A DNA stretch of 64,000 nt from Candidatus Fermentibacterota bacterium. Its GTDB lineage: Bacteria > Fermentibacterota > Fermentibacteria > Fermentibacterales > JCC-6. The notes under the pieces are model-generated. The model searched no databases and was not told the origin of the DNA. It was given only the letters and a program-made list of their open reading frames with translations. The stretch's first letter is position 1. Each line of letters begins with the position of its first letter. Shown here in pieces: positions 1-64,000 of this stretch. The position numbers and the translations under genes were made by a program. Location of the stretch: positions 1,110-65,109 of the forward strand of contig JAUVIR010000005.1 in NCBI GenBank assembly GCA_030592645.1, in the 5' to 3' direction.

Positions 1-905
1 ATGTCGAAACAATCGGTTGCAAAACCAACCGACTCACCATATTCGAGCGGAAACGGAAAATCCGATGCCGGGATCAGCTGAATTTCGGTTACTGACCAGT
101 CGTGCACGTTCAGCGAATAGAGCCCGCCGTTGAATTCAAAGGCGACAGTTTCACCGGTGGAGTTGATAGAAGGGAATGTTATGTCTCCATCGGTCAGGAA
201 TGTCCTCTGCTGCGGCTCTTCCCCCGCCTGCATACTCCACAATGCGGCATGCCCGTCCGAATCCTCCCGGATGAAGAGTATTTCATTGTTCAGAGCTGAA
301 TACATCGGCCATCTGGAATCCAGCTCCGAAGCATCCAGCAGCTCCCAGCCGGTTCCGTAACCTGTCCATATCTTCATTGAGGCGGAACCGCTGTAATGCT
401 TGCGCCACCAGCTGGTAAACCCTCTCTCCAGCGCCATGCCATCCGGCAGCAGGCAGATATTCTCGGTTTCAACCCGTGCAACAGGAGATGGAGTTCCGCC
501 GGTTACCGGAATGGAGTAGACCCATGAGCTTCCTCCCTCCCGCGAAGACTTGAAGTAGACGCTTTCTGAATCAGCGCTCCAGCAGAGTACCCTGTCCGAA
601 CCCGCATGATAGGTCAGGCGGGTTGAAATACCGCCCCGGGCGTCCATGATATACACATCTCCGCCGCCGGACCTGCTGCTGGTGAAAGCTATGAAGCGTC
701 CATCGGGAGAATAGCAGGGCGATGTTTCGGTGCTTTCTCCGGGCACAAGGCATCTCATGGTGCCGCCTGATATCGGAGCCTCCCAGATATCTCCCCTGAA
801 ACAGAATACAACAGCCGTGCCATCAGGGGATGGAGAGGGTTCCCTGATATCGGACATTCCTGTAGAAATCAAACCGATAACCAGCATTTTGATCAAAACA
901 ATCAT
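1..905 (-). CDS. Tricorn-like S41 peptidase, N-terminal PD40/TolB-like beta-propeller region (partial, runs off left edge)
   Basis: Not in the ORF track. Manual translation from ATG 905 (ATGA overlap with the methyltransferase stop) is open wherever I read it, including the left edge. Signal peptide, then SPSPDGTAVVFCFRGDIW, SPCYSPDGRFIAFTSSRSGGGDVYIM, TRLTYH, typical of tricorn N-termini. Confidence 0.7.
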   Translation of the reverse strand, partial: MIVLIKMLVIGLISTGMSDIREPSPSPDGTAVVFCFRGDIWEAPISGGTMRCLVPGESTETSPCYSPDGRFIAFTSSRSGGGDVYIMDARGGISTRLTYHAGSDRVLCWSADSESVYFKSSREGGSSWVYSIPVTGGTPSPVARVETENICLLPDGMALERGFTSWWRKHYSGSASMKIWTGYGTGWELLDASELDSRWPMYSALNNEILFIREDSDGHAALWSMQAGEEPQQRTFLTDGDITFPSINSTGETVAFEFNGGLYSLNVHDWSVTEIQLIPASDFPFPLEYGESVGFATDCFD

Positions 906-1660
906 CGTTCTTTCCTCTCGGCCAGTACTAGAAGCCTTGGCGAATCATCCGAAGCCCAGGGCTGCAGGTCATAATCACCCCAGATCGCGGTGATGCTCAT
1001 GCCCGCGTTCTTAATATCATTAAGTAATTCTCCCGCTGATATGAGAGCCAGCTCTAAGCTTATATCAACAGGGCCATCCGCAACGGCAGAGCCCGAGTAC
1101 TCCATGTCAAAGACGATCAGACCTCTCGAAAGATCATGGCTTACCGACTCTACAAGTTTCAGGGAAATGTCATCCCGTCTGTAATCGTATCTCTCTTTTC
1201 TATGCTCATTCTGACGTTTATCGAATCCGGGACATGCTTCTGCGAAGAATTTTCCACCCGGTTTCAACACTGCGGTTATCTCCCGCAGCAGCTGCTTTCT
1301 TTCGTTTCGATCAAGAATGCAATGGATCCCGTTGTACGGGAACAGGACCAGATCCAGGGATGACAGTTTTAACGGGAGCTGCTGCGCAATCCCCCTGACG
1401 CGGGAGATTCCTCTCCTGCGCTCAGCGGTCCAGGAACCCAGCATCGATGCGGAAGGTTCAAGAGCAACGACCAGCGAACCTTCGGTAAAAAGCTCTGTCA
1501 ATCTGCCGTCACCCGCACCCAGCTCCATGCATTTCCCCGGATGCCCGTGCCGAAGGTCACGGTAGAACTGGATCTCTTTCATGTCAGCAGGATAGACATC
1601 ACTCTCCTCCAGTGAGAAAAGGGGACCGTAACGTTCCCAGAGATGCACTTCTGTTTTCAA
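902..1660 (-). CDS. Class I SAM-dependent methyltransferase
   Basis: Motif I MELGAGDGRL, VALEPSASML, DLVLFPYNGIH, LKPGGKF. Confidence 0.85.
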   Translation of the reverse strand: MKTEVHLWERYGPLFSLEESDVYPADMKEIQFYRDLRHGHPGKCMELGAGDGRLTELFTEGSLVVALEPSASMLGSWTAERRRGISRVRGIAQQLPLKLSSLDLVLFPYNGIHCILDRNERKQLLREITAVLKPGGKFFAEACPGFDKRQNEHRKERYDYRRDDISLKLVESVSHDLSRGLIVFDMEYSGSAVADGPVDISLELALISAGELLNDIKNAGMSITAIWGDYDLQPWASDDSPRLLVLAERKER

Positions 1661-2079
1661 TCAACCGCCTCCACCCTGAAACCTGATCTTATGAGTGCCG
1701 CCGCGGCAACTCCCGGCATACCTGCTCCGCATCTGACGCCGCATGAAGGGCTTTTCTCCTTCAGATATATGAACTCCGGATCTAATGATGAGGCGTATAT
1801 AACCGAAAGCTCAGCGCCTCTTATGAATTCAGCGGTCACATCTCCGCAGGCTTCACTGAGAGTTACCCTTGCTGTTCCATCAAGAACGGAAAAACCGTCT
1901 CCCCCCGATATGGAAGCAGGTTCTCTTGGAGTGGTCAGCCCTCCCAGTCTTTCCGGACAGAAGGGCACACATTTACCGGAGCGGAGCATTCTGACGAACC
2001 GCTCAACAGGTTTTGGTCTGCCGTCGTACCTGCATGGGATACCGCACAGGCAGGCACTTACAAGGCTGATATCGGCCAT
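1657..2079 (-). CDS. DUF523 / 2-thiouracil desulfurase family protein
   Basis: VSACLCGIPCRYDG, PFCPERLGGLTTPREP, LKEKSPSCG. Confidence 0.9.
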   Translation of the reverse strand: MADISLVSACLCGIPCRYDGRPKPVERFVRMLRSGKCVPFCPERLGGLTTPREPASISGGDGFSVLDGTARVTLSEACGDVTAEFIRGAELSVIYASSLDPEFIYLKEKSPSCGVRCGAGMPGVAAAALIRSGFRVEAVD

Positions 2080-2163
2080 GAATAGTTATCCTTTGTTCAT
2101 TTTCACGTAAAAAGACATCTCTTCCGAACCGTTTTGTACTTCAAAGAGCAAGTAATGAATATA

Positions 2164-3471
2164 TCAATTTAATCCGGAATGGCAGGATATTTTTCTGCAA
2201 TTACTGATAATTATAAGCAGACGAAGGATTATGAATGGAAGCACAGCAACAAGATACTTCTCCCAGACCTGGTAGGAGAATGGCATGATGACCAGAAAAA
2301 CGATGATGATCAGTGTCAGAAAATGACCGAAATCCCATTCTCCGGATTTCATTCTCTTAATGTCTGTCCAGATGATATTGAAGAGAGTGATGAGCCCCGC
2401 CCAGCATAAAATCCACAGGACAAACTGTTCAAGGCAGAAGCTGTTCAGTATTCCGCGAATGAAACTGTGCATCAGCCCCACTGTAGTGTACCCTGTCTGC
2501 TCCAATGTGACGAAGGAAGATTGAACCGGAAAGAAAAAGTACGTCAGTGATAGTAGAAAACCTGACAGAATAATCACTCTGTTGTTAAGCAGAATCCTGT
2601 ATGCATATATAAGAAGAGGAAACAGCGAAGCTGCCATAAAGATAATGTAGATGTAAACATACCTGAATCTGTATACTGAACCGTCATCAATCACCCATCT
2701 GAGAATCCCTGATGGTGGTGCCGTACCCCTCCAGAGCAGCATCATCACCAGCAGCGGCGCCCCGCCGCAGACAAGAGCGAAAAACGTACTTCTGCGGAAT
2801 CGGCCGTTCTTCCGGTAACGAATGAAAAGGTATGCTCCTGCAGATATGACAACGAAGACAGAATACTGTCTTATCAATAGAGCACAGGCTGTGGAAATAA
2901 AAAGGAGCATAGGATTTTCGACGTAAATCGCGAAAACTATCAGTACAATGAATAGAAGGGATGGAATATCTGTAAACACATGCATGCTGAGCCCGGGAAA
3001 ATATGGGTTCAGGAGAAGCAGAAGCATGCCGGGAAGTACGATCTTCAGATCCTGCAGGACTTTTCCATAAAGAAGGTATATCAGAATGAAAGCAATGGCA
3101 GATAGAAGCAGGTTGAAAATCCTGAGGTATGGAGGACTGAAACCGGTCAGCCTTCCCCACGAAGCGTACATGTAATAGAAAAGTGGTCCGGTCACCTCCG
3201 GGTAATCAAGAGCAGTCCCGGGTTGATAGTTTTCTCCGAAAAGCTCTATAGTGGCGATGAAGTGTCCTTCATCACCTCTGAGCGGATAATCCAGATCTGT
3301 TGATATGATAAAGGCAACGGAAAGAAGAATAAGAGCCAGCGGGAATATTAACCATCTGCATATACATTTAAGGTTAGAAAACTGCTGAATCCGACCCCTC
3401 CCCGAGTATGTAGTCCTCCGGATCAACCTGTACACCGTTAATAAGAACCTCGTAATGAACATGGGGAGCAA
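2164..3471 (-). CDS. GT-C (ArnT/PMT-like) membrane glycosyltransferase; start uncertain
   Basis: Multiple TM segments, acidic loop motif LRGDEGHF after TM1, FTDIPSLL, WEKY. The ORF start overlaps the M23 gene by ~98 nt. Confidence 0.6.
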   Translation of the reverse strand: MLPMFITRFLLTVYRLIRRTTYSGRGRIQQFSNLKCICRWLIFPLALILLSVAFIISTDLDYPLRGDEGHFIATIELFGENYQPGTALDYPEVTGPLFYYMYASWGRLTGFSPPYLRIFNLLLSAIAFILIYLLYGKVLQDLKIVLPGMLLLLLNPYFPGLSMHVFTDIPSLLFIVLIVFAIYVENPMLLFISTACALLIRQYSVFVVISAGAYLFIRYRKNGRFRRSTFFALVCGGAPLLVMMLLWRGTAPPSGILRWVIDDGSVYRFRYVYIYIIFMAASLFPLLIYAYRILLNNRVIILSGFLLSLTYFFFPVQSSFVTLEQTGYTTVGLMHSFIRGILNSFCLEQFVLWILCWAGLITLFNIIWTDIKRMKSGEWDFGHFLTLIIIVFLVIMPFSYQVWEKYLVAVLPFIILRLLIIISNCRKISCHSGLN

Positions 3472-4222
3472 TCGATCTTCCCGTTGAGCCTACCCTTGCT
3501 ATCAGATCCCCCCTGTTGACCTCCTGCCCAACAACAGTACAGGCCGCCGAACAATGAGCATATCTTGTTGAAATCCTATCCGAGTGCCTGACAACGATAT
3601 TCAAACCCCATCCGCCAGTCCAGCCCACAAACACGATCACACCATCAGCTGGAGCATAGATAGGTGTCCCTGAAATGCAGGCAAGATCGATCCCTTTGTG
3701 GATCCGGACAGCACCGGTGAACGGATCTATCCGGGGGCCGAAATCGCTGACAAAAATACCGTCAACAGGCCAGATCGAAGGGATTCTTGCAAGTTCGCTG
3801 TCCTTTCCCATTAAATAGCTTGCAAGGGAATCGTAGGCCATCAGCTCGGCACTGGCCAGCCTCTCCATGAGCATGAGCTCCATTTCCAGATCATCTATAT
3901 ATCGGAACATATTATCCCCCGGAGGCTCACTCATCGGATCAGTCTGCGGGATAAGCTGGGAGAAATCCAGGTTCAGCCCGGCACCTGCAACAAGTACCTG
4001 TTTCTCTCTGGTGCTGATCTCTTCAAGCTGCAGACGGAGGTTCATGACGCGTTCGGAGAGCTGATACAGCTCTCCGTGGAGAAGGATCGTTTCGTTCTGC
4101 CTGTTATCAGAGTACTGATCTCGCTGGTTTATTCCTCCGATATGGAAGAAGAGGGCGGCGATTCCGGATAAGAACAGCGCTGTTATGAGGATACTCAGCC
4201 TTAAACGGGTTGCGGTAAGCAT
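3374..4222 (-). CDS. M23 family metallopeptidase with N-terminal membrane anchor and coiled coil
   Basis: HKGID, TRYAHCS, STGRSIAPHVHYEV. Start placed at MLTATR (4222). Confidence 0.9.
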   Translation of the reverse strand: MLTATRLRLSILITALFLSGIAALFFHIGGINQRDQYSDNRQNETILLHGELYQLSERVMNLRLQLEEISTREKQVLVAGAGLNLDFSQLIPQTDPMSEPPGDNMFRYIDDLEMELMLMERLASAELMAYDSLASYLMGKDSELARIPSIWPVDGIFVSDFGPRIDPFTGAVRIHKGIDLACISGTPIYAPADGVIVFVGWTGGWGLNIVVRHSDRISTRYAHCSAACTVVGQEVNRGDLIARVGSTGRSIAPHVHYEVLINGVQVDPEDYILGEGSDSAVF

Positions 4223-4298
4223 GAACCTCTTGCCCGTCTTGCTGGATCTATGCGGCAGCCAGTGTATTGTACCTATCGGCATGGAAGAAACCGTTCCG

Positions 4299-5141
4299 TT
4301 ATTTGAGGTAAAGCAGCAGGTTCTTGCTGTCGGTTTTGTCGTTGAGTTTGGAAATAGCCCTGTTCTTCAACTGTCGTACCCTCTCACGGCTTATACCCAT
4401 TGTTCTTCCTATCTCCGCAAGGGTATGCCTTCTGTCTGTGTTTATTCCGAAGAACAGCTGGATTATGGTTCTTTCGCGCTGGTCAAGAATATCCAGCATT
4501 CCAGCGACGCTCCTCTTCATGGCTGTCTGAACTACAGCTTCGTCAGGCGGGACATCATCATCATCGGAGATCATCTCCTGGAAAGTCTTATCACTGCCTT
4601 CGTAAACCGGGCTGTCAAGTGAAAGGTGTGTACTGTGTATAGACATCATTCCTTCAACATCACCCCTTGATACGTCCAGCTCATCAGCGATTTCATTAGT
4701 AGATGGATTCCTTCCGAGGGAATGACCAAGTTCTCTCGCGGCACGACCCATTTTGTAAAGTTCCCCGACACGGTTCAATGGAAGACGGACAATTCTTGAC
4801 TGCTCCGCGAGGGCTTGAAGGATAGCCTGCCTTATCCACCATACCGCATACGTTATGAAGCGGCATCCCTTGCTCTCATCGAATCCTTTTGCAGCCCTTA
4901 TCAGTCCTACATTTCCTTCGTTGATAAGGTCTTCCAGTGCAACCCCCTGATTCGCGTACTGTTTCGCAATACTGACGACGAACCTTAGATTAGCCTCTGT
5001 AAGTTCGTTCAGAGCTTCCTGTTCACCAGCACGAATGCGTTTTGCAAGTGATGCCTCTTCCGCGGAGGACAGGGTCTCCTTACTCCCGATTTCTCTGAGG
5101 TACAGTTCCAGTGATCTGCCCTCTGTACGCTTTGTCGCCAA
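4299..5141 (-). CDS. RpoD/SigA-family sigma-70 factor lacking region 1.1 (FCB-type)
   Basis: LELYLREIG, EANLRFVVSIAKQY, DLINEGNVGLIRAA, FITYAVWWIRQAI, region 4 ISRERVRQL; 280 aa. Confidence 0.92.
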   Translation of the reverse strand: MATKRTEGRSLELYLREIGSKETLSSAEEASLAKRIRAGEQEALNELTEANLRFVVSIAKQYANQGVALEDLINEGNVGLIRAAKGFDESKGCRFITYAVWWIRQAILQALAEQSRIVRLPLNRVGELYKMGRAARELGHSLGRNPSTNEIADELDVSRGDVEGMMSIHSTHLSLDSPVYEGSDKTFQEMISDDDDVPPDEAVVQTAMKRSVAGMLDILDQRERTIIQLFFGINTDRRHTLAEIGRTMGISRERVRQLKNRAISKLNDKTDSKNLLLYLK

Positions 5142-5250
5142 AAGAGCCGCCTTTCATGTGCTATGTATAGCCTCTCATGTTATAATTCAAAAAGATGTCA
5201 GATAGTTCCTGCCTCAATTCAGATAAATGCGTAGAAGCCTAATCTGTCAA

Positions 5251-5272
5251 GGGGTTGACAATTGTCAACCCC
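5251..5272. promoter_or_regulatory. Perfect 22-bp palindrome in divergent promoter region
   Basis: GGGGTTGACAATTGTCAACCCC read directly; contains TTGACA on both strands. Confidence 0.6.
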
Positions 5273-5413
5273 CGTTGCTGCAGGGCATTGTTATTCTTTC
5301 TATTACAACACTGTGCCGGCTTGATTCCATGGTAGTCAGGCACCTGATTTGCGGTACCTGTCAAGTCCGTGTCAAGCCCATTGCGGATTGGCTTGTCAAG
5401 TGAACGGAGGAAT

Positions 5414-6358
5414 ATGGACTGGAGCAGCTTTCCGAGAGAAAAGACCGACTGCATCCTTTGCGGGTCCGGTTCATCCCGTCTGCTCAGCGTACAGAAAACG
5501 TGGCCAGTTGTACGATGCACGGAATGCGGCCTCGTATACCTGTCCGAAAGACCGTCTGAAAAAGCTCTTATCGATTTGTACAGCAGAGCTTATTATGAAG
5601 ATGGGGATGTAGGGTACAAAGGTTACCTCCAGACGTTTGAAAAATACCATGACACATTCATGAATATCTTCAGCAGGCGTCACAGAGACCTCCTTAAACG
5701 TGCCGGAGGACGGCGTCTTCTTGAGGTTGGCTGTGCTTACGGTTTTCTTCTGCATTACCTTTCTCAGAGAGGATGGGACGTCCGCGGTGTTGAAGTAAGC
5801 CCCCTGTCTTCAGAGTACGCACGAGATGAACTGGGTCTTAAGGTACATACTGGAAACCTTGAATCGGCAGATCTTGAGGAACATTCCTTTGACGTAATTC
5901 TGCTTCTGGATGTACTTGAACACCTTCACAGACCCTTTGATCTGCTCAGACGCATCCGCGGATTGCTCTCTCCTGACGGTATTCTGGTAGTTCAATGCCC
6001 ATGGGAACTGTACCACTGGGAGGAAGTTATGGAAGCTCTTCTTAAAGGCGCCGAACCCGGCACTATCGAACCCGATTCTGTTCCGGCGCACCTCTACTTC
6101 TTTCAACCGGGTACTCTTGATGCAGTTCTTGAAAAAGGCGGATTTCGGATATGCGGAAGACAATCAGGCAATTACGGTGCAATACGAAGGCAGATTCAGC
6201 CACCTGAAATAAACAGTGGAAACCCGATTGAGCGTTTCAGCCGATTCGTTTACTTCCGCCTGGGCCTGCAGCGTTTTCTTTACAGTGCAGCAAGGTTGTT
6301 TCATCTTGGAAACGGCTTAATAAGGTACGCCAGACCTGATAAAGATGGAGAACAATGA
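5414..6358 (+). CDS. Class I SAM-dependent methyltransferase with N-terminal CxxC...CxxC (glycan-modification type)
   Basis: CILCGS, CTECGLVY, LLEVGCAYGF, DVLEHL. GGAGG RBS before ATG 5414. Confidence 0.85.
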   Translation: MDWSSFPREKTDCILCGSGSSRLLSVQKTWPVVRCTECGLVYLSERPSEKALIDLYSRAYYEDGDVGYKGYLQTFEKYHDTFMNIFSRRHRDLLKRAGGRRLLEVGCAYGFLLHYLSQRGWDVRGVEVSPLSSEYARDELGLKVHTGNLESADLEEHSFDVILLLDVLEHLHRPFDLLRRIRGLLSPDGILVVQCPWELYHWEEVMEALLKGAEPGTIEPDSVPAHLYFFQPGTLDAVLEKGGFRICGRQSGNYGAIRRQIQPPEINSGNPIERFSRFVYFRLGLQRFLYSAARLFHLGNGLIRYARPDKDGEQ

Positions 6359-7320
6359 AGGCCATGCTCCTTTGTGCAGGTTTCGGAACCAGGCTGAAAC
6401 CACTTACGGATTCTGTTCCAAAACCTCTGGTCAGAATCGCAGGTTTCGCACTTATCCATGATACATTACTTCACCTGCATTCACAGGGTGTTGACACAGT
6501 TGTAGTGAACGGCTCCTGGATGGCAGATTTGATCGAAGATTTTCTTGAAAACACTGATCTTCCTCTGAAAACGCTCTTTCAGAGGGAAAAAGACCCTCTT
6601 GGAACAGCCGGTGCTGTACGGGAAGCCCTCCCAATTCTCGGTGAGGAATTTCTGGTTGCATACGGTGACAATCTTACAAGGCAGCCAGTAGCTCCCCTTA
6701 TGGCCCTCCACCGCAGGCTGAATTCAGAGGTGACTATTGCACTTGCTCCGACCGGGGAACCTTCAGCAAAAGGTATAGTTCTTACTGAACCAGGCGGCAG
6801 GATTTCGCATTTTCGCGAGAAACCTCCCGATGAGGTCTCCCAATCCAACCTGGCCAACTCCGGGTTGTACATCTGCAGAAGCTCAGCAGTTGAACATCTT
6901 CAGAGGGGAGATTTCTCAGATTTCGGAATGAATGTTTTCCCTGAGCTCCTTGCAGCAGAGAGGGTTCTTGCTGCAGATACCCCCGGTGGGTACACAAGAG
7001 ATATCGGTACGCCCAAAAGCTACCTGACTGCCTGTCATGATATACTGTCAGGTAGTGTAGCCCCCTATGTGAGAAACGGTAATATCATGAACGGCATGCT
7101 GATAGAGAACACTCAATCCTACGATGGTATTGAGCTCAAAGGTACATTCTGGATCCAGCAGGATGCAAATATCTCTAAAGGTTGCTCTTTGGAGAACTGT
7201 GTTGTACTATCAGGCGCGGTCATCGGATCTGACTGTGCTTTAAAAAACTCACTTGTAATGCCCCGAACGAAAGTACCTGAGTGCACCATAGCGGATGATA
7301 AATACCTGAAAGTATTCTGA
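6355..7320 (+). CDS. Sugar-phosphate nucleotidyltransferase (HddC / mannose-1-P guanylyltransferase family)
   Basis: LCAGFGTRLKPLTDSVPKPL, LGTAGA, YGDNL, FREKP, DIGTPKSY, C-terminal hexapeptide repeats. Confidence 0.85.
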   Translation: MKAMLLCAGFGTRLKPLTDSVPKPLVRIAGFALIHDTLLHLHSQGVDTVVVNGSWMADLIEDFLENTDLPLKTLFQREKDPLGTAGAVREALPILGEEFLVAYGDNLTRQPVAPLMALHRRLNSEVTIALAPTGEPSAKGIVLTEPGGRISHFREKPPDEVSQSNLANSGLYICRSSAVEHLQRGDFSDFGMNVFPELLAAERVLAADTPGGYTRDIGTPKSYLTACHDILSGSVAPYVRNGNIMNGMLIENTQSYDGIELKGTFWIQQDANISKGCSLENCVVLSGAVIGSDCALKNSLVMPRTKVPECTIADDKYLKVF

Positions 7321-7331
7321 TAGGAGAAAAG

Positions 7332-7901
7332 ATGAAGAAAGAAATACAGACATATTTTGATCAGATCAGCACTCTGGTTCACAGGATTCCATTGGAGAAT
7401 ATTGAAGAGCTGGTAAATATCATATTCGAAGCCTACAGTAATGGCAGGAGGATTTTCATTTTCGGGAATGGAGGAGGATCTGCCACTTCCAGCCATTTCG
7501 TCTGCGACCTGGCGAAAGGCACTGCAACTCCGGGGAAACCCAGACTGAAAGCCCTCAGCCTCTCCGACAATGTGCCGCTGATAACTGCCTGGGCTAACGA
7601 TACGGATTACACGAATACATTCGGTGAACAGCTGAAGAATCTAGCTGAAGAAGGAGATGTTGTCATTGGGCTTTCCGGAAGCGGAATGAGTCCGAATGTA
7701 ATAAATGCTTTCAGGGTGGCAGGCAGTATCGGTGCAGTTTCAGTGCTGCTCTCCGGTTACAGGGGCGGAGATGCCGTGAAAGAGGCAAATGTATCTATCA
7801 TAGTTCCAAGTGAGGATATGCAGCAGATCGAAGATATTCATCTAATGCTCTGCCATATTGTATTTAGAATGGTCCGCAGCAGGATAAGGGGAGATGTTTA
7901 A
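7332..7901 (+). CDS. gmhA: Phosphoheptose isomerase (SIS domain)
   Basis: FGNGGGSATSSHF, TAWANDTDY, SGSGMSPNV, QQIEDIH. Confidence 0.85.
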   Translation: MKKEIQTYFDQISTLVHRIPLENIEELVNIIFEAYSNGRRIFIFGNGGGSATSSHFVCDLAKGTATPGKPRLKALSLSDNVPLITAWANDTDYTNTFGEQLKNLAEEGDVVIGLSGSGMSPNVINAFRVAGSIGAVSVLLSGYRGGDAVKEANVSIIVPSEDMQQIEDIHLMLCHIVFRMVRSRIRGDV

Positions 7902-7912
7902 AGTATGATGTA

Positions 7913-8335
7913 TCAGGAATAATCCTGACTTCTGAATATCCTTTCTCCATCCGCGAGAAACTGGTTCAGGGCATCGCTGAAAATGTCAGGATCCCTTTCA
8001 CATTCCTCGGGGAATCTGCTCTTCCATAAATCCCAGGATTTTTGTATTTCCCCGCTCATCACCTCGGGAAGATTTCCCTCATTCCTGGCTTCATCTATCA
8101 ATTCCCGGTTATAAATAAGCATGTCACTTGCAAGGACCCTCGCAAATCTGGCTGCCCTCTGCTCTTCACTGTCTTCAGCGATAGATACGTCTGAAGTTTC
8201 TACTGTTTTACCTTTGGGGGGATTAATAATAAAAATCTCAGAGCATTTCCTGCATCGAAAGCGCTTTGGTGAGTTTCCTATTTTATTCTCGGGAATATTA
8301 TACTTACTATCGCAATTTGGACAGTTAACAATCAT
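7913..8335 (-). CDS. MJ0042-type zinc-ribbon protein with small C-terminal helical domain
   Basis: MIVNCPNCDSKYNI...FRCRKCSEIF, then ARFARVLASDMLIYN. Confidence 0.75.
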   Translation of the reverse strand: MIVNCPNCDSKYNIPENKIGNSPKRFRCRKCSEIFIINPPKGKTVETSDVSIAEDSEEQRAARFARVLASDMLIYNRELIDEARNEGNLPEVMSGEIQKSWDLWKSRFPEECERDPDIFSDALNQFLADGERIFRSQDYS

Positions 8336-9486
8336 ACTGTGTACCTCCTGCGCAGGAATCTATTCAATCTGTTCACGCCTTCCCGAATATCATCATCCGA
8401 CGCCGCAAAAGACAGTCTGATGTATCCTTCAGCTCCAAATGCAGAACCGGGTATGACAGCCAGTCCCTCTTCTTCAAGAAGCTTACTGCAGAATCCTGCA
8501 GTGTCATTAACAGCGTTCAATCGGGGAAATACGTAAAATGCTCCTTCCGGCCTCTCGAACTGTATACCTTCGACGTCTGTAAGTTTCGTACATATCATAT
8601 CCCTTCTATCTCTGAAGGAGCAGTACATTTCCCCTTTTTCCTCATCGGCCTTTCCTTCAACGGCTGCGAGAGCAGCCCATTGGGATATCGAACATGGGTT
8701 TGACGTGGAATGTGCCTGCAGAATACCGGTGAGTTTTGACCATTCAGTGTTTGCAAGCGAGTAGCCGATTCTCCATCCCGTCATGGCAAAGGTTTTCGAT
8801 ACACCTGAAACAACAGCAGTTCTGGAGCTCAGTTCCGGCCTGTAATCAAGAATGTGCGGAACAGCACCTTCAGTATAAACGAGATCTTCATATATATCAT
8901 CTGAGATAACCCACATATCAGTATCGGCAATGGCATCTGCTATGCTTTTCATCTCATCGGCGGATGGAACGTATCCTGATGGGTTGGATGGGTAGTTAAG
9001 CAGAAGCCCGACAGCGCCCAGTTCTGCTGCTTTAAGTATTTCACTGGGATTAATGCGCGTCTCCGGAAAAACGGGGATTCCGCCCGAAGCTTTGACCATT
9101 TCGGGATAACTGACCCAGTAAGGCCTTGGAAGAAGCACCCTGTCCCCTGGATTCACTGCCGCTCTGATGAGATTGGCAAGATCGTGCTTTGCGCCGCAGC
9201 TTACTACTACATTAGAAGAGTTCCATTCGATATTTCTTCTCAATGAATAACTTTCCGCAACGGCTTCTTTGAGCTCAGGTATACCTGTACTCGGAGTGTA
9301 ACCGGTTTTCCCATCCATTATCGCCTTTATCCCGGCTTCAGCTATAGGAGCAGGTGTTGGAAAATCAGGCTGGCCTGCGGTCAGGGATACAATATCCCTT
9401 CCCGATTTTTTCAGTTCCTTTGCTTTTGCACTTAACTGAAGTGTCGCAGAAGGCGATAGTGACATGATAGTTCTGGAGTATTTCAT
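8332..9486 (-). CDS. aspC: PLP-dependent class I aminotransferase (aspartate aminotransferase-like)
   Basis: GQPDF, NYPSNPSG, SDDIYE, SKTFAMTGWRIG, EGAFY. Confidence 0.88.
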   Translation of the reverse strand: MKYSRTIMSLSPSATLQLSAKAKELKKSGRDIVSLTAGQPDFPTPAPIAEAGIKAIMDGKTGYTPSTGIPELKEAVAESYSLRRNIEWNSSNVVVSCGAKHDLANLIRAAVNPGDRVLLPRPYWVSYPEMVKASGGIPVFPETRINPSEILKAAELGAVGLLLNYPSNPSGYVPSADEMKSIADAIADTDMWVISDDIYEDLVYTEGAVPHILDYRPELSSRTAVVSGVSKTFAMTGWRIGYSLANTEWSKLTGILQAHSTSNPCSISQWAALAAVEGKADEEKGEMYCSFRDRRDMICTKLTDVEGIQFERPEGAFYVFPRLNAVNDTAGFCSKLLEEEGLAVIPGSAFGAEGYIRLSFAASDDDIREGVNRLNRFLRRRYTV

Positions 9487-9489
9487 AAG

Positions 9490-9987
9490 TCATCCGCTTC
9501 CTTCAGCATATCCATATTTCTCTTCAAGTGCTATCCTCACGCATTTTGGAACCATTGTTGTAAGATCTCCGCTATACTTCGCGATCTCTTTCACAAGTGT
9601 GGAAGACAGATACATTCTGTCTTCCGATGGCATAAGATAAAGCCCTGTTATCCCGGGTGCCAGTCTTCTATTCATCAACTGCATTTGAAATTCGTACTCA
9701 AAATCGGAATTGGCCCGTAAACCTCTTATGAAAGTATGATAATTATTCCTGCTCATATATTCAACCAGCAGAGAATCGAATTGCGATACTTCAATTCCCG
9801 AAAGATTCGTCTCCTCAAGAGATTCTCTGAGAAGCCCTACCCTCTCTTCAACCGGGAAACAGAGAACTTTCAATGACCGCTCCACAACTGCAACTTCAAT
9901 ATCATTGAAAATTATGGATGCTCTTCTGATAATGTCGAGGTGTCCGAGGGTCACAGGATCAAATGTTCCGGGATAGATTATTCTCAT
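9490..9987 (-). CDS. coaD: Pantetheine-phosphate adenylyltransferase
   Basis: YPGTFDPVTLGHLDII, RGLRANSDFEYEFQM, LSSTLVKE. Confidence 0.96.
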   Translation of the reverse strand: MRIIYPGTFDPVTLGHLDIIRRASIIFNDIEVAVVERSLKVLCFPVEERVGLLRESLEETNLSGIEVSQFDSLLVEYMSRNNYHTFIRGLRANSDFEYEFQMQLMNRRLAPGITGLYLMPSEDRMYLSSTLVKEIAKYSGDLTTMVPKCVRIALEEKYGYAEGSG

Positions 9988-10520
9988 CGTTTTTCCTTAA
10001 CTGTTTTCCAGCATAAGTAGCTGTCTCCGTATTTCCTCTCTCTCCAGTCCGACTTCAGCAATCCTGCTTCTCCGCATTCTACGAATACAGTTCCATCATC
10101 CTTCATAACAGTATTCCATTCAAAACTGTCTATCCATTCGTAGATCCTGCTGTAACGGTATGGCGGATCTATATATACGATATCAGGTACGGAATCCGTG
10201 TTTTGAATATACTCTCTTATGCTGCATGTAATAACTGCCGCGTCATCCCGGGCTTCGTGCTCCTTTAGAAATTTCCTTATGAACGATGCTGATCTCTGAT
10301 TCTTATCGACGAATACACAATATGATGCACCCCAGCTCAGAGCTTCAAGACCCACTGCCCCGGTTCCCGCACACAGGTCCCAGACTACTGCTGAATCTAT
10401 GAGAGCTCTACCCGCAATATCAAGGAAAGCTCCCCTTAGAAGTGAGGAAGTCGGTCTGCATAGATTAGAAGAGGGACGGAGAATGTGGCCTTTCCACTTT
10501 CCCCGCCCCAGTCTGATCAC
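9984..10520 (-). CDS. rsmD: 16S rRNA m2G966 methyltransferase RsmD family
   Basis: GKWKG, DLCAGTGAVGLEALSWGA, IDPPY, RKYG; canonical rsmD-coaD synteny. Confidence 0.88.
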   Translation of the reverse strand: MIRLGRGKWKGHILRPSSNLCRPTSSLLRGAFLDIAGRALIDSAVVWDLCAGTGAVGLEALSWGASYCVFVDKNQRSASFIRKFLKEHEARDDAAVITCSIREYIQNTDSVPDIVYIDPPYRYSRIYEWIDSFEWNTVMKDDGTVFVECGEAGLLKSDWRERKYGDSYLCWKTVKEKR

Positions 10521-10532
10521 ACTGGCCTTGTT

Positions 10533-12287
10533 TTAGTAAGGCCTGATAATATGTGGAGTAACGAATATTACAAGCTCAGTACTTTCTTCTCGCTCGGAAT
10601 TGTAGGAGAAAAGCAGATCACCGAGCAGAGGAATACTTCCCAGTATCGGGATGGCCCTTCTGACAGTTGTCTTCTTGCTTCTCATTATTCCACCAATAAC
10701 CGCTGTAGCACCATCGTCTATCATAAGGGTTGTATTGGCGCTCTGCGTGAGGATGATAGGCTGATTCGAGGAAGTAGCCTCTGCAGATAGCTCACTTACA
10801 ACCGGAAACAGCTCAAGTGTTACGTTGTTATCAGCATTTATGTGAGGTGTTACGGTTAATTCAACACCAACACTGTACATCTGTATGTAGATGTTTCCGC
10901 TGGGATCCAGAAGGGTCAGCGGTATTTCTTTTCCGGACATGACAGTACCTGTCATGTTATCGATTATCGCTATCCTCGGCTCTGAAAGAATATGCGCATG
11001 ATTCTGGGATTCAAGCAGGGTAAGAGCAGCGTTCACATCCAACATGCTGGTAATGGTTCCGAACGAGAATAATCCGGTCGGGTCTCCAACGGCAAGACCT
11101 GTTGAGGCTGCACCTCCGTGCACCAGCTCATTTGTCCTGCTGAGGTTACCGAGAGACCAGTCAATACCCATTTCGTTAGCGTAACTGGCATCAATTTCAA
11201 CCAGTTTTGCTTCTATCATTACCTGAGCAGTCGGACTGTCAAGGATCGGCAGCAGCCTGCCAACTTCCTCGAGCTTGTAAGGTATATCCGTAATGATCAG
11301 AGAGTTTGTTCGGTCATCAACTGATATCTGCCCCCTATCGGAAAGGGCAGTGCCGAGAGCGTTGTTCAGGCTCTGAGCAGTAGCATATCTGATAACGAAT
11401 ATCTCAGTCTGAAGTTCCTGAAGGTTCTCTCTGTCATGACGGGTCAACGCCATCTGATTTATTTCCGCATAGAATTGATCCCGCGGCAGTATCCTCAGAA
11501 CATTGCCCTCCATGCTGGCAACCAGTCCCTGGGAGTTCAATATTGCTGTAAGTGCATCCCTCCAGCCAACATTCTGCAAACGCGCCGTGACCGATGCGTC
11601 GTAATCTTCCGGAAGCATGATGTTCATGCCGCTTACGTCCGAAATAGCCCTCATAACGGTTTTAACACTTGCATCAACAACATCAATGGTTATCCTTCGA
11701 CCGCCGGTTCCGGACCACTCCACAGGGAAGCCGTCTTCTATCTGGCGATTGATCTCACTTATACGGATGCCTCTTGTTGATGTTGCGATAGACTGTCCGG
11801 AAAGAGTCGAGTATTCCGGTGATGACAGCGGTGCAACATCTCCTCCGGTCAGTACAGGCTGAACGTATTCAGAAGTTGCTGACCAGGCGGCAAAGGGGAT
11901 ACCTGTTGGATCTGTCTGTATTTCAAGAATAAGTTTATTACCATCCAGTGATGCGTTGTAGTTCAGAAGCTCACCATTGACATCGATGATTATTCTGACA
12001 ATCCCTTCAGGTGGAGCTTTGTACTGGCTCGTCCTTATGGAAAGAACCCCTCCCCTGTTTACTGAAAAATCCATTGACGGCAGTGAGTGTACGGCATTGC
12101 CAATATCCAGTACGATCCGCATGGGATCGGTCAGGAGAAATCTTTCGTACGAGATAGCATCATCAGCGGTTAGTGTGACCAGAGTCACGTCGCCGCTGGG
12201 TATTACCGAAATATCGGTAACCCTGTACGCCGCAGCTGGTATAGTCAGCAACAGCAGTAGACTACAAACGGTTAAGAGACGCATCAC
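10533..12287 (-). CDS. pilQ: Type IV pilus secretin with AMIN domain
   Basis: Signal peptide, AMIN (RIVLDI), DDRTNSLIITD, QVMIEAKLVE, GVELTVTP, IPILGSIPLLGDLLF, ELVIFVTPHI. Confidence 0.92.
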   Translation of the reverse strand: MMRLLTVCSLLLLLTIPAAAYRVTDISVIPSGDVTLVTLTADDAISYERFLLTDPMRIVLDIGNAVHSLPSMDFSVNRGGVLSIRTSQYKAPPEGIVRIIIDVNGELLNYNASLDGNKLILEIQTDPTGIPFAAWSATSEYVQPVLTGGDVAPLSSPEYSTLSGQSIATSTRGIRISEINRQIEDGFPVEWSGTGGRRITIDVVDASVKTVMRAISDVSGMNIMLPEDYDASVTARLQNVGWRDALTAILNSQGLVASMEGNVLRILPRDQFYAEINQMALTRHDRENLQELQTEIFVIRYATAQSLNNALGTALSDRGQISVDDRTNSLIITDIPYKLEEVGRLLPILDSPTAQVMIEAKLVEIDASYANEMGIDWSLGNLSRTNELVHGGAASTGLAVGDPTGLFSFGTITSMLDVNAALTLLESQNHAHILSEPRIAIIDNMTGTVMSGKEIPLTLLDPSGNIYIQMYSVGVELTVTPHINADNNVTLELFPVVSELSAEATSSNQPIILTQSANTTLMIDDGATAVIGGIMRSKKTTVRRAIPILGSIPLLGDLLFSYNSEREESTELVIFVTPHIIRPY

Positions 12288-13696
12288 AAACCACCTTCTT
12301 CATGTAAACGCAAAGAATAAATGGTGGGGATCGTCGTCTCCCCTCCACCTCTTGCGCTGTAATCAACAATAACATCCTGAATTACAATAACTTCATTACT
12401 GGTAATCTCGGCAACGTGGGAATTGTTGGCTAGAACAGTTCCTTCGTAAAGCACGTATGGTACACCAATACCATCTTCAACCATAGCCTGATCTCCACCG
12501 ACAGGATCAAGTGTTATTCCGACCAGTCTGAATTCTTCGACCGAAATGATATCCAGGGTCCTTCTTGCGTCCCTTCCCTCAGTTGAGAATTCGGTGAATG
12601 GATCAGGTCTGATAGAAACCGACTCATATATTCTGAATGTAGCGCTTCCAGCCTGTATTATATCGTTCACAGACTCTGCCGAGCCTTGCATTCCAGTTGA
12701 ACTCTGTCCGGCCATGGAACAGGATACACGCTGGGTTTCGTAGTAAGGAAGATTGGTTTCTACTGTACCCAGACCGGTGTAGACCGCTATTCCAAGATCG
12801 TCAATAGCCCATACAGGCTGCTGGAAACTTGACATCGCGAATAATCGTGCTGGTTCAAATGAAGGAGGTTCAGCGATTATCTCCCCTGGTGACATGACTG
12901 TTGAGATACCGTTCTCTGTAAGAACAAGGCCTCCATCAAACAGATGACCATCGGAGTGATAATTCCATTCCCCCGGCAAAGTTCTTACATAAATAGTGTC
13001 GTTGACACCTATGAAGAGAATGTTGTCGGATGAAGCGAGTATATCCCCTTCCGGTGAATCCTCGAACTGCCACAGGGCAACCGAGGGGTCGAAAAGTGCC
13101 AGGCCGCCTCCCTCAAGTCTGAAGATCCAGTCAGGTCCAATCCTATGAAGGTCGCCTAATGGATTCAGTTCTTCTGAAGCACCATATACCGTGAAACCGT
13201 CTTCCTCCATGATAGCAAGATCCCCATCAGTACTCAGAACTGCTATATCATCGTTGCTTATCTCAAGCTCCATCGGAGAAAAGCCCTCAGGAAGAGCTTC
13301 TGAAACAGCATCGCAGCTGTTATGGTTGAAAACGAGGTATTCGCTTTCAGTGATGAATGCAGGAGTTTCACCGATCAGATCAAAATCAATCACATTACTG
13401 AGATCTTCAAGGGAATAAGCGCTCCATTTGCCGTCCATTCCGCTGAACCGCAGGAGGGTACCCCCTTCAAAAAGAAGCCATGTATTATCGAAACCTGCCT
13501 CGGCCATACTTGGAGGAGCCTGCGAAAGCGTCATTTCAATCCAGCCGTGAACATCGGAGCTGGATACTACAGTTATGGAAACACCCGGATCGTCGATTGT
13601 TTCAGCTGCTTCATCCGTGCTCTCTCCACAGCCGGAGAACGTGAATGCTACTGCAGCTGCGAGGAGGGCTATGCAAGTTAGTTTTAAGATACTCAT
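12284..13696 (-). CDS. pilP: Lipoprotein with C-terminal PilP-like domain and large N-terminal extension
   Basis: Lipobox FSGC; C-terminal RPDPF...FRLVGI...AMVED...VAEITSNEVIV; lies between pilO and pilQ. Confidence 0.6.
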   Translation of the reverse strand: MSILKLTCIALLAAAVAFTFSGCGESTDEAAETIDDPGVSITVVSSSDVHGWIEMTLSQAPPSMAEAGFDNTWLLFEGGTLLRFSGMDGKWSAYSLEDLSNVIDFDLIGETPAFITESEYLVFNHNSCDAVSEALPEGFSPMELEISNDDIAVLSTDGDLAIMEEDGFTVYGASEELNPLGDLHRIGPDWIFRLEGGGLALFDPSVALWQFEDSPEGDILASSDNILFIGVNDTIYVRTLPGEWNYHSDGHLFDGGLVLTENGISTVMSPGEIIAEPPSFEPARLFAMSSFQQPVWAIDDLGIAVYTGLGTVETNLPYYETQRVSCSMAGQSSTGMQGSAESVNDIIQAGSATFRIYESVSIRPDPFTEFSTEGRDARRTLDIISVEEFRLVGITLDPVGGDQAMVEDGIGVPYVLYEGTVLANNSHVAEITSNEVIVIQDVIVDYSARGGGETTIPTIYSLRLHEEGGL

Positions 13697-13712
13697 CTTT
13701 TATCCTCCCTCC

Positions 13713-14270
13713 TTATGGCTGCACGAAGGCTGAAATCGTGAAATTAGCCTCCATATTGTCGTAGCTTCCATCGGAAGCTTTTTTCTGAACAATAGTCAGA
13801 TCAGTAACTGCGGTCAGCATCATCTGCTGAGTCAGCTGATCAAGAAAGACACCAAGTCTATGAAAACGTCCGGTCAGTTGCATCTGCCATCCGTAAACAA
13901 GGAAATCCCCCTGAGTAGTTGGCGCCAGCGGAGTGAGAGAATAGATCTGCAAACCGCTGTTCTCAGCATTCTCGGTCAGCATATCCATTATTTCATCCTG
14001 ATCGTAACTTCTGGGAAGATACCTATCAAGTTCCGCAAGCTGCTGAGTCAGGCGATTGATCTCCTGTTCGGTTATTGCCATATCGGATGCTGTTCCCGAC
14101 TGCAGTGAAATGAGTTCGGCCCGTTTCATCTCCAGATTCTGTTCTGCATGCTCTATCCTGATCTTCACTTCGGAAGAAAATTCCTTGGGATACAGGTATA
14201 TGAGCCCTACAACAAGAAGAATACCGACTATCAGTATGTAGAATCTGGGGTCTCTGAGATAGGCATTCAT
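13713..14270 (-). CDS. pilO: Type IV pilus assembly protein PilO
   Basis: Single TM, coiled coil, YLPRSYD, LTGRFHRLGVFLDQL. Confidence 0.85.
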   Translation of the reverse strand: MNAYLRDPRFYILIVGILLVVGLIYLYPKEFSSEVKIRIEHAEQNLEMKRAELISLQSGTASDMAITEQEINRLTQQLAELDRYLPRSYDQDEIMDMLTENAENSGLQIYSLTPLAPTTQGDFLVYGWQMQLTGRFHRLGVFLDQLTQQMMLTAVTDLTIVQKKASDGSYDNMEANFTISAFVQP

Positions 14271-14325
14271 ACCAAACCCCCCATATCTTCCGACTGTTTG
14301 ATGTGTAACAAGTATTCCATCTGTA

Positions 14326-14760
14326 TTACCTGCTGCCGGATTTGGCTGTTTTGAACATTCCCAGATTGATTGGATACATGGTCAGCGTATCGCCCCCGAA
14401 AACAGTGAATACGAATTCTTCATTTCCACCGTAGTAATACACACTCGCATCATCATCGTAGGCACGAAGTCCGAAGGTAACACTTCCCGTGATCCCGCTT
14501 TGAGAGCTGCCACTGATTCCGGATTCCGGGTAGAACTGAATCTCAAGCCAGAATACACCTTCAGCATTTGTCACAGTGACATACGTTTCCTGTGTTTCAG
14601 TAGTTGCTATGCCAACACCTGGAGCTCCAGTGGTCTCCAGAGTATCAGTATATATAATCCCTGTTACATAAACCCGGGTTTTGTCCATCCCTATCGGATT
14701 GCATCCCGCGACTGCCAGTATAACCAGCAGACTTAAAACTGAAATTGCAAATATTTTCAT
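14326..14760 (-). CDS. Hypothetical lipoprotein inside the pil operon
   Basis: Lipobox LAVAGC; start overlaps the stop of pilM-pilN. Confidence 0.7.
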   Translation of the reverse strand: MKIFAISVLSLLVILAVAGCNPIGMDKTRVYVTGIIYTDTLETTGAPGVGIATTETQETYVTVTNAEGVFWLEIQFYPESGISGSSQSGITGSVTFGLRAYDDDASVYYYGGNEEFVFTVFGGDTLTMYPINLGMFKTAKSGSR

Positions 14761-16574
14761 GATTCCTCCCCTGCATTATCAGGACTCTCCTCAGTATTCT
14801 CGGATTCTTCAACAGCTTCCATCAAAACACCGGAATCACTGGCGAATTCTCCCACCAGCGATGACAGTGCGAATGGATTCACTTCAATCATCATTTCAAA
14901 ATTGTATCTTCTGCTTCCAGTTCTGGTTGCCTCGGAAGCAAGTGTATAGATTTGCCCATAATCATCAAGAGTGAATAGAGGTGTCCTTCCATCAGGCATG
15001 ATTTCCGCAACATCACGCTGGAATTCGATTATGTCACCCCATGTTTTAGCAACACCTGTGATATACACCTCTGTCGGAAGAAGCATTAGACTGGTAAGGT
15101 ATATACCCTTATCGATCCGGCTGCCCGGAATGATAGCTTCTGGATAGATCGCCCTGCAGAGATACTCGACAACGTAAACGGAGTATTTCTGTCTCAGTGA
15201 CAGTTCGAGAATCTGCTGGAGCTTCCTGTCTACAGCTGCGCTCAGCCTGCTTGCCTCAGCCTGCTGATCCATCTGAATACCCAGCTGCGAAATCTGTTCC
15301 TCGATCACCTCGATCTCTTCGTTCACTTCAACTTCATGATCCTTCAGATCCTGATAATCCTTGTACGCGATTATCCCTCCTGCGATAAGAGCAAGATACG
15401 GAATAACACACAGGACTGTAAGGAGAGCTGTTGATTTGACTTCTTTTGGAGCTCCCGATGCTTTTCTTTTCTTGCCTTCGGGCTCCTCAAGAATATTGAT
15501 GTCAACCATACTGGGTTCATAACCTCGAAGAGCAAGACCGACGCACACTGCAAGAATGGCACTCATCGAGTCCACTTCACTGTCACTGATGACATCTTCG
15601 GGTATTGTTATGTTTCTGAAAGGCTGGAAGTGTTCCACCGGAAGGCCATGCTGTTCGCTGAGGATTGATGCCAGACCCGGCATCAGAGAACATCCTCCGC
15701 TTATATACATCTTATCTATTCTGGCATTCTCACCAGATGCCTGGTAGGTAATGAATGACCTTCTTATGCTTGTTGAAAGCTCTTCAATAACCCTGCCGAT
15801 TGCTGTATGGACTTCATCGGATGATATGCCATCCGGAACGTTGCCCTTTAGTACTCCCAGCGCAACTTCGTACTCAAGTCCCAGAGTTCTCTGAAGGGCT
15901 TCAACGAACCTTGAACCACCGATTGAAAGATCACGGTTGAAGCTGGGAAGACCATTTCTGACAACAACCATGTTCGTAACTTCCGCACCGATGTTGAGTA
16001 TTGTTACACACTCATCACCACTGGGTTTGTACGCGTGCTGATATGCCCTCTGCAGCGAGAACTGCTCAAGCTCAATGATTGATGGTTTGAGGCCCGCTCC
16101 CTGCAGAATTCCTCTGTGAAGGTCGACCACTTCCTTCTTGGCTGCAACCAGAAGGACTTCCATCTGTCCCGGAGAGATTTCAGGATTGATAATCTTGAAA
16201 TCAAGGCTGACCTCGTCTATCCTGAAGGGAATATGCGTCTCGGCTTCCCACTGAATAGCCTGCCGGGCATCCTGCTCCGACATCTTCTCCATCGGGATCC
16301 TTCGAACTATGACGCTTCTTCCTGAAACCGCACTGTTGATATTCTTGCTGCCTGACTTAACACCTGCCTGTCGGACTACATCATGAACCGTATCAATCAA
16401 GTGTTCACGGTTAACAACTTCCCCGTCCACTATCGTACCAGGAGACAACTCCTGTATAGCATAACTGGATAGTGTCAGAGATTTGCTGGATCCCGTCAAC
16501 TGAACAACTTTGATCGAATGGCTGCCGATATCAAGACCAACAGTTCCCCCGCCTGATCTTCCGAAGATGAACAT
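14757..16574 (-). CDS. pilM: PilM-PilN fusion protein
   Basis: PilM actin-like ATPase (VGLDIGSHSIKVV, NIGAEVT, YISGG, VGLALRG) continues in frame into a PilN-like part (MVDINILEE, TM, coiled coil, IYLTSL). Start 16574 follows a GAGGAAAGG RBS. Confidence 0.85.
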   Translation of the reverse strand: MFIFGRSGGGTVGLDIGSHSIKVVQLTGSSKSLTLSSYAIQELSPGTIVDGEVVNREHLIDTVHDVVRQAGVKSGSKNINSAVSGRSVIVRRIPMEKMSEQDARQAIQWEAETHIPFRIDEVSLDFKIINPEISPGQMEVLLVAAKKEVVDLHRGILQGAGLKPSIIELEQFSLQRAYQHAYKPSGDECVTILNIGAEVTNMVVVRNGLPSFNRDLSIGGSRFVEALQRTLGLEYEVALGVLKGNVPDGISSDEVHTAIGRVIEELSTSIRRSFITYQASGENARIDKMYISGGCSLMPGLASILSEQHGLPVEHFQPFRNITIPEDVISDSEVDSMSAILAVCVGLALRGYEPSMVDINILEEPEGKKRKASGAPKEVKSTALLTVLCVIPYLALIAGGIIAYKDYQDLKDHEVEVNEEIEVIEEQISQLGIQMDQQAEASRLSAAVDRKLQQILELSLRQKYSVYVVEYLCRAIYPEAIIPGSRIDKGIYLTSLMLLPTEVYITGVAKTWGDIIEFQRDVAEIMPDGRTPLFTLDDYGQIYTLASEATRTGSRRYNFEMMIEVNPFALSSLVGEFASDSGVLMEAVEESENTEESPDNAGEES

Positions 16575-16785
16575 TATCTTCCTTTCCTCAGGTTGCCGTT
16601 CGCCTGCATTAGATATTTCCTCACCAGATCGGTGATAGTAACAGAACAATTATCATTGAATACTATGTTTTCCATCATATTAATCCTTTAACAAACACTG
16701 CCTATTCTTCATTACAAGAACCTTACAACGTTTCAAACCCTGCGTCAATACCCTAAATTCATAACTATGGAATTTCATACTTCAC

Positions 16786-16814
16786 TTGACTCCGTATCTC
16801 AAAGAACATATCTT
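16786..16814 (+). promoter_or_regulatory. Putative sigma-70 promoter
   Basis: TTGACT-N17-TATCTT, then GGAGG RBS and ATG 16832. Confidence 0.5.
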
Positions 16815-16831
16815 TCCCCCCGGAGGTTGAT

Positions 16832-17131
16832 ATGAAAACTGATACAGAGAAATCATCGGGTCTGATTTCAAAGATTTCTGACATACAGAATCATTGCAGC
16901 CCCAGCGTCAGATTAACTGTTCCTGTAAGACCCGACCAGGAGGAATTGTTAACAAGGATCGTAAGGACCATAACACAGAGAAGGGATAGACAGCACAGGT
17001 CTCAGAGAATAACCAAGGCAACTATTATTAGAGCCTATATTGATGCTCTGTCTACACTTCCGCTGGATATGGAAAACATCACAGATGAAAAGATTCTGCT
17101 GAGGAGGGTTCTCGACCTGTTGGAGGATTAA
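16832..17131 (+). CDS. Small hypothetical protein, possibly ribbon-helix-helix DNA-binding
   Basis: Own promoter and RBS; VRLTVPV strand followed by helices, RITKATIIRAYID. Confidence 0.6.
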   Translation: MKTDTEKSSGLISKISDIQNHCSPSVRLTVPVRPDQEELLTRIVRTITQRRDRQHRSQRITKATIIRAYIDALSTLPLDMENITDEKILLRRVLDLLED

Positions 17132-17352
17132 CTGCATATCCCCTTGCGGTCTTTCCGTTTAATCCCTATCTCATAATGTACTTTAAGATCAACTGGAGTA
17201 CTACCCGACAGTCGAAAATTTCCTGAACTATCAAATCCCTGAACACTGACAGAGTTTATAGTACATCGGCCCGAATCTCAAAGAGAATGTAGTTGTTCGG
17301 AATCATTAAAGGGTTGAGCCGGATGGATACGAATTCTCTCCATTCCCTCAAT

Positions 17353-17475
17353 TCACCCTCGGAAGTCTTCGATACTGCTGTAGTTGTGGCGGCACATCCG
17401 GTCAGTAATGAACCTGTGAATATCGGACAATACCCCGAGTCCGTTCCTGTAGAGGGTGGAGCATACCGTCCCTGT
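17353..17475 (-). pseudogene. Remnant C-terminus of a dihydroorotate-dehydrogenase-like protein
   Basis: Directly after the cysS stop, in frame: TGTVCSTLYRNGLGVLSDIHRFITDRMCRHNYSSIEDFRG*, resembling the DHOD-like terminus (VxSxLYxxG...gYxSIxDFRG). No start codon or N-terminus. Confidence 0.55.
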
Positions 17476-18909
17476 TTATTTTCTGGTTATTTCGCTTTTC
17501 CCTCCGGGGAGGTCTTTGGCTGTATATCCGATAGCCTCAAGTTTATCACGCATAAGATCTGTAGCCTCGAACATCCTGTTCTCTCTCAGGATACCTCTTG
17601 TCTGGGCCAGTATTCCGCACAATACGGCAGTCTCTTCAGTTGAAGAATTACCACCTGTCAGATCAAGGCCGAGGATATCACGGGCAAGTTCATCCATGAT
17701 TATGGCAAGAGCAGCTCTGTCCGGAGGAGTATCATCCCTGTCAAGGATTCCATTACCTGCCCGGATAAGTTCGAAGATCGAAGCCAGGGCACCGGGAGTA
17801 TTAATATCATCGTTCATGAATTCATGGAATGCCGTCCTGGTATTCTCAATGAGAATGGCTGTTTCCTTTGAGGGTTCCTGATCGGTTTCCAAAGGCTTCT
17901 GGCCCAGCCGCGATCGGAAGGCGATCAGCCTTCCAAGGCCGCTCTTTGCTGAATCAAGACCCATATCGGAAAAATCAAGAGGACTCCGGTAATGACTTCT
18001 GAGGATATAGAGCCTGACTACCATGGGATTATATTTCTCGAATATATCTTTCAGAAAAGTGAAATTCCCGAGGCTCTTACCCATCTTCTGCCCGTCAACG
18101 GTAACCATGTTGTTGTGTAGCCAGAACCGTACGAACTGCTTCCCGTTCGCTCCTTCGCTCTGAGCTATTTCAGATTCGTGATGCGGAAATATGTTGTCCA
18201 GCCCGCCCCCGTGGATATCCAGCGTATCGCCTATGTACCTCATTGCCATCGCCGAGCATTCCAGGTGCCAGCCGGGGTATCCCCAGCCCCAAGGGGAATT
18301 CCATTTCAGAATATGATCGTCGCCCGCCTTTTTCCAGAGGGCGAAATCTTTCGGATCCCGTTTCCCCTGGTCGATGGAAACTCTTGCACCCGCCACAAGG
18401 TCATCAAGCTTTCTGCCGGAAAGTTTACCGTATCCCGGAAAGCTGGCTACAGAATAGTAAACGTAGCCGTCTACTTCGTAAGCATGACCGTTCTCGATAA
18501 GTACCTTTATCAATTCTATCTGCTCGGGAATATGACCGGATGCTCTTGGAGAGACATCAGGACGAAGAATTCCGAGGGCATCCATATCATCAAAATAGGA
18601 TCTGGTGTATTTCTCGGCTATCTGCATGGGCTCCAGTTTCTCAAGCCGCGCCTGCTTCTCTATCTTATCCTCGCCTGCATCGGCATCATCGGTGAGGTGT
18701 CCCACATCAGTGATATTCTGTATGTACCTCACATTGTATCCAAGATGACGCAGGTACCGTATCAGAACATCGAATGAAACATAGCTTTTCCCGTGACCCA
18801 GATGGCTGTGGCCATAAACAGTAGGGCCGCAGACATACACACCCACGTTCGGCTCCGAGAGCGGCTCAAATTCCTCCTTCAGGCGGGTCAGGCTGTTATA
18901 GAGTTTCAT
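17476..18909 (-). CDS. cysS: Cysteine--tRNA ligase
   Basis: CGPTVY, HLGH, NITDV, GWHLECS, DIHGGG, FPHHE, KMGKS. Confidence 0.98.
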
Positions 18910-19919
18910 TATGATTTCCTTCGGTCAAAATAATCGGTGTGCATCGCACCGCGTACAAGCTGCATTGTCCTGCTTCCCTCAATACATGCGGCTTCAGTAC
19001 CTGTCTTCAGAATCTCCTCGATGAGGCCGGGTTTTTCGAAGCGGATCCTCCGTTCCCGGATAGGGTCCAGAATCTCCTCGATCACCTGGATCATCCTCTT
19101 TTTGCATGCAACACACCCGATAGTCCCCTTCCTGCAGCGCTCTTCAATGTCCGGGGACTCTTCCCTGTTAAAGGCCTGATGGTAAGAGAATATCGTGCAT
19201 ATCTCAGGATGCCCCGGATCATCCTTATGGATCCTGGCCGGGTCAGTTACAGCGGACATCAGCTTCTTTCTGACCTCCTCTGTGCTGTCGCGGAGATAAA
19301 TACAATTTCCCAGGGATTTGGACATTTTGGCCTTCCCGTCCAGTCCTACAAGCCTTGCCGTCTCACTCTTCAACCCCTCCGGTTCAGGGAAGACGGTTCC
19401 GTAAAGCTCATTGAATCGTCTGGCAGTAAAACGGGAAACCTCCACAACTGGAAGCTGATCCTCACCAACCGGAACGAGGTCAGCCCGGCAGAAAAGAATA
19501 TCCGCAGCCTGACTAACCGGATATCCGAGGAATCCGTATGTCATGTTCTCCTCAAAACCATGCTGCCCGGCTTCAGTTTTTATGGTTGGGTTGTGCCGCA
19601 GGCGGTTCACGGTGATGAACATTGAGAAAAACACTGTAAGTTCAGCTATCTGAGGTACCATGCTCTGAATGAATATGTTCACAATTTCCGGATCAAGGCC
19701 TGCAGAAAGATTATCGAGCGTAACCTGCCATACATCCGCGGGAAGATGTTCAGGGTGATCAAAATTCGTGGAGAGAGTCTGTACATCGGCTACAATTATG
19801 AATGTCTCGTACTCTTTCTGGAGTTTTACTCTATTCTGCAGCGACCCTGCAAAATGTCCGAGATGAAGAGGCCCCGTAGGTCTGTCTCCGGTTAAGATGC
19901 GCTTTCTTTCCTTATTCAA
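18909..19919 (-). CDS. trpS: Tryptophan--tRNA ligase
   Basis: TGDRPTGPLHLGH, YPVSQAADI, VPVGEDQ, KMSKS. Confidence 0.97.
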   Translation of the reverse strand: MNKERKRILTGDRPTGPLHLGHFAGSLQNRVKLQKEYETFIIVADVQTLSTNFDHPEHLPADVWQVTLDNLSAGLDPEIVNIFIQSMVPQIAELTVFFSMFITVNRLRHNPTIKTEAGQHGFEENMTYGFLGYPVSQAADILFCRADLVPVGEDQLPVVEVSRFTARRFNELYGTVFPEPEGLKSETARLVGLDGKAKMSKSLGNCIYLRDSTEEVRKKLMSAVTDPARIHKDDPGHPEICTIFSYHQAFNREESPDIEERCRKGTIGCVACKKRMIQVIEEILDPIRERRIRFEKPGLIEEILKTGTEAACIEGSRTMQLVRGAMHTDYFDRRKS

Positions 19920-19920
19920 A

Positions 19921-20922
19921 TCATTTCTCCCGTATTCCTGGAATATTGGAATACCTGAAATCCTTCAGGTCTATCTCACCGGAGTACTCATCCAGGATGT
20001 TGTATGTTTTCTCAACAAGTTTATCAAGCTGCGGACAGATTCTGGAATAATCCGCAAGGTACCTGAAAGTTCTTGGCAGGTAGCCGAGGAACTTGGAATC
20101 ACCCGTTTTTCTGTACTGCATCGCGAAAGTACCAATAGCCTTCAGACTCCGTTGACAGGCTGTCAGGGCGATCTGGAACATGTTCATGTCACCCTTCGCC
20201 ATAATGAACTTCTTCGCTCTGTCTTCCCATGATAACCCCGGATCCCGGTAACTGTCTCTTACGAGGCTGACCACATCGTATGCGGACGGACCGAATCGGG
20301 CATCCTGCCAATCAATTATTGTAATACGATCGTTATGAATCATAAGATTCGCACTGTGAAAATCCCGATGAACGAATACTGATGAATCCGATATCAATCC
20401 GCAGAGCTTCCGCATCTCACTCTGAAGCACTAGAAGTTCTTCCATCGGAGCTTCAAGAAGTCTGAAAAAAAGCGTTTCAAGGGTATTCTCAAGCTCTGCC
20501 ATGAAGAATGCCGGAGTAAAGCTCCTTCTGCCTGCGATTGAGCCGGAACAGGCTCTGAAGTCGAGTTTCTTCTGCATTGCAATAATCATGTCAATTGCTT
20601 CATCGAGATACTTAAAATAGAGGTTATCATCCACATCAAGCAGCCTGCAGGTACCCAGATCCTCCTGAAGAACCCATCCCTTTTTGGTGTCGCATTCCAT
20701 AATCGAGGAAACATTGAATCCATGATCGGAGAGAAGTTCATGAATGTCCAGCCATGGCCATATTGGAGTCTTACCGCTATCCATAAGAATAAGAGTTTCC
20801 CCGCCTGAGGATACACGCCAGAAACGCCTCCCCGACACATCACCCTGAAGCCTGGTTGCGGTTACGCTGTTATCAGTTCTGCTTCTAAGCCATGTGGTAA
20901 GCTCCGGTGACATGGTTCTCAT
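19921..20922 (-). CDS. amgK: AmgK-like phosphotransferase (MurNAc/GlcNAc anomeric kinase family)
   Basis: GDVSGRRFWR, LQEDLG, HRDFHSANLM, IDWQDARFGPSAYDVVSL; next to a MurU-like gene. Confidence 0.75.
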   Translation of the reverse strand: MRTMSPELTTWLRSRTDNSVTATRLQGDVSGRRFWRVSSGGETLILMDSGKTPIWPWLDIHELLSDHGFNVSSIMECDTKKGWVLQEDLGTCRLLDVDDNLYFKYLDEAIDMIIAMQKKLDFRACSGSIAGRRSFTPAFFMAELENTLETLFFRLLEAPMEELLVLQSEMRKLCGLISDSSVFVHRDFHSANLMIHNDRITIIDWQDARFGPSAYDVVSLVRDSYRDPGLSWEDRAKKFIMAKGDMNMFQIALTACQRSLKAIGTFAMQYRKTGDSKFLGYLPRTFRYLADYSRICPQLDKLVEKTYNILDEYSGEIDLKDFRYSNIPGIREK

Positions 20923-21908
20923 ACTGATTCTCCGTCCCTGCTGCTGCAGAACCATGGCAGTATGGAGTCCTGAAGAGTACCGGTTTCGAGGGATGAACCA
21001 TCAAGCATGACACTATCCTGAAGGAAGGCACCGCTTCCGATAATACAGCCTCTGCCGATATTCCATACCCCATTGAGCGAAACATCACTGGAAATACACG
21101 CTGTGGGATGGATGAAAGAACCGCCGGATAGAATATTCCTTCGAAGAACTGCAATTCTGCCCATATCCAGCCACCTTCCATTTCCCCTGAAGGCAGTCAG
21201 TCTGCCGCCGTCCGACACTGCGGCGGAAGCAAGTTCTGAGAATATGCCGCCGGAAGCCTGGATACTTGCTGCAGCAGCTGAGATTGATGGTTCCATCAGG
21301 CTAACCCCCCAATAATGCGTCTTCTGAACTCCCCCACACCCGAATTTCATCTCTCCATCAATCAATAATGGAGAATAAGTGCCATCGGTCGGAAAGTTCC
21401 CTGTGAGGGCTGTCCAGGTCGATCCGATTTTCCTGTGGTAATCAACCATCCCGATTGCATCAAATTCCTCGATAATCATATCCGTGTTCACGACCATCCA
21501 GGTCCCCGAAGCCATAATATCCGAATGGCGTGCCAGGGTTGCTGAGGCACCCAGCGGTCTCTCCTCAAAATATAGTTCACACTTTGCTTCCGACCAGACC
21601 GATGCTATCTCACTCATCAGTACTTCAGGACACCTGGATGCATTTATTCTTATTCTCCCCGGACATACGGAACTGACCTGTGCAGCCAGCCTTTGCAGAA
21701 CCGATGTACCACCGAACGGCAGCAGGGCCTTGGGACGGATAAGAGTAAGGGGTTCATCCCTTCTGCCGTAACCGGCAGCAAGGAAAAGAACCCCCTCAAT
21801 CTCGATCGGGGTCTGTTTACCCGTAAATTTCTTTTCTATTGCAGTCACAAAGCCTGACCCTGCGTCTCTGCGGGCGCCAGTCTCCTTTTTCATTGTATCT
21901 GGCGGCAA
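20919..21908 (-). CDS. murU: MurU-like nucleotidyltransferase; start uncertain (probably shorter)
   Basis: LAAGYGRR, RPKALLP, LGASATL, NTDMI, WLDMG; ATGA coupling to the amgK-like gene. Confidence 0.7.
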   Translation of the reverse strand: MPPDTMKKETGARRDAGSGFVTAIEKKFTGKQTPIEIEGVLFLAAGYGRRDEPLTLIRPKALLPFGGTSVLQRLAAQVSSVCPGRIRINASRCPEVLMSEIASVWSEAKCELYFEERPLGASATLARHSDIMASGTWMVVNTDMIIEEFDAIGMVDYHRKIGSTWTALTGNFPTDGTYSPLLIDGEMKFGCGGVQKTHYWGVSLMEPSISAAAASIQASGGIFSELASAAVSDGGRLTAFRGNGRWLDMGRIAVLRRNILSGGSFIHPTACISSDVSLNGVWNIGRGCIIGSGAFLQDSVMLDGSSLETGTLQDSILPWFCSSRDGESV

Positions 21909-22017
21909 ACAGGATTACAGGTACCCTCTCCTTGCCGCATACAGGGCAGTCATCCCTGTGAAGTGTCCTGGCTTCGTGGGCCAGCTTGGCTGCAAAAGTT
22001 CTTTCTTTCTTAGGCAT
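21817..22017 (-). CDS. Small basic Cys-containing protein
   Basis: MPKKERTFAAK...CPVCG...LCDCN; GGAGAGG RBS; overlaps the GH57 stop. Confidence 0.6.
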   Translation of the reverse strand: MPKKERTFAAKLAHEARTLHRDDCPVCGKERVPVILFAARYNEKGDWRPQRRRVRLCDCNRKEIYG

Positions 22018-23155
22018 TAAAAGCATCCTCTCCGGTTACTACCGGGATACTGCAGGCATATGTCATGATCCTGTCCATCATAGAGCGATCCCCGGTTTCG
22101 GCGTAGATCGCCTGAGCTGTCTCCAGAATTATAAGTAAACCGCGGCGGACCTGCACAGCATTAAATCTGCCTTGTGAAGCCCACCAAAACGGACACGAGT
22201 ATAACATTTTATTGGCCCAAGAGGCAACTTCGTCCGAATTGCACACTCCGGCAAGTGTACTGACATCATGAAGAAGCTGTCTCATACGAACATGAATACG
22301 ATTATCGGGATCATCCCATAAAGGCCACGGTTTACCTGCATCAAGATCACCCGGAGTTGTGGACCAGCTTCCTGATGGAACATCGGCCCGTACGGATGGA
22401 AAAATCTCAAGAAGATCTCCGGGAGTTACCATCATGGCATCCTGCCTGCTGGTAAAGGCATCAAGGAAAGGTGCGAGGAATGTCTCGATAGTTCCCGGTC
22501 TGTGATGACCGTAGGTTTCTCCATCCATCGCAATGAGAATGTAAGCGTCTTCCTCTCCTGTCCAGCTGTTCATTCCGTCAATAATCTCCCGGGCCATCCC
22601 GGAGCCGTCCACTCCGTGAAAAGAGATCCTGTTGCTCCAGAAATTACTTCTAAGCAGTACAGCCACACCGTCCACTTCGGGAATGGTGTTAAAGGGAACG
22701 TTTCTGCCTGTCCAGGCAAATGGTATATCATCCGTTACCGTCCAGGTATAGCCCATGCTGCCGAATATCGATGGGAGCTGTGGAGAGTAAGCCATCTCGG
22801 GCGGGAAAACACCGATAGGTTTGTATCTCTTTCCAAATACCAGACGATTGCCGTCACTGTTGATTTGCAGCTGTCTTCTTACATCATCCTCGCTTATCAG
22901 GGGAAATATGGGGTGGTAAGCCCCCGAGTCGGTGAATTCCAGATTCGCAGCATTCGCCAGATGGTCAAGTGATTCCGATCCAAGGCTTGCAAGCTGTTCT
23001 GTCAGGGAATAATTAATGTTCACAGCAACCCTTGCTCCAGATCCTGCCAGTAATCCGGCGAGAGGCGTGTAGCATTCAGTGTCGATCTTCTCCACCAGAG
23101 AAATATCCTGAGTCGGAGGCTGATAGATATGCAGCAGCAAACTTACATACTTCAT
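22010..23155 (-). CDS. Glycoside hydrolase family 57
   Basis: HIYQP, YHPIFPL, FPPEMAY (nucleophile), MDGETYGHH (acid/base), GSWS. Confidence 0.88.
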   Translation of the reverse strand: MKYVSLLLHIYQPPTQDISLVEKIDTECYTPLAGLLAGSGARVAVNINYSLTEQLASLGSESLDHLANAANLEFTDSGAYHPIFPLISEDDVRRQLQINSDGNRLVFGKRYKPIGVFPPEMAYSPQLPSIFGSMGYTWTVTDDIPFAWTGRNVPFNTIPEVDGVAVLLRSNFWSNRISFHGVDGSGMAREIIDGMNSWTGEEDAYILIAMDGETYGHHRPGTIETFLAPFLDAFTSRQDAMMVTPGDLLEIFPSVRADVPSGSWSTTPGDLDAGKPWPLWDDPDNRIHVRMRQLLHDVSTLAGVCNSDEVASWANKMLYSCPFWWASQGRFNAVQVRRGLLIILETAQAIYAETGDRSMMDRIMTYACSIPVVTGEDAFNA

Positions 23156-23928
23156 CTGTCACATTCCTTGATAAGGGTGATCATATCACCGGTACTCACC
23201 CCGAGAAGATCGGATGAACTTCCGCAGCTTACAGCTATTTCCATCAGATTCTGACTGCCCCGGAGGTAAAGAATCCCAGGATGATCACTGTAGGTTTCAA
23301 CCTCTGTAACAGGTTCTATCCTGCCGCCGGGTAACTGCAGAAAGGCGGGATGAAATTCGCTGGATGCGGGAAGCCAGAGAATGATATTGCCAAAATTATC
23401 TATATGGGCAATCGTAACCTGCAGTCCGTCATCCACAAGTACCGGTATCTCAATTTCCGATGGAACAAGATCCTCCCTGCAGACAGGTTCCAGAAATTCC
23501 ACCCACCCCGGATCAGTTATCAGTCTGGCGCAGGCAGGGGCGAATACATCCCTTCCGTGGAAGGTCCTGCTGGATCCCGGTTGAGGATCCGGAAGCAGCC
23601 AGGCTCTTGTTATCGGCAGAAGCCCGAAAAGACCGTTATCCGGTCCGATGTAGAATGCACCATCTACTTCGCAGACCACTCCTCTGCGGGCGGTTCCCAC
23701 ACCGGGATCGATAACCGCAAGCACTACAGAACCAGCCGGAATACAGCTGCGGGAAACGGATAGGTGGAAAGCGCCTTCCCTGAGTGAACCGGCTTTCACA
23801 TCATGCGTAAGATCGATGATCGCAACAGAGCAGGAACACTGCGAAAGTATCACCGCTTTCATCTGAGCAACATATGTATCGGATGTTCCGAAATCGGATA
23901 TCAGAAACAGTGTCTTAACGGGCGTCAT
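23152..23928 (-). CDS. SAM hydroxide adenosyltransferase / chlorinase-fluorinase family (DUF62)
   Basis: SDFGTSD, VIDPGVGT, GPDNG, TFHGRDVF, IDNFGNI. Confidence 0.92.
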   Translation of the reverse strand: MTPVKTLFLISDFGTSDTYVAQMKAVILSQCSCSVAIIDLTHDVKAGSLREGAFHLSVSRSCIPAGSVVLAVIDPGVGTARRGVVCEVDGAFYIGPDNGLFGLLPITRAWLLPDPQPGSSRTFHGRDVFAPACARLITDPGWVEFLEPVCREDLVPSEIEIPVLVDDGLQVTIAHIDNFGNIILWLPASSEFHPAFLQLPGGRIEPVTEVETYSDHPGILYLRGSQNLMEIAVSCGSSSDLLGVSTGDMITLIKECDR

Positions 23929-26900
23929 CTGTATTTCAGAACCACAAGGGTCTGATCATCCCCCTGCGGCAAACCCTTTGAATAGGAGTTAACAGCATCC
24001 AGTATCCCGCCTGAGATCTGGTGTGCGGAAAGGTCACGGTTTTCAAGAACAACATCGCAGAGCCTCTCTGTCCCGAATTCAAAATTCGCTGAATCCATAG
24101 CCTCTGTCAAACCATCCGTATACAGGATAAGCACATCACCGGATTCCAGTTCCACTGTTCCGTGTTCGTACTCTGCCTGCGCCGACAGACCCATTATCAG
24201 CCCGCCCTTCTCAAGCCACTGGGATTCCCCCTCCCTCGTCACAAGAAGCGGGGGATTATGCCCTGCATTCACATAAGTAAGCTTGCCCGAGTCAAGGTCA
24301 AGCACACCGTAGAACAGGCCTGTCATTATAGGATCCCCCTCACCAAGTACGGAGGATTCGTTAACTTTCTGAATGATATCGCTGATGGAATAAATACTCT
24401 GTACATAGGCTACCAGGTTGCCCTTAAGCCCTGCCATTGTAAGCGCCGCCGGTATGCCTTTCCCGGCTACATCGGCCACTGCCAGTCCAAGGTTACGATC
24501 GGGAAGGTGGAAGAAATCGTAGTAATCACCACCCACTTCACTGGCAGGCCTGTAAAATATCTCGATATCGTAACCCTCAAGATTGGGAGGACTGTCCGGG
24601 AGCAGGTCGAGCTGTATCTTCCTCGCCATATTCAGCTCTTCCGATATGGCATGTCCTGCGGAGAACCTGTTAAGAAGAATGTCAGGCATCCTGTTCCTGA
24701 CGATATCCGAGGCGAGCAGCTGGGGAGTTTCGGTAACAAGCCTGATAACTTCCATTCGGACATTCCTGTCAGGATCGGTGAACATGTCGGCAAGTTTAGC
24801 ATCTACATCTGATATTGAGTAGAGCTCAGGGTGGCTTCGGAGACCGGAAATGATCTCCAGCCGCACATCTGATGCAGGATCATCAAAAGCGTTCATAATC
24901 TCTCGGAGCAGTTTTACATCAGGTATGGAAACATTGTTCAGCAGGCCGGAAAGAGCGCCAAGACGAACATAGGGATCTTCATCCTTAAGGAGTTCCTGAA
25001 GAACAGGATCAAGGTCCTCCGATTTATCACTTTCAAACTCTCCAAGCGTCACTGCGGCAGCAGCCCTTACAGCCCGTTTCTCATCATTTGCCAGTAGCCG
25101 AAGCACATCAAGGACTGCGTCAGTTCTGATTCCAAGGCTCCGGATAGCGTTCAGCAGTGATTTCCGAACGTATGAAGAGGAATCCAGTAAAAAATCATTC
25201 ACGAAACCGGAAACCTGATCACCGAGATCACTCTCATTCCAGAGTACGAAAAATGGAAGGCCCGCTCTCTCCTTGAATTCTCCGGTCCTGATAATACTTT
25301 CAATCAGTTCAAGAGATGCTTCCCTCAGATCTGTCCTGCCGAGGCAGATAAGCTGGCTTAGAGCCTCACGCCCCTCGTTATGATCCGACGTCAGAACCTC
25401 AATCAGAAAGTTCCTCCGTATTCCAGTGTCCATGATAGTGTAGTATCCCAGCACCATGCTGGCGAATGCCCTGCCCAAAGCGATTCGTTCATGGATCAGC
25501 TTCCACAGGTTCTCCTTCTCCTCATGATCAAGGGAAGAGTAATTCATCAGCATACACCGCGAGACCTGAAGAATGTCCTCCTCTGCAAGGTCGGTTATGA
25601 TCGATTTTCTGACCTCATCGCTGAAGAACCTGAGCCTTGCTCCTATTCTCCATGCCAGTCTTCCCTTGCCTCCGGGAGGCAATCTGTCCATCAGCACCCA
25701 GAGCAGATCGTTGAATTCCTGGTTGAACTCCTCAAGCTTTCTATCCAGAAGCCCCATAATAAGGGTAGTCATCAATCCGGGGTCACCCTCTTCCAGCACC
25801 TCGTTCAGTACATCGAATTCCTTCGGTTCAAGAGCGGGAAACTTGCTGCCTATGTACATCATCAGACCCTGACGGACTTCGTAGGAATCGTCCTCCAGGA
25901 AATCTCTGTATATCTTTCCGCATTTCTCAGGCATTCCCCACATGGTCAGATCCTGAATAAACTGTCCCCGCACTCCAGGATCGGAATCAGTCACCGCAGC
26001 ATTGACAATATCTTCGAATACCGGCAACTCAAGTATCCACTGCCGTCCGAGTGTTCCGGCAAGCGCCATTCTTACTTCCGTAATACCCTTTGCCATCATG
26101 ATCCTGTACATACTTATTATCGATTCATCCAAATGATCTGCGGAACTCAGCAGCATGTTAAGAACGTCAGTAAGAACAGTTCTTGATTTCTCGGACGCGA
26201 TGTGAAGAAGGAGCTTTGCCTTTACTTCATCTGAGAGACTCTTATAGAAGCCGGCCAGGAAGTACCCGGCCCGTCTAACGCCCGGTTCCTCGCTCCCGAT
26301 CAGCGTATCCGCAAATGCGCGAATGACGGGAGCATCTTTTTCAAGCAGCTCACGGATTCCTCTATCGATGGCCCACATCCTGACAGAATCGCTCACGGTG
26401 ATATAGACCTCACCGCTTCCGTAAATCCTTCTGAATGGATCTGCACCTGTTGAAGCAAGTGATGTGCTGTAGAGCTCTTCCAGTTCATCATTGGAGGGAA
26501 ATCTTTTATTCTCCTGGACAATGAGCCTGTCCAGAAACCGAAAGAGCACCCGTTTGAATACCGCTTCGGCAACAACTGGGTCGAAGGCAGCCAGAAGAAG
26601 CAGTTCAGCTTTCTCGAGAGCAGAAAGCTTTCGGAACCATTTCAGAGCCTCTCTGCCCTGATCCAACCTCCATTTCCGGTCGGTTGATGGTTCAGGAAGC
26701 CTGACATGGGCATCTGAATATGAATCGAAAACTTTGGTTATCTCAGGTGAGGATGTTGCAAGTATAAGCCTGTGTCTTGATTCTGTTGCTCTTGTCATGA
26801 GTGAGATAACAGATGACCACAGACGGTATGGATAAATATCCACCAGTCGTCTGAGTGTATCAAGATCAAGGAAGACAGCACAATCTTCAGAACCTGTAAG

Positions 26901-27539
26901 AAGCTGCACAACCTCCCTGAAGTCCAGATCACGCGTAATAAGCTCTATGGGGTTCAGTTTATCCAGAGATGCTTCCACAAGCAGTTTTCTCGCTATAGTG
27001 GTCTTTCCAGCGCCCAGGGAACCGCTGAGGCAGACAAATCCACGCCTTTCAATAACTTCCCTGGCTTTTTCAAGTGAATCCAGATCCACGGAAAGCACAT
27101 CAATATTACCATAGGATTGAAGCAGATCATCACCCTGCGGGTAGGGAAAGAATTCCCGGTTCAAACTTCTGAGCCAATTCTGAACCTCGTTCCGCAGCAG
27201 TTCTCTGCCTTCGTTGGCTGATGAGAATGTCCAGCAGAGATTATTATTCAGAAGGTCCTGAACTGTATTATCATCCCCCGGTTCATTCATGAAGCAAATC
27301 CCTGCGATCGGGACAGCATACCGGAAGCAGTTGTAGTAAATGTTTCGGAGTTCGGAAGAAAGAGGCCCGTTGATTACAAGCAGGAGAGCGTCAGGAATGG
27401 GAGTATCCGATCGGGAAACCTGAATCTCATCTGCCCATCTTGGAGGTATGAGTATCTCAGCATCAGTCTTTAGAATATTCTTGATGCCCCCGGGCAGCTC
27501 TCTGCTTTCAAATACTACTGAAAGAGTGAAACTGTTCAC
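23925..27539 (-). CDS. Multidomain protein: N-terminal domain + P-loop (STAND-like) NTPase + HEAT repeats + SpoIIE/PP2C phosphatase
   Basis: Walker A GSLGAGKT, Walker-B-like AVFLDLD, repeated DxxxxVR HEAT motifs, coiled coil ELNMARKIQLDLLP, PP2C motifs GGDYYD, VADVAGKG, YTDGLTE, GDDQT. Confidence 0.85.
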   Translation of the reverse strand: MNSFTLSVVFESRELPGGIKNILKTDAEILIPPRWADEIQVSRSDTPIPDALLLVINGPLSSELRNIYYNCFRYAVPIAGICFMNEPGDDNTVQDLLNNNLCWTFSSANEGRELLRNEVQNWLRSLNREFFPYPQGDDLLQSYGNIDVLSVDLDSLEKAREVIERRGFVCLSGSLGAGKTTIARKLLVEASLDKLNPIELITRDLDFREVVQLLTGSEDCAVFLDLDTLRRLVDIYPYRLWSSVISLMTRATESRHRLILATSSPEITKVFDSYSDAHVRLPEPSTDRKWRLDQGREALKWFRKLSALEKAELLLLAAFDPVVAEAVFKRVLFRFLDRLIVQENKRFPSNDELEELYSTSLASTGADPFRRIYGSGEVYITVSDSVRMWAIDRGIRELLEKDAPVIRAFADTLIGSEEPGVRRAGYFLAGFYKSLSDEVKAKLLLHIASEKSRTVLTDVLNMLLSSADHLDESIISMYRIMMAKGITEVRMALAGTLGRQWILELPVFEDIVNAAVTDSDPGVRGQFIQDLTMWGMPEKCGKIYRDFLEDDSYEVRQGLMMYIGSKFPALEPKEFDVLNEVLEEGDPGLMTTLIMGLLDRKLEEFNQEFNDLLWVLMDRLPPGGKGRLAWRIGARLRFFSDEVRKSIITDLAEEDILQVSRCMLMNYSSLDHEEKENLWKLIHERIALGRAFASMVLGYYTIMDTGIRRNFLIEVLTSDHNEGREALSQLICLGRTDLREASLELIESIIRTGEFKERAGLPFFVLWNESDLGDQVSGFVNDFLLDSSSYVRKSLLNAIRSLGIRTDAVLDVLRLLANDEKRAVRAAAAVTLGEFESDKSEDLDPVLQELLKDEDPYVRLGALSGLLNNVSIPDVKLLREIMNAFDDPASDVRLEIISGLRSHPELYSISDVDAKLADMFTDPDRNVRMEVIRLVTETPQLLASDIVRNRMPDILLNRFSAGHAISEELNMARKIQLDLLPDSPPNLEGYDIEIFYRPASEVGGDYYDFFHLPDRNLGLAVADVAGKGIPAALTMAGLKGNLVAYVQSIYSISDIIQKVNESSVLGEGDPIMTGLFYGVLDLDSGKLTYVNAGHNPPLLVTREGESQWLEKGGLIMGLSAQAEYEHGTVELESGDVLILYTDGLTEAMDSANFEFGTERLCDVVLENRDLSAHQISGGILDAVNSYSKGLPQGDDQTLVVLKYR

Positions 27540-27555
27540 GGGATGGAAATCGCTT

Positions 27556-27969
27556 TCAGGTCAGAGGCCAGATAAGAGTAACCCTTGTTTTTCCTTCCGG
27601 AGTAAGACCAAACTCAACCCATTTGGCCAGGTTACGGGCGATAAGAACTCCTCTACCCCTTGTTAAAAGAAGCTCTTCCCCCTCTCCAGGGTTGAAGCCA
27701 AGGGCTTTCTCAGGTTCCCATGACCCTTCATCGTCAATATGAAACCTTATTCTGTTTGGAAAAATGTCAAAACTGATGGTAACTATTTTTTCAGGGTCAT
27801 TCTCGTTTCCGTGCTCCATCGCGTTCTTTGCCAGTTCGACCACCGCAACGGAAAGCAGGGACAGATCATCTTCCTCCACTTCGGCCGATTTCCCGACAGC
27901 CTCAATGATCAGCTGAAGCGGTTCAAGAACGGAAGTATCGCTTGGCAAACGTATTTCTATCGGGCGCAC
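27556..27969 (-). CDS. rsbW: Anti-sigma factor kinase (RsbW/SpoIIAB, HATPase_c_2)
   Basis: AVVELAKNAMEHGN, IDDEG, RGRGVLI. Confidence 0.88.
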   Translation of the reverse strand: MRPIEIRLPSDTSVLEPLQLIIEAVGKSAEVEEDDLSLLSVAVVELAKNAMEHGNENDPEKIVTISFDIFPNRIRFHIDDEGSWEPEKALGFNPGEGEELLLTRGRGVLIARNLAKWVEFGLTPEGKTRVTLIWPLT

Positions 27970-27970
27970 G

Positions 27971-28312
27971 TCATTCCCCGAAACTATTCAGCGCTTCCTG
28001 TTCATCAGTAAATGTTTCGAAGATGGTGATCAGCTTCGTAATGATGAACAATTCATGGATTTTCTTCGTTGCATTAAGAATCCTCAGGGCTCCGCCAGCT
28101 CTTGAAAGGGTAGTATGACCCGAAACAATTACACCAAGTCCGGAACTATCCATCCAGCTCACTTTTCCGAGGTCAAGGAGGACTTTATTGTTTTCCTGAT
28201 CAACGGCTTTCTGGAATACACTTTTGACTTCCATAAGCTCAGGACCGCCAATGACTTTACCGGATAGAGCAATAACAAGAACATCGCCCTTCATTTGCTG
28301 TTTGATATTCAA
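27971..28312 (-). CDS. rsbV: STAS anti-sigma factor antagonist
   Basis: LLDLGKVSWMDSSGLGVIV (phospho-Ser motif), FIITKL. Confidence 0.92.
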   Translation of the reverse strand: MNIKQQMKGDVLVIALSGKVIGGPELMEVKSVFQKAVDQENNKVLLDLGKVSWMDSSGLGVIVSGHTTLSRAGGALRILNATKKIHELFIITKLITIFETFTDEQEALNSFGE

Positions 28313-28349
28313 TTTCTACCTCCAGATAATTAAAGTTCTTCAGAAACGA

Positions 28350-28393
28350 AAACCGATTTCGGTTTAATATAGCCCCAAAATCCTGATTGACAA
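28350..28393 (-). promoter_or_regulatory. Putative promoter of the rsbV operon with adjacent palindrome
   Basis: Minus strand TTGTCA-N16-TATATT (28393-28366), immediately followed by the palindrome AAACCGA-N2-TCGGTTT (28350-28365). Confidence 0.45.
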
Positions 28394-28407
28394 TTCCCTG
28401 TGAGCAT

Positions 28408-29418
28408 TCAGGAGCAGACAACATAATTCTCCCACTCGACAAACCCAAGTCCATCAAGGAATTCCATTATGGTTTTCCTCGCTCCGGGAAGCCTGGACGC
28501 TATTACTACAGGAATATCAAACCCTCCTGACAATACGTCCGGTCCCCGCACAGGTCTTCCTCTCAACACCATTCCCTGTCTGCTCCGCGAGGGGTCAATA
28601 AAGGCTTCAATATGAAATCCATTATCCTGCAGGCATTTTCCCAGCCTTCGCGCTGCCTGGCCGCTCCCAGCTATGTAAACGGTTTTACCTGACATGCACG
28701 GTACACTCGCGAGATACTTCGCCTTCAGCATATAGAAACTCGTTAATGAATAGGCGCTGCTGGTTCGCGAAAGCCTGTACGGATGGTCCCTCCACCTCAG
28801 CAGAATCTCGGGAACACGAATGAAACTGTAACCTCTGCTCCAGAGTCTCAACCATAATTCGTAATCCTCGGGTAATTTCCTTTCCATGTACCCGCCTTCC
28901 GCGAGGATGCTCTGCCTGTGGTAAAAAGCGGTGGGATGAGGTATCGGGCTTTCAATGAACAGGTTCTTCTCAATCTGCCCGGGTTCTATCAGATTGTTCA
29001 GCCACTCCTCATACAATCTGTAACCGCGAGTAATGCTTTCCCGGGGGAAACTCTCGACCCGGCAGGAAACCACGGTCATGGGTCCAGCTGATACAGCAAG
29101 CCTGTACTGCTTCTCTATTCGCTCCGGTAATGAGATATCATCTGCATCCATTCTTGCTATCCAGGTACCGCTGCTCTCCGCAAGCCCTGTATTGAGAGCG
29201 TCTACAAGTCCTGAGCCTGCATTATTGACAAGCTTGAACCTGGAATCCTTCGAACACCAGTCTTTCGCAAGAAGGGCTGACGAATCTTCCGAACCGTCAT
29301 TTACCAGTACTGTTTCATAATCTGTGAATGTCTGCCCCGCAATTGATTCAAGTGCATCGTTGAAGTACTGTTCTGCATCCCTGAATGGCAGCAGCACCGA
29401 CACGGCAGGACTAATCAA
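28408..29418 (-). CDS. Glycosyltransferase family 2
   Basis: VNDGSED, ALNTGL, ARMDADD, EDYELWLR. Confidence 0.92.
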   Translation of the reverse strand: MISPAVSVLLPFRDAEQYFNDALESIAGQTFTDYETVLVNDGSEDSSALLAKDWCSKDSRFKLVNNAGSGLVDALNTGLAESSGTWIARMDADDISLPERIEKQYRLAVSAGPMTVVSCRVESFPRESITRGYRLYEEWLNNLIEPGQIEKNLFIESPIPHPTAFYHRQSILAEGGYMERKLPEDYELWLRLWSRGYSFIRVPEILLRWRDHPYRLSRTSSAYSLTSFYMLKAKYLASVPCMSGKTVYIAGSGQAARRLGKCLQDNGFHIEAFIDPSRSRQGMVLRGRPVRGPDVLSGGFDIPVVIASRLPGARKTIMEFLDGLGFVEWENYVVCS

Positions 29419-30233
29419 TTAGAAAGGTTCCCAACCGCCTGGCGCAATTCTCCGGGAGTTCTTACCAGCCGGCCGCATGCCCCGCCAACACAGGGCTGAG
29501 CGTACGGATATCCGGGGTTAGGAAGGTACAGTTCCTCCATTGCAATGCTGTCTGCAGCTATAGAGGGATCGTAGAAATCCACTCCCTCCCCGGATGCAAG
29601 CTCAACAGCCTCCGCCATCAGCATCTGTGTCAGACTGTCATCTTCGGGGCCGACAACATTGATATGCAGTGTCTGTTCATCTATCTGGTGTTCTGCAGTC
29701 GTGTCAGGAAGTGAGCTTTCTTCAACTGCATTCCTGAAAAAACTCTCATCTCTGGTACCGGCAATCCTGATGACCTCATTCCCTTCCGAATCAAATACAA
29801 CGGTGATGGGAAGTACATCCGCGAGACCCCAATCATCCTTCAGGCTGACGGCATCATTCTCGTTGAGCCAGATGACAGGCATGGAGAGGTTAACCTCTTC
29901 CCGGAATTTCAGCAGGGTTTCAAGTTCCAGATCACCAATGTCTACGGCGACAACAGCAATACGTCCTTCCATAGATATGAAAACCTCATCTATCATCGGC
30001 AGCTCTCCAACACATGGAGTACACCAGGTAGCCCAGAAATTGACTATAACCGGCTTCCCCAGGTTATCTGAAAGAAGGCTGTCCAGTGCCGCCCTGCCTG
30101 ACATGAGGGGTCCCTGTTCAACCCGACTGTCGTCAATCGGATTATGACCGCCGCTATGCCTGATAACCGGAAACAGGAAGAGGAGAACGATGGGAATCCA
30201 TAAGAAATCCGTGAACTTCGAATACCCGTTCAT
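29415..30233 (-). CDS. TlpA/ResA-like thioredoxin-fold protein with C-terminal extension
   Basis: VNFWATWCTPCVGELP, LPITVVFD; extra PCVGGAC motif near the C-terminus. Confidence 0.85.
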   Translation of the reverse strand: MNGYSKFTDFLWIPIVLLFLFPVIRHSGGHNPIDDSRVEQGPLMSGRAALDSLLSDNLGKPVIVNFWATWCTPCVGELPMIDEVFISMEGRIAVVAVDIGDLELETLLKFREEVNLSMPVIWLNENDAVSLKDDWGLADVLPITVVFDSEGNEVIRIAGTRDESFFRNAVEESSLPDTTAEHQIDEQTLHINVVGPEDDSLTQMLMAEAVELASGEGVDFYDPSIAADSIAMEELYLPNPGYPYAQPCVGGACGRLVRTPGELRQAVGNLSN

Positions 30234-31114
30234 CAGATTCCGGTCAGCTTCCGAATGTCATGATGTATCGCATGCACAGGGCACACATCAATGCATCGAC
30301 CGCACCTGATGCATTCAGTGGAATTCGGTTCCAGGTATATGGCAATGTCCACAGGGCAGACTGACCTGCACTTATTACATTGTATGCATGACGAATCCAC
30401 CCTCATCCTTAAGACCGATACTTTGCCTGCCAGCCCCCAGAAAGCACCAAGAGGACATAAAACACGGCAGAAAGGCCGTTTTGATGCAACTGACCACAGA
30501 AGAATAAGAAGGAGCAGAACTATTTTCCAGGAGAAGAGGAAACCGGTCTGAAATGTATCACCGCCATCATGCAGAACAAGAGGTATTCCGGCTGTAAGGG
30601 TTCCGGAGGGACAGATCGCCTTACAGAACCAGGGGTCACCTCCAGCACCAGGGACGGTTCGCAGAGTAAGCGGAAGAAGGACAACAAAAATAAGAAGAAC
30701 CGCGTATTTGGCATCCCTCCATTGCGCCGGGACCCTAATTTTCGGTGATGGAATCTTATATAGAAGTCCCTGCAGGAGACCGAAAGGACATATCCAGCCG
30801 CATGCGAACCGGCCGGCTATAAATCCGAAAGTCAGAAGGAAACCAATAACGCCAAGGAGTATTATCGCATCAGGTCTTCCGGTCGCGATACCGCCTAAAA
30901 ATCCCTGCGAAGAGAGAATATTTTGAACGGTTCCAACGGGACATGCCAGAACGCTTGAAGGGCACGAGTAACAGTGAAGGCCGGGCAGGCAGAACATCTT
31001 GGATTTGCCTGTAAAGATCGCTCCCTGAATCATACCCTGGAAGTAAAGGTTCGAAAGAACGAGTGATGAGAACTGAACTAGACGTCGGGTTTTTTCCCTG
31101 ACCACTAGTGTCAT
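30233..31114 (-). CDS. NapH/YccM-like membrane 4Fe-4S binding protein
   Basis: CLPGLHCYSCP, GRFACGWICPFG, FCKAICP, FCRVLCPLG, two ferredoxin motifs. Start estimated at MTLVVREK. Confidence 0.88.
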   Translation of the reverse strand: MTLVVREKTRRLVQFSSLVLSNLYFQGMIQGAIFTGKSKMFCLPGLHCYSCPSSVLACPVGTVQNILSSQGFLGGIATGRPDAIILLGVIGFLLTFGFIAGRFACGWICPFGLLQGLLYKIPSPKIRVPAQWRDAKYAVLLIFVVLLPLTLRTVPGAGGDPWFCKAICPSGTLTAGIPLVLHDGGDTFQTGFLFSWKIVLLLLILLWSVASKRPFCRVLCPLGAFWGLAGKVSVLRMRVDSSCIQCNKCRSVCPVDIAIYLEPNSTECIRCGRCIDVCPVHAIHHDIRKLTGI

Positions 31115-31267
31115 GTCAAGTACCAGATGGCGCAAAATTGCGAAGTTATTTGGTTTTCCTGCAAGGCACGTGTGAAGGCGCATAGCAAAGCTATGTAACT
31201 GAATCCGTAACGCCGCAGGAAGGTCAAAGAACGAGTGAGATGCTTAATACTGGTGCTTAACATGACA

Positions 31268-31411
31268 CTAACCTATACCTATGCATTCAAGGCATATATT
31301 AGCTGCCTTCTGCCAGATCACTGCCGGGTCGCCCCATACGTAACCTGATATTGTCATGAGAACTGCGATGACCAATAGTGATATTCTGATTGATAGATGG
31401 ATATTCCTCAT
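31268..31411 (-). CDS. CD1871A-family small CXXC membrane protein
   Basis: TM helix then VIWQKAANICLECIGIG. Start at 31411, because the longer ORF runs into the tRNA. Confidence 0.8.
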   Translation of the reverse strand: MRNIHLSIRISLLVIAVLMTISGYVWGDPAVIWQKAANICLECIGIG

Positions 31412-31433
31412 ATTCACCAATCGATAGGAATTA

Positions 31434-31508
31434 TGGAGGCGGCGATCGGATTTGAACCGATGCATGGTGGATTTGCAGTCCACTGCCTTACCACTTGGCT
31501 ACGCCGCC
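31434..31508 (-). tRNA. tRNA-Cys (GCA)
   Basis: GGCGGCGTAGCCAAGTGGTAAGGCAGTGGACTGCAAATCCACCATGCATCGGTTCAAATCCGATCGCCGCCTCCA: acceptor stem, GTTCAAATCC T-loop, encoded CCA. Confidence 0.97.
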
Positions 31509-31563
31509 CCGGTTGGGGGTCAATCATACAAATTCATGGCTAACCGGGCAAGACTATAAACAA

Positions 31564-32202
31564 TTAATCTATCCAGTCGAGGCTTATGTTAAGTGTACCT
31601 GCATAAGTCATGGGACCTAAAGGTGTTGAAATAGTAGGGACAGCTGTAACCAGCATCCTTCCAATATGATCGCTGGTTCTGAGGCTGGAATTGATACCGC
31701 CGATCGCAAGAGCGAGATCAATGAAATTCATAACACCGACTTCGCTCATCAGTGCAAAAGCATCGAAGCTTATATCAAGCGGCAGCAATACCGTTTCGTT
31801 AGCTCCTGGAATTTCAAGGGGGGTACTCATTGTTCCCGAGGCTACCCAGGTTGTATCGAAGGCAGTCCCCGAGTCCCCGTCAAGGTAGAGGTCCCAGACA
31901 AGAGAAGTTAATGTAACAGGAATAATATCAGGTCCTGTGGAGCCATTATTCGGGTTATGAATGCCTATATTCAGCGTGAAATCCACCGGACAGCTTCCCG
32001 AGGTCCAGACGGCAACCACTTCGGCTATCTGGACAACGGAAAGGCTTTCGAGGCTGTCAAGCTGAATTCCTGTCAGTAAGAAATCCTCTGTGTTCTCTAT
32101 CCTGAACTGACACCTCAGAAGTGTCAGTGGGTCTGTAACACTGCATGCCACAAGTAAAATGCTGATAATCATAAAACAGGAAACAATAATTGATCTTCTC
32201 AT
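31564..32202 (-). CDS. Lipoprotein, LEA_2-like
   Basis: Lipobox LLVAC; IGIHNPN, LVWDLYL. Confidence 0.65.
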   Translation of the reverse strand: MRRSIIVSCFMIISILLVACSVTDPLTLLRCQFRIENTEDFLLTGIQLDSLESLSVVQIAEVVAVWTSGSCPVDFTLNIGIHNPNNGSTGPDIIPVTLTSLVWDLYLDGDSGTAFDTTWVASGTMSTPLEIPGANETVLLPLDISFDAFALMSEVGVMNFIDLALAIGGINSSLRTSDHIGRMLVTAVPTISTPLGPMTYAGTLNISLDWID

Positions 32203-33071
32203 TATAAACTCCTTAAGTGTATTTTCTTCCAGTACTTGCGTACAAGTCTTACTCCCGGTTCATCAAATCTCGACCATTCAAATCCATTCTTCACAAGAAA
32301 ATCATGTTTGTCATTGTCCTGGTCATCATTCCCCGGACAGAGTATCACCATCCCGCCCGGTTTTGTTATTCGTAACATCTCCAGCAATTCCTCATTCGGA
32401 TCATCACCGAAGACATAACCGCCAAGCGTGATATCTGCGAATTCATCCTCAAAAGGAATATTCGTAATAAGACCATCGGGAACAAAGATATTCTTCAATC
32501 CCAGATTAACGGCTTTCTCTCTAAGATATATCCGCAGGTTAGCGACCGGTTCCACTGCGTAGACGGCTTTCGCTTTCGAAGCGGCGATCAATGCAATCTT
32601 TCCTGTACCGCTGCCGATATCAACCACCTTTTTATCTGAAAAATCAACCAGAGAGGTCAGTTCATCCGGGTTCCACTTCAAAAATGGCTGAGAATCGTAA
32701 ATATCCGGGGACACGACGTATACTATCAGATCATTAATAGACTTCATGATGTCTATTTCAGCCTGACGGATATCCTCAGGGTTCGGAGGTTGATCTCCCC
32801 CCTCTTTTTTCATCAGGTTATCTAACCATTCCTTCAACTCGGGACATTTGTGCCGCAGGTACCACTCTACATTCGGGTTCGCTCTTAATGCAACCGCTAA
32901 TAGTGCTTCGGGCACCCAGCCGGGAAACCAGCTTAACTGAACACGTTCAAGAAGCATTAATGTGTTAAAGGAAAGTGATGATACATCCATCCAGTCAGCA
33001 GGCATATTCTGTATCCTCCAATTGTTGAGGCACCACCGGAATACGGATAATATCTCACTTGCAAACATCAT
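32202..33071 (-). CDS. Class I SAM-dependent methyltransferase
   Basis: VVDIGSGTGKIA, YAVEP, IPFEDEFAD, TKPGG. Confidence 0.85.
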   Translation of the reverse strand: MMFASEILSVFRWCLNNWRIQNMPADWMDVSSLSFNTLMLLERVQLSWFPGWVPEALLAVALRANPNVEWYLRHKCPELKEWLDNLMKKEGGDQPPNPEDIRQAEIDIMKSINDLIVYVVSPDIYDSQPFLKWNPDELTSLVDFSDKKVVDIGSGTGKIALIAASKAKAVYAVEPVANLRIYLREKAVNLGLKNIFVPDGLITNIPFEDEFADITLGGYVFGDDPNEELLEMLRITKPGGMVILCPGNDDQDNDKHDFLVKNGFEWSRFDEPGVRLVRKYWKKIHLRSL

Positions 33072-33257
33072 CTACCCCATTGATAATAACCGCTCCACCT
33101 CTCTTTCGTCCATAGAAACCAGAAATGTTATTCCGAAGAATAATCAGTATCCGGCGGTCATGCCGGTTCATAATCTTGTCATTCGAGCTCTGTGAAGTTA
33201 GAATAAATTAACAAGATATGTATTGCTGATCAGAATCCTGCTTATTGAGAATCATAT

Positions 33258-34610
33258 ATGGAGGTTCTATTGACCGAAAACTCGGAGATAATTGATCCTG
33301 AGATTCTTCTTAAGAAACTGCCTGACACTATCGGCCTTGATAAAGTCAGAGTTCTCGCTGACCTCACTGTAGCCTTCAGGGAAATCAGTCCGGAGAGAGT
33401 AATTGAATTCGGAAAACAGGGGCTGGAAGTACTGAAGGATACAGAAGATGTTAAACTGGAAATATTTCTACTGCAGGAAATCTGCTGGGCCTGCAATTGT
33501 ATCGGTGAGTATCAGTTTTCACTGGACTACGGGTTCAAAGCGCTTGAACTCGCAGATGATACTGCTAATGACCATGATGAACCCGGCACATTGAATAAAA
33601 TCGGAGCAGCATATTATGGAATGGCAAAATATGATAAAGCCATTGAATATTTCATAAAATCACTCAGAATTCATGAGAACATCGGTAATGAGCAGAGTAT
33701 TGCGGAATTGAACAGTAATATTGGAACAATCTGCTATAAGCTGGGAGATAATACTAAGGCTCAGGATTATTACAACCGGGCTATCCGGATATTTGAGGAA
33801 ATCGATAATAGGGATCACCTTGACAATGTGTATAACAATGCAGCGATTATTTATAGGGAACAGGGAGAGTACGAAGAGGCTCTTAAGTATCATAAGAAAG
33901 CACTTAAGATCAGAGAGCAATTCGGAAAGAAATGGAGAATACCTCACTCTCTGAATAATATCGGTGCGGTATTAATGGATATGAAAAACTACAACAGCGC
34001 GCAGGAGTACTTCTTCAGATCACTTGAGATCGCCGAAGAAATGGGAAACAGACATATAATCTCGACAATACTTATCAGTTTAGGTGAAATATATGCGCTG
34101 CTGAACCATTTCGAAGAGGCCCAGAAATACGTCATGAGAGGGCTTGTTATCGCAGACGAGATCAATGAACCCGATCATAAGATGGAATGCCTGGAAGTAA
34201 TGTCAACCATCCTTGAACGGAAGGGCGATTTCAGGATAGCACTCGAATATCACAAGAAATACAAAGAGCTTTACGATATTATTTTTACAGAGGACAGCAG
34301 TGAAAAGTACAATGAACTGCAGGTTAAGTATGAAACGGAGAAGAAGGAAAAGGAAAACGAAATATACAGGCTCAGAAACATTGAGCTTGTGAACGCTAAT
34401 GACGAACTGACGCAAGCTCTCTCAGAAGTTAGAAAACTCAGCGGGTTGCTTCCGATCTGCGCTTCCTGCAAAAGGATCCGCGATGATTCTGGATACTGGG
34501 AACAGATAGAGGGATATATATCCGAGCGTTCGGACGCTCAATTCAGTCATGGATTGTGTCCGGAATGCTTGAAGAAGCTCTATCCTGAATACATGGATTC
34601 CCATGACTGA
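33258..34610 (+). CDS. TPR protein with C-terminal Cys4 domain (copy 1)
   Basis: About 6-7 TPRs (NKIG..Y, NNIG..L, ALKYHKKAL), coiled coil, LLPICASCKRIRDDSGYWEQIE...SHGLCPEC. Confidence 0.88.
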   Translation: MEVLLTENSEIIDPEILLKKLPDTIGLDKVRVLADLTVAFREISPERVIEFGKQGLEVLKDTEDVKLEIFLLQEICWACNCIGEYQFSLDYGFKALELADDTANDHDEPGTLNKIGAAYYGMAKYDKAIEYFIKSLRIHENIGNEQSIAELNSNIGTICYKLGDNTKAQDYYNRAIRIFEEIDNRDHLDNVYNNAAIIYREQGEYEEALKYHKKALKIREQFGKKWRIPHSLNNIGAVLMDMKNYNSAQEYFFRSLEIAEEMGNRHIISTILISLGEIYALLNHFEEAQKYVMRGLVIADEINEPDHKMECLEVMSTILERKGDFRIALEYHKKYKELYDIIFTEDSSEKYNELQVKYETEKKEKENEIYRLRNIELVNANDELTQALSEVRKLSGLLPICASCKRIRDDSGYWEQIEGYISERSDAQFSHGLCPECLKKLYPEYMDSHD

Positions 34611-34774
34611 ACCTTCTAACTGTATAGATTCTGAGATTCTCCTTAAGAAACTGCCTGACACTATCGGTCTGGATAAGGTCAGAGTTCTCGCTGACCTCAC
34701 TGTAACCTTCAGGGAAATCAGTCCGGAGAGAGTAATTGAATTCGGAAAACAGGGGCTGGAAGTACTGAAGGATA
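33298..34774 (+). repeat. Near-identical direct repeats in the tandem TPR genes (33298-33441 vs 34631-34774; also ~34200-34600 vs ~35533-35930)
   Basis: About 5 mismatches in 144 bp by visual alignment of the N-terminal segments. Confidence 0.85.
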
Positions 34775-35943
34775 TGGAAGACAAAACACTGGAATCAGTC
34801 ATTCTGAATGAGCTCTGCTGGGCATATCAGTGCATTGGTGAATACAAGATTTCTCTTGAATGCGGTTTCAAAACACTTGAACTGACAAATGAAGCTGATG
34901 ATGACCAGAGTAAGTCCACTGCGCTGAATAGAATCGGTGCGACATACGCAAGAATGGGTAAATTCGATCAGGCCCTTGATTGTTTCATGAAATCCCTCAG
35001 AATTCAGGAAAGCATCGATGACAAACCGGGTATTGCAGGATTGTACAGCAATATTGGAGCTATCTGCTATACAATAGATGACTGTGACAGGGCTTTGGAT
35101 TACTACGACAGGGCCATCCGGATATTTAAGGAACTTAACGTGATGAGCAGCCTTGCTATTTCATACAATAATGTAGGAAATATTTACAGCAGTTCAACAG
35201 AGTACATGAAATCCCTGGAATATCACAAGAAAGCACTTGCGATAAGAGAAGAACTCGGTGAAAATCGAGGTATTTCACATTCTCTGACTAATATAGGATC
35301 AGTGTTCAGGGAACTGAAGGAATACGACAAATCTCTCAAATATTTCTTCAGAGCTCTAGAGATTGAGATGAAAATCGGTGACAGGCATGCTTCCGTTGAG
35401 ACACTTCATAACATTGGTCGTACATACGCTTTAACCCACCAGTACGCTGAAGCTTTTGAATATGCGCAAAGAGGACTTTCAGTTGCAGAAGAGCTTGATG
35501 TCCCTGATCTGAAAAAGAACTGCTATGAGACAATGTCAGCCATCCTTGAACGGAAGGGTGATTTCAGGAGAGCACTCGAATACCACAAGAAATACAAAGA
35601 GCTTTACGATATAATGTTTACAGAGGAAAGCAGTGAGAAGTACAACGAACTGCAGGTGAGCTATGAAACAGAAAAGAAGGAAAAGGAAAATGAGATCTAC
35701 AGGCTCAAGAACATTGAGCTTGCGAAGGCAAATGACGAACTGACGAAAGCTCTCGCAGAAGTTAGAAAACTCAGCGGGTTGCTTCCGATATGTGCTTCCT
35801 GCAAAAAGATCCGTGATGACTCCGGGTACTGGGAACAGATAGAAGAATACATATCTGAGCGTTCAGATGCTCAATTCAGCCATGGTTTGTGTCCTGAATG
35901 CATAAAAAAGCTATATCCGGAGTATATAGATCGTAGCGATTGA
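34603..35943 (+). CDS. TPR protein with C-terminal Cys4 domain (copy 2, tandem paralog)
   Basis: Same architecture; N- and C-terminal DNA nearly identical to copy 1. Confidence 0.88.
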   Translation: MTEPSNCIDSEILLKKLPDTIGLDKVRVLADLTVTFREISPERVIEFGKQGLEVLKDMEDKTLESVILNELCWAYQCIGEYKISLECGFKTLELTNEADDDQSKSTALNRIGATYARMGKFDQALDCFMKSLRIQESIDDKPGIAGLYSNIGAICYTIDDCDRALDYYDRAIRIFKELNVMSSLAISYNNVGNIYSSSTEYMKSLEYHKKALAIREELGENRGISHSLTNIGSVFRELKEYDKSLKYFFRALEIEMKIGDRHASVETLHNIGRTYALTHQYAEAFEYAQRGLSVAEELDVPDLKKNCYETMSAILERKGDFRRALEYHKKYKELYDIMFTEESSEKYNELQVSYETEKKEKENEIYRLKNIELAKANDELTKALAEVRKLSGLLPICASCKKIRDDSGYWEQIEEYISERSDAQFSHGLCPECIKKLYPEYIDRSD

Positions 35944-35987
35944 TATACCCCTCTTTCAGATGTCTCTATAGCTTACACCAGCTTTCT

Positions 35988-38153
35988 CTATCTCAATAGA
36001 ACCAGCCTTGCAGAATCGGAATTACCTGCGTTTGTAATACCCCTGCAGAAATACATGCCTGAAGGAGCCGGAACACCGTTTTCATTCCTGCCGTCCCAGG
36101 CAACAACATGATTTCCCGGATTGAGCGAACCATCAACCAGAACGGAGATCATCCTTCCATGCATGTCATACACTTCAATCCTCACATCAATTGCCGACAG
36201 GCCACCTATATAGAATGGAATTGAAGCGGATACCGTACATGGATTGGGATGAATGTTGTGGAAACACATGATTGAGTTCCCGCAGAATTCGGGCTGTTCG
36301 GTAATCCCTGTCTGATCTTCGTATAGATAGACTGTCAGATCAATCCGCTGTGTTACATTAAGAGAGGATTCATTCGATACTATCGACCTGTAAAGTTCAT
36401 CGGAGGGAATGATGAAATCAACGCTTCCGGCACAGGCATCCTCCGCTATCTCAAATGCCTCGAACGGGTCACCTCCGATATAATCCGAGTAACTGCCTTC
36501 ATCACAGATGAAGAAATCCACAATTCCCGGAGAGAACGTTTCAGAGTAAACATCTCCATCATCAAGATTCGTTCCGTACACTGTTTCACCCGACACATCG
36601 TATTCGATCACGATCCTGTAATCATCGGTTGGCGATCCCGGAGGTGAATCCGGTGTAATATCCAGGCACTCAACTTCTCCGGAAAGTTCTACATCCATTG
36701 TATAGTGCTGACCTGTTACAGTTAAAGTTGTGACGGTGTAGTAACCTGAAGAGGGGAAATTACCGACAGGACTTATTACCCTCATGTAGAGCGGCCTACT
36801 GTCACCAAAAAGGTATTGCCCTGTTCCTGCACTTGCAGTGTAGTCTACGAGACATCGCGGGCCCGGAACTCCATCGCTGTCAAGTATTATACAGGCGCCG
36901 TCGACCGGATTACCGAGATTGTCCGTGACGTTAACCGTAAGAGTACATACATCAGTGTACCTCTCTGTTACATTCCACGTATAACCGTCTCCTCTCCAGT
37001 CGAATACGCTGGCCATATCCCAGCCCCAGCCGGGATCGTAAATTCTCGGGTTGTTTATATGTGTTCCCACCGGCTCCCAGGCTACCCATTCTCTTTCCCA
37101 GAATTCGTTTATCTTATGATCATTTCTGTACATTGCCGATACCGTCGCGGGTATGAATGCCGTTCTTGAAACGGCAGCGGTCAGGTAGGAATGAACACTG
37201 CAGGTCCCTTCATGCCAGTAGTATATCCTTACTGGCTGGCTATGGTGAGTATGCGAGTGGAACCACATAACCTCTGTCACCCACGCAGAAAGGGTTCCGA
37301 TAGCCCCGTTATCCAGGCTGCTTACATTGCAGTTCCAGAGGGTTTTGCAGACTGAGAGGGAATCCCTGAGCAGTGGATATCCAGAATCTGCATGGTTGAA
37401 CAGGTAATCCCTCCAGAATACTCCGGTGGGGGGGTCAGCATGTGTTCCCGTCGCTGGATTTATGTAATCCGGCCTCTCCTTATGCAGTTTGGGATGAACG
37501 ACAAACCAGTAGTAGATATCCTGCGGCAATTCAAGGTAGAGGGTATCAGGACTTTCGAAAACTTTGTATTCGATGGTCGAGTAGTAGTCCCCGCCGCCGG
37601 ATGCAGACCCATAGTCTATTATCTCGGCGTAGGAAAGGAACTCGTCTGTGTCATACAGCAGAGACACATTCTGTGTCAGTATCTCCGAATAAAAATAGCT
37701 GCTGCCCAGCACCTGGGGAGCAATATGTGCTATTTCAAAAGCAATCTCATCCACGTATGGATCAGACGCTCTAATAATAATATCAGCATATATGTTCTGA
37801 TAATCATCTGAAAGCCTTGAGAGATTGTCCGCAAGATCGATCTGCAGCCAATCAGGGGCTCTCTCGACAGCTTCCACAGCTAAGGTTGTCAGGCCGCTCC
37901 CGGGAGGCTCAAACAGCAGTGTTCCCGAGCTGTTAACACAGGTGATCACGCATCTCTCTCCGCAAGGTATTCTTACAGATGCGTTTATCGAATCCACAAG
38001 TACCCATTCATAATAATCCAGCTGCGATTCACGATTGTATCCGTCACCCGCTATCGTACAGGGCAGGATAAGTAGAACAAGGCTCAGGATAAAAACAGGA
38101 AAGATATTCCTCGAATCAGAAGAGACTTTCAGCAGCCTTCTACCTCCATTCAT
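35988..38153 (-). CDS. Secreted transglutaminase-like domain protein with T9SS/FlgD-like CTD
   Basis: Signal peptide, EGTCSVHS, DHKINEFW, WVAWEP; CTD HPNPC...VYDMHGR...WDGRNENG...SGMYF. Confidence 0.7.
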   Translation of the reverse strand: MNGGRRLLKVSSDSRNIFPVFILSLVLLILPCTIAGDGYNRESQLDYYEWVLVDSINASVRIPCGERCVITCVNSSGTLLFEPPGSGLTTLAVEAVERAPDWLQIDLADNLSRLSDDYQNIYADIIIRASDPYVDEIAFEIAHIAPQVLGSSYFYSEILTQNVSLLYDTDEFLSYAEIIDYGSASGGGDYYSTIEYKVFESPDTLYLELPQDIYYWFVVHPKLHKERPDYINPATGTHADPPTGVFWRDYLFNHADSGYPLLRDSLSVCKTLWNCNVSSLDNGAIGTLSAWVTEVMWFHSHTHHSQPVRIYYWHEGTCSVHSYLTAAVSRTAFIPATVSAMYRNDHKINEFWEREWVAWEPVGTHINNPRIYDPGWGWDMASVFDWRGDGYTWNVTERYTDVCTLTVNVTDNLGNPVDGACIILDSDGVPGPRCLVDYTASAGTGQYLFGDSRPLYMRVISPVGNFPSSGYYTVTTLTVTGQHYTMDVELSGEVECLDITPDSPPGSPTDDYRIVIEYDVSGETVYGTNLDDGDVYSETFSPGIVDFFICDEGSYSDYIGGDPFEAFEIAEDACAGSVDFIIPSDELYRSIVSNESSLNVTQRIDLTVYLYEDQTGITEQPEFCGNSIMCFHNIHPNPCTVSASIPFYIGGLSAIDVRIEVYDMHGRMISVLVDGSLNPGNHVVAWDGRNENGVPAPSGMYFCRGITNAGNSDSARLVLLR

Positions 38154-39892
38154 CGCAGGCGAACCATTCTGGATGTGAAGCTTTCCGATCCAGCCCTCAG
38201 GTGGCAGATATAGATTCCATCGGGAACCTGGCCTGCTGCGTTCCCTTCCCAGATTACCGAATTCGTTCCGGCCGGCAGCGTGCCATCGATCAGGGTTTCA
38301 ACAAGCCTTCCGGAAATATCGAAGATGCTAAGCTTAACATGCATCTGTTCGGGAAGGTTGAACGATATATCAGTTGAAAGTGTGAACGGATTCGGGCTGT
38401 TAGCAAGGTTGCAGTTCCCGAAGGGCAGTTCTCCGCCTTCACTGATACCTGTCAGGGGATTACATGTAAAGACAAGCTCTCTGGTGGAGCCTGCCGGCAG
38501 AGGATCTTCAGTCTGATCCCAGATATGCATTATGGCAAAATTATCAGTGACCACAACATCCTTGCAGTCATGGCTTACGACAGTGATATCCTGTACTCTG
38601 AACGGGAAAAGTACAATCGGAGACCTGTACCCCCATTTACTTGTATAACCCGGATTTCCCTCCACGTTCATCGTGATGGTTACAGTGACCTCCCATGAAG
38701 AGCCTGCACTGTCGACCTGCACATCCTCCGAGTAGAGCAGGGGATCATAAACGCCTACATCGGCTACTCTTGCTTCCATAGCAGGATCTCCGTACAGTGC
38801 CGATCCGTTCAGATCCGGCGCGCCCGCAGCGCCGGGAGTTGCATTGTATTTGTCGTAGTAGAGAGCCTGATTCGCAAGGTAGTACGCCTGAGGCCAGGTA
38901 TAATGCGCCTGACGCTCAAAATATGCTTTGGTTCCTCCGTGCTGCTGGCTGGTTGTACCCTCGTTAATAACATAACCTGTATAGAAATAGGCTCCGGCAG
39001 TATGAAGCCATCCGAGAGCCATCGAATTGAAATTGACTATCCTGCCGATCTGACAATTCCCAAGGCCAAAGAATATCTTCGGATTGGTGGTATTTATTTC
39101 TATTATTTCACTTCCGTGAGTAAGGCCGAGTGCCTGCACTCCCAGATTGCCGTACGATCTGAAATAGCCTTCCAGATCAGGAGTTGGGTAGTGCAGCTGC
39201 CACTGGTAGTAAGCACCGTGTCCGCTTGTAATAAAAATATCGATACTGTCTGCATTCAGGCAGTTTACGAGCCATTCAGTTCTGTCAGTAGGCCCATCTG
39301 TGTGCTGAACAGCATTCGGATCGTTAAGTGCCTTGGTGTAGTAAAGCCCATAGGTGGCCTCGCTTGTGGATATTCCCTGCGGATAATGAGTAAGATCGCA
39401 GCCGGTAGTTCCTCCGAGAACAGTTTTGACGTCAAACCCCTCAGGACCGGTGGCCAGCCTCAGAGCATCAGTTACATAGTATCCTGTAATGATCCCCCAT
39501 ACAGCATCTCCATACGGATCATCATCAAGTCCCCTGCCGAACAGCCATGCATCAGTCACAAATGTCACTGTTGCATCATCCCATTCAGCCACAAAAGCCA
39601 GATAATCCGGCGCGAATGCACCAACCGCATCCTGCACTTCAAACATATCGCTGGAATAAATAAAGATTCCTGCCGAGTACTTCGCCTGCAGGGTGTCAAC
39701 CACTTCAGCCCAGTCAGGATTAAGATACGTATCCTGCTGCACCACTATAGCGTATCTGAATGATCCCCTTTCCGCTGTCCATTGAGCCGTGACAGGGGCT
39801 GAAATGATAAACAGAAGAGACAGGAGAAGCAGCAGAGAGCCACCCGCCTCTACCCTTTTAAAAGAATGCACAGAGTCCGAGCGATTATCCAT
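38150..39892 (-). CDS. Secreted clan CD (C25/gingipain-like) cysteine peptidase candidate with CTD
   Basis: FITSGHG (His), GLGNCQIG (Cys), ALYGDP; CTD NSPNPF...IFDISGRLV...GIY. Confidence 0.6.
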   Translation of the reverse strand: MDNRSDSVHSFKRVEAGGSLLLLLSLLFIISAPVTAQWTAERGSFRYAIVVQQDTYLNPDWAEVVDTLQAKYSAGIFIYSSDMFEVQDAVGAFAPDYLAFVAEWDDATVTFVTDAWLFGRGLDDDPYGDAVWGIITGYYVTDALRLATGPEGFDVKTVLGGTTGCDLTHYPQGISTSEATYGLYYTKALNDPNAVQHTDGPTDRTEWLVNCLNADSIDIFITSGHGAYYQWQLHYPTPDLEGYFRSYGNLGVQALGLTHGSEIIEINTTNPKIFFGLGNCQIGRIVNFNSMALGWLHTAGAYFYTGYVINEGTTSQQHGGTKAYFERQAHYTWPQAYYLANQALYYDKYNATPGAAGAPDLNGSALYGDPAMEARVADVGVYDPLLYSEDVQVDSAGSSWEVTVTITMNVEGNPGYTSKWGYRSPIVLFPFRVQDITVVSHDCKDVVVTDNFAIMHIWDQTEDPLPAGSTRELVFTCNPLTGISEGGELPFGNCNLANSPNPFTLSTDISFNLPEQMHVKLSIFDISGRLVETLIDGTLPAGTNSVIWEGNAAGQVPDGIYICHLRAGSESFTSRMVRLR

Positions 39893-39914
39893 GACTCTCC
39901 CCCCAATTCAAGTG

Positions 39915-39986
39915 ATGACAATAGTAATATTCATTGTCGAATACATACTAATGACATAGTAAATATCATTGCTGAACATATACTTA
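39915..39986. repeat. Imperfect 36-bp tandem repeat in divergent promoter region
   Basis: ATGACAATAGTAATATTCATTGTCGAATACATACTA / ATGACATAGTAAATATCATTGCTGAACATATACTTA. Confidence 0.6.
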
Positions 39987-40117
39987 ACTCTATTTACTAC
40001 TTTCAGAGAGAATGTCAAGTTATCTCTCCCCCGTAACCACGCTCTGTTATTTTCCACCTGATACTGGTATAGTTAATCCAGATAATTTTCTCAAATCAAT
40101 CTATCAGGAGGAATGAA

Positions 40118-41881
40118 ATGTTAATCAAGCTGCACTGGATTTCCAGCGGCTCACAGATACCCCGAATAAGCACTCTCGGCATCACATTTGCAGCACTACT
40201 GTTATTCACACTGTGGGTATTCCCGGTCATAACAGGCGGATTGTCCGCACAGGACAGCGATTACTCTGAACAGTATGTGCGCGATGTTCAGGTGCCTCTG
40301 CCCCATCAGGTCGGCCCCGATGTCTACCTGCCGGAACACGATCTACCCACATCACCCCCTGATAATCCTCAGGTAGGCGATTCCTGGATCTGGTGGTTAT
40401 GGGTCCATAGCCCCATGCCGCCGCATTTCGAGGAGTTTGTCTGTACGGTACGCGGATTGAGCGATCGCGGATACGTAGTGGTCAGAGACCAGGAATGGGA
40501 AATCTCAATTTTCCAGAGCGATGTTGACCAGATACTTGAGCGCTGGGAGAACACCAGCGTCGGACCCTACCCGACCCAGGGAATCTATGAGATCGACAGC
40601 CTGGCTTTCGGTGAACCACCTGACGAACTGGATGAAGACCCCCGTATCTATCTGATGTGGTTCGACTTTGAGATATCAGCAGACGGGTTCTTCTTCTGGT
40701 TCGATGAGTTCCCGGATGGAGCCTTCCCGCCGTATCACAGTAACGAGTGCGAAGTGCTTTACCTCAGCACCGGGAGTTCAGGAGGAGGCCCGGGCAGCGA
40801 CTATATGCTTGCGGTAGCTTCCCACGAATTCCAGCACATGATCCACTGGAAATATGATGATGACGAGGACTCCTGGTTGAACGAGGGACTGTCGGAACTG
40901 GCTATGTGGTTCTACGGAAATCCCGACTACATTGCCGGATTCAACAGTGCCCCCGACAATGACCTTACAGACTGGGGCGGTACCTGGTCCGATTACATCC
41001 AGACCTACCTCTGGACGCTCTATTTCTTCGAGCAGTACGGCGGCCACCCCAGCATTTACGCGGTAGTGCACGAAGCGGCGAACTCGATCGCGGGGTACGA
41101 GCAGGTACTGGATGATTTCGGTTATACGGAGGATTTCGCGGATGTCTTCGCGGACTGGACAGTAGCGAACTTCCTGGATGATATAACTCTGGAAGACGGC
41201 CGTTTCGGTTATATAGGTGATGACCTGCCGCCATTCAACGTAATGGGCACCTATTCAACCTACCCAGTCGAGAATATCTACAGAACTGTTAAACACTGGG
41301 CAACCGATTACTACCGTTTTCAGGATTTCACAAGCTTCGAGACCCTCCATCTCTCATTCGATGGCAACGACTCAAACAGCTTCGCCATCTGGGGTCTTGC
41401 CCTCTATGGAGACGATACGACCGAAGTCCTGCGCATGACGCTGGAGGAAAGTACACAGAGCGGCACACTTGAAGTTACAGGACTCATCGATCCTGCTGAC
41501 CAGGTTATTCTCGTCGTCGCAAGTGTGTCCAGCGCTGGAGGCATGGATTACATTTTCAGCGCGGGTGATGGCCTGGGAATCGAGCATGAAGTATCCTCGC
41601 CGCATGCGCTTCAGCTTCTGGCAAGCCCGAACCCGTTCAGTTCAGCTGTTACCCTGCAGCTGAAATGGAGCGGAACCTCAGAAGAACCGAGTGTTGATAT
41701 CTTCGACATCAATGGACGCCTGATTCGCAGCCTCAGTGCCGAAGCAATCACGGAGGGCAATGCAATCGTGATCTGGAACGGTTGTCTTGAAGATGGTAAC
41801 CCTGCAGCACCGGGTATTTACTTCGCGCGGGGTCTTGCAGGCTCGGCAAACAGCGTGGCAAACATTCTGCTTCTGCCTTAG
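40118..41881 (+). CDS. Secreted zinc metallopeptidase (M30/immune-inhibitor-A-like) with CTD
   Basis: ASHEFQHMIH, SWLNEGLSE, CTD SPNPF...IFDINGRLI...GIYF. Confidence 0.8.
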   Translation: MLIKLHWISSGSQIPRISTLGITFAALLLFTLWVFPVITGGLSAQDSDYSEQYVRDVQVPLPHQVGPDVYLPEHDLPTSPPDNPQVGDSWIWWLWVHSPMPPHFEEFVCTVRGLSDRGYVVVRDQEWEISIFQSDVDQILERWENTSVGPYPTQGIYEIDSLAFGEPPDELDEDPRIYLMWFDFEISADGFFFWFDEFPDGAFPPYHSNECEVLYLSTGSSGGGPGSDYMLAVASHEFQHMIHWKYDDDEDSWLNEGLSELAMWFYGNPDYIAGFNSAPDNDLTDWGGTWSDYIQTYLWTLYFFEQYGGHPSIYAVVHEAANSIAGYEQVLDDFGYTEDFADVFADWTVANFLDDITLEDGRFGYIGDDLPPFNVMGTYSTYPVENIYRTVKHWATDYYRFQDFTSFETLHLSFDGNDSNSFAIWGLALYGDDTTEVLRMTLEESTQSGTLEVTGLIDPADQVILVVASVSSAGGMDYIFSAGDGLGIEHEVSSPHALQLLASPNPFSSAVTLQLKWSGTSEEPSVDIFDINGRLIRSLSAEAITEGNAIVIWNGCLEDGNPAAPGIYFARGLAGSANSVANILLLP

Positions 41882-41904
41882 AGTTAAGAGAGGGACGTAA
41901 GAGA

Positions 41905-42136
41905 GGGACGTACCACACTTTTTCAACTTATGGGTTATATTATATTGTTTATAACTTGAATAAGTGTAGTTTGTTTTGGCAAGTAGATATTTCTTGAATT
42001 TATATAACTGAATATTAGAAATAATAGGTCAATACATATTATTGTAATATAGTTAATTAATACATCTGTATAGTCAAGATGTAATATGTACTCAGGGATA
42101 TCACGTCCAGTATGTTGAAGAAGTGTGGTACGTCCC
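41905..42136. mobile_element. MITE/REP-like element: 23-bp inverted repeats flanking a ~24% GC spacer
   Basis: 41905-41927 GGGACGTACCACACTTTTTCAAC and 42114-42136 GTTGAAGAAGTGTGGTACGTCCC match at 22/23 as inverted repeats. Direct duplication TAAGAGAGGGACG x2 at 41885-41910. Confidence 0.55.
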
Positions 42137-42280
42137 CGTTATTACTCGCAAGCCCGGTTTTCCGCACGCAACTTATTGCAGAACGTAAATGATACAGTGA
42201 TATTCAGCCAGGAAGAGCACAGAACTTTTCACGTACCTCCCTTCCACCGCACAGTGTAAACAACCGAAGGAGTGATATAA

Positions 42281-44809
42281 TTGAGTCGAATTGAAAAAAT
42301 TGGCGCCTTCTATATCGGGCGTAAGTACGATCTGAATAAGAAACAACACTCTGCGGAAGATGTGATGTACGATGCGCGGGACCTGACCACTCACGCTGTC
42401 TGCCTGGGAATGACAGGGTCGGGCAAGACGGGGTTATGCATCGATCTTCTGGAGGAAGCAGCTCTTGACGGTGTTCCCGCAATTATCATCGATCCCAAGG
42501 GGGATATCACGAACCTTCTTCTGACCTTCCCGGATCTCCTTCCCGGAGACTTCGAACCATGGGTGAACATCGACGATGCAAGAAGGAAAAACCTTTCGGT
42601 AAAGGAGTACGCCGAGCAGGTATCACAGACCTGGATGAACGGCCTTGCCGAGTGGGATCAGACCCCGGATCGCATCAGAGCTCTGAAGGAAGGAACCGAA
42701 TTCAGCATTTATACTCCCGGGTCGGACGCCGGGATCAGCGTATCGATCCTTTCCGCCCTTACTCCCCCCAACCTCGACTGGGAAACCGATGCGGAACTTC
42801 TCAGAGAACACATGCAGGGGATTGTGAACGCATTGCTCGGGCTCATGGGGATCGACGCAGACCCCCTTCAGAGCCGTGAGTACATTCTGCTTTCAAGCAT
42901 AATCGAGCATTACTGGAGAAAGCAGGAGGAACTCGATCTTCCCCTTCTTATTACATCAATCCAGACTCCTCCCGTCACAAAACTGGGTGTATTCGATGTA
43001 GAAACGTTCTTCCCGAAAAAAGATCGTTTCAAGTTCGCTATAGCCATGAACAGCATTATCGCATCCCCCGATTTCAAAGCCTGGCTGACCGGAGAACCGC
43101 TGGACATACCTTCCCTCCTTTATTCTCCTGAGGGAAAGCCCCGTCACAGCATTATCTATCTTGCCCACCTTACCGATAGCCAGAAGATGTTCTTCGTAAC
43201 CCTGCTTCTCGAGCGTACGGTTTCATGGATGCGCACTCAGTCCGGTACCACCAGCCTTCGGGCGCTTCTCTATTTCGACGAGGTTTTCGGATTTCTCCCT
43301 CCCGTTGCAGAACCCCCATCAAAAAGACCTCTGCTCCGGCTTCTGAAACAGGCAAGAGCATTCGGTCTCGGGGTTATCCTTACGACTCAGAATCCTGTGG
43401 ACATAGACTACAAAGGACTCTCAAATGCAGGGACATGGTTTATAGGCCGGCTTCAGACGGAGAGGGATAAAAAACGCCTTCTCGATGGGCTGGAATCGAT
43501 CTCTTCTGAATCGGGTTCAGGGTTCGACAGAGCTGAGATAGACAATATCATATCATCCCTCGGATCCAGGGTATTCCTGCTTCATAACGTACACGAGGAT
43601 CAGTCAATCGTCTTTCAGACCAGATGGGCAATGAGCTACCTCAGGGGACCTCTGACAAGGGATCAGATCCGCATTTTATACAGGGAGAAAGCGCCCGCTG
43701 CACAGCCGCAGCCCGTTCCCCGCAGGGGTATTCCCGTTTCAGAAAAGGCTCCCGTTCCAGCTCCGCAGGTAGCGGGTCTTTCCTCTACACAACCGCTGCT
43801 GCCCCCGGGACTCAAACAGGTGTTCCTTCCCCTGGAAATCAGCATGGGGCAGGCTCTGGACCTTGCGAAAGAACAGCCGGATTCAATTGAACGCCCGAAG
43901 TTTACCCTGGTCTACGAACCTGCCCTTATCGCTCTTGGCAGAGTTTCATTTCTTGATCGAAAGCGAAACATCGCCGAGACAGGAATACGCTCCTATCTTG
44001 TCTTCCCTGAGAAACATGGGATAATAATGGAGTGGAATAATGCGGACTCCCCCGAGCTGACAGTCGATGACCTGACCGAAAGTGCAGAACCTGACTCTCT
44101 GTTTTCAGGATCCCCCCCTTCGGAATGGACAACTGCCAGGGATCTGAAATCGATAACAAAAGATTTCAGTAATTACCTTTACTACAACAGCATCCTCGAA
44201 ATCCCCTGCAATTCTCTTCTTAAACTTCATGCATTTCCAGGAGAATCAGCCGGGGACTTCAGCGTCCGCTGCAGAGAAAAAGCAAGGGAACTCAAGGATG
44301 CGGATGTGGATAAACTGCGCGATAAAAGCAGAACAAAACTGGACAGACTGCAGACGAAGCTGTCCAGAGAAGAGAGAGAGCTGGAAGAGGACAGGGCCAC
44401 ATATAAAGGCAGAAAGAGCGAGGAACTGTTGTCCGCTGGAGAATCGCTCATAGGTATGCTGGGATTGTTCGGCAGCAGAAGATCATCGGCACTCTCCAGC
44501 GCAGCTCGAAAAAGAAGACTCACAAAATCCGCAAAAGCGAATATAGAGGAATCAGAGGAAGAGATCGAAAGACTTGAGATCAATATCAGGGAGCTTGAGG
44601 AAGAGGTTAAGGAAAAGGCGGAATCCATCGTGAGTAAATGGGAAGAAGCTCTTGCGGTCGATGAAGTACTTAAACTTAAGCCCAGAAGAACCGATGTTCA
44701 GATAATACTTGTAGCCCCTGCCTGGACCCCGGTCTATATGGTCACGGGCGACGATGGCGGCACTCCCCTGAGAATACCTGCATGGAAAGGGTTGAAATCC
44801 GGGGAGTAA
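42281..44809 (+). CDS. HerA/FtsK-superfamily ATPase (DUF87/DUF853-like) with C-terminal coiled coil
   Basis: GMTGSGKT, IDPKGD, LYFDEVFG, KQARAFGLG, TQNPVD. Confidence 0.85.
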   Translation: MSRIEKIGAFYIGRKYDLNKKQHSAEDVMYDARDLTTHAVCLGMTGSGKTGLCIDLLEEAALDGVPAIIIDPKGDITNLLLTFPDLLPGDFEPWVNIDDARRKNLSVKEYAEQVSQTWMNGLAEWDQTPDRIRALKEGTEFSIYTPGSDAGISVSILSALTPPNLDWETDAELLREHMQGIVNALLGLMGIDADPLQSREYILLSSIIEHYWRKQEELDLPLLITSIQTPPVTKLGVFDVETFFPKKDRFKFAIAMNSIIASPDFKAWLTGEPLDIPSLLYSPEGKPRHSIIYLAHLTDSQKMFFVTLLLERTVSWMRTQSGTTSLRALLYFDEVFGFLPPVAEPPSKRPLLRLLKQARAFGLGVILTTQNPVDIDYKGLSNAGTWFIGRLQTERDKKRLLDGLESISSESGSGFDRAEIDNIISSLGSRVFLLHNVHEDQSIVFQTRWAMSYLRGPLTRDQIRILYREKAPAAQPQPVPRRGIPVSEKAPVPAPQVAGLSSTQPLLPPGLKQVFLPLEISMGQALDLAKEQPDSIERPKFTLVYEPALIALGRVSFLDRKRNIAETGIRSYLVFPEKHGIIMEWNNADSPELTVDDLTESAEPDSLFSGSPPSEWTTARDLKSITKDFSNYLYYNSILEIPCNSLLKLHAFPGESAGDFSVRCREKARELKDADVDKLRDKSRTKLDRLQTKLSREERELEEDRATYKGRKSEELLSAGESLIGMLGLFGSRRSSALSSAARKRRLTKSAKANIEESEEEIERLEINIRELEEEVKEKAESIVSKWEEALAVDEVLKLKPRRTDVQIILVAPAWTPVYMVTGDDGGTPLRIPAWKGLKSGE

Positions 44810-44838
44810 CTGATAAAGCTATAGCCTGGAGGATTTGT

Positions 44839-45483
44839 ATGAACGATCTTCGCAAAAAGACTCTCATATATGCAGCAGGAACACTGCTTGTCTACATTCT
44901 CCTTTTCCTGTTCGTGGACAGATCGGTGGATATCTGGGTTCTGAACACTTGCTCGCATACATGGTTATCCGACCTTGGAACCTTCTTCTCCTGGTTTGGT
45001 GACGGATCGATCATAAGACTGGGGCTCGCTCTATGTTTCCTGCTGATAGTCGCCTTGAACTCGGATACACGAAAACCCTGGATTAAATTTCTGCTTTATG
45101 TCTGCGTCAGCTGCGCTATCGCAATCGTTGTGGGAGAGGGCCTGAAGTACCTGCTTGCCCGTCACAGACCGATAATGCTTTTCAACGACAATGTTTACGG
45201 GTTTAGTTTTCTCTCATCGGAATGGGCATTCAATTCCACTCCCTCCGGACATACTCTCAGGGTTTTCTCGATTCTGACAGCGCTTTCACTGCGATTTCGG
45301 CGCCTGACAGCTGTTTTCATTACCTTTGCGGTACTTATCGGTCTCAGCAGAGTCCTGGTGACAGATCATTATCCGAGTGACGTTCTGTTCGGCGCATTTA
45401 TCGGGATATTCTCGGCTCTATGGGCGTACAGGTTTTTTTATTCTTCTTCCCGGGTTTCAAATGAATTGATCTTGTCCAGGTAA
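44839..45483 (+). CDS. PAP2-family membrane phosphatase
   Basis: KYLLARHRP, PSGH, SRVLVTDHYPSD. Confidence 0.9.
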   Translation: MNDLRKKTLIYAAGTLLVYILLFLFVDRSVDIWVLNTCSHTWLSDLGTFFSWFGDGSIIRLGLALCFLLIVALNSDTRKPWIKFLLYVCVSCAIAIVVGEGLKYLLARHRPIMLFNDNVYGFSFLSSEWAFNSTPSGHTLRVFSILTALSLRFRRLTAVFITFAVLIGLSRVLVTDHYPSDVLFGAFIGIFSALWAYRFFYSSSRVSNELILSR

Positions 45484-45515
45484 ACACCGCAGAATCGATT
45501 AAGCTTCTGCCATGT

Positions 45516-46871
45516 CTACATTCGTATATTCTCTATTGCATTCTCGCATGCCTTGACCAGTGCATACTTCGTCGGCGCGGTTGTCAGCAGAGGATGCGTT
45601 CCGGTCTGAAAGGATATCATCTCATATACTGTAACGTATTTCTGAATAGCAAGGCTGACAAGATTGATCAGCTCCCCGGCGGATTTTCCACCGTAGATCT
45701 CTCCACCTATTATCTCACCATTTTCAGGAGAGACGATTATCTTGATTATTATCTTCTTCGCGCCCGGCAGTGTACCCGGGTGACGGTCAACATCCTCGAA
45801 TCTGCCTACCACATAATCCACGTTAGCTTCCTCAGCCGTCTGCTCTATGGCACCGGCAGAAGCGAATACGAAACCGTCCAATTCGGTTGAAAATACCGAC
45901 AGCGTTCCGGAAAATGTGCGGAGCAGGTTTATGCTGAAGAGGTTGTAACCCAGTATCCTGGCCTCCGCTGTAGCAGTTGAAGCCAGCATTATGTTATCTG
46001 TTCTTCCCGTTATAAAACCGACAGTACCGGAGCAGTCTCCAACCGCGTATATGTCCTTCTTTTCGGTACGCATGTATTTGTCAACCCTGATAGTGTTATT
46101 GCTGGTTAACTGAAGTCCGACTCTCTCTGCAAGTTCAGTTCTGGGTTTGTATCCTATCGCTGAGAAAACAAGATCGGCATCGATGGATCTGCCGTCTTCA
46201 AGTATCACCGACTCGACTTTTCCGCTTCCGCCCTGCAGTTCCCGAACGGTGCAGCCTGTCAGAACATTAACTCCGGCATTAATAAGATGTTCATCGGCAA
46301 GAGCCGCGAAATCGGCTGAGAAAGCGCGGTACAGGCAATGCTGCTCTTTTTCAACCAGCGTGACATTCTTATCTTTGTGCTTCGCAAGCTGCTCGGCTAC
46401 TTCAGCTCCTATGAACCCTCCTCCAATGACGACTATATTAACCGCGGATCCTATCCTGTCCATGAGCCCGTTTATGTAGCTGTAGCTCTTTGCGATGTAT
46501 TCAACATTCTCCAGATCATAACCTTTGATAAACGTAGGGATGGTCGGAGTCGAACCAGTAGCAAATACAAGTTTAAGATATGAAAAACTCTTCCCGGATT
46601 CAGTCCGAAGAATCCTGGCGCTTATATCAATTTCTGTAACCTTATCGACCAGAACATCACCGCCAACGTTCACATAGGGTGCGGGACCCATGAGATTCTG
46701 TGAAATATCGTCAAGATCATGGAAAATGTAAGGTATGCCACAGGGAACCAGCCCTTTTTCTTCCTCCCTTATCATAAGAAATGATTTCTCAGGATTCCGA
46801 TTTTTTGCTGTAACACCTGTGATGATTCCTGAAGGACCGGCTCCAATGATAATTACATCGTACGATTTCAT
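45516..46871 (-). CDS. FAD-dependent NADH oxidase / CoA-disulfide reductase family
   Basis: IGAGPSG, PCGIPY, ATGS, GGGFIGAE, YAVGDC, C-terminal dimerisation domain. Confidence 0.9.
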   Translation of the reverse strand: MKSYDVIIIGAGPSGIITGVTAKNRNPEKSFLMIREEEKGLVPCGIPYIFHDLDDISQNLMGPAPYVNVGGDVLVDKVTEIDISARILRTESGKSFSYLKLVFATGSTPTIPTFIKGYDLENVEYIAKSYSYINGLMDRIGSAVNIVVIGGGFIGAEVAEQLAKHKDKNVTLVEKEQHCLYRAFSADFAALADEHLINAGVNVLTGCTVRELQGGSGKVESVILEDGRSIDADLVFSAIGYKPRTELAERVGLQLTSNNTIRVDKYMRTEKKDIYAVGDCSGTVGFITGRTDNIMLASTATAEARILGYNLFSINLLRTFSGTLSVFSTELDGFVFASAGAIEQTAEEANVDYVVGRFEDVDRHPGTLPGAKKIIIKIIVSPENGEIIGGEIYGGKSAGELINLVSLAIQKYVTVYEMISFQTGTHPLLTTAPTKYALVKACENAIENIRM

Positions 46872-47220
46872 AATTTCTCCATTTAATTAACAGTTAATAC
46901 TCCAGAATATGCCTAAGGATCCCACCTGATAAGGTGGAAGAAATCAAGGGCGGAATATATATAGAAAAAAACTTTCAAGCCAGTTATCAGCATATCTAAA
47001 TTGTTGTGATTTCCTATGATATGGATATGTATTTCGCACCATATGAAAGTCCTATTGTAACAGGCGGAATACCTTCCTGCGCAAGCTACTGGTTCCCAAG
47101 CATGGGATTGACAGTATCTGTCCTGATGGAGTCAGTATAGTTTATTGTTCTTTCAAGAACTCATAATGGAATCTGGTCTATCAGTTCCTGGTTATCATCA
47201 GATCCGGTATATTTTGTTAA

Positions 47221-48903
47221 TTATCTGCTGATAACCAGCTTCCCTGCAGCTGTACCTCCCACGGTCGACAATCTGTAGAAGTACAAGCCGTTGCCCATGT
47301 CGATATCCGAATCGATATCGTGCTCACCAGGGACTAATACACCCTCGAATACATTCATGACCCTGTGTCCGCTGATATCGAAGATGTCCAGGGAGACGGA
47401 CCCCTGATCCGGAATAACAAAGCTGAATGAAACAGATCCGCGGGCCGGGTTGGGATAAACCTGATTTACAACGGGGGCTGAATAATCAGAGAGTGATCCC
47501 CCCTCTATGCCGGTATGATCTATCTCGGCAAAATAGACATCGGCGCCTGAACCCATCTGGTTAGCGTGTACATGTTTGCCCGATGCGGATATGTAGTTGC
47601 CGTCCGGTGTGATATCCACATGAAAAATGGATCCGGGCGTATCTATCGTATACGCCGGTTCCGAAGGGTAAAGGTCATCGATAACGCAGACTTCCGGTCC
47701 TCCGCCCGTCTGGCATCCCCAGGAGCCTATGACCAGCCATCTTCCATCCTCGGAGCATTCCATCCACTCCACCACATCCTGGTAACCTCCGCCGCCTGTG
47801 GGGGTATCGTAGGTCCAGAGCGGGGTTGAGCTGGAGATATCGAACCGTGTTATGCGATTGGTCAGGTAGTTGCTTTTGTAGCACCCGAAGTAAATGGTGG
47901 CATTGTCATCCGCAACCGCGGCTCCGCCTGCGTAATAACCGCTTACCGACCTTGCCCATTCGAGATTGTATGCCGATCCGTCCCACACGGCAACACGTAT
48001 GGAAGTGAATCCATAAGCTACAACGGAACCATCAGCGGATACGCCGAAACAGTCAGTTGAAGCACCCAGATTGTAGGAATCCTCAAGAACCCCGGTGGCT
48101 GTATCCACTCTGTACAGCACGGACGTGCGGAAGATGCACTTCGAACCGTCTTCCGTAAGCCTTATCTGTCTGGGCATATTCGTGACCGATGGGTCTTCGT
48201 ATACCGATATCGGCACACTGCTGCCGCTGCTGAAGAAAACAACCGCCATAAAACCATCTATGCGGCAGCCGACTGCCAGAACAGTTCCATCATCGGAACA
48301 CATAAACCTGCCGGGGTTATCCACCGAACCGGCATCGATGCTGTCCGTACCGATATAGGTCCAGAGCGGTGTGGCCGATGAATGGTCGTAGCAGCGTATT
48401 TCGCAGTTGTTGTCCGAAACAAGCCAGTCATCACCAGGGACTCCCGGAGTTCCGTTATCGTTGTAGATAGAGTATCTGATAATCGAATAGAAGATGTCAC
48501 TACTTTCGGCTGCTGCCGTCCCGGTTCCCCAGTTCGTCCAGTATTCGTTGGTTCCGGTAGCCGGTTCCGCGATTTCCCAGATCGGAACCCCGTTTCCTGC
48601 TATCCCTTCGAACATCTTCCCCCCGCCGTACCATCCTCCGTTGAATACGTAACCGGCATTGTAACCGATCGGGACGATCTTCTGCGTGAGACCTGATACA
48701 ACACTGTAATGCCAGATCACACCTGAAGAATCGTAGTCCGGGGGAATTGCAATCGAAGCACTCAATTCATAGGAATCGGTACCCCAGTACTCAATGTCAA
48801 TTGTGCCATCGGGAAGTATCTCTCTGAAAGTTGACCCGGTGTAACCGCTTACCGCGGCGACGCACACAAACACCATAACAGCTGGTAAAGCAGGATTCTT
48901 CAT
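47221..48903 (-). CDS. Secreted beta-propeller protein with T9SS/FlgD-like CTD
   Basis: Signal peptide, repeated SxDG..lavG blades, YPNP...IFDISG...GLYFY. Confidence 0.75.
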   Translation of the reverse strand: MKNPALPAVMVFVCVAAVSGYTGSTFREILPDGTIDIEYWGTDSYELSASIAIPPDYDSSGVIWHYSVVSGLTQKIVPIGYNAGYVFNGGWYGGGKMFEGIAGNGVPIWEIAEPATGTNEYWTNWGTGTAAAESSDIFYSIIRYSIYNDNGTPGVPGDDWLVSDNNCEIRCYDHSSATPLWTYIGTDSIDAGSVDNPGRFMCSDDGTVLAVGCRIDGFMAVVFFSSGSSVPISVYEDPSVTNMPRQIRLTEDGSKCIFRTSVLYRVDTATGVLEDSYNLGASTDCFGVSADGSVVAYGFTSIRVAVWDGSAYNLEWARSVSGYYAGGAAVADDNATIYFGCYKSNYLTNRITRFDISSSTPLWTYDTPTGGGGYQDVVEWMECSEDGRWLVIGSWGCQTGGGPEVCVIDDLYPSEPAYTIDTPGSIFHVDITPDGNYISASGKHVHANQMGSGADVYFAEIDHTGIEGGSLSDYSAPVVNQVYPNPARGSVSFSFVIPDQGSVSLDIFDISGHRVMNVFEGVLVPGEHDIDSDIDMGNGLYFYRLSTVGGTAAGKLVISR

Positions 48904-48995
48904 ATTTCTCTCCATTCATTGTTTTTCATCTATGAATATTCAATAACAACCAATGGTATGCAAGCCGGAGGTAAAATACTGACGAAATATGCAGG

Positions 48996-50165
48996 TTAGA
49001 GCTTCACTACCTTGTAACTCTTGAGGATGCCGCCGGGCAACTCCAGCAGGAGAATGTATGTTCCGCAGGGAAGGTCAACTGTTTGAATTGTTACTCTATC
49101 CCTTATGGAACTCTCCCTGACCATGCGCCCTGACAGGTCAAGAAGGTACACATCACAGGTTACTGCGACATCAGAGGTGATATTCAGAATAAGATTATTC
49201 CCGAACGGGTTACCCTGAACCCGGAGAAGCGGCTCAGTGTTCAAGCCGGCAGAGTCATCTTCAATACCGGTGCCCGTATCGTAGGTCGGGTAGAATGGCG
49301 GACTTACATCGAAGAGCCTCTGATCGAAATCGAATTCCATGAAATAACCCCATGTATTCGGACCTGATATCCATACCGTTACCCAGAATTCAGGAAGCTG
49401 TATGCCGCCGAATATTGTAAAATCAACAGCTGGATGAGGCTCCCACGCATTTTCAGCACAAAATACTCCATCGATGATAAGCAGGGACGCGGAACAGAGC
49501 ATATCTATTTCCGTCTCGATAGCTCAGATTCCTTCCCAGGGTTCGTATAGAGGCGTATCCGCTATAAACATATCACCATAAACGGAGATCAGCCCCAGCA
49601 TCCCCCCCGAGAGAGGTTCGTACCGGATATCCCCCATAATGTAAACGTTACCGTTGCAGCCCAGTGTCACCGGGACGGTAATGCCCGAACCGCTGTCCGG
49701 GGGTATGGACCTTATGTAGATATCATCGCTGGACGCGTTATCGATCCATACAACAGGTTCCGAAAGATCGCTTAGGTAATATGAAAGAACCGGTCCGGCA
49801 GGTGTTTCCCTCAGGTGAATGCTGTCCGATTCAAGGATTACACGTGTACCTGATGGCATAGAGTCAAAACAGAGGCCACTCTCAACAGCAGCGTAATATG
49901 TGCTCTGCCAGTTCACATTGTCTGCTCCAAAGGGAATCGAGTCTGCTCCGAGATTGAACCAGGGATCGTTATCACGACCAGTTGTCCCGCTGCGTATATG
50001 CAACACGCTATTACTTCTTACAGGTCAGTTCATCACACTGCCATCATAATACCATGAATAATCATCAATCAGTAACAGATAATCCGAATACGATCCTGAA
50101 TCGGCGATTACCGGCAAAACCATCATCAGAAACAGCATAAGTAACAAGAACGATGTTCGTGACAT
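48996..50165 (-). pseudogene. Secreted CTD-bearing protein interrupted by two in-frame TGA codons
   Basis: One reading frame of 390 codons: signal peptide from ATG 50165, TGA at 50025-50027 (VMN*PVRSN), TGA at 49524-49526 (WEGI*AIETE), CTD GNPF...LLDLSGRMV...GTYIL. Confidence 0.7.
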
Positions 50166-50384
50166 TTTCCCCCCATTGTCAACGGCAATCGGTACCGTTA
50201 CCCTCTCATTTCATCAATAATGACGTGATTATTACAATTCGGCAAGTGTTATCCGAACTCACTATTTCGGTGGTCCCGAAGAAGCCGGGCAGCAACTTCC
50301 GGGATAAGTCAGGTATTGACAGATATTCTAATCACAAATATTATACACCATACCTATGGTGGTAGTTATTCTTCGGAGGAAATA

Positions 50385-51203
50385 ATGCAAAACAATCATA
50401 TCGATATTCTGATAAAAATGGGATTTTCACTGAATGAAGCCAAAGTTTATCTGGCTCTGCTGAAAAAAAAGATATCCCAGGTTGGAGAGATTGCTACCCT
50501 ATCCGGTGTTCCGCAGAAGATGATCTACTATGTGCTTCAGAAACTGATGAGCAAGGGCATGTGCTCACTGGTTCCGGGTAAAGTAAAAAAATACAAGCCG
50601 ACTGAACCTGGAACAGGGATTGGAAGTTTTATCACCAGAGCTCAGAGACAGATAGATTCATCGAAAATGATGCTGGATGAACTGGGAAAGCAATATGAGA
50701 TAGGCCAGAATGAGACAAGCTCCTTAGAATGTGTTGAGGTTATTCAGAGTGCGGCGATGGTAGCACAGAGAGTTCTTTCCCTTGAACATTTGTCCACTGG
50801 AGAAGTGCTCTCTTTCAACAGGCCTCCTTATGCGATGTCAGAAAGGAACAGGGAAGAACTCCAGGGGTTGAAAAGAGGAACCAGGTACAGATCGATCTAT
50901 CAGGTATCGGAAGTCAGAAACCTGATTCCCAGGTCAGTGATGGAAATGTATCGGGATGCTGGAGAAGAGGTGAGAATCGCGGAATCACTGCCTATGAAAA
51001 TGATGATTTTTGACAGCAGGATTCTGATGTTCGTTCTGGAGGAGTGCCTGATGTCACCGGAGAATTTCACCGCTGTGATCATTCAGCGTTCCAGCATTAT
51101 CAACGCATTAATGGAATTGTTTGAAATGTACTGGCTCCAATCAATGACGGTAGAAGAATTCAGGGAAAAATACAAAGAATCTATTACCGCTGAAAATACA
51201 TAA
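50385..51203 (+). CDS. TrmB-family transcriptional regulator
   Basis: MGFSLNEAKVYLALL, IATLSGVPQ..YYVLQKL..KG, EEVRIAESLPMKMMIFD; GGAGG RBS. Confidence 0.88.
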   Translation: MQNNHIDILIKMGFSLNEAKVYLALLKKKISQVGEIATLSGVPQKMIYYVLQKLMSKGMCSLVPGKVKKYKPTEPGTGIGSFITRAQRQIDSSKMMLDELGKQYEIGQNETSSLECVEVIQSAAMVAQRVLSLEHLSTGEVLSFNRPPYAMSERNREELQGLKRGTRYRSIYQVSEVRNLIPRSVMEMYRDAGEEVRIAESLPMKMMIFDSRILMFVLEECLMSPENFTAVIIQRSSIINALMELFEMYWLQSMTVEEFREKYKESITAENT

Positions 51204-51276
51204 CGCTGAAATGGAGTGAGAGTCATCCAGTTTCATCTATTGAATGATTATCAATGACTTAACAGGGAGGAAGAAA

Positions 51277-52929
51277 ATGAGAAGTGCGAAAATATTTCAC
51301 GGTGCGATGATAATAGCAGTATTGATGATTCTTTCAGGTATTGCCTGGAGTATCGATATCTCAAATGGTTATTACTACTCAACCGAATCGAGAGGTCATA
51401 ATCCACAGGTGATAACATCTTACAATTTCGGTCCTCAGATCTATTACTATTCCGGAACTTACGACAGAACATATTTCCTGTGGATGCAGCGGGGTGGAAC
51501 GGGATACTCTATCGAAAATATGGTTCTGTACTACGATCATACTACCGAAGAACTTTCCAATTCATACGGCGTTGATCCAGGCATACCAGGAGCAACTGAC
51601 TGCCATGCCCACGGAGCCCTGGTGGTTGCCGATGACGGTCACATAATTGTGGTTCATGAAAGGCTGTGGAATACCAGCGGCAGCGGTCATAACGGGAGAT
51701 ATCAGATCAAGCGTTCGGTAAACCCTGAAGATCCTTCAGCCGGGTTCACACTGGTTCACGAAACCGGAATGGGAAACTGCTATCCCAAGATCTGGAAAAC
51801 AGCGAATGGTGATCTTTTTGTGTCATCAAGGTATGGAAGTGATTCTTACTACGATCATTACCGTATAATGCTCTACAAATCCACAGACAACGGTCTGACA
51901 TGGGATACCGGAAACATCGTTGTGAATTTTGGAACCGCAAAGAACTACTGGGCGTATCATTCAAGAATAATACAGAGCGACAGTGATGGAATCCATCTTG
52001 CGGTAAATCGCTGTGATCGCGATCCCGGCTACGGCTACCCGGACTGTTATTACCTGAACAGTGAAGACGGAGAGATCTGGCAGAACATAGATGCTTCTTT
52101 CACAAAGAATATCATCACAGACGGGCCTCTCACCTGCGACGAGATGGACAGCTACTGCCTGGTACAGCACCTTCCGGGAAATAACGAAGTTACCTCTCTG
52201 GCCTCGGGATGCTTTTCACCGGCAGGCAATCTCTACTTCATCAATTGTGAAACATTCCGTGACAATCCAGATCCTGCCGACTGGTATCTGCGCTACTGGG
52301 AAGATGATGAATGGAAGAAAATAGTTATTCCTCATAACGACGAATTCATATGGATATACGGAATACATTGTATTACGGATGAAGAATTCGACATTTACCT
52401 GGAATACTGCGGAACACCCATGCATGAAATACAGATATGGAAAACAACTGACAGAGGCTTGACCTGGAATGCTGTCGAGGAAATAACCAGCGGAAGTACT
52501 TTCGATCACAGATACCCCGTACTTACATCCAATCTTGACGATTCACCATATCTTTCATTGACATCAAGCTATCTTAACGCGGGAACCTGTGCCGATTTCT
52601 TTATACTGTCACGGGAGAAACCAACCACATCTATAGAAGAAGGGTCAGCATCAGGTTTTCCTGCCGATGTGATACTCTATCAGAACAGCCCCAATCCTGT
52701 AAGTCTTCATACGGCTATTTCTTATACACTGGCGGAAACAGGAGCCGTCTCGCTGAGCGTCTACAACATCGACGGCAGGCTTGTGGAAACCCTCGTTAAC
52801 GGAGAAATGCAGGATGCAGGGAATCACTCATGCCTGTGGGATACCGGTGAAATATGCTCGGGTATCTACTTCTATCGCATTACAACCGGGAATGTTACCG
52901 AAACAAGGATGTGTACCGTATTGAGATAA
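51277..52929 (+). CDS. Secreted BNR-4/BNR-repeat beta-propeller protein with CTD
   Basis: DCHAHGALVVADDGHI, YPK, STDNGLTW, SEDGEIW, TTDRGLTW; CTD QNSPNP...SGIYFY. Confidence 0.78.
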   Translation: MRSAKIFHGAMIIAVLMILSGIAWSIDISNGYYYSTESRGHNPQVITSYNFGPQIYYYSGTYDRTYFLWMQRGGTGYSIENMVLYYDHTTEELSNSYGVDPGIPGATDCHAHGALVVADDGHIIVVHERLWNTSGSGHNGRYQIKRSVNPEDPSAGFTLVHETGMGNCYPKIWKTANGDLFVSSRYGSDSYYDHYRIMLYKSTDNGLTWDTGNIVVNFGTAKNYWAYHSRIIQSDSDGIHLAVNRCDRDPGYGYPDCYYLNSEDGEIWQNIDASFTKNIITDGPLTCDEMDSYCLVQHLPGNNEVTSLASGCFSPAGNLYFINCETFRDNPDPADWYLRYWEDDEWKKIVIPHNDEFIWIYGIHCITDEEFDIYLEYCGTPMHEIQIWKTTDRGLTWNAVEEITSGSTFDHRYPVLTSNLDDSPYLSLTSSYLNAGTCADFFILSREKPTTSIEEGSASGFPADVILYQNSPNPVSLHTAISYTLAETGAVSLSVYNIDGRLVETLVNGEMQDAGNHSCLWDTGEICSGIYFYRITTGNVTETRMCTVLR

Positions 52930-53290
52930 CAATAGAATCTGCCCCTCTGCTTTTCATGTTGTAATGAGGATTTCCTCCACATATACAGAATTCTCATCAG
53001 CTGTGATTGATAAGTTTCCATTGATGTCTGTTCCTGTATCTGTCTTGAAACAATGCTGTAATCCGTTGGTTTCCGGCTTCAGGAGAGAAGTGTGCCCTGA
53101 TGTGTGGTTCGGGGAGCTTATCTACTACTTATCAATTGACGCGGGGTGTATTCGGAAAGTATGGTCAGTTTCAGGCAGTAATCGGAGGTTTATTGGGACG
53201 AACGGGTTTATTTAGGAGCAAGAAATGGAATTCTGGAAATTCCATTTTCCTACTGCTTATTTATAGGCCATCCCTAGCAAGGAAACATTA

Positions 53291-54205
53291 ATGAATACAT
53301 CGAAACAATGAATTGGATTCGTCGGTATTATTGAAATTGTATGTGTTATCCTGTTTTCGGGACGATCTATCGCTTTCGGCTTCATTGATGCTCTGAATCA
53401 GGGAACACCATTACCCTGCGCGGTGCCAAAATGTCTGGCTTTCGGAGGTGCGATGACAGTGGGAGTTGATGACGCGTATTCTTTGTTTCTCAATCCTGCG
53501 GGAATCCCAGGTTTCGACGCTGAAGCGATTTCCCTCGGCATTAGCCTCGGTCACTGGACCAAACCATTCCTGTCGAGAGTATTTCTGTTTCCAGATGAGA
53601 GGATATACCATTCTCATTATATGGAGCCGGAAGCTTTGGGATTACCGATAATCTGTCGGCAGCCGCAGGCTGGTGCATGGTCTCCTGCTTTGACTATACA
53701 GGTATAAATCACATCTACAGCATACCTCACTTCCCCGATTCGATCACTATGTCACAGTACCTCGAATCAAGTGGATACCTTCATGAGGCCCTTGCTGGCC
53801 TTTCATACTCCCTCTCCGATAACCTGAACATAGGAGTATCAGGAGGAATGAGGTTCGGATCAGCGGCTATTAACAAGATCGAATATGAATACACATCTGA
53901 TTCCACTGTAATCACCGAGTATGACCTGTCCTGGAGCGAGAATCAGTTCTGCTGGCATGGCGGTATCAGGGCTGGATTCAGTTTTGGTAAGGCTGGACTT
54001 GTAATTGCATCCCCCACTGATCACTATCCCTTAAGAACGGCGATCGGAGTTATGATACTTGCTGAACACCTGAGGAATTTGGAGACAGTTCGGATATTAC
54101 TACAGGAACAGATCAAGAAGAGGCCTTCCCGATGCTGATCAGTACTATGAATGCTTCGATGAATCGACATCAATATACAGTGCAGTTGTATTCTACAGGC
54201 TTTAA
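53291..54205 (+). pseudogene. Degraded FadL/PorV-like outer-membrane beta-barrel gene
   Basis: ATG 53291, in-frame TGA at codon 7, signal peptide, LAFGGA..GVDDAYSLFLNPAG, at least two frameshifts, last fragment ends AVVFYRL*. Confidence 0.6.
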
Positions 54206-54362
54206 CCCGTTCAAGTCGTTACCGTTTGTATATCTCTTTAAGATGATATTATTAAAACTTATGGCGTTGAGAACATGCAACGTTGGGACACTAGTAATTA
54301 TCTTTGAAATATTCAGGTTATTGTAATATCTGTTTTCATTCCTGGGGAGGTGTTCTGTCAGT

Positions 54363-55544
54363 TCACCTTATCAGGTCCGGCTTTCGTGGTATATGCCGAA
54401 CAACGAAGAAGGTTACGATGGCTACAAGCCCTGCGAATGTGAAGACGGCCCATGGCGCAATGGTTACCCAGAGGATTCCGCCTATCAGCGGGACTATCAT
54501 CGAGACGGCATGATCGAGCGTTCCCCCCAGCCCCATCGTCGGGATCATATCATTCTTGTCATGTACGATACTCGACAGGTAAGTGGTTCTTGCCATCGCC
54601 AGGCTGAACAGCAGTTCATCCATGATAAAGAATGAATACAGAAGAAGCAGCGCTACTCCAGGCTGAAACACATTCGGAACCACAGCATAACCCGTGCACA
54701 GCAATGCTATCAGAACGGCATCGACCATCAGTATCGTTCTCTCGCCGAATCTGTCTATCATATTGCCGAACCAGGGTTTGATGAAAAGTCCCAGGATCGC
54801 GCTGATTCCCATGACAACAGCAAGATCGGGCGCGGTCTGAGCGAACAGGCTTACCAGCATCCACGGAGCAAAAGTCAGGAAAATCTGTTTTCTCGCCCCG
54901 AAAAGCATACAGAGCAGATAGTAGAGCCTGTATTCCTTCCGATAGAGGAACCGCTTCACTTTTTTTACAGATCTGTTTTTCTCTTTCCTCTCCGGTAGAG
55001 TGAATGAGAATATCGCTCCGAGAAGCATGATAACGGCTGCAAATATCCAGATCGCCCGGAAATCCGCTTTAAAATGCTCCATCAGCAGCCATACAGCGGC
55101 TGTACCGATTATCAGGCCTCCGGACCGGAATGCACCGATCCGTCCCAGTATCCAGCCTCTTCGCTCCACTCCTGCAAGATCAATGGCCACCGCATCCCGG
55201 AGAGGCATGAATGCATGCGTCGATGTCGACCACAGAACCATGAAAATGATAAATACCGGCAGAGTTTTAACCAGAAACGCAAGGCCGATGAATGCAGCTA
55301 TTCCAATGAGGAAGACTGCTCCGAACGCGTTATGCCTCCGCATTGAGACAATGATTCCGGTAATGAATACCAGCAGAAATCCCGGAAGCTCACGAGGGAT
55401 CTCAAGTGCCCCCCGAACATCCCCTTCAATACCGATGTGGTTCTTCAGATAGTCAGGCATGACCGATGAGAAGGTTGCCCCGGCGCAAGCCATGAGAGCC
55501 ACAATAATGAGCAGTTTTATCAGTGACGGTTTCATGTCTGACAT
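54363..55544 (-). CDS. MFS transporter
   Basis: About 12 TM segments, RELPG, DRFGER; last gene of the methyltransfer operon. Confidence 0.9.
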   Translation of the reverse strand: MSDMKPSLIKLLIIVALMACAGATFSSVMPDYLKNHIGIEGDVRGALEIPRELPGFLLVFITGIIVSMRRHNAFGAVFLIGIAAFIGLAFLVKTLPVFIIFMVLWSTSTHAFMPLRDAVAIDLAGVERRGWILGRIGAFRSGGLIIGTAAVWLLMEHFKADFRAIWIFAAVIMLLGAIFSFTLPERKEKNRSVKKVKRFLYRKEYRLYYLLCMLFGARKQIFLTFAPWMLVSLFAQTAPDLAVVMGISAILGLFIKPWFGNMIDRFGERTILMVDAVLIALLCTGYAVVPNVFQPGVALLLLYSFFIMDELLFSLAMARTTYLSSIVHDKNDMIPTMGLGGTLDHAVSMIVPLIGGILWVTIAPWAVFTFAGLVAIVTFFVVRHIPRKPDLIR

Positions 55545-56434
55545 TCAGGAGATGGCGAGACCGCGTTCTTAATAGCCCTGATATGCGCAGGGCCGGTTCC
55601 GCAGCAGCCGCCGATTATCGACACGCCGGCATCAACCAGTTCCTTCGCCATTGAAGCCATGAACTCAGGTGATTCAGGATAAATAAGCTCCCCGTTTTCG
55701 ATCAATGGAAGCCCGGCGTTAGACTGGATGATAAGAGGAAGAGCTGTGTGCTTTCTGTACTCCCTGGCAATCCTTATCATGTTCTCGATACCGTTCCCGC
55801 AGTTGGAACCTGTAACATCCGCACCGGCTTCCTCGAGCGCATGAGCCGCTTTCTCTATGGTTACGCCCATTATTGTAAAAAAGCCCTTGGGGGTTGCGTC
55901 AAAAGTCATGGTCGTCATTACCGGGATTCCCGGCGCCCTCTCTTTAGCAGCCTTCAGAGCCAGAAGCATTTCATTCAGATCCATCATCGTCTCGATGCAG
56001 ATAACATCGCATCCCGATTCAGCAAAAGCCTGCATCTGAATTTCAAAACTCTCGTAAACAGCTTCAGGATCGGTATCGCCGTAAGGTTTAAGGATTTTCC
56101 CGCAGGGACCGCAGGACCCCGATACGTAAGCTCTGCCCGAAACAGCTTTCAAAACGGCGGCAACCGCATTTCTGTTGATCTGGGGCGCGGCATCCTCAAG
56201 AGAATAGGATGCAAGTTTCAGAGGTGATCCCCCGAACGTATTCGTCTGGATTATATCGGCTCCCGCATCGAGGTAGAGCCTGGCGATTTCCTCAAGCACA
56301 TCAGGCCTTGAGAGGTTCATCGCTTCAGGGCATTCGCCGCTTTTAAGCCCCCTTTCGAACAGCATGGTTCCCATTGCTCCGTCCCCAACCAGTATTTCGC
56401 CGCTGCGGAGACGTTCAAGCAGATCGATCATCAA
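55532..56434 (-). CDS. Homocysteine S-methyltransferase domain protein (stand-alone MetH Hcy module)
   Basis: DGAMGT, AGADIIQTNTFG, IETM, GSNCGNG, IIGGCCGT (Zn ligands). Confidence 0.93.
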   Translation of the reverse strand: MMIDLLERLRSGEILVGDGAMGTMLFERGLKSGECPEAMNLSRPDVLEEIARLYLDAGADIIQTNTFGGSPLKLASYSLEDAAPQINRNAVAAVLKAVSGRAYVSGSCGPCGKILKPYGDTDPEAVYESFEIQMQAFAESGCDVICIETMMDLNEMLLALKAAKERAPGIPVMTTMTFDATPKGFFTIMGVTIEKAAHALEEAGADVTGSNCGNGIENMIRIAREYRKHTALPLIIQSNAGLPLIENGELIYPESPEFMASMAKELVDAGVSIIGGCCGTGPAHIRAIKNAVSPSPECQT

Positions 56435-57072
56435 CTGTTCACAGGGAAGAACGATTCGACTGTTTCAACGGCATTTGCGCCATCGTAACTGTATGCGTCG
56501 GCTCCAATTTCAAGCGCGTACTCTTTTGAAACGGGCGCCCCGCCCACGATAATCCTGACCCTGCCGTACAATCCCTCATCCTTTGCAAGGTCAACGACCT
56601 TTTTCATGACAGGCATGGTTGTGGTGAGAAGAGCGGACATTCCTATCACATGCGCGTTCTCTTCTTTAGCCGTACTGATGAACTTCTCCGCCGGGACATC
56701 GTTTCCAAGGTCGATAACCTCAAATCCGGCTCCTTTAAGGAGAATCGCAACCAGGTTCTTCCCTATATCATGCAGGTCATTTTTAACGGAACCTATTACA
56801 ACCTTGCCCCGGATCGGGATCCCTTCTTTTATCAGAAGAGGTTTCAGGAGCTCCATCGCCCCGTTCATCGCCCTTGCGGCAAGAAGAACGTCGGGAAGAA
56901 AAATGTCATGATCCTTGAATTTTCTGCCAACGATATTCATTCCGGCTATCAGACCACTGTTCAGTATTTCTTTCGGAGGTATCTGTTTCTCGATAGCGTC
57001 TTTTGTGAGCACGGCGACTTTCTCATCCAGACCGTTCTGCAGATTTAAAGAAATCTGATCCAGTAATTCCAT
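56431..57072 (-). CDS. Corrinoid (B12-binding) protein, MttC/MetH-like
   Basis: FLPDVLLAARAM, DLHDIGKNLV (DxHxxG), MSALLTTTM, IVGGAP. Confidence 0.93.
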   Translation of the reverse strand: MELLDQISLNLQNGLDEKVAVLTKDAIEKQIPPKEILNSGLIAGMNIVGRKFKDHDIFLPDVLLAARAMNGAMELLKPLLIKEGIPIRGKVVIGSVKNDLHDIGKNLVAILLKGAGFEVIDLGNDVPAEKFISTAKEENAHVIGMSALLTTTMPVMKKVVDLAKDEGLYGRVRIIVGGAPVSKEYALEIGADAYSYDGANAVETVESFFPVNS

Positions 57073-57099
57073 ATTTATCCTCCTGTATCCCTGCGGATA

Positions 57100-57807
57100 T
57101 TACTTCAAATTCCGCATTCTCTCGGTACATGTTTTTGTCCTGCATATGTCACAGAAAGTGTACGAATTCACAAATTCATGAATTTCCCCTGCCCCTGCAA
57201 TAAGCACCCCGGACACGGACTTGATCGGGCTCATAAGGCAGCTGTCATTCAATGTTATCCCTATTTCTTCGGGGCGAAGAACTTCAAACAGTTTTTTCTG
57301 TCCGCTTATGTTCCAACCGCAGTAACCGGGACTGTAGCTTAATACCTGCCAGGAAGATGAAGCTGGTTCGCTTTCAATAAGATCCGACTTCAGGTGCGCA
57401 GCAGCAAGATCAGTAAGTTTATCAGCGGCATAGGACGAGACAGAATCGAGCATGTATCCGAAAGCGTAATCTCCGTTATCAAAAAGCTCCGTAACCTTTT
57501 CGCTGAGAACTGCTCCCAGTGTAACAGCGAACAGGGCCAGATGTCCGCTTTTTCTGTAAATCTCTTCGACAGGATTCTCTTTTTCGTTATCCCCTTCTCC
57601 GCGGAACACTTCCCTGAAATCTTTGATGGTTATCCCGGCTATGATCCCTCTCAAAACTGCAAGTTCATAAAAAAGCTCGATCGATTCTCCGTAGATCCGT
57701 TCGAAGTTATCGGTGAGTTCAGCATCACGGGGAATTCCCTGACTGCGGAGTATATCCAGGCGGTCAAGAACTATATCTTCCGGGCCAAATTCAACGATCG
57801 ATCTCAT
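57100..57807 (-). CDS. MetH reactivation (AdoMet-binding)-like stand-alone domain
   Basis: LFAVTLG, GYMLD, YSPGYCGW, GITLNDSCLMSPIKSVSG, CDIC....C. Confidence 0.85.
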   Translation of the reverse strand: MRSIVEFGPEDIVLDRLDILRSQGIPRDAELTDNFERIYGESIELFYELAVLRGIIAGITIKDFREVFRGEGDNEKENPVEEIYRKSGHLALFAVTLGAVLSEKVTELFDNGDYAFGYMLDSVSSYAADKLTDLAAAHLKSDLIESEPASSSWQVLSYSPGYCGWNISGQKKLFEVLRPEEIGITLNDSCLMSPIKSVSGVLIAGAGEIHEFVNSYTFCDICRTKTCTERMRNLK

Positions 57808-59264
57808 AGATCCTCATGCGGGAGGGAATCCATCCCATGCTTTGCAGCTTCCGTTTTCATCAAACCGTTCATTTCCGCCAGAACATCATCTGATAATCCG
57901 GTGGGTTCGTACCCGCCAAGCAGCTTTGCTATCTCGCTTTTCGCCCGGTCTCCTATTGTCAGGCTTCCCTCTTCCTTCCATCTTGAACTGTTCGCCCTGT
58001 CTATCACAGCCCCGGGGAAATAGTGCTCATCCTGGAGGTATTTCCTTGTATGGTTCGCTATCAGAAGGTGTTTCTCCCGTAGAAGTTCCTCGAAGATCGG
58101 CTGAGAGGGGAAATCCTCTTTCGGTTCTATTCCCCTTGCAAGCCTGAGGGTCATTCCGCAGATCTCGTTATCAACCACAAGTTTTTCAAGGCTCTGGCAG
58201 CTTTCAAAATCAAGCATTCCCGGCCCGGATATGTTGTTTATCCCCGCCAGTGCGGCGAGAGTCGCGCCCATTGAGGTTTCAAGCCCTGCCTGCGCATCCA
58301 GCTGTTTCGCATCGCTCAGGGCGATATACGCCTGAGTCGGAAGGTTCAGATACTTACCTATTTCATTGTAGGCGCAATCTATCATCTGCGTTTCCACAGC
58401 TCCCATAGGTGTGGTCTCGTACCGTACATCGAATGCGGCTGGCGAACCGCCGTAGATAACAGGAGTGCCGGGCCGGGTGAGCTGGCTCAGCACGACACCG
58501 CTCAGAGTCTCCGCCGTATGCTGCACGAGGCTTCCAACCAGGGTCACGGGAGCCATGAAGCCGGAGAGCGGCATAGAGATGTACTCAACGGGTATGAAGT
58601 GCTTCGCGCAATCGACCAGATTCTGAGAAGTTACGTCGCTCCACTTCAATGGGGCGGTCGGGCAGCAGGAGAATATCGAGAGAGGTTTAGCAGCAAGGGC
58701 ATCGGTACTTCCCCGTACCGCCACCAGCAGATCCTTCATTACATCAAAAGCATCAATAGTAAATGCGCCTGTAACTACTGGTTTCTCGCAGTACAGAAGG
58801 CTGAGGAACAGCCTGTAGCTGTCCGATATTTTCTCATGCACATCTGATGGAATGAATGCGGTGCTCTGCGAAGCGATGTTATCCAGCCTGCTTACAATCT
58901 TCGCATACTCTACATAATCGGCAGTCAACGGTTTTCTTATCTCGCCGCTGTGGGGATCGAGAATATTGATAGCCGCGGAGCCGGGAGTGAAGTAAACATT
59001 ATGACCCGTCAGGTCATGTGTCTGCCTTCCCATAACATCGAAGAGCTTAACCGAATCCGGCGCTGCTGCAAGAGCCTTATCGATAATATCAGCCGTGAAA
59101 TGCACATGGTTTGTCTCCGAATCGACTGAAGCTCCATGATCCGACAGCATAGATAGAACACCGTCGTTATGGATTTCCATGCCAAGGTTACACAGAATAT
59201 CCCGCGCTTCTGAAATGATCCTTTCGATAAGCTCATCGCTCAGCAACCTGAATAACGGCCTCAT
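57804..59264 (-). CDS. MttB-superfamily (trimethylamine methyltransferase family) non-pyrrolysine methyltransferase
   Basis: PMPLSGFMAPVTLVGSLVQHTAETLSG, PGTPVIYG, SDAKQLDAQAG, GML; continuous ORF with no in-frame TAG. Confidence 0.92.
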   Translation of the reverse strand: MRPLFRLLSDELIERIISEARDILCNLGMEIHNDGVLSMLSDHGASVDSETNHVHFTADIIDKALAAAPDSVKLFDVMGRQTHDLTGHNVYFTPGSAAINILDPHSGEIRKPLTADYVEYAKIVSRLDNIASQSTAFIPSDVHEKISDSYRLFLSLLYCEKPVVTGAFTIDAFDVMKDLLVAVRGSTDALAAKPLSIFSCCPTAPLKWSDVTSQNLVDCAKHFIPVEYISMPLSGFMAPVTLVGSLVQHTAETLSGVVLSQLTRPGTPVIYGGSPAAFDVRYETTPMGAVETQMIDCAYNEIGKYLNLPTQAYIALSDAKQLDAQAGLETSMGATLAALAGINNISGPGMLDFESCQSLEKLVVDNEICGMTLRLARGIEPKEDFPSQPIFEELLREKHLLIANHTRKYLQDEHYFPGAVIDRANSSRWKEEGSLTIGDRAKSEIAKLLGGYEPTGLSDDVLAEMNGLMKTEAAKHGMDSLPHEDL

Positions 59265-59311
59265 AAAAGCTCCTTAATGCTTCAAGAGAATCAGATACTG
59301 AAGAACAACGG

Positions 59312-59340
59312 AAAGTAGAGATGCAACACTTGCATGTCAA
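59312..59340 (-). promoter_or_regulatory. Sigma-70 promoter of the methyltransfer operon with operator-like palindrome in the spacer
   Basis: Minus strand TTGACA(59340-59335)-N17-TACTTT(59317-59312); ATGCAA-N3-TTGCAT at 59321-59335. Confidence 0.65.
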
Positions 59341-59475
59341 GCTTCACAGAGTTGTTCAATCGTTAATGTAATGAAGGTGTTACCAGGTTAGCACAGTAAT
59401 TTAGTGTTGCTATTATAGCACACACTATTAATCGGAATTGATTTCATCTGCCATACCCGATAGAACTACTTCAGT

Positions 59476-61740
59476 TTACCTCTTTATAATGACAACCCGG
59501 CAGTATCGATGCGCACCGCCGGAACCGCTTACAGAACAGAGGTAAACCCCGTCCGGCACTCGTCTACCGTAATCATCAAGGCCGTTCCAGAACAGTGAAA
59601 ATATTCCAGCTGGAGCCTCAAATTCGGGGAGCTTACGCATGACCCTTCCTGCAAGGTCGTACACAGTCACCTGCAGCAAAGTGCTTACAGATAGCTCCAC
59701 TTCCAGCGAAAAGCCGTCTGAAGATGGATTCGGACTCACTGACAACCGATCAATAACCTGCTGCTGCGTATTTCCGGAGTTCTCAATGCCCTGAAGGTCT
59801 TCAAGGCGAAACATGCCCCCTCCGTAGGTGGAAACCAGCAATGCAGATCCGCTCATGACCATTGGTGAGTTGCCATAAATATGAGTTACACTGAGATCTC
59901 CTGTCAGCATCTCCCATGTATTGCCCAGATCGGGCGTTCTCCAAACTCCGCCACGCATAACGAATGAAGTATCCACCTCCGCACCATTGAAGCCGGCGAA
60001 AAGCGTATCCTCTTTAAAGAGCAGGTCACTCACCCATACAGGCTTCTCCCAGCCTCCGGATATCTCCTGCGTATAGGTCGGGTAGACCCTGAAAATGTTT
60101 CCCGTTTCTGTGCCTGTATACACATCTCCCCCGTACCATTCCAGAGACAGAAGGTTGTAGGCGGAAAGGTCAACGTAACTCCACGTCTGTCCCTGATCGA
60201 TGCTTACATAGAGTCCCGCAGTTGTCGCTGCGTAGAAGGTACCGCTCTGTGGAACCTGCAGGAACCTGGTGCACATGATCTGCAGAACCTGCTGAAAGCT
60301 CCCTCCTCCGTTAATGCTTCTGTAGATGCCGTAGGTGCCGAACTCCAGGTCCCACTCCGCGAGTAGAATAAGTGAGGGGTCGGTCTCATCCACAATAAGA
60401 TCGAATACTATCTTGTCACCCTGACGAATTGCCGTCCATGACGAAAAACCATCGTTCGACCTGAATGCCCCGTTGCGGAAAGTACCGCAGTACATGGTGT
60501 CCGAACTGCCGGGACTGTAATGAACAAAGAAGCCGTGTGCATCGGGACCCAGCCTCTCCCAGTTCTGCCCGCCATCGGTAGTGCGGGAAAGGCAGGGCAT
60601 GTTGATAAAGGGCATGTAACTACCCAGGTTTGCAGCGTAAACCGTCTCGGGGTCATTCGGGTCAACGGCAAGACCGGAGAGGTAAGAAGACGTTGGAGCA
60701 GATGGCAGAACAGTCCAGTTCTGCGCGCCATCCTCGGAGAAAAAGATGGGGCTGTTGGCAAACGCACCGCAGAACAGGCTGTCCCCGAGGGTCGATAACC
60801 CCATGAGCATAAGATTGTACGGCAGGGGAGGTGAGGTAACATCCGTCCACTCCCCGGAAGTTGATGTGTACTTAACGAAACCGGGGAAAATGCAGGCGTA
60901 TATCTCAGTTACCGGGCTGGTTCGAGCTATTGAAACCTCAGGTGTGTACACCGAGCTTAAGCTGAACTCGAAGCTGGAACCGTAATCCCAGCTCAGGTAT
61001 ATCCCGTAGGGATTTACTGCGGCAGCTACCACATTGTCATGGCTGTCCAGCTGCCAGACCGAGGCATCCGCGGGAATTGAGGATATCTGATCCCATGTAT
61101 TTCCGTTGGAGGAGCGGTACAACCCCTGCCCTTCAAGACCTGCCAGAAGTGTACCGTCACCGCAGCGGCAGATGCAGAGAGCCGTCTCGCCCTGCAGGCC
61201 GCACGGTTCCCAGTTCTGCCCTCCGTCCGCAGATACGTAGATTCCATCCCCCGGTTTTGGCGGGTCCCCCTCCCTGTCCAGACCGGTGCTTATGTAAAGG
61301 GAATCTCCATCATCGGAGGCTATCACGAGGTCGGACACCATGCGGGAAGCGATGCTGGATAGACCGTCAGTGATCTGCTGCCAGCTCTGACCACCGTTCA
61401 GGGATTTTAAAAGCCCGTACCTTCCGTAGGGATCGCAAATGTAGATGATATCAGGATTCAAGGGGTTCAGAATGATCTGCCAGGCTGTCATGTCGGGCCA
61501 TTCACCGGTCATCAGCTCCCAGGCTTGACCCCCATCAATTGTTTTCCATAGACCGCCGGAATCATCACTGCCTGCATAAATTACCTGAGGGTTGCCGGGA
61601 TGAACAGCAAAATCCTTGAAGTATCCCCCCTGCTGCCCACACCGCTCCCAGGAAAAACCCATAGCTGACCCCGCAAAAGAAAGGCAAAGTAGATACGAAG
61701 TGAAAAGAATACGATTGCAAGCTGTTACAAATATCCTCAT
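59476..61740 (-). CDS. Secreted BNR/Asp-box (VPS10/xyloglucanase-like) beta-propeller protein with CTD
   Basis: Repeated KTxDGGxxW / SxDGGxxW boxes; CTD VSPNP...VYDLAGRV...WNGLDDYG...GVY. Confidence 0.82.
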   Translation of the reverse strand: MRIFVTACNRILFTSYLLCLSFAGSAMGFSWERCGQQGGYFKDFAVHPGNPQVIYAGSDDSGGLWKTIDGGQAWELMTGEWPDMTAWQIILNPLNPDIIYICDPYGRYGLLKSLNGGQSWQQITDGLSSIASRMVSDLVIASDDGDSLYISTGLDREGDPPKPGDGIYVSADGGQNWEPCGLQGETALCICRCGDGTLLAGLEGQGLYRSSNGNTWDQISSIPADASVWQLDSHDNVVAAAVNPYGIYLSWDYGSSFEFSLSSVYTPEVSIARTSPVTEIYACIFPGFVKYTSTSGEWTDVTSPPLPYNLMLMGLSTLGDSLFCGAFANSPIFFSEDGAQNWTVLPSAPTSSYLSGLAVDPNDPETVYAANLGSYMPFINMPCLSRTTDGGQNWERLGPDAHGFFVHYSPGSSDTMYCGTFRNGAFRSNDGFSSWTAIRQGDKIVFDLIVDETDPSLILLAEWDLEFGTYGIYRSINGGGSFQQVLQIMCTRFLQVPQSGTFYAATTAGLYVSIDQGQTWSYVDLSAYNLLSLEWYGGDVYTGTETGNIFRVYPTYTQEISGGWEKPVWVSDLLFKEDTLFAGFNGAEVDTSFVMRGGVWRTPDLGNTWEMLTGDLSVTHIYGNSPMVMSGSALLVSTYGGGMFRLEDLQGIENSGNTQQQVIDRLSVSPNPSSDGFSLEVELSVSTLLQVTVYDLAGRVMRKLPEFEAPAGIFSLFWNGLDDYGRRVPDGVYLCSVSGSGGAHRYCRVVIIKR

Positions 61741-61981
61741 AGTGCCTTCCTCTGTTAAAAAAGCTTTGAATAGAAGAATCTACTTCTCAAGTATAAAGAA
61801 GAACATGCAACATGTAATCAACAGAATTATTCGCTATTTGACTGAGCGGGAGCTGTGACTGTAATATTAGCGGCATAGTTCTATCAGCGGCAGTCATTGC
61901 AGGCAACAACGTTCCGCAGGCTATCGAAGATTTCAGCCTTGTGATCTTGCTGGATCCGGCTTCAGGCAGAGCTGACAGGTT

Positions 61982-62710
61982 TCAGATAAAGCTAAGCTGT
62001 CCCGAGGGCTCCGGCATCTCGTCCCATATCCTGCCGTCCAGTGTCCTCCCGCCCGAGGAATGATGCGCCCCGCCCCACTGTTTGAAGTAGAAGGAAATCC
62101 CCTCGCTTATGCACCTGTCCCGCAGAGCGCGCGCCCATTCGATCTTCATCGGCCGGGCATCAGGACCGGATTCACCGCCAACCGCGGCCCAGTGAATACC
62201 AGCAAGGTTCACATCGCTCACATCGGACAGCAGCGGCTCGAAGGAGATGAAACGAACTATAGCATCCACCCTGCGCAGGCGCTCAAGACGATGGTAAACC
62301 TTCCTGTTCTCTACAGTCGTCCCCGCCCACACATTGTCAGGCCAGGATATTCTCCCCGAGAACTCAGCCATACGCTCTGGTCTCTTCGAAAGTATCTGGA
62401 ACACATGCCTGTCGCAGCGGCGCATCACATCCAGGACCTTTAGAATAAAAGCGTCCGGTACGTCGGGATGCATCAAATCTCCCATGGAAGTAACGAATAC
62501 AATCCTTGGCTTTCTCCATCCAAGAGGTATCTCCAGCGCATCCTCATGCACAGCAGCAGAGAATCCCCGGCGATACTTATCAACGCCCATGGCCTGCAGC
62601 TTCAGGGCGATACCCCTGGCGTAGCAATGATCGCACCCCTCGCTCACCGGGCTGCATCCGGTAACGGGGTTCCAGGTCTCGTGCTTCCACTCTGTTCGAG
62701 CTGCAGCCAC
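61982..62710 (-). CDS. DUF5131 (phage Gp37/Gp68-like) radical-SAM-like protein
   Basis: TWNPVTGCSPVSEGCDHCYA, SMGDLMH, FQILSKRPER, FISFEPLL, VGGESG, FYFKQWGG. Confidence 0.92.
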   Translation of the reverse strand: MAAARTEWKHETWNPVTGCSPVSEGCDHCYARGIALKLQAMGVDKYRRGFSAAVHEDALEIPLGWRKPRIVFVTSMGDLMHPDVPDAFILKVLDVMRRCDRHVFQILSKRPERMAEFSGRISWPDNVWAGTTVENRKVYHRLERLRRVDAIVRFISFEPLLSDVSDVNLAGIHWAAVGGESGPDARPMKIEWARALRDRCISEGISFYFKQWGGAHHSSGGRTLDGRIWDEMPEPSGQLSFI

Positions 62711-62718
62711 GTTAAAGA

Positions 62719-63903
62719 TTACTGCTTACCGGTAGATTCGGTCAGCAGTGTTACATTACCGGTGGTGAAGAACCCGTCGAAACCGCCGTACCTCTGAATG
62801 TACTCGTTCACAAGTAGCGTATTCGGGGACCCCAGAGAGAAAGTCTGCTGAAGACCCTCTTCGGGCGATCCAACCAGCTCAAGCAGAAAACCCATCCCGT
62901 CATCGACCAGCGCTTTGTAGGTGGAGTCGATCTTCCCGGTTCTGAATGCAAGGTGGTGCACCCTTGTGCCGTAATTCCTTATGAACTGCTCCGTGGGTCC
63001 CACATCCTCCTGCCCGTTGTCAGGCAGGATCCCCGATGTAAAGACCATCGCGAAATCGTTCTCCGACAGCCGAGCAACACTGGTGATGGAGTTGAAACCC
63101 TTTACATAAATGGCCATCGAAAAGTTGTAGTTGGTCAGCTCCATGAACTCGATAACAGCCTCATCCCTATGCTGTGCATGAATCCTGGTCGCGGTATGAT
63201 CAAGTTCGAAAATGCGGCTCAGATGAGCGGACTGCGGTTTTACGAACTCCCAGTCCAGGCTTACGGACCCCCGTGTCCTGAAATCCATTGACTTACCCTT
63301 CCACTGTACGAAACCGATGGAGGAACCGTGGAACTGCGAAGGGATGCTCTGCGTGTAAAGCATACTGTCCGTATCAAGGATGGAGTCCTCCTGGAAATAC
63401 ACGCCCCTTGAACTCTGGATCGATGTGTATCTGCCAAGGTCGGGAGTGGTGAAGACAAACGTCTCCAGATGCGTATTGGGAAGATGCGCTGCTTTCGGAG
63501 CGGCATTGAAGCTCGAGAAGGGATTCGTCCCGGTTTTTCGTGACCGGATGAGAATCGAGGGAGAACCTGCAGCCTTCAGAACACACGTCCTGAAACGATC
63601 ATCCTCGAATCCATCGGAATAGACAAAGCCGGTGTATCTCAGGAACTCTTTTACCGCTTCGCGCTGCCTTTCCGGTTCTGTGTTTATGATCACAAAACTC
63701 AAACCGCCCACCAGCCCCCCAAGCCCCAGGTCCCGCCGCTCTTCCTGTACCCTTGGAACTTCCTTCTCCAGAAATTCATCGCTGTTGCGAAAGTTATAAA
63801 CATGATGTTCATCAAGATGGCAGGTCGGGCAGCTCCCGGAAGCCTCCTCCTCAACGAAGTGAACAGCCATGCATTTTGGACAGATGAGCTTGTTCATCGC
63901 CAC
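62719..63903 (-). CDS. HPPD-like VOC-fold metalloenzyme with N-terminal zinc ribbon
   Basis: CPKC...CPTC; DHTATR, G..VHHLAF, EYIQR, GFFT.GNV..L as in the HPPD C-terminal domain. Confidence 0.75.
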   Translation of the reverse strand: MAMNKLICPKCMAVHFVEEEASGSCPTCHLDEHHVYNFRNSDEFLEKEVPRVQEERRDLGLGGLVGGLSFVIINTEPERQREAVKEFLRYTGFVYSDGFEDDRFRTCVLKAAGSPSILIRSRKTGTNPFSSFNAAPKAAHLPNTHLETFVFTTPDLGRYTSIQSSRGVYFQEDSILDTDSMLYTQSIPSQFHGSSIGFVQWKGKSMDFRTRGSVSLDWEFVKPQSAHLSRIFELDHTATRIHAQHRDEAVIEFMELTNYNFSMAIYVKGFNSITSVARLSENDFAMVFTSGILPDNGQEDVGPTEQFIRNYGTRVHHLAFRTGKIDSTYKALVDDGMGFLLELVGSPEEGLQQTFSLGSPNTLLVNEYIQRYGGFDGFFTTGNVTLLTESTGKQ

Positions 63904-63941
63904 AGTATACCTCCAGTTACCGGGTTTTGTATCAGTTTTCT

Positions 63942-64000
63942 TCAGTAGATAATATTTCCCACTATAGTGGTCGTCAAAGCCATTGTGCTACTCATCATAT
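63942..64000 (-). CDS. Possible C-terminal end of a gene entering from the right edge
   Basis: Open frame MMSSTMALTTTIVGNIIY* ending 39 nt before the HPPD-like start. Confidence 0.3.
   Translation of the reverse strand, partial: MMSSTMALTTTIVGNIIY

Follow-up and report, generated by a model that had tools for sequence, protein, structure and literature searches.

Does the cluster of corrinoid-related genes at positions 54,363–59,264 of the 64,000-nucleotide stretch of Candidatus Fermentibacterota (Aegiribacteria) DNA analysed here (the window) encode a methionine synthase that dispenses with folate, and which compound would then supply the methyl group? The earlier note had read the cluster as a split MetH in which an MttB-family methyltransferase takes the place of the folate (pterin) module. 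The reading favoured here on sequence comparison, with a probability of about 0.65, is that the operon would encode a self-contained corrinoid-dependent methyl donor:homocysteine methyltransferase, i.e., a methionine synthase independent of folate, with the architecture of a methylotrophic three-component system.

Operon Organization

The five genes named in the earlier note were recovered as open reading frames on the minus strand, with matching Pfam domains:

59,265–59,475, minus strand: intergenic region upstream of the MttB homologue gene, whose ATG is preceded at 6 nt by an AGGAG ribosome-binding site
57,804–59,264, minus strand: MttB homologue gene, 486 aa (PF06253 MTTB, 249 bits)
58,220–58,318, minus strand: sub-threshold PYLIS_3 (Rfam) match within the coding sequence of the MttB homologue (33.6 bits; gathering score, 38; E = 8.8e-5)
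57,100–57,807, minus strand: activation protein (Act) gene, 235 aa (PF02965 Met_synt_B12, 38 bits, partial match)
56,431–57,072, minus strand: corrinoid protein (CoP) gene, 213 aa (PF02607 and PF02310 B12-binding)
55,532–56,434, minus strand: homocysteine S-methyltransferase (HcyMT) gene, 300 aa (PF02574 S-methyl_trans, 234 bits)
54,363–55,544, minus strand: MFS permease gene, 393 aa (PF07690 MFS_1, 78.8 bits)

The MttB and Act genes overlap by 4 bp (ATGA), Act and CoP are separated by a 27-bp spacer carrying a GGAGG ribosome-binding site, CoP and HcyMT overlap in TTGATGA, where translation of HcyMT may in fact begin one codon downstream, at the ATG, and HcyMT and the permease share 13 bp, a figure that falls to 4 bp with translation from the second ATG. 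The overlaps are consistent with translational coupling. Upstream of the MttB gene, no riboswitch was found in an Rfam E-value scan of positions 53,000–64,000, its sole match being the PYLIS_3 one, and a promoter scan did not exceed shuffled expectation. The pterin-binding domain (PF00809), reported as missing by the earlier note, was indeed found neither in the five-gene operon by Pfam domain search nor in any of 80 related loci.

Corrinoid Protein and Homocysteine Methyltransferase

The CoP has cap and Rossmann domains and a DxHxxG motif (D99-L-H101-D-I-G104) conserved in 63 homologues. It scores 202 bits with the MtgC_2 model, 190 with pyl_corrinoid, 187 with MtbC and 148 with metH, and its identity to the B12 domain in the host genome's own MetH is 45%. 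The HcyMT scores 283 bits with PRK08645 (YitJ), 222 bits with PRK07534 (BHMT/MtgE type) and 172 bits with metH, and shares 30.5% identity with the Hcy domain of the host MetH; its motifs DGAMGT, ETM.D, GSNCG (C211), and GGCCG (C286, C287) are conserved in 53 homologues. Set against the modules of MetH, the cassette has an Hcy module with its Cys3 zinc site (C211, C286, C287) and a B12 module with DxHxxG, and lacks the pterin module. Since the CoP is nearer to MtgC, MtbC, and pyl_corrinoid than to metH, the HcyMT is nearest to YitJ and BHMT, and Act is of the TM0269 type (see below), the cassette modules are, by these similarities, not recent MetH fragments.

The MttB Homologue and Its Methyl Donor

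The MttB homologue matches PF06253 over model positions 29–493 of 500, which places it in the MttB superfamily. Its closest PDB matches include 7xcl (MttB; 1.2e-49) and 9yce (MtgB; 2.9e-48), and in the family tree it falls in a tight clade on a long branch apart from both, with 68–75% identity across phyla. Its frame has no internal stop, and Pyl334 of Methanosarcina barkeri MttB aligns with Leu316 (codon CTG), so no UAG is read, and the description as a non-Pyl enzyme stands; Leu316 occurs in 78 of 80 clade members. The PYLIS_3 match lies just past the Pyl codon position and, from its sequence, is taken as a remnant of the homology between this coding region and true mttB. A true trimethylamine methyltransferase MttB is ruled out by Leu316 for Pyl334, S96 for Gly110, S346 for Tyr364, and a TIGR02369 score of 364.5 bits, under the cut-off of 525.

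Characterised non-Pyl members, i.e., MtgB (Desulfitobacterium hafniense), MtcB, MtpB, MtyB, and MthB, belong to the same superfamily and likewise methylate a cognate corrinoid protein, and MtgB also has Leu at the Pyl position. These enzymes, in contrast to the system proposed here, rely on RamA and have THF or CoM as the methyl acceptor, and their substrates are acidic quaternary amines held by a conserved Arg. The betaine-binding residues of MtgB are Y97, R312, H348, and F356, and R312 is conserved in all characterised members acting on acidic quaternary amines (PMC13080624). They align with S96, Q311, S346, and E354, all four invariant in 80/80 clade members; the partner of H348 is located to within one residue owing to a 1-aa indel, with no basic residue nearby. 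The window clade thus has an invariant Gln at the R312 position, and Ser and Glu in place of the aromatic cage residues, so that an identity as the glycine betaine methyltransferase MtgB is rejected.

The donors named in the earlier note, glycine betaine, carnitine, and proline betaine, are unlikely for the same reason: the MtgB binding residues, R312 included, are all replaced. A methionine synthase of MtgB type dependent on one of these betaines would fit the similarity to MtgB, which is close to that to MttB (168 vs. 173 bits), the MtgC_2 model as best NCBIfam match of the CoP, and the precedent in Ruegeria; it is nevertheless very improbable in view of the replaced pocket, and the flank survey found no BCCT or ProU/OpuA-type betaine transporter adjoining any cassette. 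The pocket sequence points to a methylated amine that is cationic and has no acidic group as the probable donor.

Activation Protein

By profile search Act matches PDB 1J6R (TM0269; E = 1.4e-10). Its AF2 model (pLDDT 95.1) retrieved 1J6R with Foldseek (E = 3e-11, TM 0.81), followed by MetH reactivation domains. By sequence and modelled fold, Act belongs with TM0269 among the stand-alone MetH-type activation proteins, with a predicted role in reactivation. In the AdoMet-binding RxxxGY motif, G161 and Y162 are conserved, and the Arg position is Ser157 here, with Arg in 35 of 66 homologues; AdoMet use by Act is therefore not assured. The earlier suggestion of SAM-type rather than RamA-type reactivation accordingly holds as regards the fold and the lack of RamA in the genome, and is less certain as regards AdoMet. 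Act further carries an added cysteine signature, made up of C163 and C219-x2-C222-x4-C227; all four Cys are invariant both in 59/59 and in 66/66 homologues, and may form a metal or Fe-S centre.

A more far-reaching proposal is tentative and, as a whole, rather doubtful. It holds that the clade with the S96/Q311/L316/S346/E354 pocket would use a non-acidic methylated compound not handled by characterised superfamily members without pyrrolysine, candidates including trimethylamine in its protonated form or some other small methylamine, cations of the choline type, and tetramethylammonium. For some lineages, for instance the closed WOR-3 genomes with no MetH, MetE, or MTHFR, the folate-free methionine synthase supplied in this way would be the only point of entry into the methyl cycle. 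In addition, Act would be self-contained as a reductive reactivase: its four invariant Cys would bind an Fe-S or other metal centre that gives an electron to Co(II), and in Aegiribacteria it might also service the MetH lacking an activation domain.

Distribution of the Cassette

The order MttB-Act-CoP-HcyMT is kept in 49 of the 58 informative loci, i.e., related loci with enough downstream sequence, and spans more than 10 phyla. It was found in Fermentibacterota, WOR-3, Planctomycetota, Stahlbacteria, Ignavibacteriota, Bacteroidota, Chlorobiota, Acidobacteriota, Aminicenantes, Gemmatimonadota, Zixibacteria, and Clostridia. Such recurrence of a four-gene arrangement is far beyond chance. In a few loci MttB stands alone or Act is missing.

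A rival proposal is that methionine is not the product, with the PF02574 protein acting on a thiol different from homocysteine, or with the methyl-corrinoid serving a different acceptor, for instance HgcA or a further methyltransferase. The donor varies among PF02574 enzymes, MttB homologues in Zixibacteria and others have been speculated to feed HgcA (PMC12484752, published in 2025), and the few loci with MttB and no HcyMT would suit such an acceptor. The Hcy-domain fingerprints (DGAMGT, ETM.D, and the Cys3 zinc site) are conserved, however, HcyMT is cassette-linked in 53 of the 58 informative loci, and neither hgcAB nor a CoM-type MT2 gene recurs in the cassette flanks, which makes a product other than methionine very unlikely.

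The MFS permease, counted in the earlier note as one of the five operon genes, is a sub-lineage-specific add-on in part of the genus. Apart from the window, only L006, L008, and L011 among the related loci have it next to the cassette, and within the genus it is found solely in genomes in which it is cassette-linked. Homologues at 50–60% identity in other genera lie beside PepF, where the cassette is absent. Other permeases adjoin the cassette elsewhere: a basic amino acid/polyamine-antiporter-like APC in L033 and an L-type APC in L034 and L062.

Methionine Routes in the Host and in WOR-3

A search of the host genome for a MetH pterin module, metF, and ramA returned the first two and not the third. 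The only MetH-type pterin module resides in a 791-aa Hcy-pterin-B12 MetH without an activation domain, which adjoins a YitJ-like HcyMT-MTHFR on a contig other than that of the cassette; RamA (PF14574) is absent by profile search. With a three-module MetH and MTHFR retained, the cassette is a parallel system in which no MetH module has been replaced, contrary to the earlier note, and it is dispensable for methionine synthesis as such. The Act gene is the sole gene of its kind in the host genome.

Two closed WOR-3 genomes (G008, G021) present a different picture. They have the cassette and SAH hydrolase, and the MetH pterin module, MetE, and MTHFR are all absent, so that the cassette is their only recognisable methionine synthase. 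This combination supports a folate-independent methionine synthase, and methionine synthesis without folate, as proposed in the earlier note, remains plausible.

The same chemistry could also serve a catabolic or methyl-scavenging purpose, in which methyl groups are stripped from an abundant environmental compound into the Met/SAM cycle, as by BHMT, and the actual aim is the demethylated product (for carbon, nitrogen, or detoxification), or this product is exported. This would agree with a host already equipped with MetH and MTHFR, with the accessory nature of the cassette, which is patchy within the phylum (19 of 70 genomes, 3 of 14 genera), and with permeases that differ by lineage (MFS or APC) and would suit substrate/product exchange; Ruegeria MtgBCD is, moreover, mainly catabolic. 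Against it, the flank survey found no genes for further breakdown of the demethylated product conserved beside the cassettes, one homocysteine is used per methyl group, which caps the flux by SAM-cycle turnover, and in the closed WOR-3 genomes the cassette is the sole recognisable methionine route. A catabolic purpose is thus considered possible but rather unlikely.

Proposed Mechanism

The steps of the folate-independent methionine synthase are deduced throughout from homology and gene linkage. The MttB-clade TIM-barrel enzyme would act as MT1 and transfer a methyl group from the donor to the Co(I) corrinoid protein, and the PF02574 zinc enzyme would act as MT2 and transfer it from the corrinoid protein to homocysteine, giving methionine. 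After oxidation to Co(II), the TM0269-like Act would restore the cofactor via reductive methylation with AdoMet. In the Aegiribacteria sub-lineage, the co-translated MFS permease may take up the donor or swap it against the product. The complete MetH and MTHFR route of the host, the patchy occurrence within the phylum, the unassured AdoMet use by Act, and the few loci with MttB alone or lacking Act weigh against this reading.

Relation to Known Systems

This cassette type has already been published as a hypothesis, so the novelty that the earlier note suggested for the operon was overstated; the window holds a further example, in Fermentibacterota (Aegiribacteria). As described by Williams et al. 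(2022, Environ Microbiol; PMC9324843), a four-component cluster in Electryoneota and diverse bacteria was proposed, as a hypothesis only, to carry out corrinoid-dependent methionine synthesis from an unspecified methyl donor, its MttB homologue belonging to an uncharacterised clade nearer MttB than MtgB and the cluster coexisting with a normal MetH. The same four components, matched by this published description and not by sequence, are adjacent here, with overlapping genes. The differences from that account lie in the host phylum, in the MFS permease joined to the operon, and in a host MetH with no activation domain of its own, in contrast to the full-length MetH proteins of Electryoneota. 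The main text of that article contains neither a pocket-residue analysis nor the cysteine signature.

Thermotoga maritima has a three-module MetH (TM0268) and a separate activation protein (TM0269; PDB 1J6R) (Huang et al., 2007, as cited in PMC7857596). TM0269 is the best sequence and fold match of Act, both being stand-alone activation proteins of about 200–235 aa, and the host MetH here (791 aa) likewise has no activation domain. TM0269 lacks, however, C163 and the C-terminal CxxCx4C tail present in Act, and adjoins metH, unlike the sole activation gene of the present host, which lies in the MttB cassette on a contig separate from MetH. The core methionine synthases MesA-D also form methionine without methyl-folate, the methyl group coming probably from corrinoid proteins (Price et al., 2021; PMC7857596). 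These are MetE-like (PF01717), whereas the cassette HcyMT belongs to PF02574, and MttB is unmentioned in that article.

The MtgBCDE system of Ruegeria pomeroyi, described together with the split MetH of Phaeobacter inhibens (Mausz et al., 2025; PMC12478193), resembles the cassette in that a separate MttB-family MT1 (MtgB), a corrinoid protein (MtgC), and an Hcy module (MtgE, BHMT-like) couple methylated-amine demethylation to methionine. There, however, the pterin module MtgD is required for both functions, reactivation involves RamA and DUF1638 instead of a TM0269-like activator, the genes are scattered, MtgC is related to CmuA, and the donor is glycine betaine, the binding residues for which are missing here. 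A Ruegeria-type MtgBCDE identity is rejected, the cassette having no pterin gene and the genome no PF14574 RamA. The MtgB to MtgC to MtgE methyl flow in Ruegeria is, in its own right, a functional precedent for the methyl transfer proposed here (PMC12478193).

The five-gene operon and its surroundings

Five genes follow one another on the minus strand of the window (ORF listing), encoding an MttB homologue (proposed MT1), an activation protein (Act), a corrinoid protein (CoP), a homocysteine S-methyltransferase (HcyMT; proposed MT2) and a permease.

Genes of the operon (domains from Pfam/NCBIfam)
57804-59264, minus strand: MttB superfamily protein (PF06253, 249 bits)
57100-57807, minus strand: MetH activation domain protein (PF02965, 38 bits, model positions 120-249 only)
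56431-57072, minus strand: corrinoid protein (PF02607 and PF02310)
55532-56434, minus strand: homocysteine S-methyltransferase (PF02574, 234 bits)
54363-55544, minus strand: MFS_1 permease

The genes are joined by ATGA and TGATG-type overlaps and, at one junction, by a 27-bp spacer with GGAGG, and an AGGAG site lies 5' of the first gene, that of MttB. The description of a five-gene operon in the earlier note is therefore correct, as ORF coordinates, domain matches and junctions all agree. No riboswitch or leader was found upstream, the Rfam E-value scan of 53000-64000 giving a PYLIS match inside mttB only, and a promoter and terminator scan gave a result not exceeding shuffled expectation.

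The genes on either side of the operon are unrelated to it, encoding T9SS-sorted BNR/sortilin proteins and a DUF5131 protein (Pfam/NCBIfam). Those at 59476-61740 (minus strand) and 51244-52929 (plus strand) encode large BNR/sortilin-like proteins, each carrying a T9SS sorting domain at the C-terminus, the former matching an F510_1955-family glycosylhydrolase model at 134 bits, below cut-off. The DUF5131 protein (61982-62710, minus strand) is weakly similar to 'radical SAM mobile pair protein A'; its gene adjoins a 394-aa ORF without a Pfam family (62719-63903, minus strand), and the two may be a mobile pair.

Known and related clusters

Williams et al. (2022; PMC9324843) describe the same cluster in Ca. 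Electryoneota and "diverse bacteria", with a homocysteine S-methyltransferase, a corrinoid protein and an activation protein beside a non-pyrrolysine MtgB/MttB homologue, and put forward as a hypothesis a novel corrinoid-dependent methionine synthesis whose methyl donor is not known. Full-text literature searches found this as the sole paper describing exactly such a cluster, and found no experiments on it. The experimentally studied analogue, MtgBCDE of Ruegeria, differs in requiring a pterin module and RamA/DUF1638, with glycine betaine as donor (PMC12478193). MttB is absent from the text of Price et al. (2021) on folate-independent methionine synthases (PMC7857596). The window adds Fermentibacterota, with an MFS add-on, to a known but uncharacterised cassette.

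Folate-dependent methionine synthesis in the same genome

The closest loci in GTDB genomes place the organism among the uncultured Candidatus Aegiribacteria (Fermentibacterota). The assembly that contains the operon (2.58 Mb, 93% complete) has two PF00809 matches. One is FolP, within a folate-biosynthesis cluster; the other is a MetH lacking the activation domain and encoded on another contig (C63), directly downstream of a bifunctional YitJ-like gene.

Methionine genes outside the cassette
C63: 1384-3759 (= L002:751-3126, the MetH locus), minus strand: MetH with Hcy, pterin and B12 modules, 791 aa
C63: 3722-5548: YitJ-like HcyMT-MTHFR ORF, about 600 aa (PRK08645 at 411 bits)

Among the genes that the earlier note proposed to look for, a pterin module (in MetH) and MTHFR (in the YitJ-like protein, for metF) are thus present, and neither MetE nor RamA is found in the 93% complete genome. 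The earlier note had read the operon as a split MetH with MttB in place of the folate module. Since a separate MetH with its pterin module is kept beside HcyMT-MTHFR, the cassette is instead a second system, parallel to the normal folate-dependent route.

The two systems may share one component. The genome has a single MttB homologue, and the only activation-domain gene found, both by Pfam and by a clade-specific profile, is that of the cassette, on a different contig from metH. Act is accordingly the only activation partner found for MetH, which may depend on it or on some other activator. A 234-aa ORF beside metH, considered as a second activation protein, is unrelated (hhalign probability 0.1).

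Distribution of the cassette

One genome per GTDB species was scanned with a degenerate pattern, which gave at least 275 stretches with MttB relatives, the best 80 of the 275 being 68-93% identical. These 80 loci were searched by tblastn with the five window proteins, and the 58 with at least 2.4 kb downstream were counted. The order MttB-Act-CoP-HcyMT is kept in 49 of the 58. Act is moved upstream in one and missing in three, HcyMT is missing in one, and MttB is accompanied by Act only in two and stands alone in two; a MetH-type pterin domain occurs in none of the 58. The hosts belong to Fermentibacterota, WOR-3, Planctomycetota, Stahlbacteria, Ignavibacteriota, Bacteroidota, Chlorobiota, Acidobacteriota, Aminicenantes, Gemmatimonadota, Zixibacteria and TA06, and include a Clostridia bin.

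The MttB proteins form a tight clade on a long branch (FastTree, 80 proteins; outgroups Methanosarcina barkeri MttB and Desulfitobacterium hafniense MtgB). Phyla are clustered only partly within it (20 label changes, the minimum being 11), an indication of some horizontal spread. In Fermentibacterota, 19 of 70 species genomes, from 3 of 14 genera, carry a member of the clade, so the cassette is an accessory trait there. Clustering of 394 flanking ORFs, in search of neighbours that could betray the donor, showed genes kept within lineages only, such as a sigma factor, UPF0047, cyclophilin, ABC-F and an IS200 transposase; neither a BCCT/ProU transporter nor downstream catabolic genes were among them.

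Three loci of Terriglobia/Acidobacteriota (L075, L079, L083) carry a solitary MttB of the clade (about 70% identity), their flanks containing neither Act nor CoP nor HcyMT. The neighbours in L079 are unrelated (AIR-synthase-like and PD40-repeat proteins), and the partners of this MttB may be located elsewhere.

A putative folate-independent methionine synthase

PF00809 was searched in 50 cassette-bearing genomes, and MetE, MTHFR and SAH hydrolase in subsets of these. Two closed WOR-3 chromosomes, CP070686 (L016) and CP070802 (L032), designated G008 and G021, encode the cassette and SAH hydrolase; no MetH pterin module (FolP-type pterin matches only), no MetE and no MTHFR were found in them. 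Homocysteine is thus generated without another recognisable remethylation route, and these organisms would be unable to make methyl groups de novo for methionine. In Zixibacteria the closed genome G049 is likewise without a MetH pterin module or MTHFR, but has a short MetE-like protein, and several incomplete MAGs have the same absences. The lack of other routes implies that the methyl group arrives pre-formed from outside, and this comparative pattern is the strongest evidence here supporting the cassette as a folate-independent methionine synthase. The Hcy-domain fingerprints DGAMGT, ETM.D, GSNCG and GGCCG are kept in 53 homologues, with the Cys3 zinc site located in GSNCG and GGCCG, and the DxHxxG cobalamin motif is kept in 63.

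In the most likely mechanism, to which we give a probability of about 0.65, the MttB-clade MT1 would take a methyl group from a non-acidic donor and pass it to the corrinoid protein, from which the PF02574 MT2 would transfer it to form methionine, with reactivation by the TM0269-like Act. If the cassette works in this way, methionine, and hence the SAM methyl pool, would be refilled from pre-formed environmental methyl groups and not from folate. This would affect many uncultured anaerobic and sediment lineages, tie the cycling of B12 and methylated amines to basic anabolism, and account for genomes without MetH, MetE and MTHFR. The main contribution of the window is the inclusion of Fermentibacterota in the host range, and its local twists are the operon permease and a MetH that may borrow its activation protein.

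The MttB-clade enzyme and its methyl donor

The window MttB is about equidistant from Pyl-containing trimethylamine methyltransferase (MttB, 7xcl, 173 bits) and glycine betaine methyltransferase (MtgB, 9yce, 168 bits). Pyl334 of MttB aligns with Leu316, and a sub-threshold Rfam PYLIS_3 match (58220-58318, minus strand) starts one base into the Leu316 codon that replaces UAG; it is read as residual coding homology and probably not a functional element. In MttB, Gly110 and Tyr364 position the pyrrolysine chemistry (PMC9842639), and their counterparts in the window protein are S96 and S346. In MtgB, glycine betaine is bound by Y97, R312, H348 and F356 (PMC13080624), which align to S96, Q311, S346 and E354. 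The latter four are the same in 80/80 clade members, and L316 in 78/80.

R312 is reported to recur in every characterised non-Pyl member, all of them enzymes for acidic quaternary amines (PMC13080624). The invariant Gln at this position argues against such donors, disfavouring glycine betaine, carnitine and proline betaine, which the earlier note had proposed, as well as gamma-butyrobetaine and phosphocholine. The cation-pi Phe is replaced by an invariant Glu; as far as can be inferred from this residue and D352, the substrate may be a cation that lacks an acidic group. The identity of the donor would give the MttB superfamily a new substrate class and could reveal pyrrolysine-free methyl transfer from a non-acidic amine. 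Of the earlier interpretation, the operon as observed is confirmed and a folate-free synthase is plausible, while module replacement and the named donors find no support.

The activation protein

The weak PF02965 match of Act is backed by profile search, in which the best solved relative is the Thermotoga stand-alone MetH activation protein TM0269 (1J6R, E = 1.4e-10), by a confident AF2 model (pLDDT 95), and by Foldseek, which matches 1J6R (TM 0.81) and then the reactivation domains of E. coli, Thermus and human MetH. TM0269 is a separate protein required for reactivation of the three-module Thermotoga MetH, according to the title of Huang et al. (2007; via PMC7857596).

C163, in an SPGYCGW loop, and the C-terminal C219-x2-C222-x4-C227 do not vary among the 59-66 Act homologues and are missing from both TM0269 and MetH in profile alignments; the four cysteines may hold a metal or Fe-S centre. 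In the AdoMet motif RxxxGY, the Arg is replaced by Ser157 in the window protein and kept in only 35/66 homologues, so AdoMet use is plausible but unproven. Reactivation of SAM type rather than RamA type, as first supposed, agrees with the absence of RamA and with the TM0269/MetH fold, and is made less certain by the variable Arg.

Permeases near the cassette

The MFS gene is translationally coupled in the window. It adjoins the cassette only there and in three close relatives; other Aegiribacteria carry the cassette but not this gene. Among 12 genomes sampled, every copy detected was cassette-linked, and the genome of the window has a single copy. Homologues with 50-60% identity in other Fermentibacterota genera lie beside PepF, in a housekeeping neighbourhood without the cassette. 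The import step of the earlier note is therefore possible but weakly supported, and MFS is not general to the system. As a pointer to the donor the permease was rejected, since its annotation is generic (MFS_1 only) and its homologues beside PepF lack the cassette.

Adjacent permeases differ by locus. APC permeases, as opposed to MFS in the window, adjoin the cassette in three Bacteroidota/Ignavibacteriota loci (L033:6347-7675, L034:22-1293 and L062:40-1407), one resembling arginine/agmatine or basic amino acid/polyamine antiporters and two being L-type; no BCCT or ProU-type betaine carrier is among the permeases adjoining cassettes. The place that the MFS gene has in the window is taken in another Aegiribacteria genome by an IS200-like (Y1_Tnp) transposase gene (L010:9519-10529, minus strand), 4 bp downstream of the cassette.
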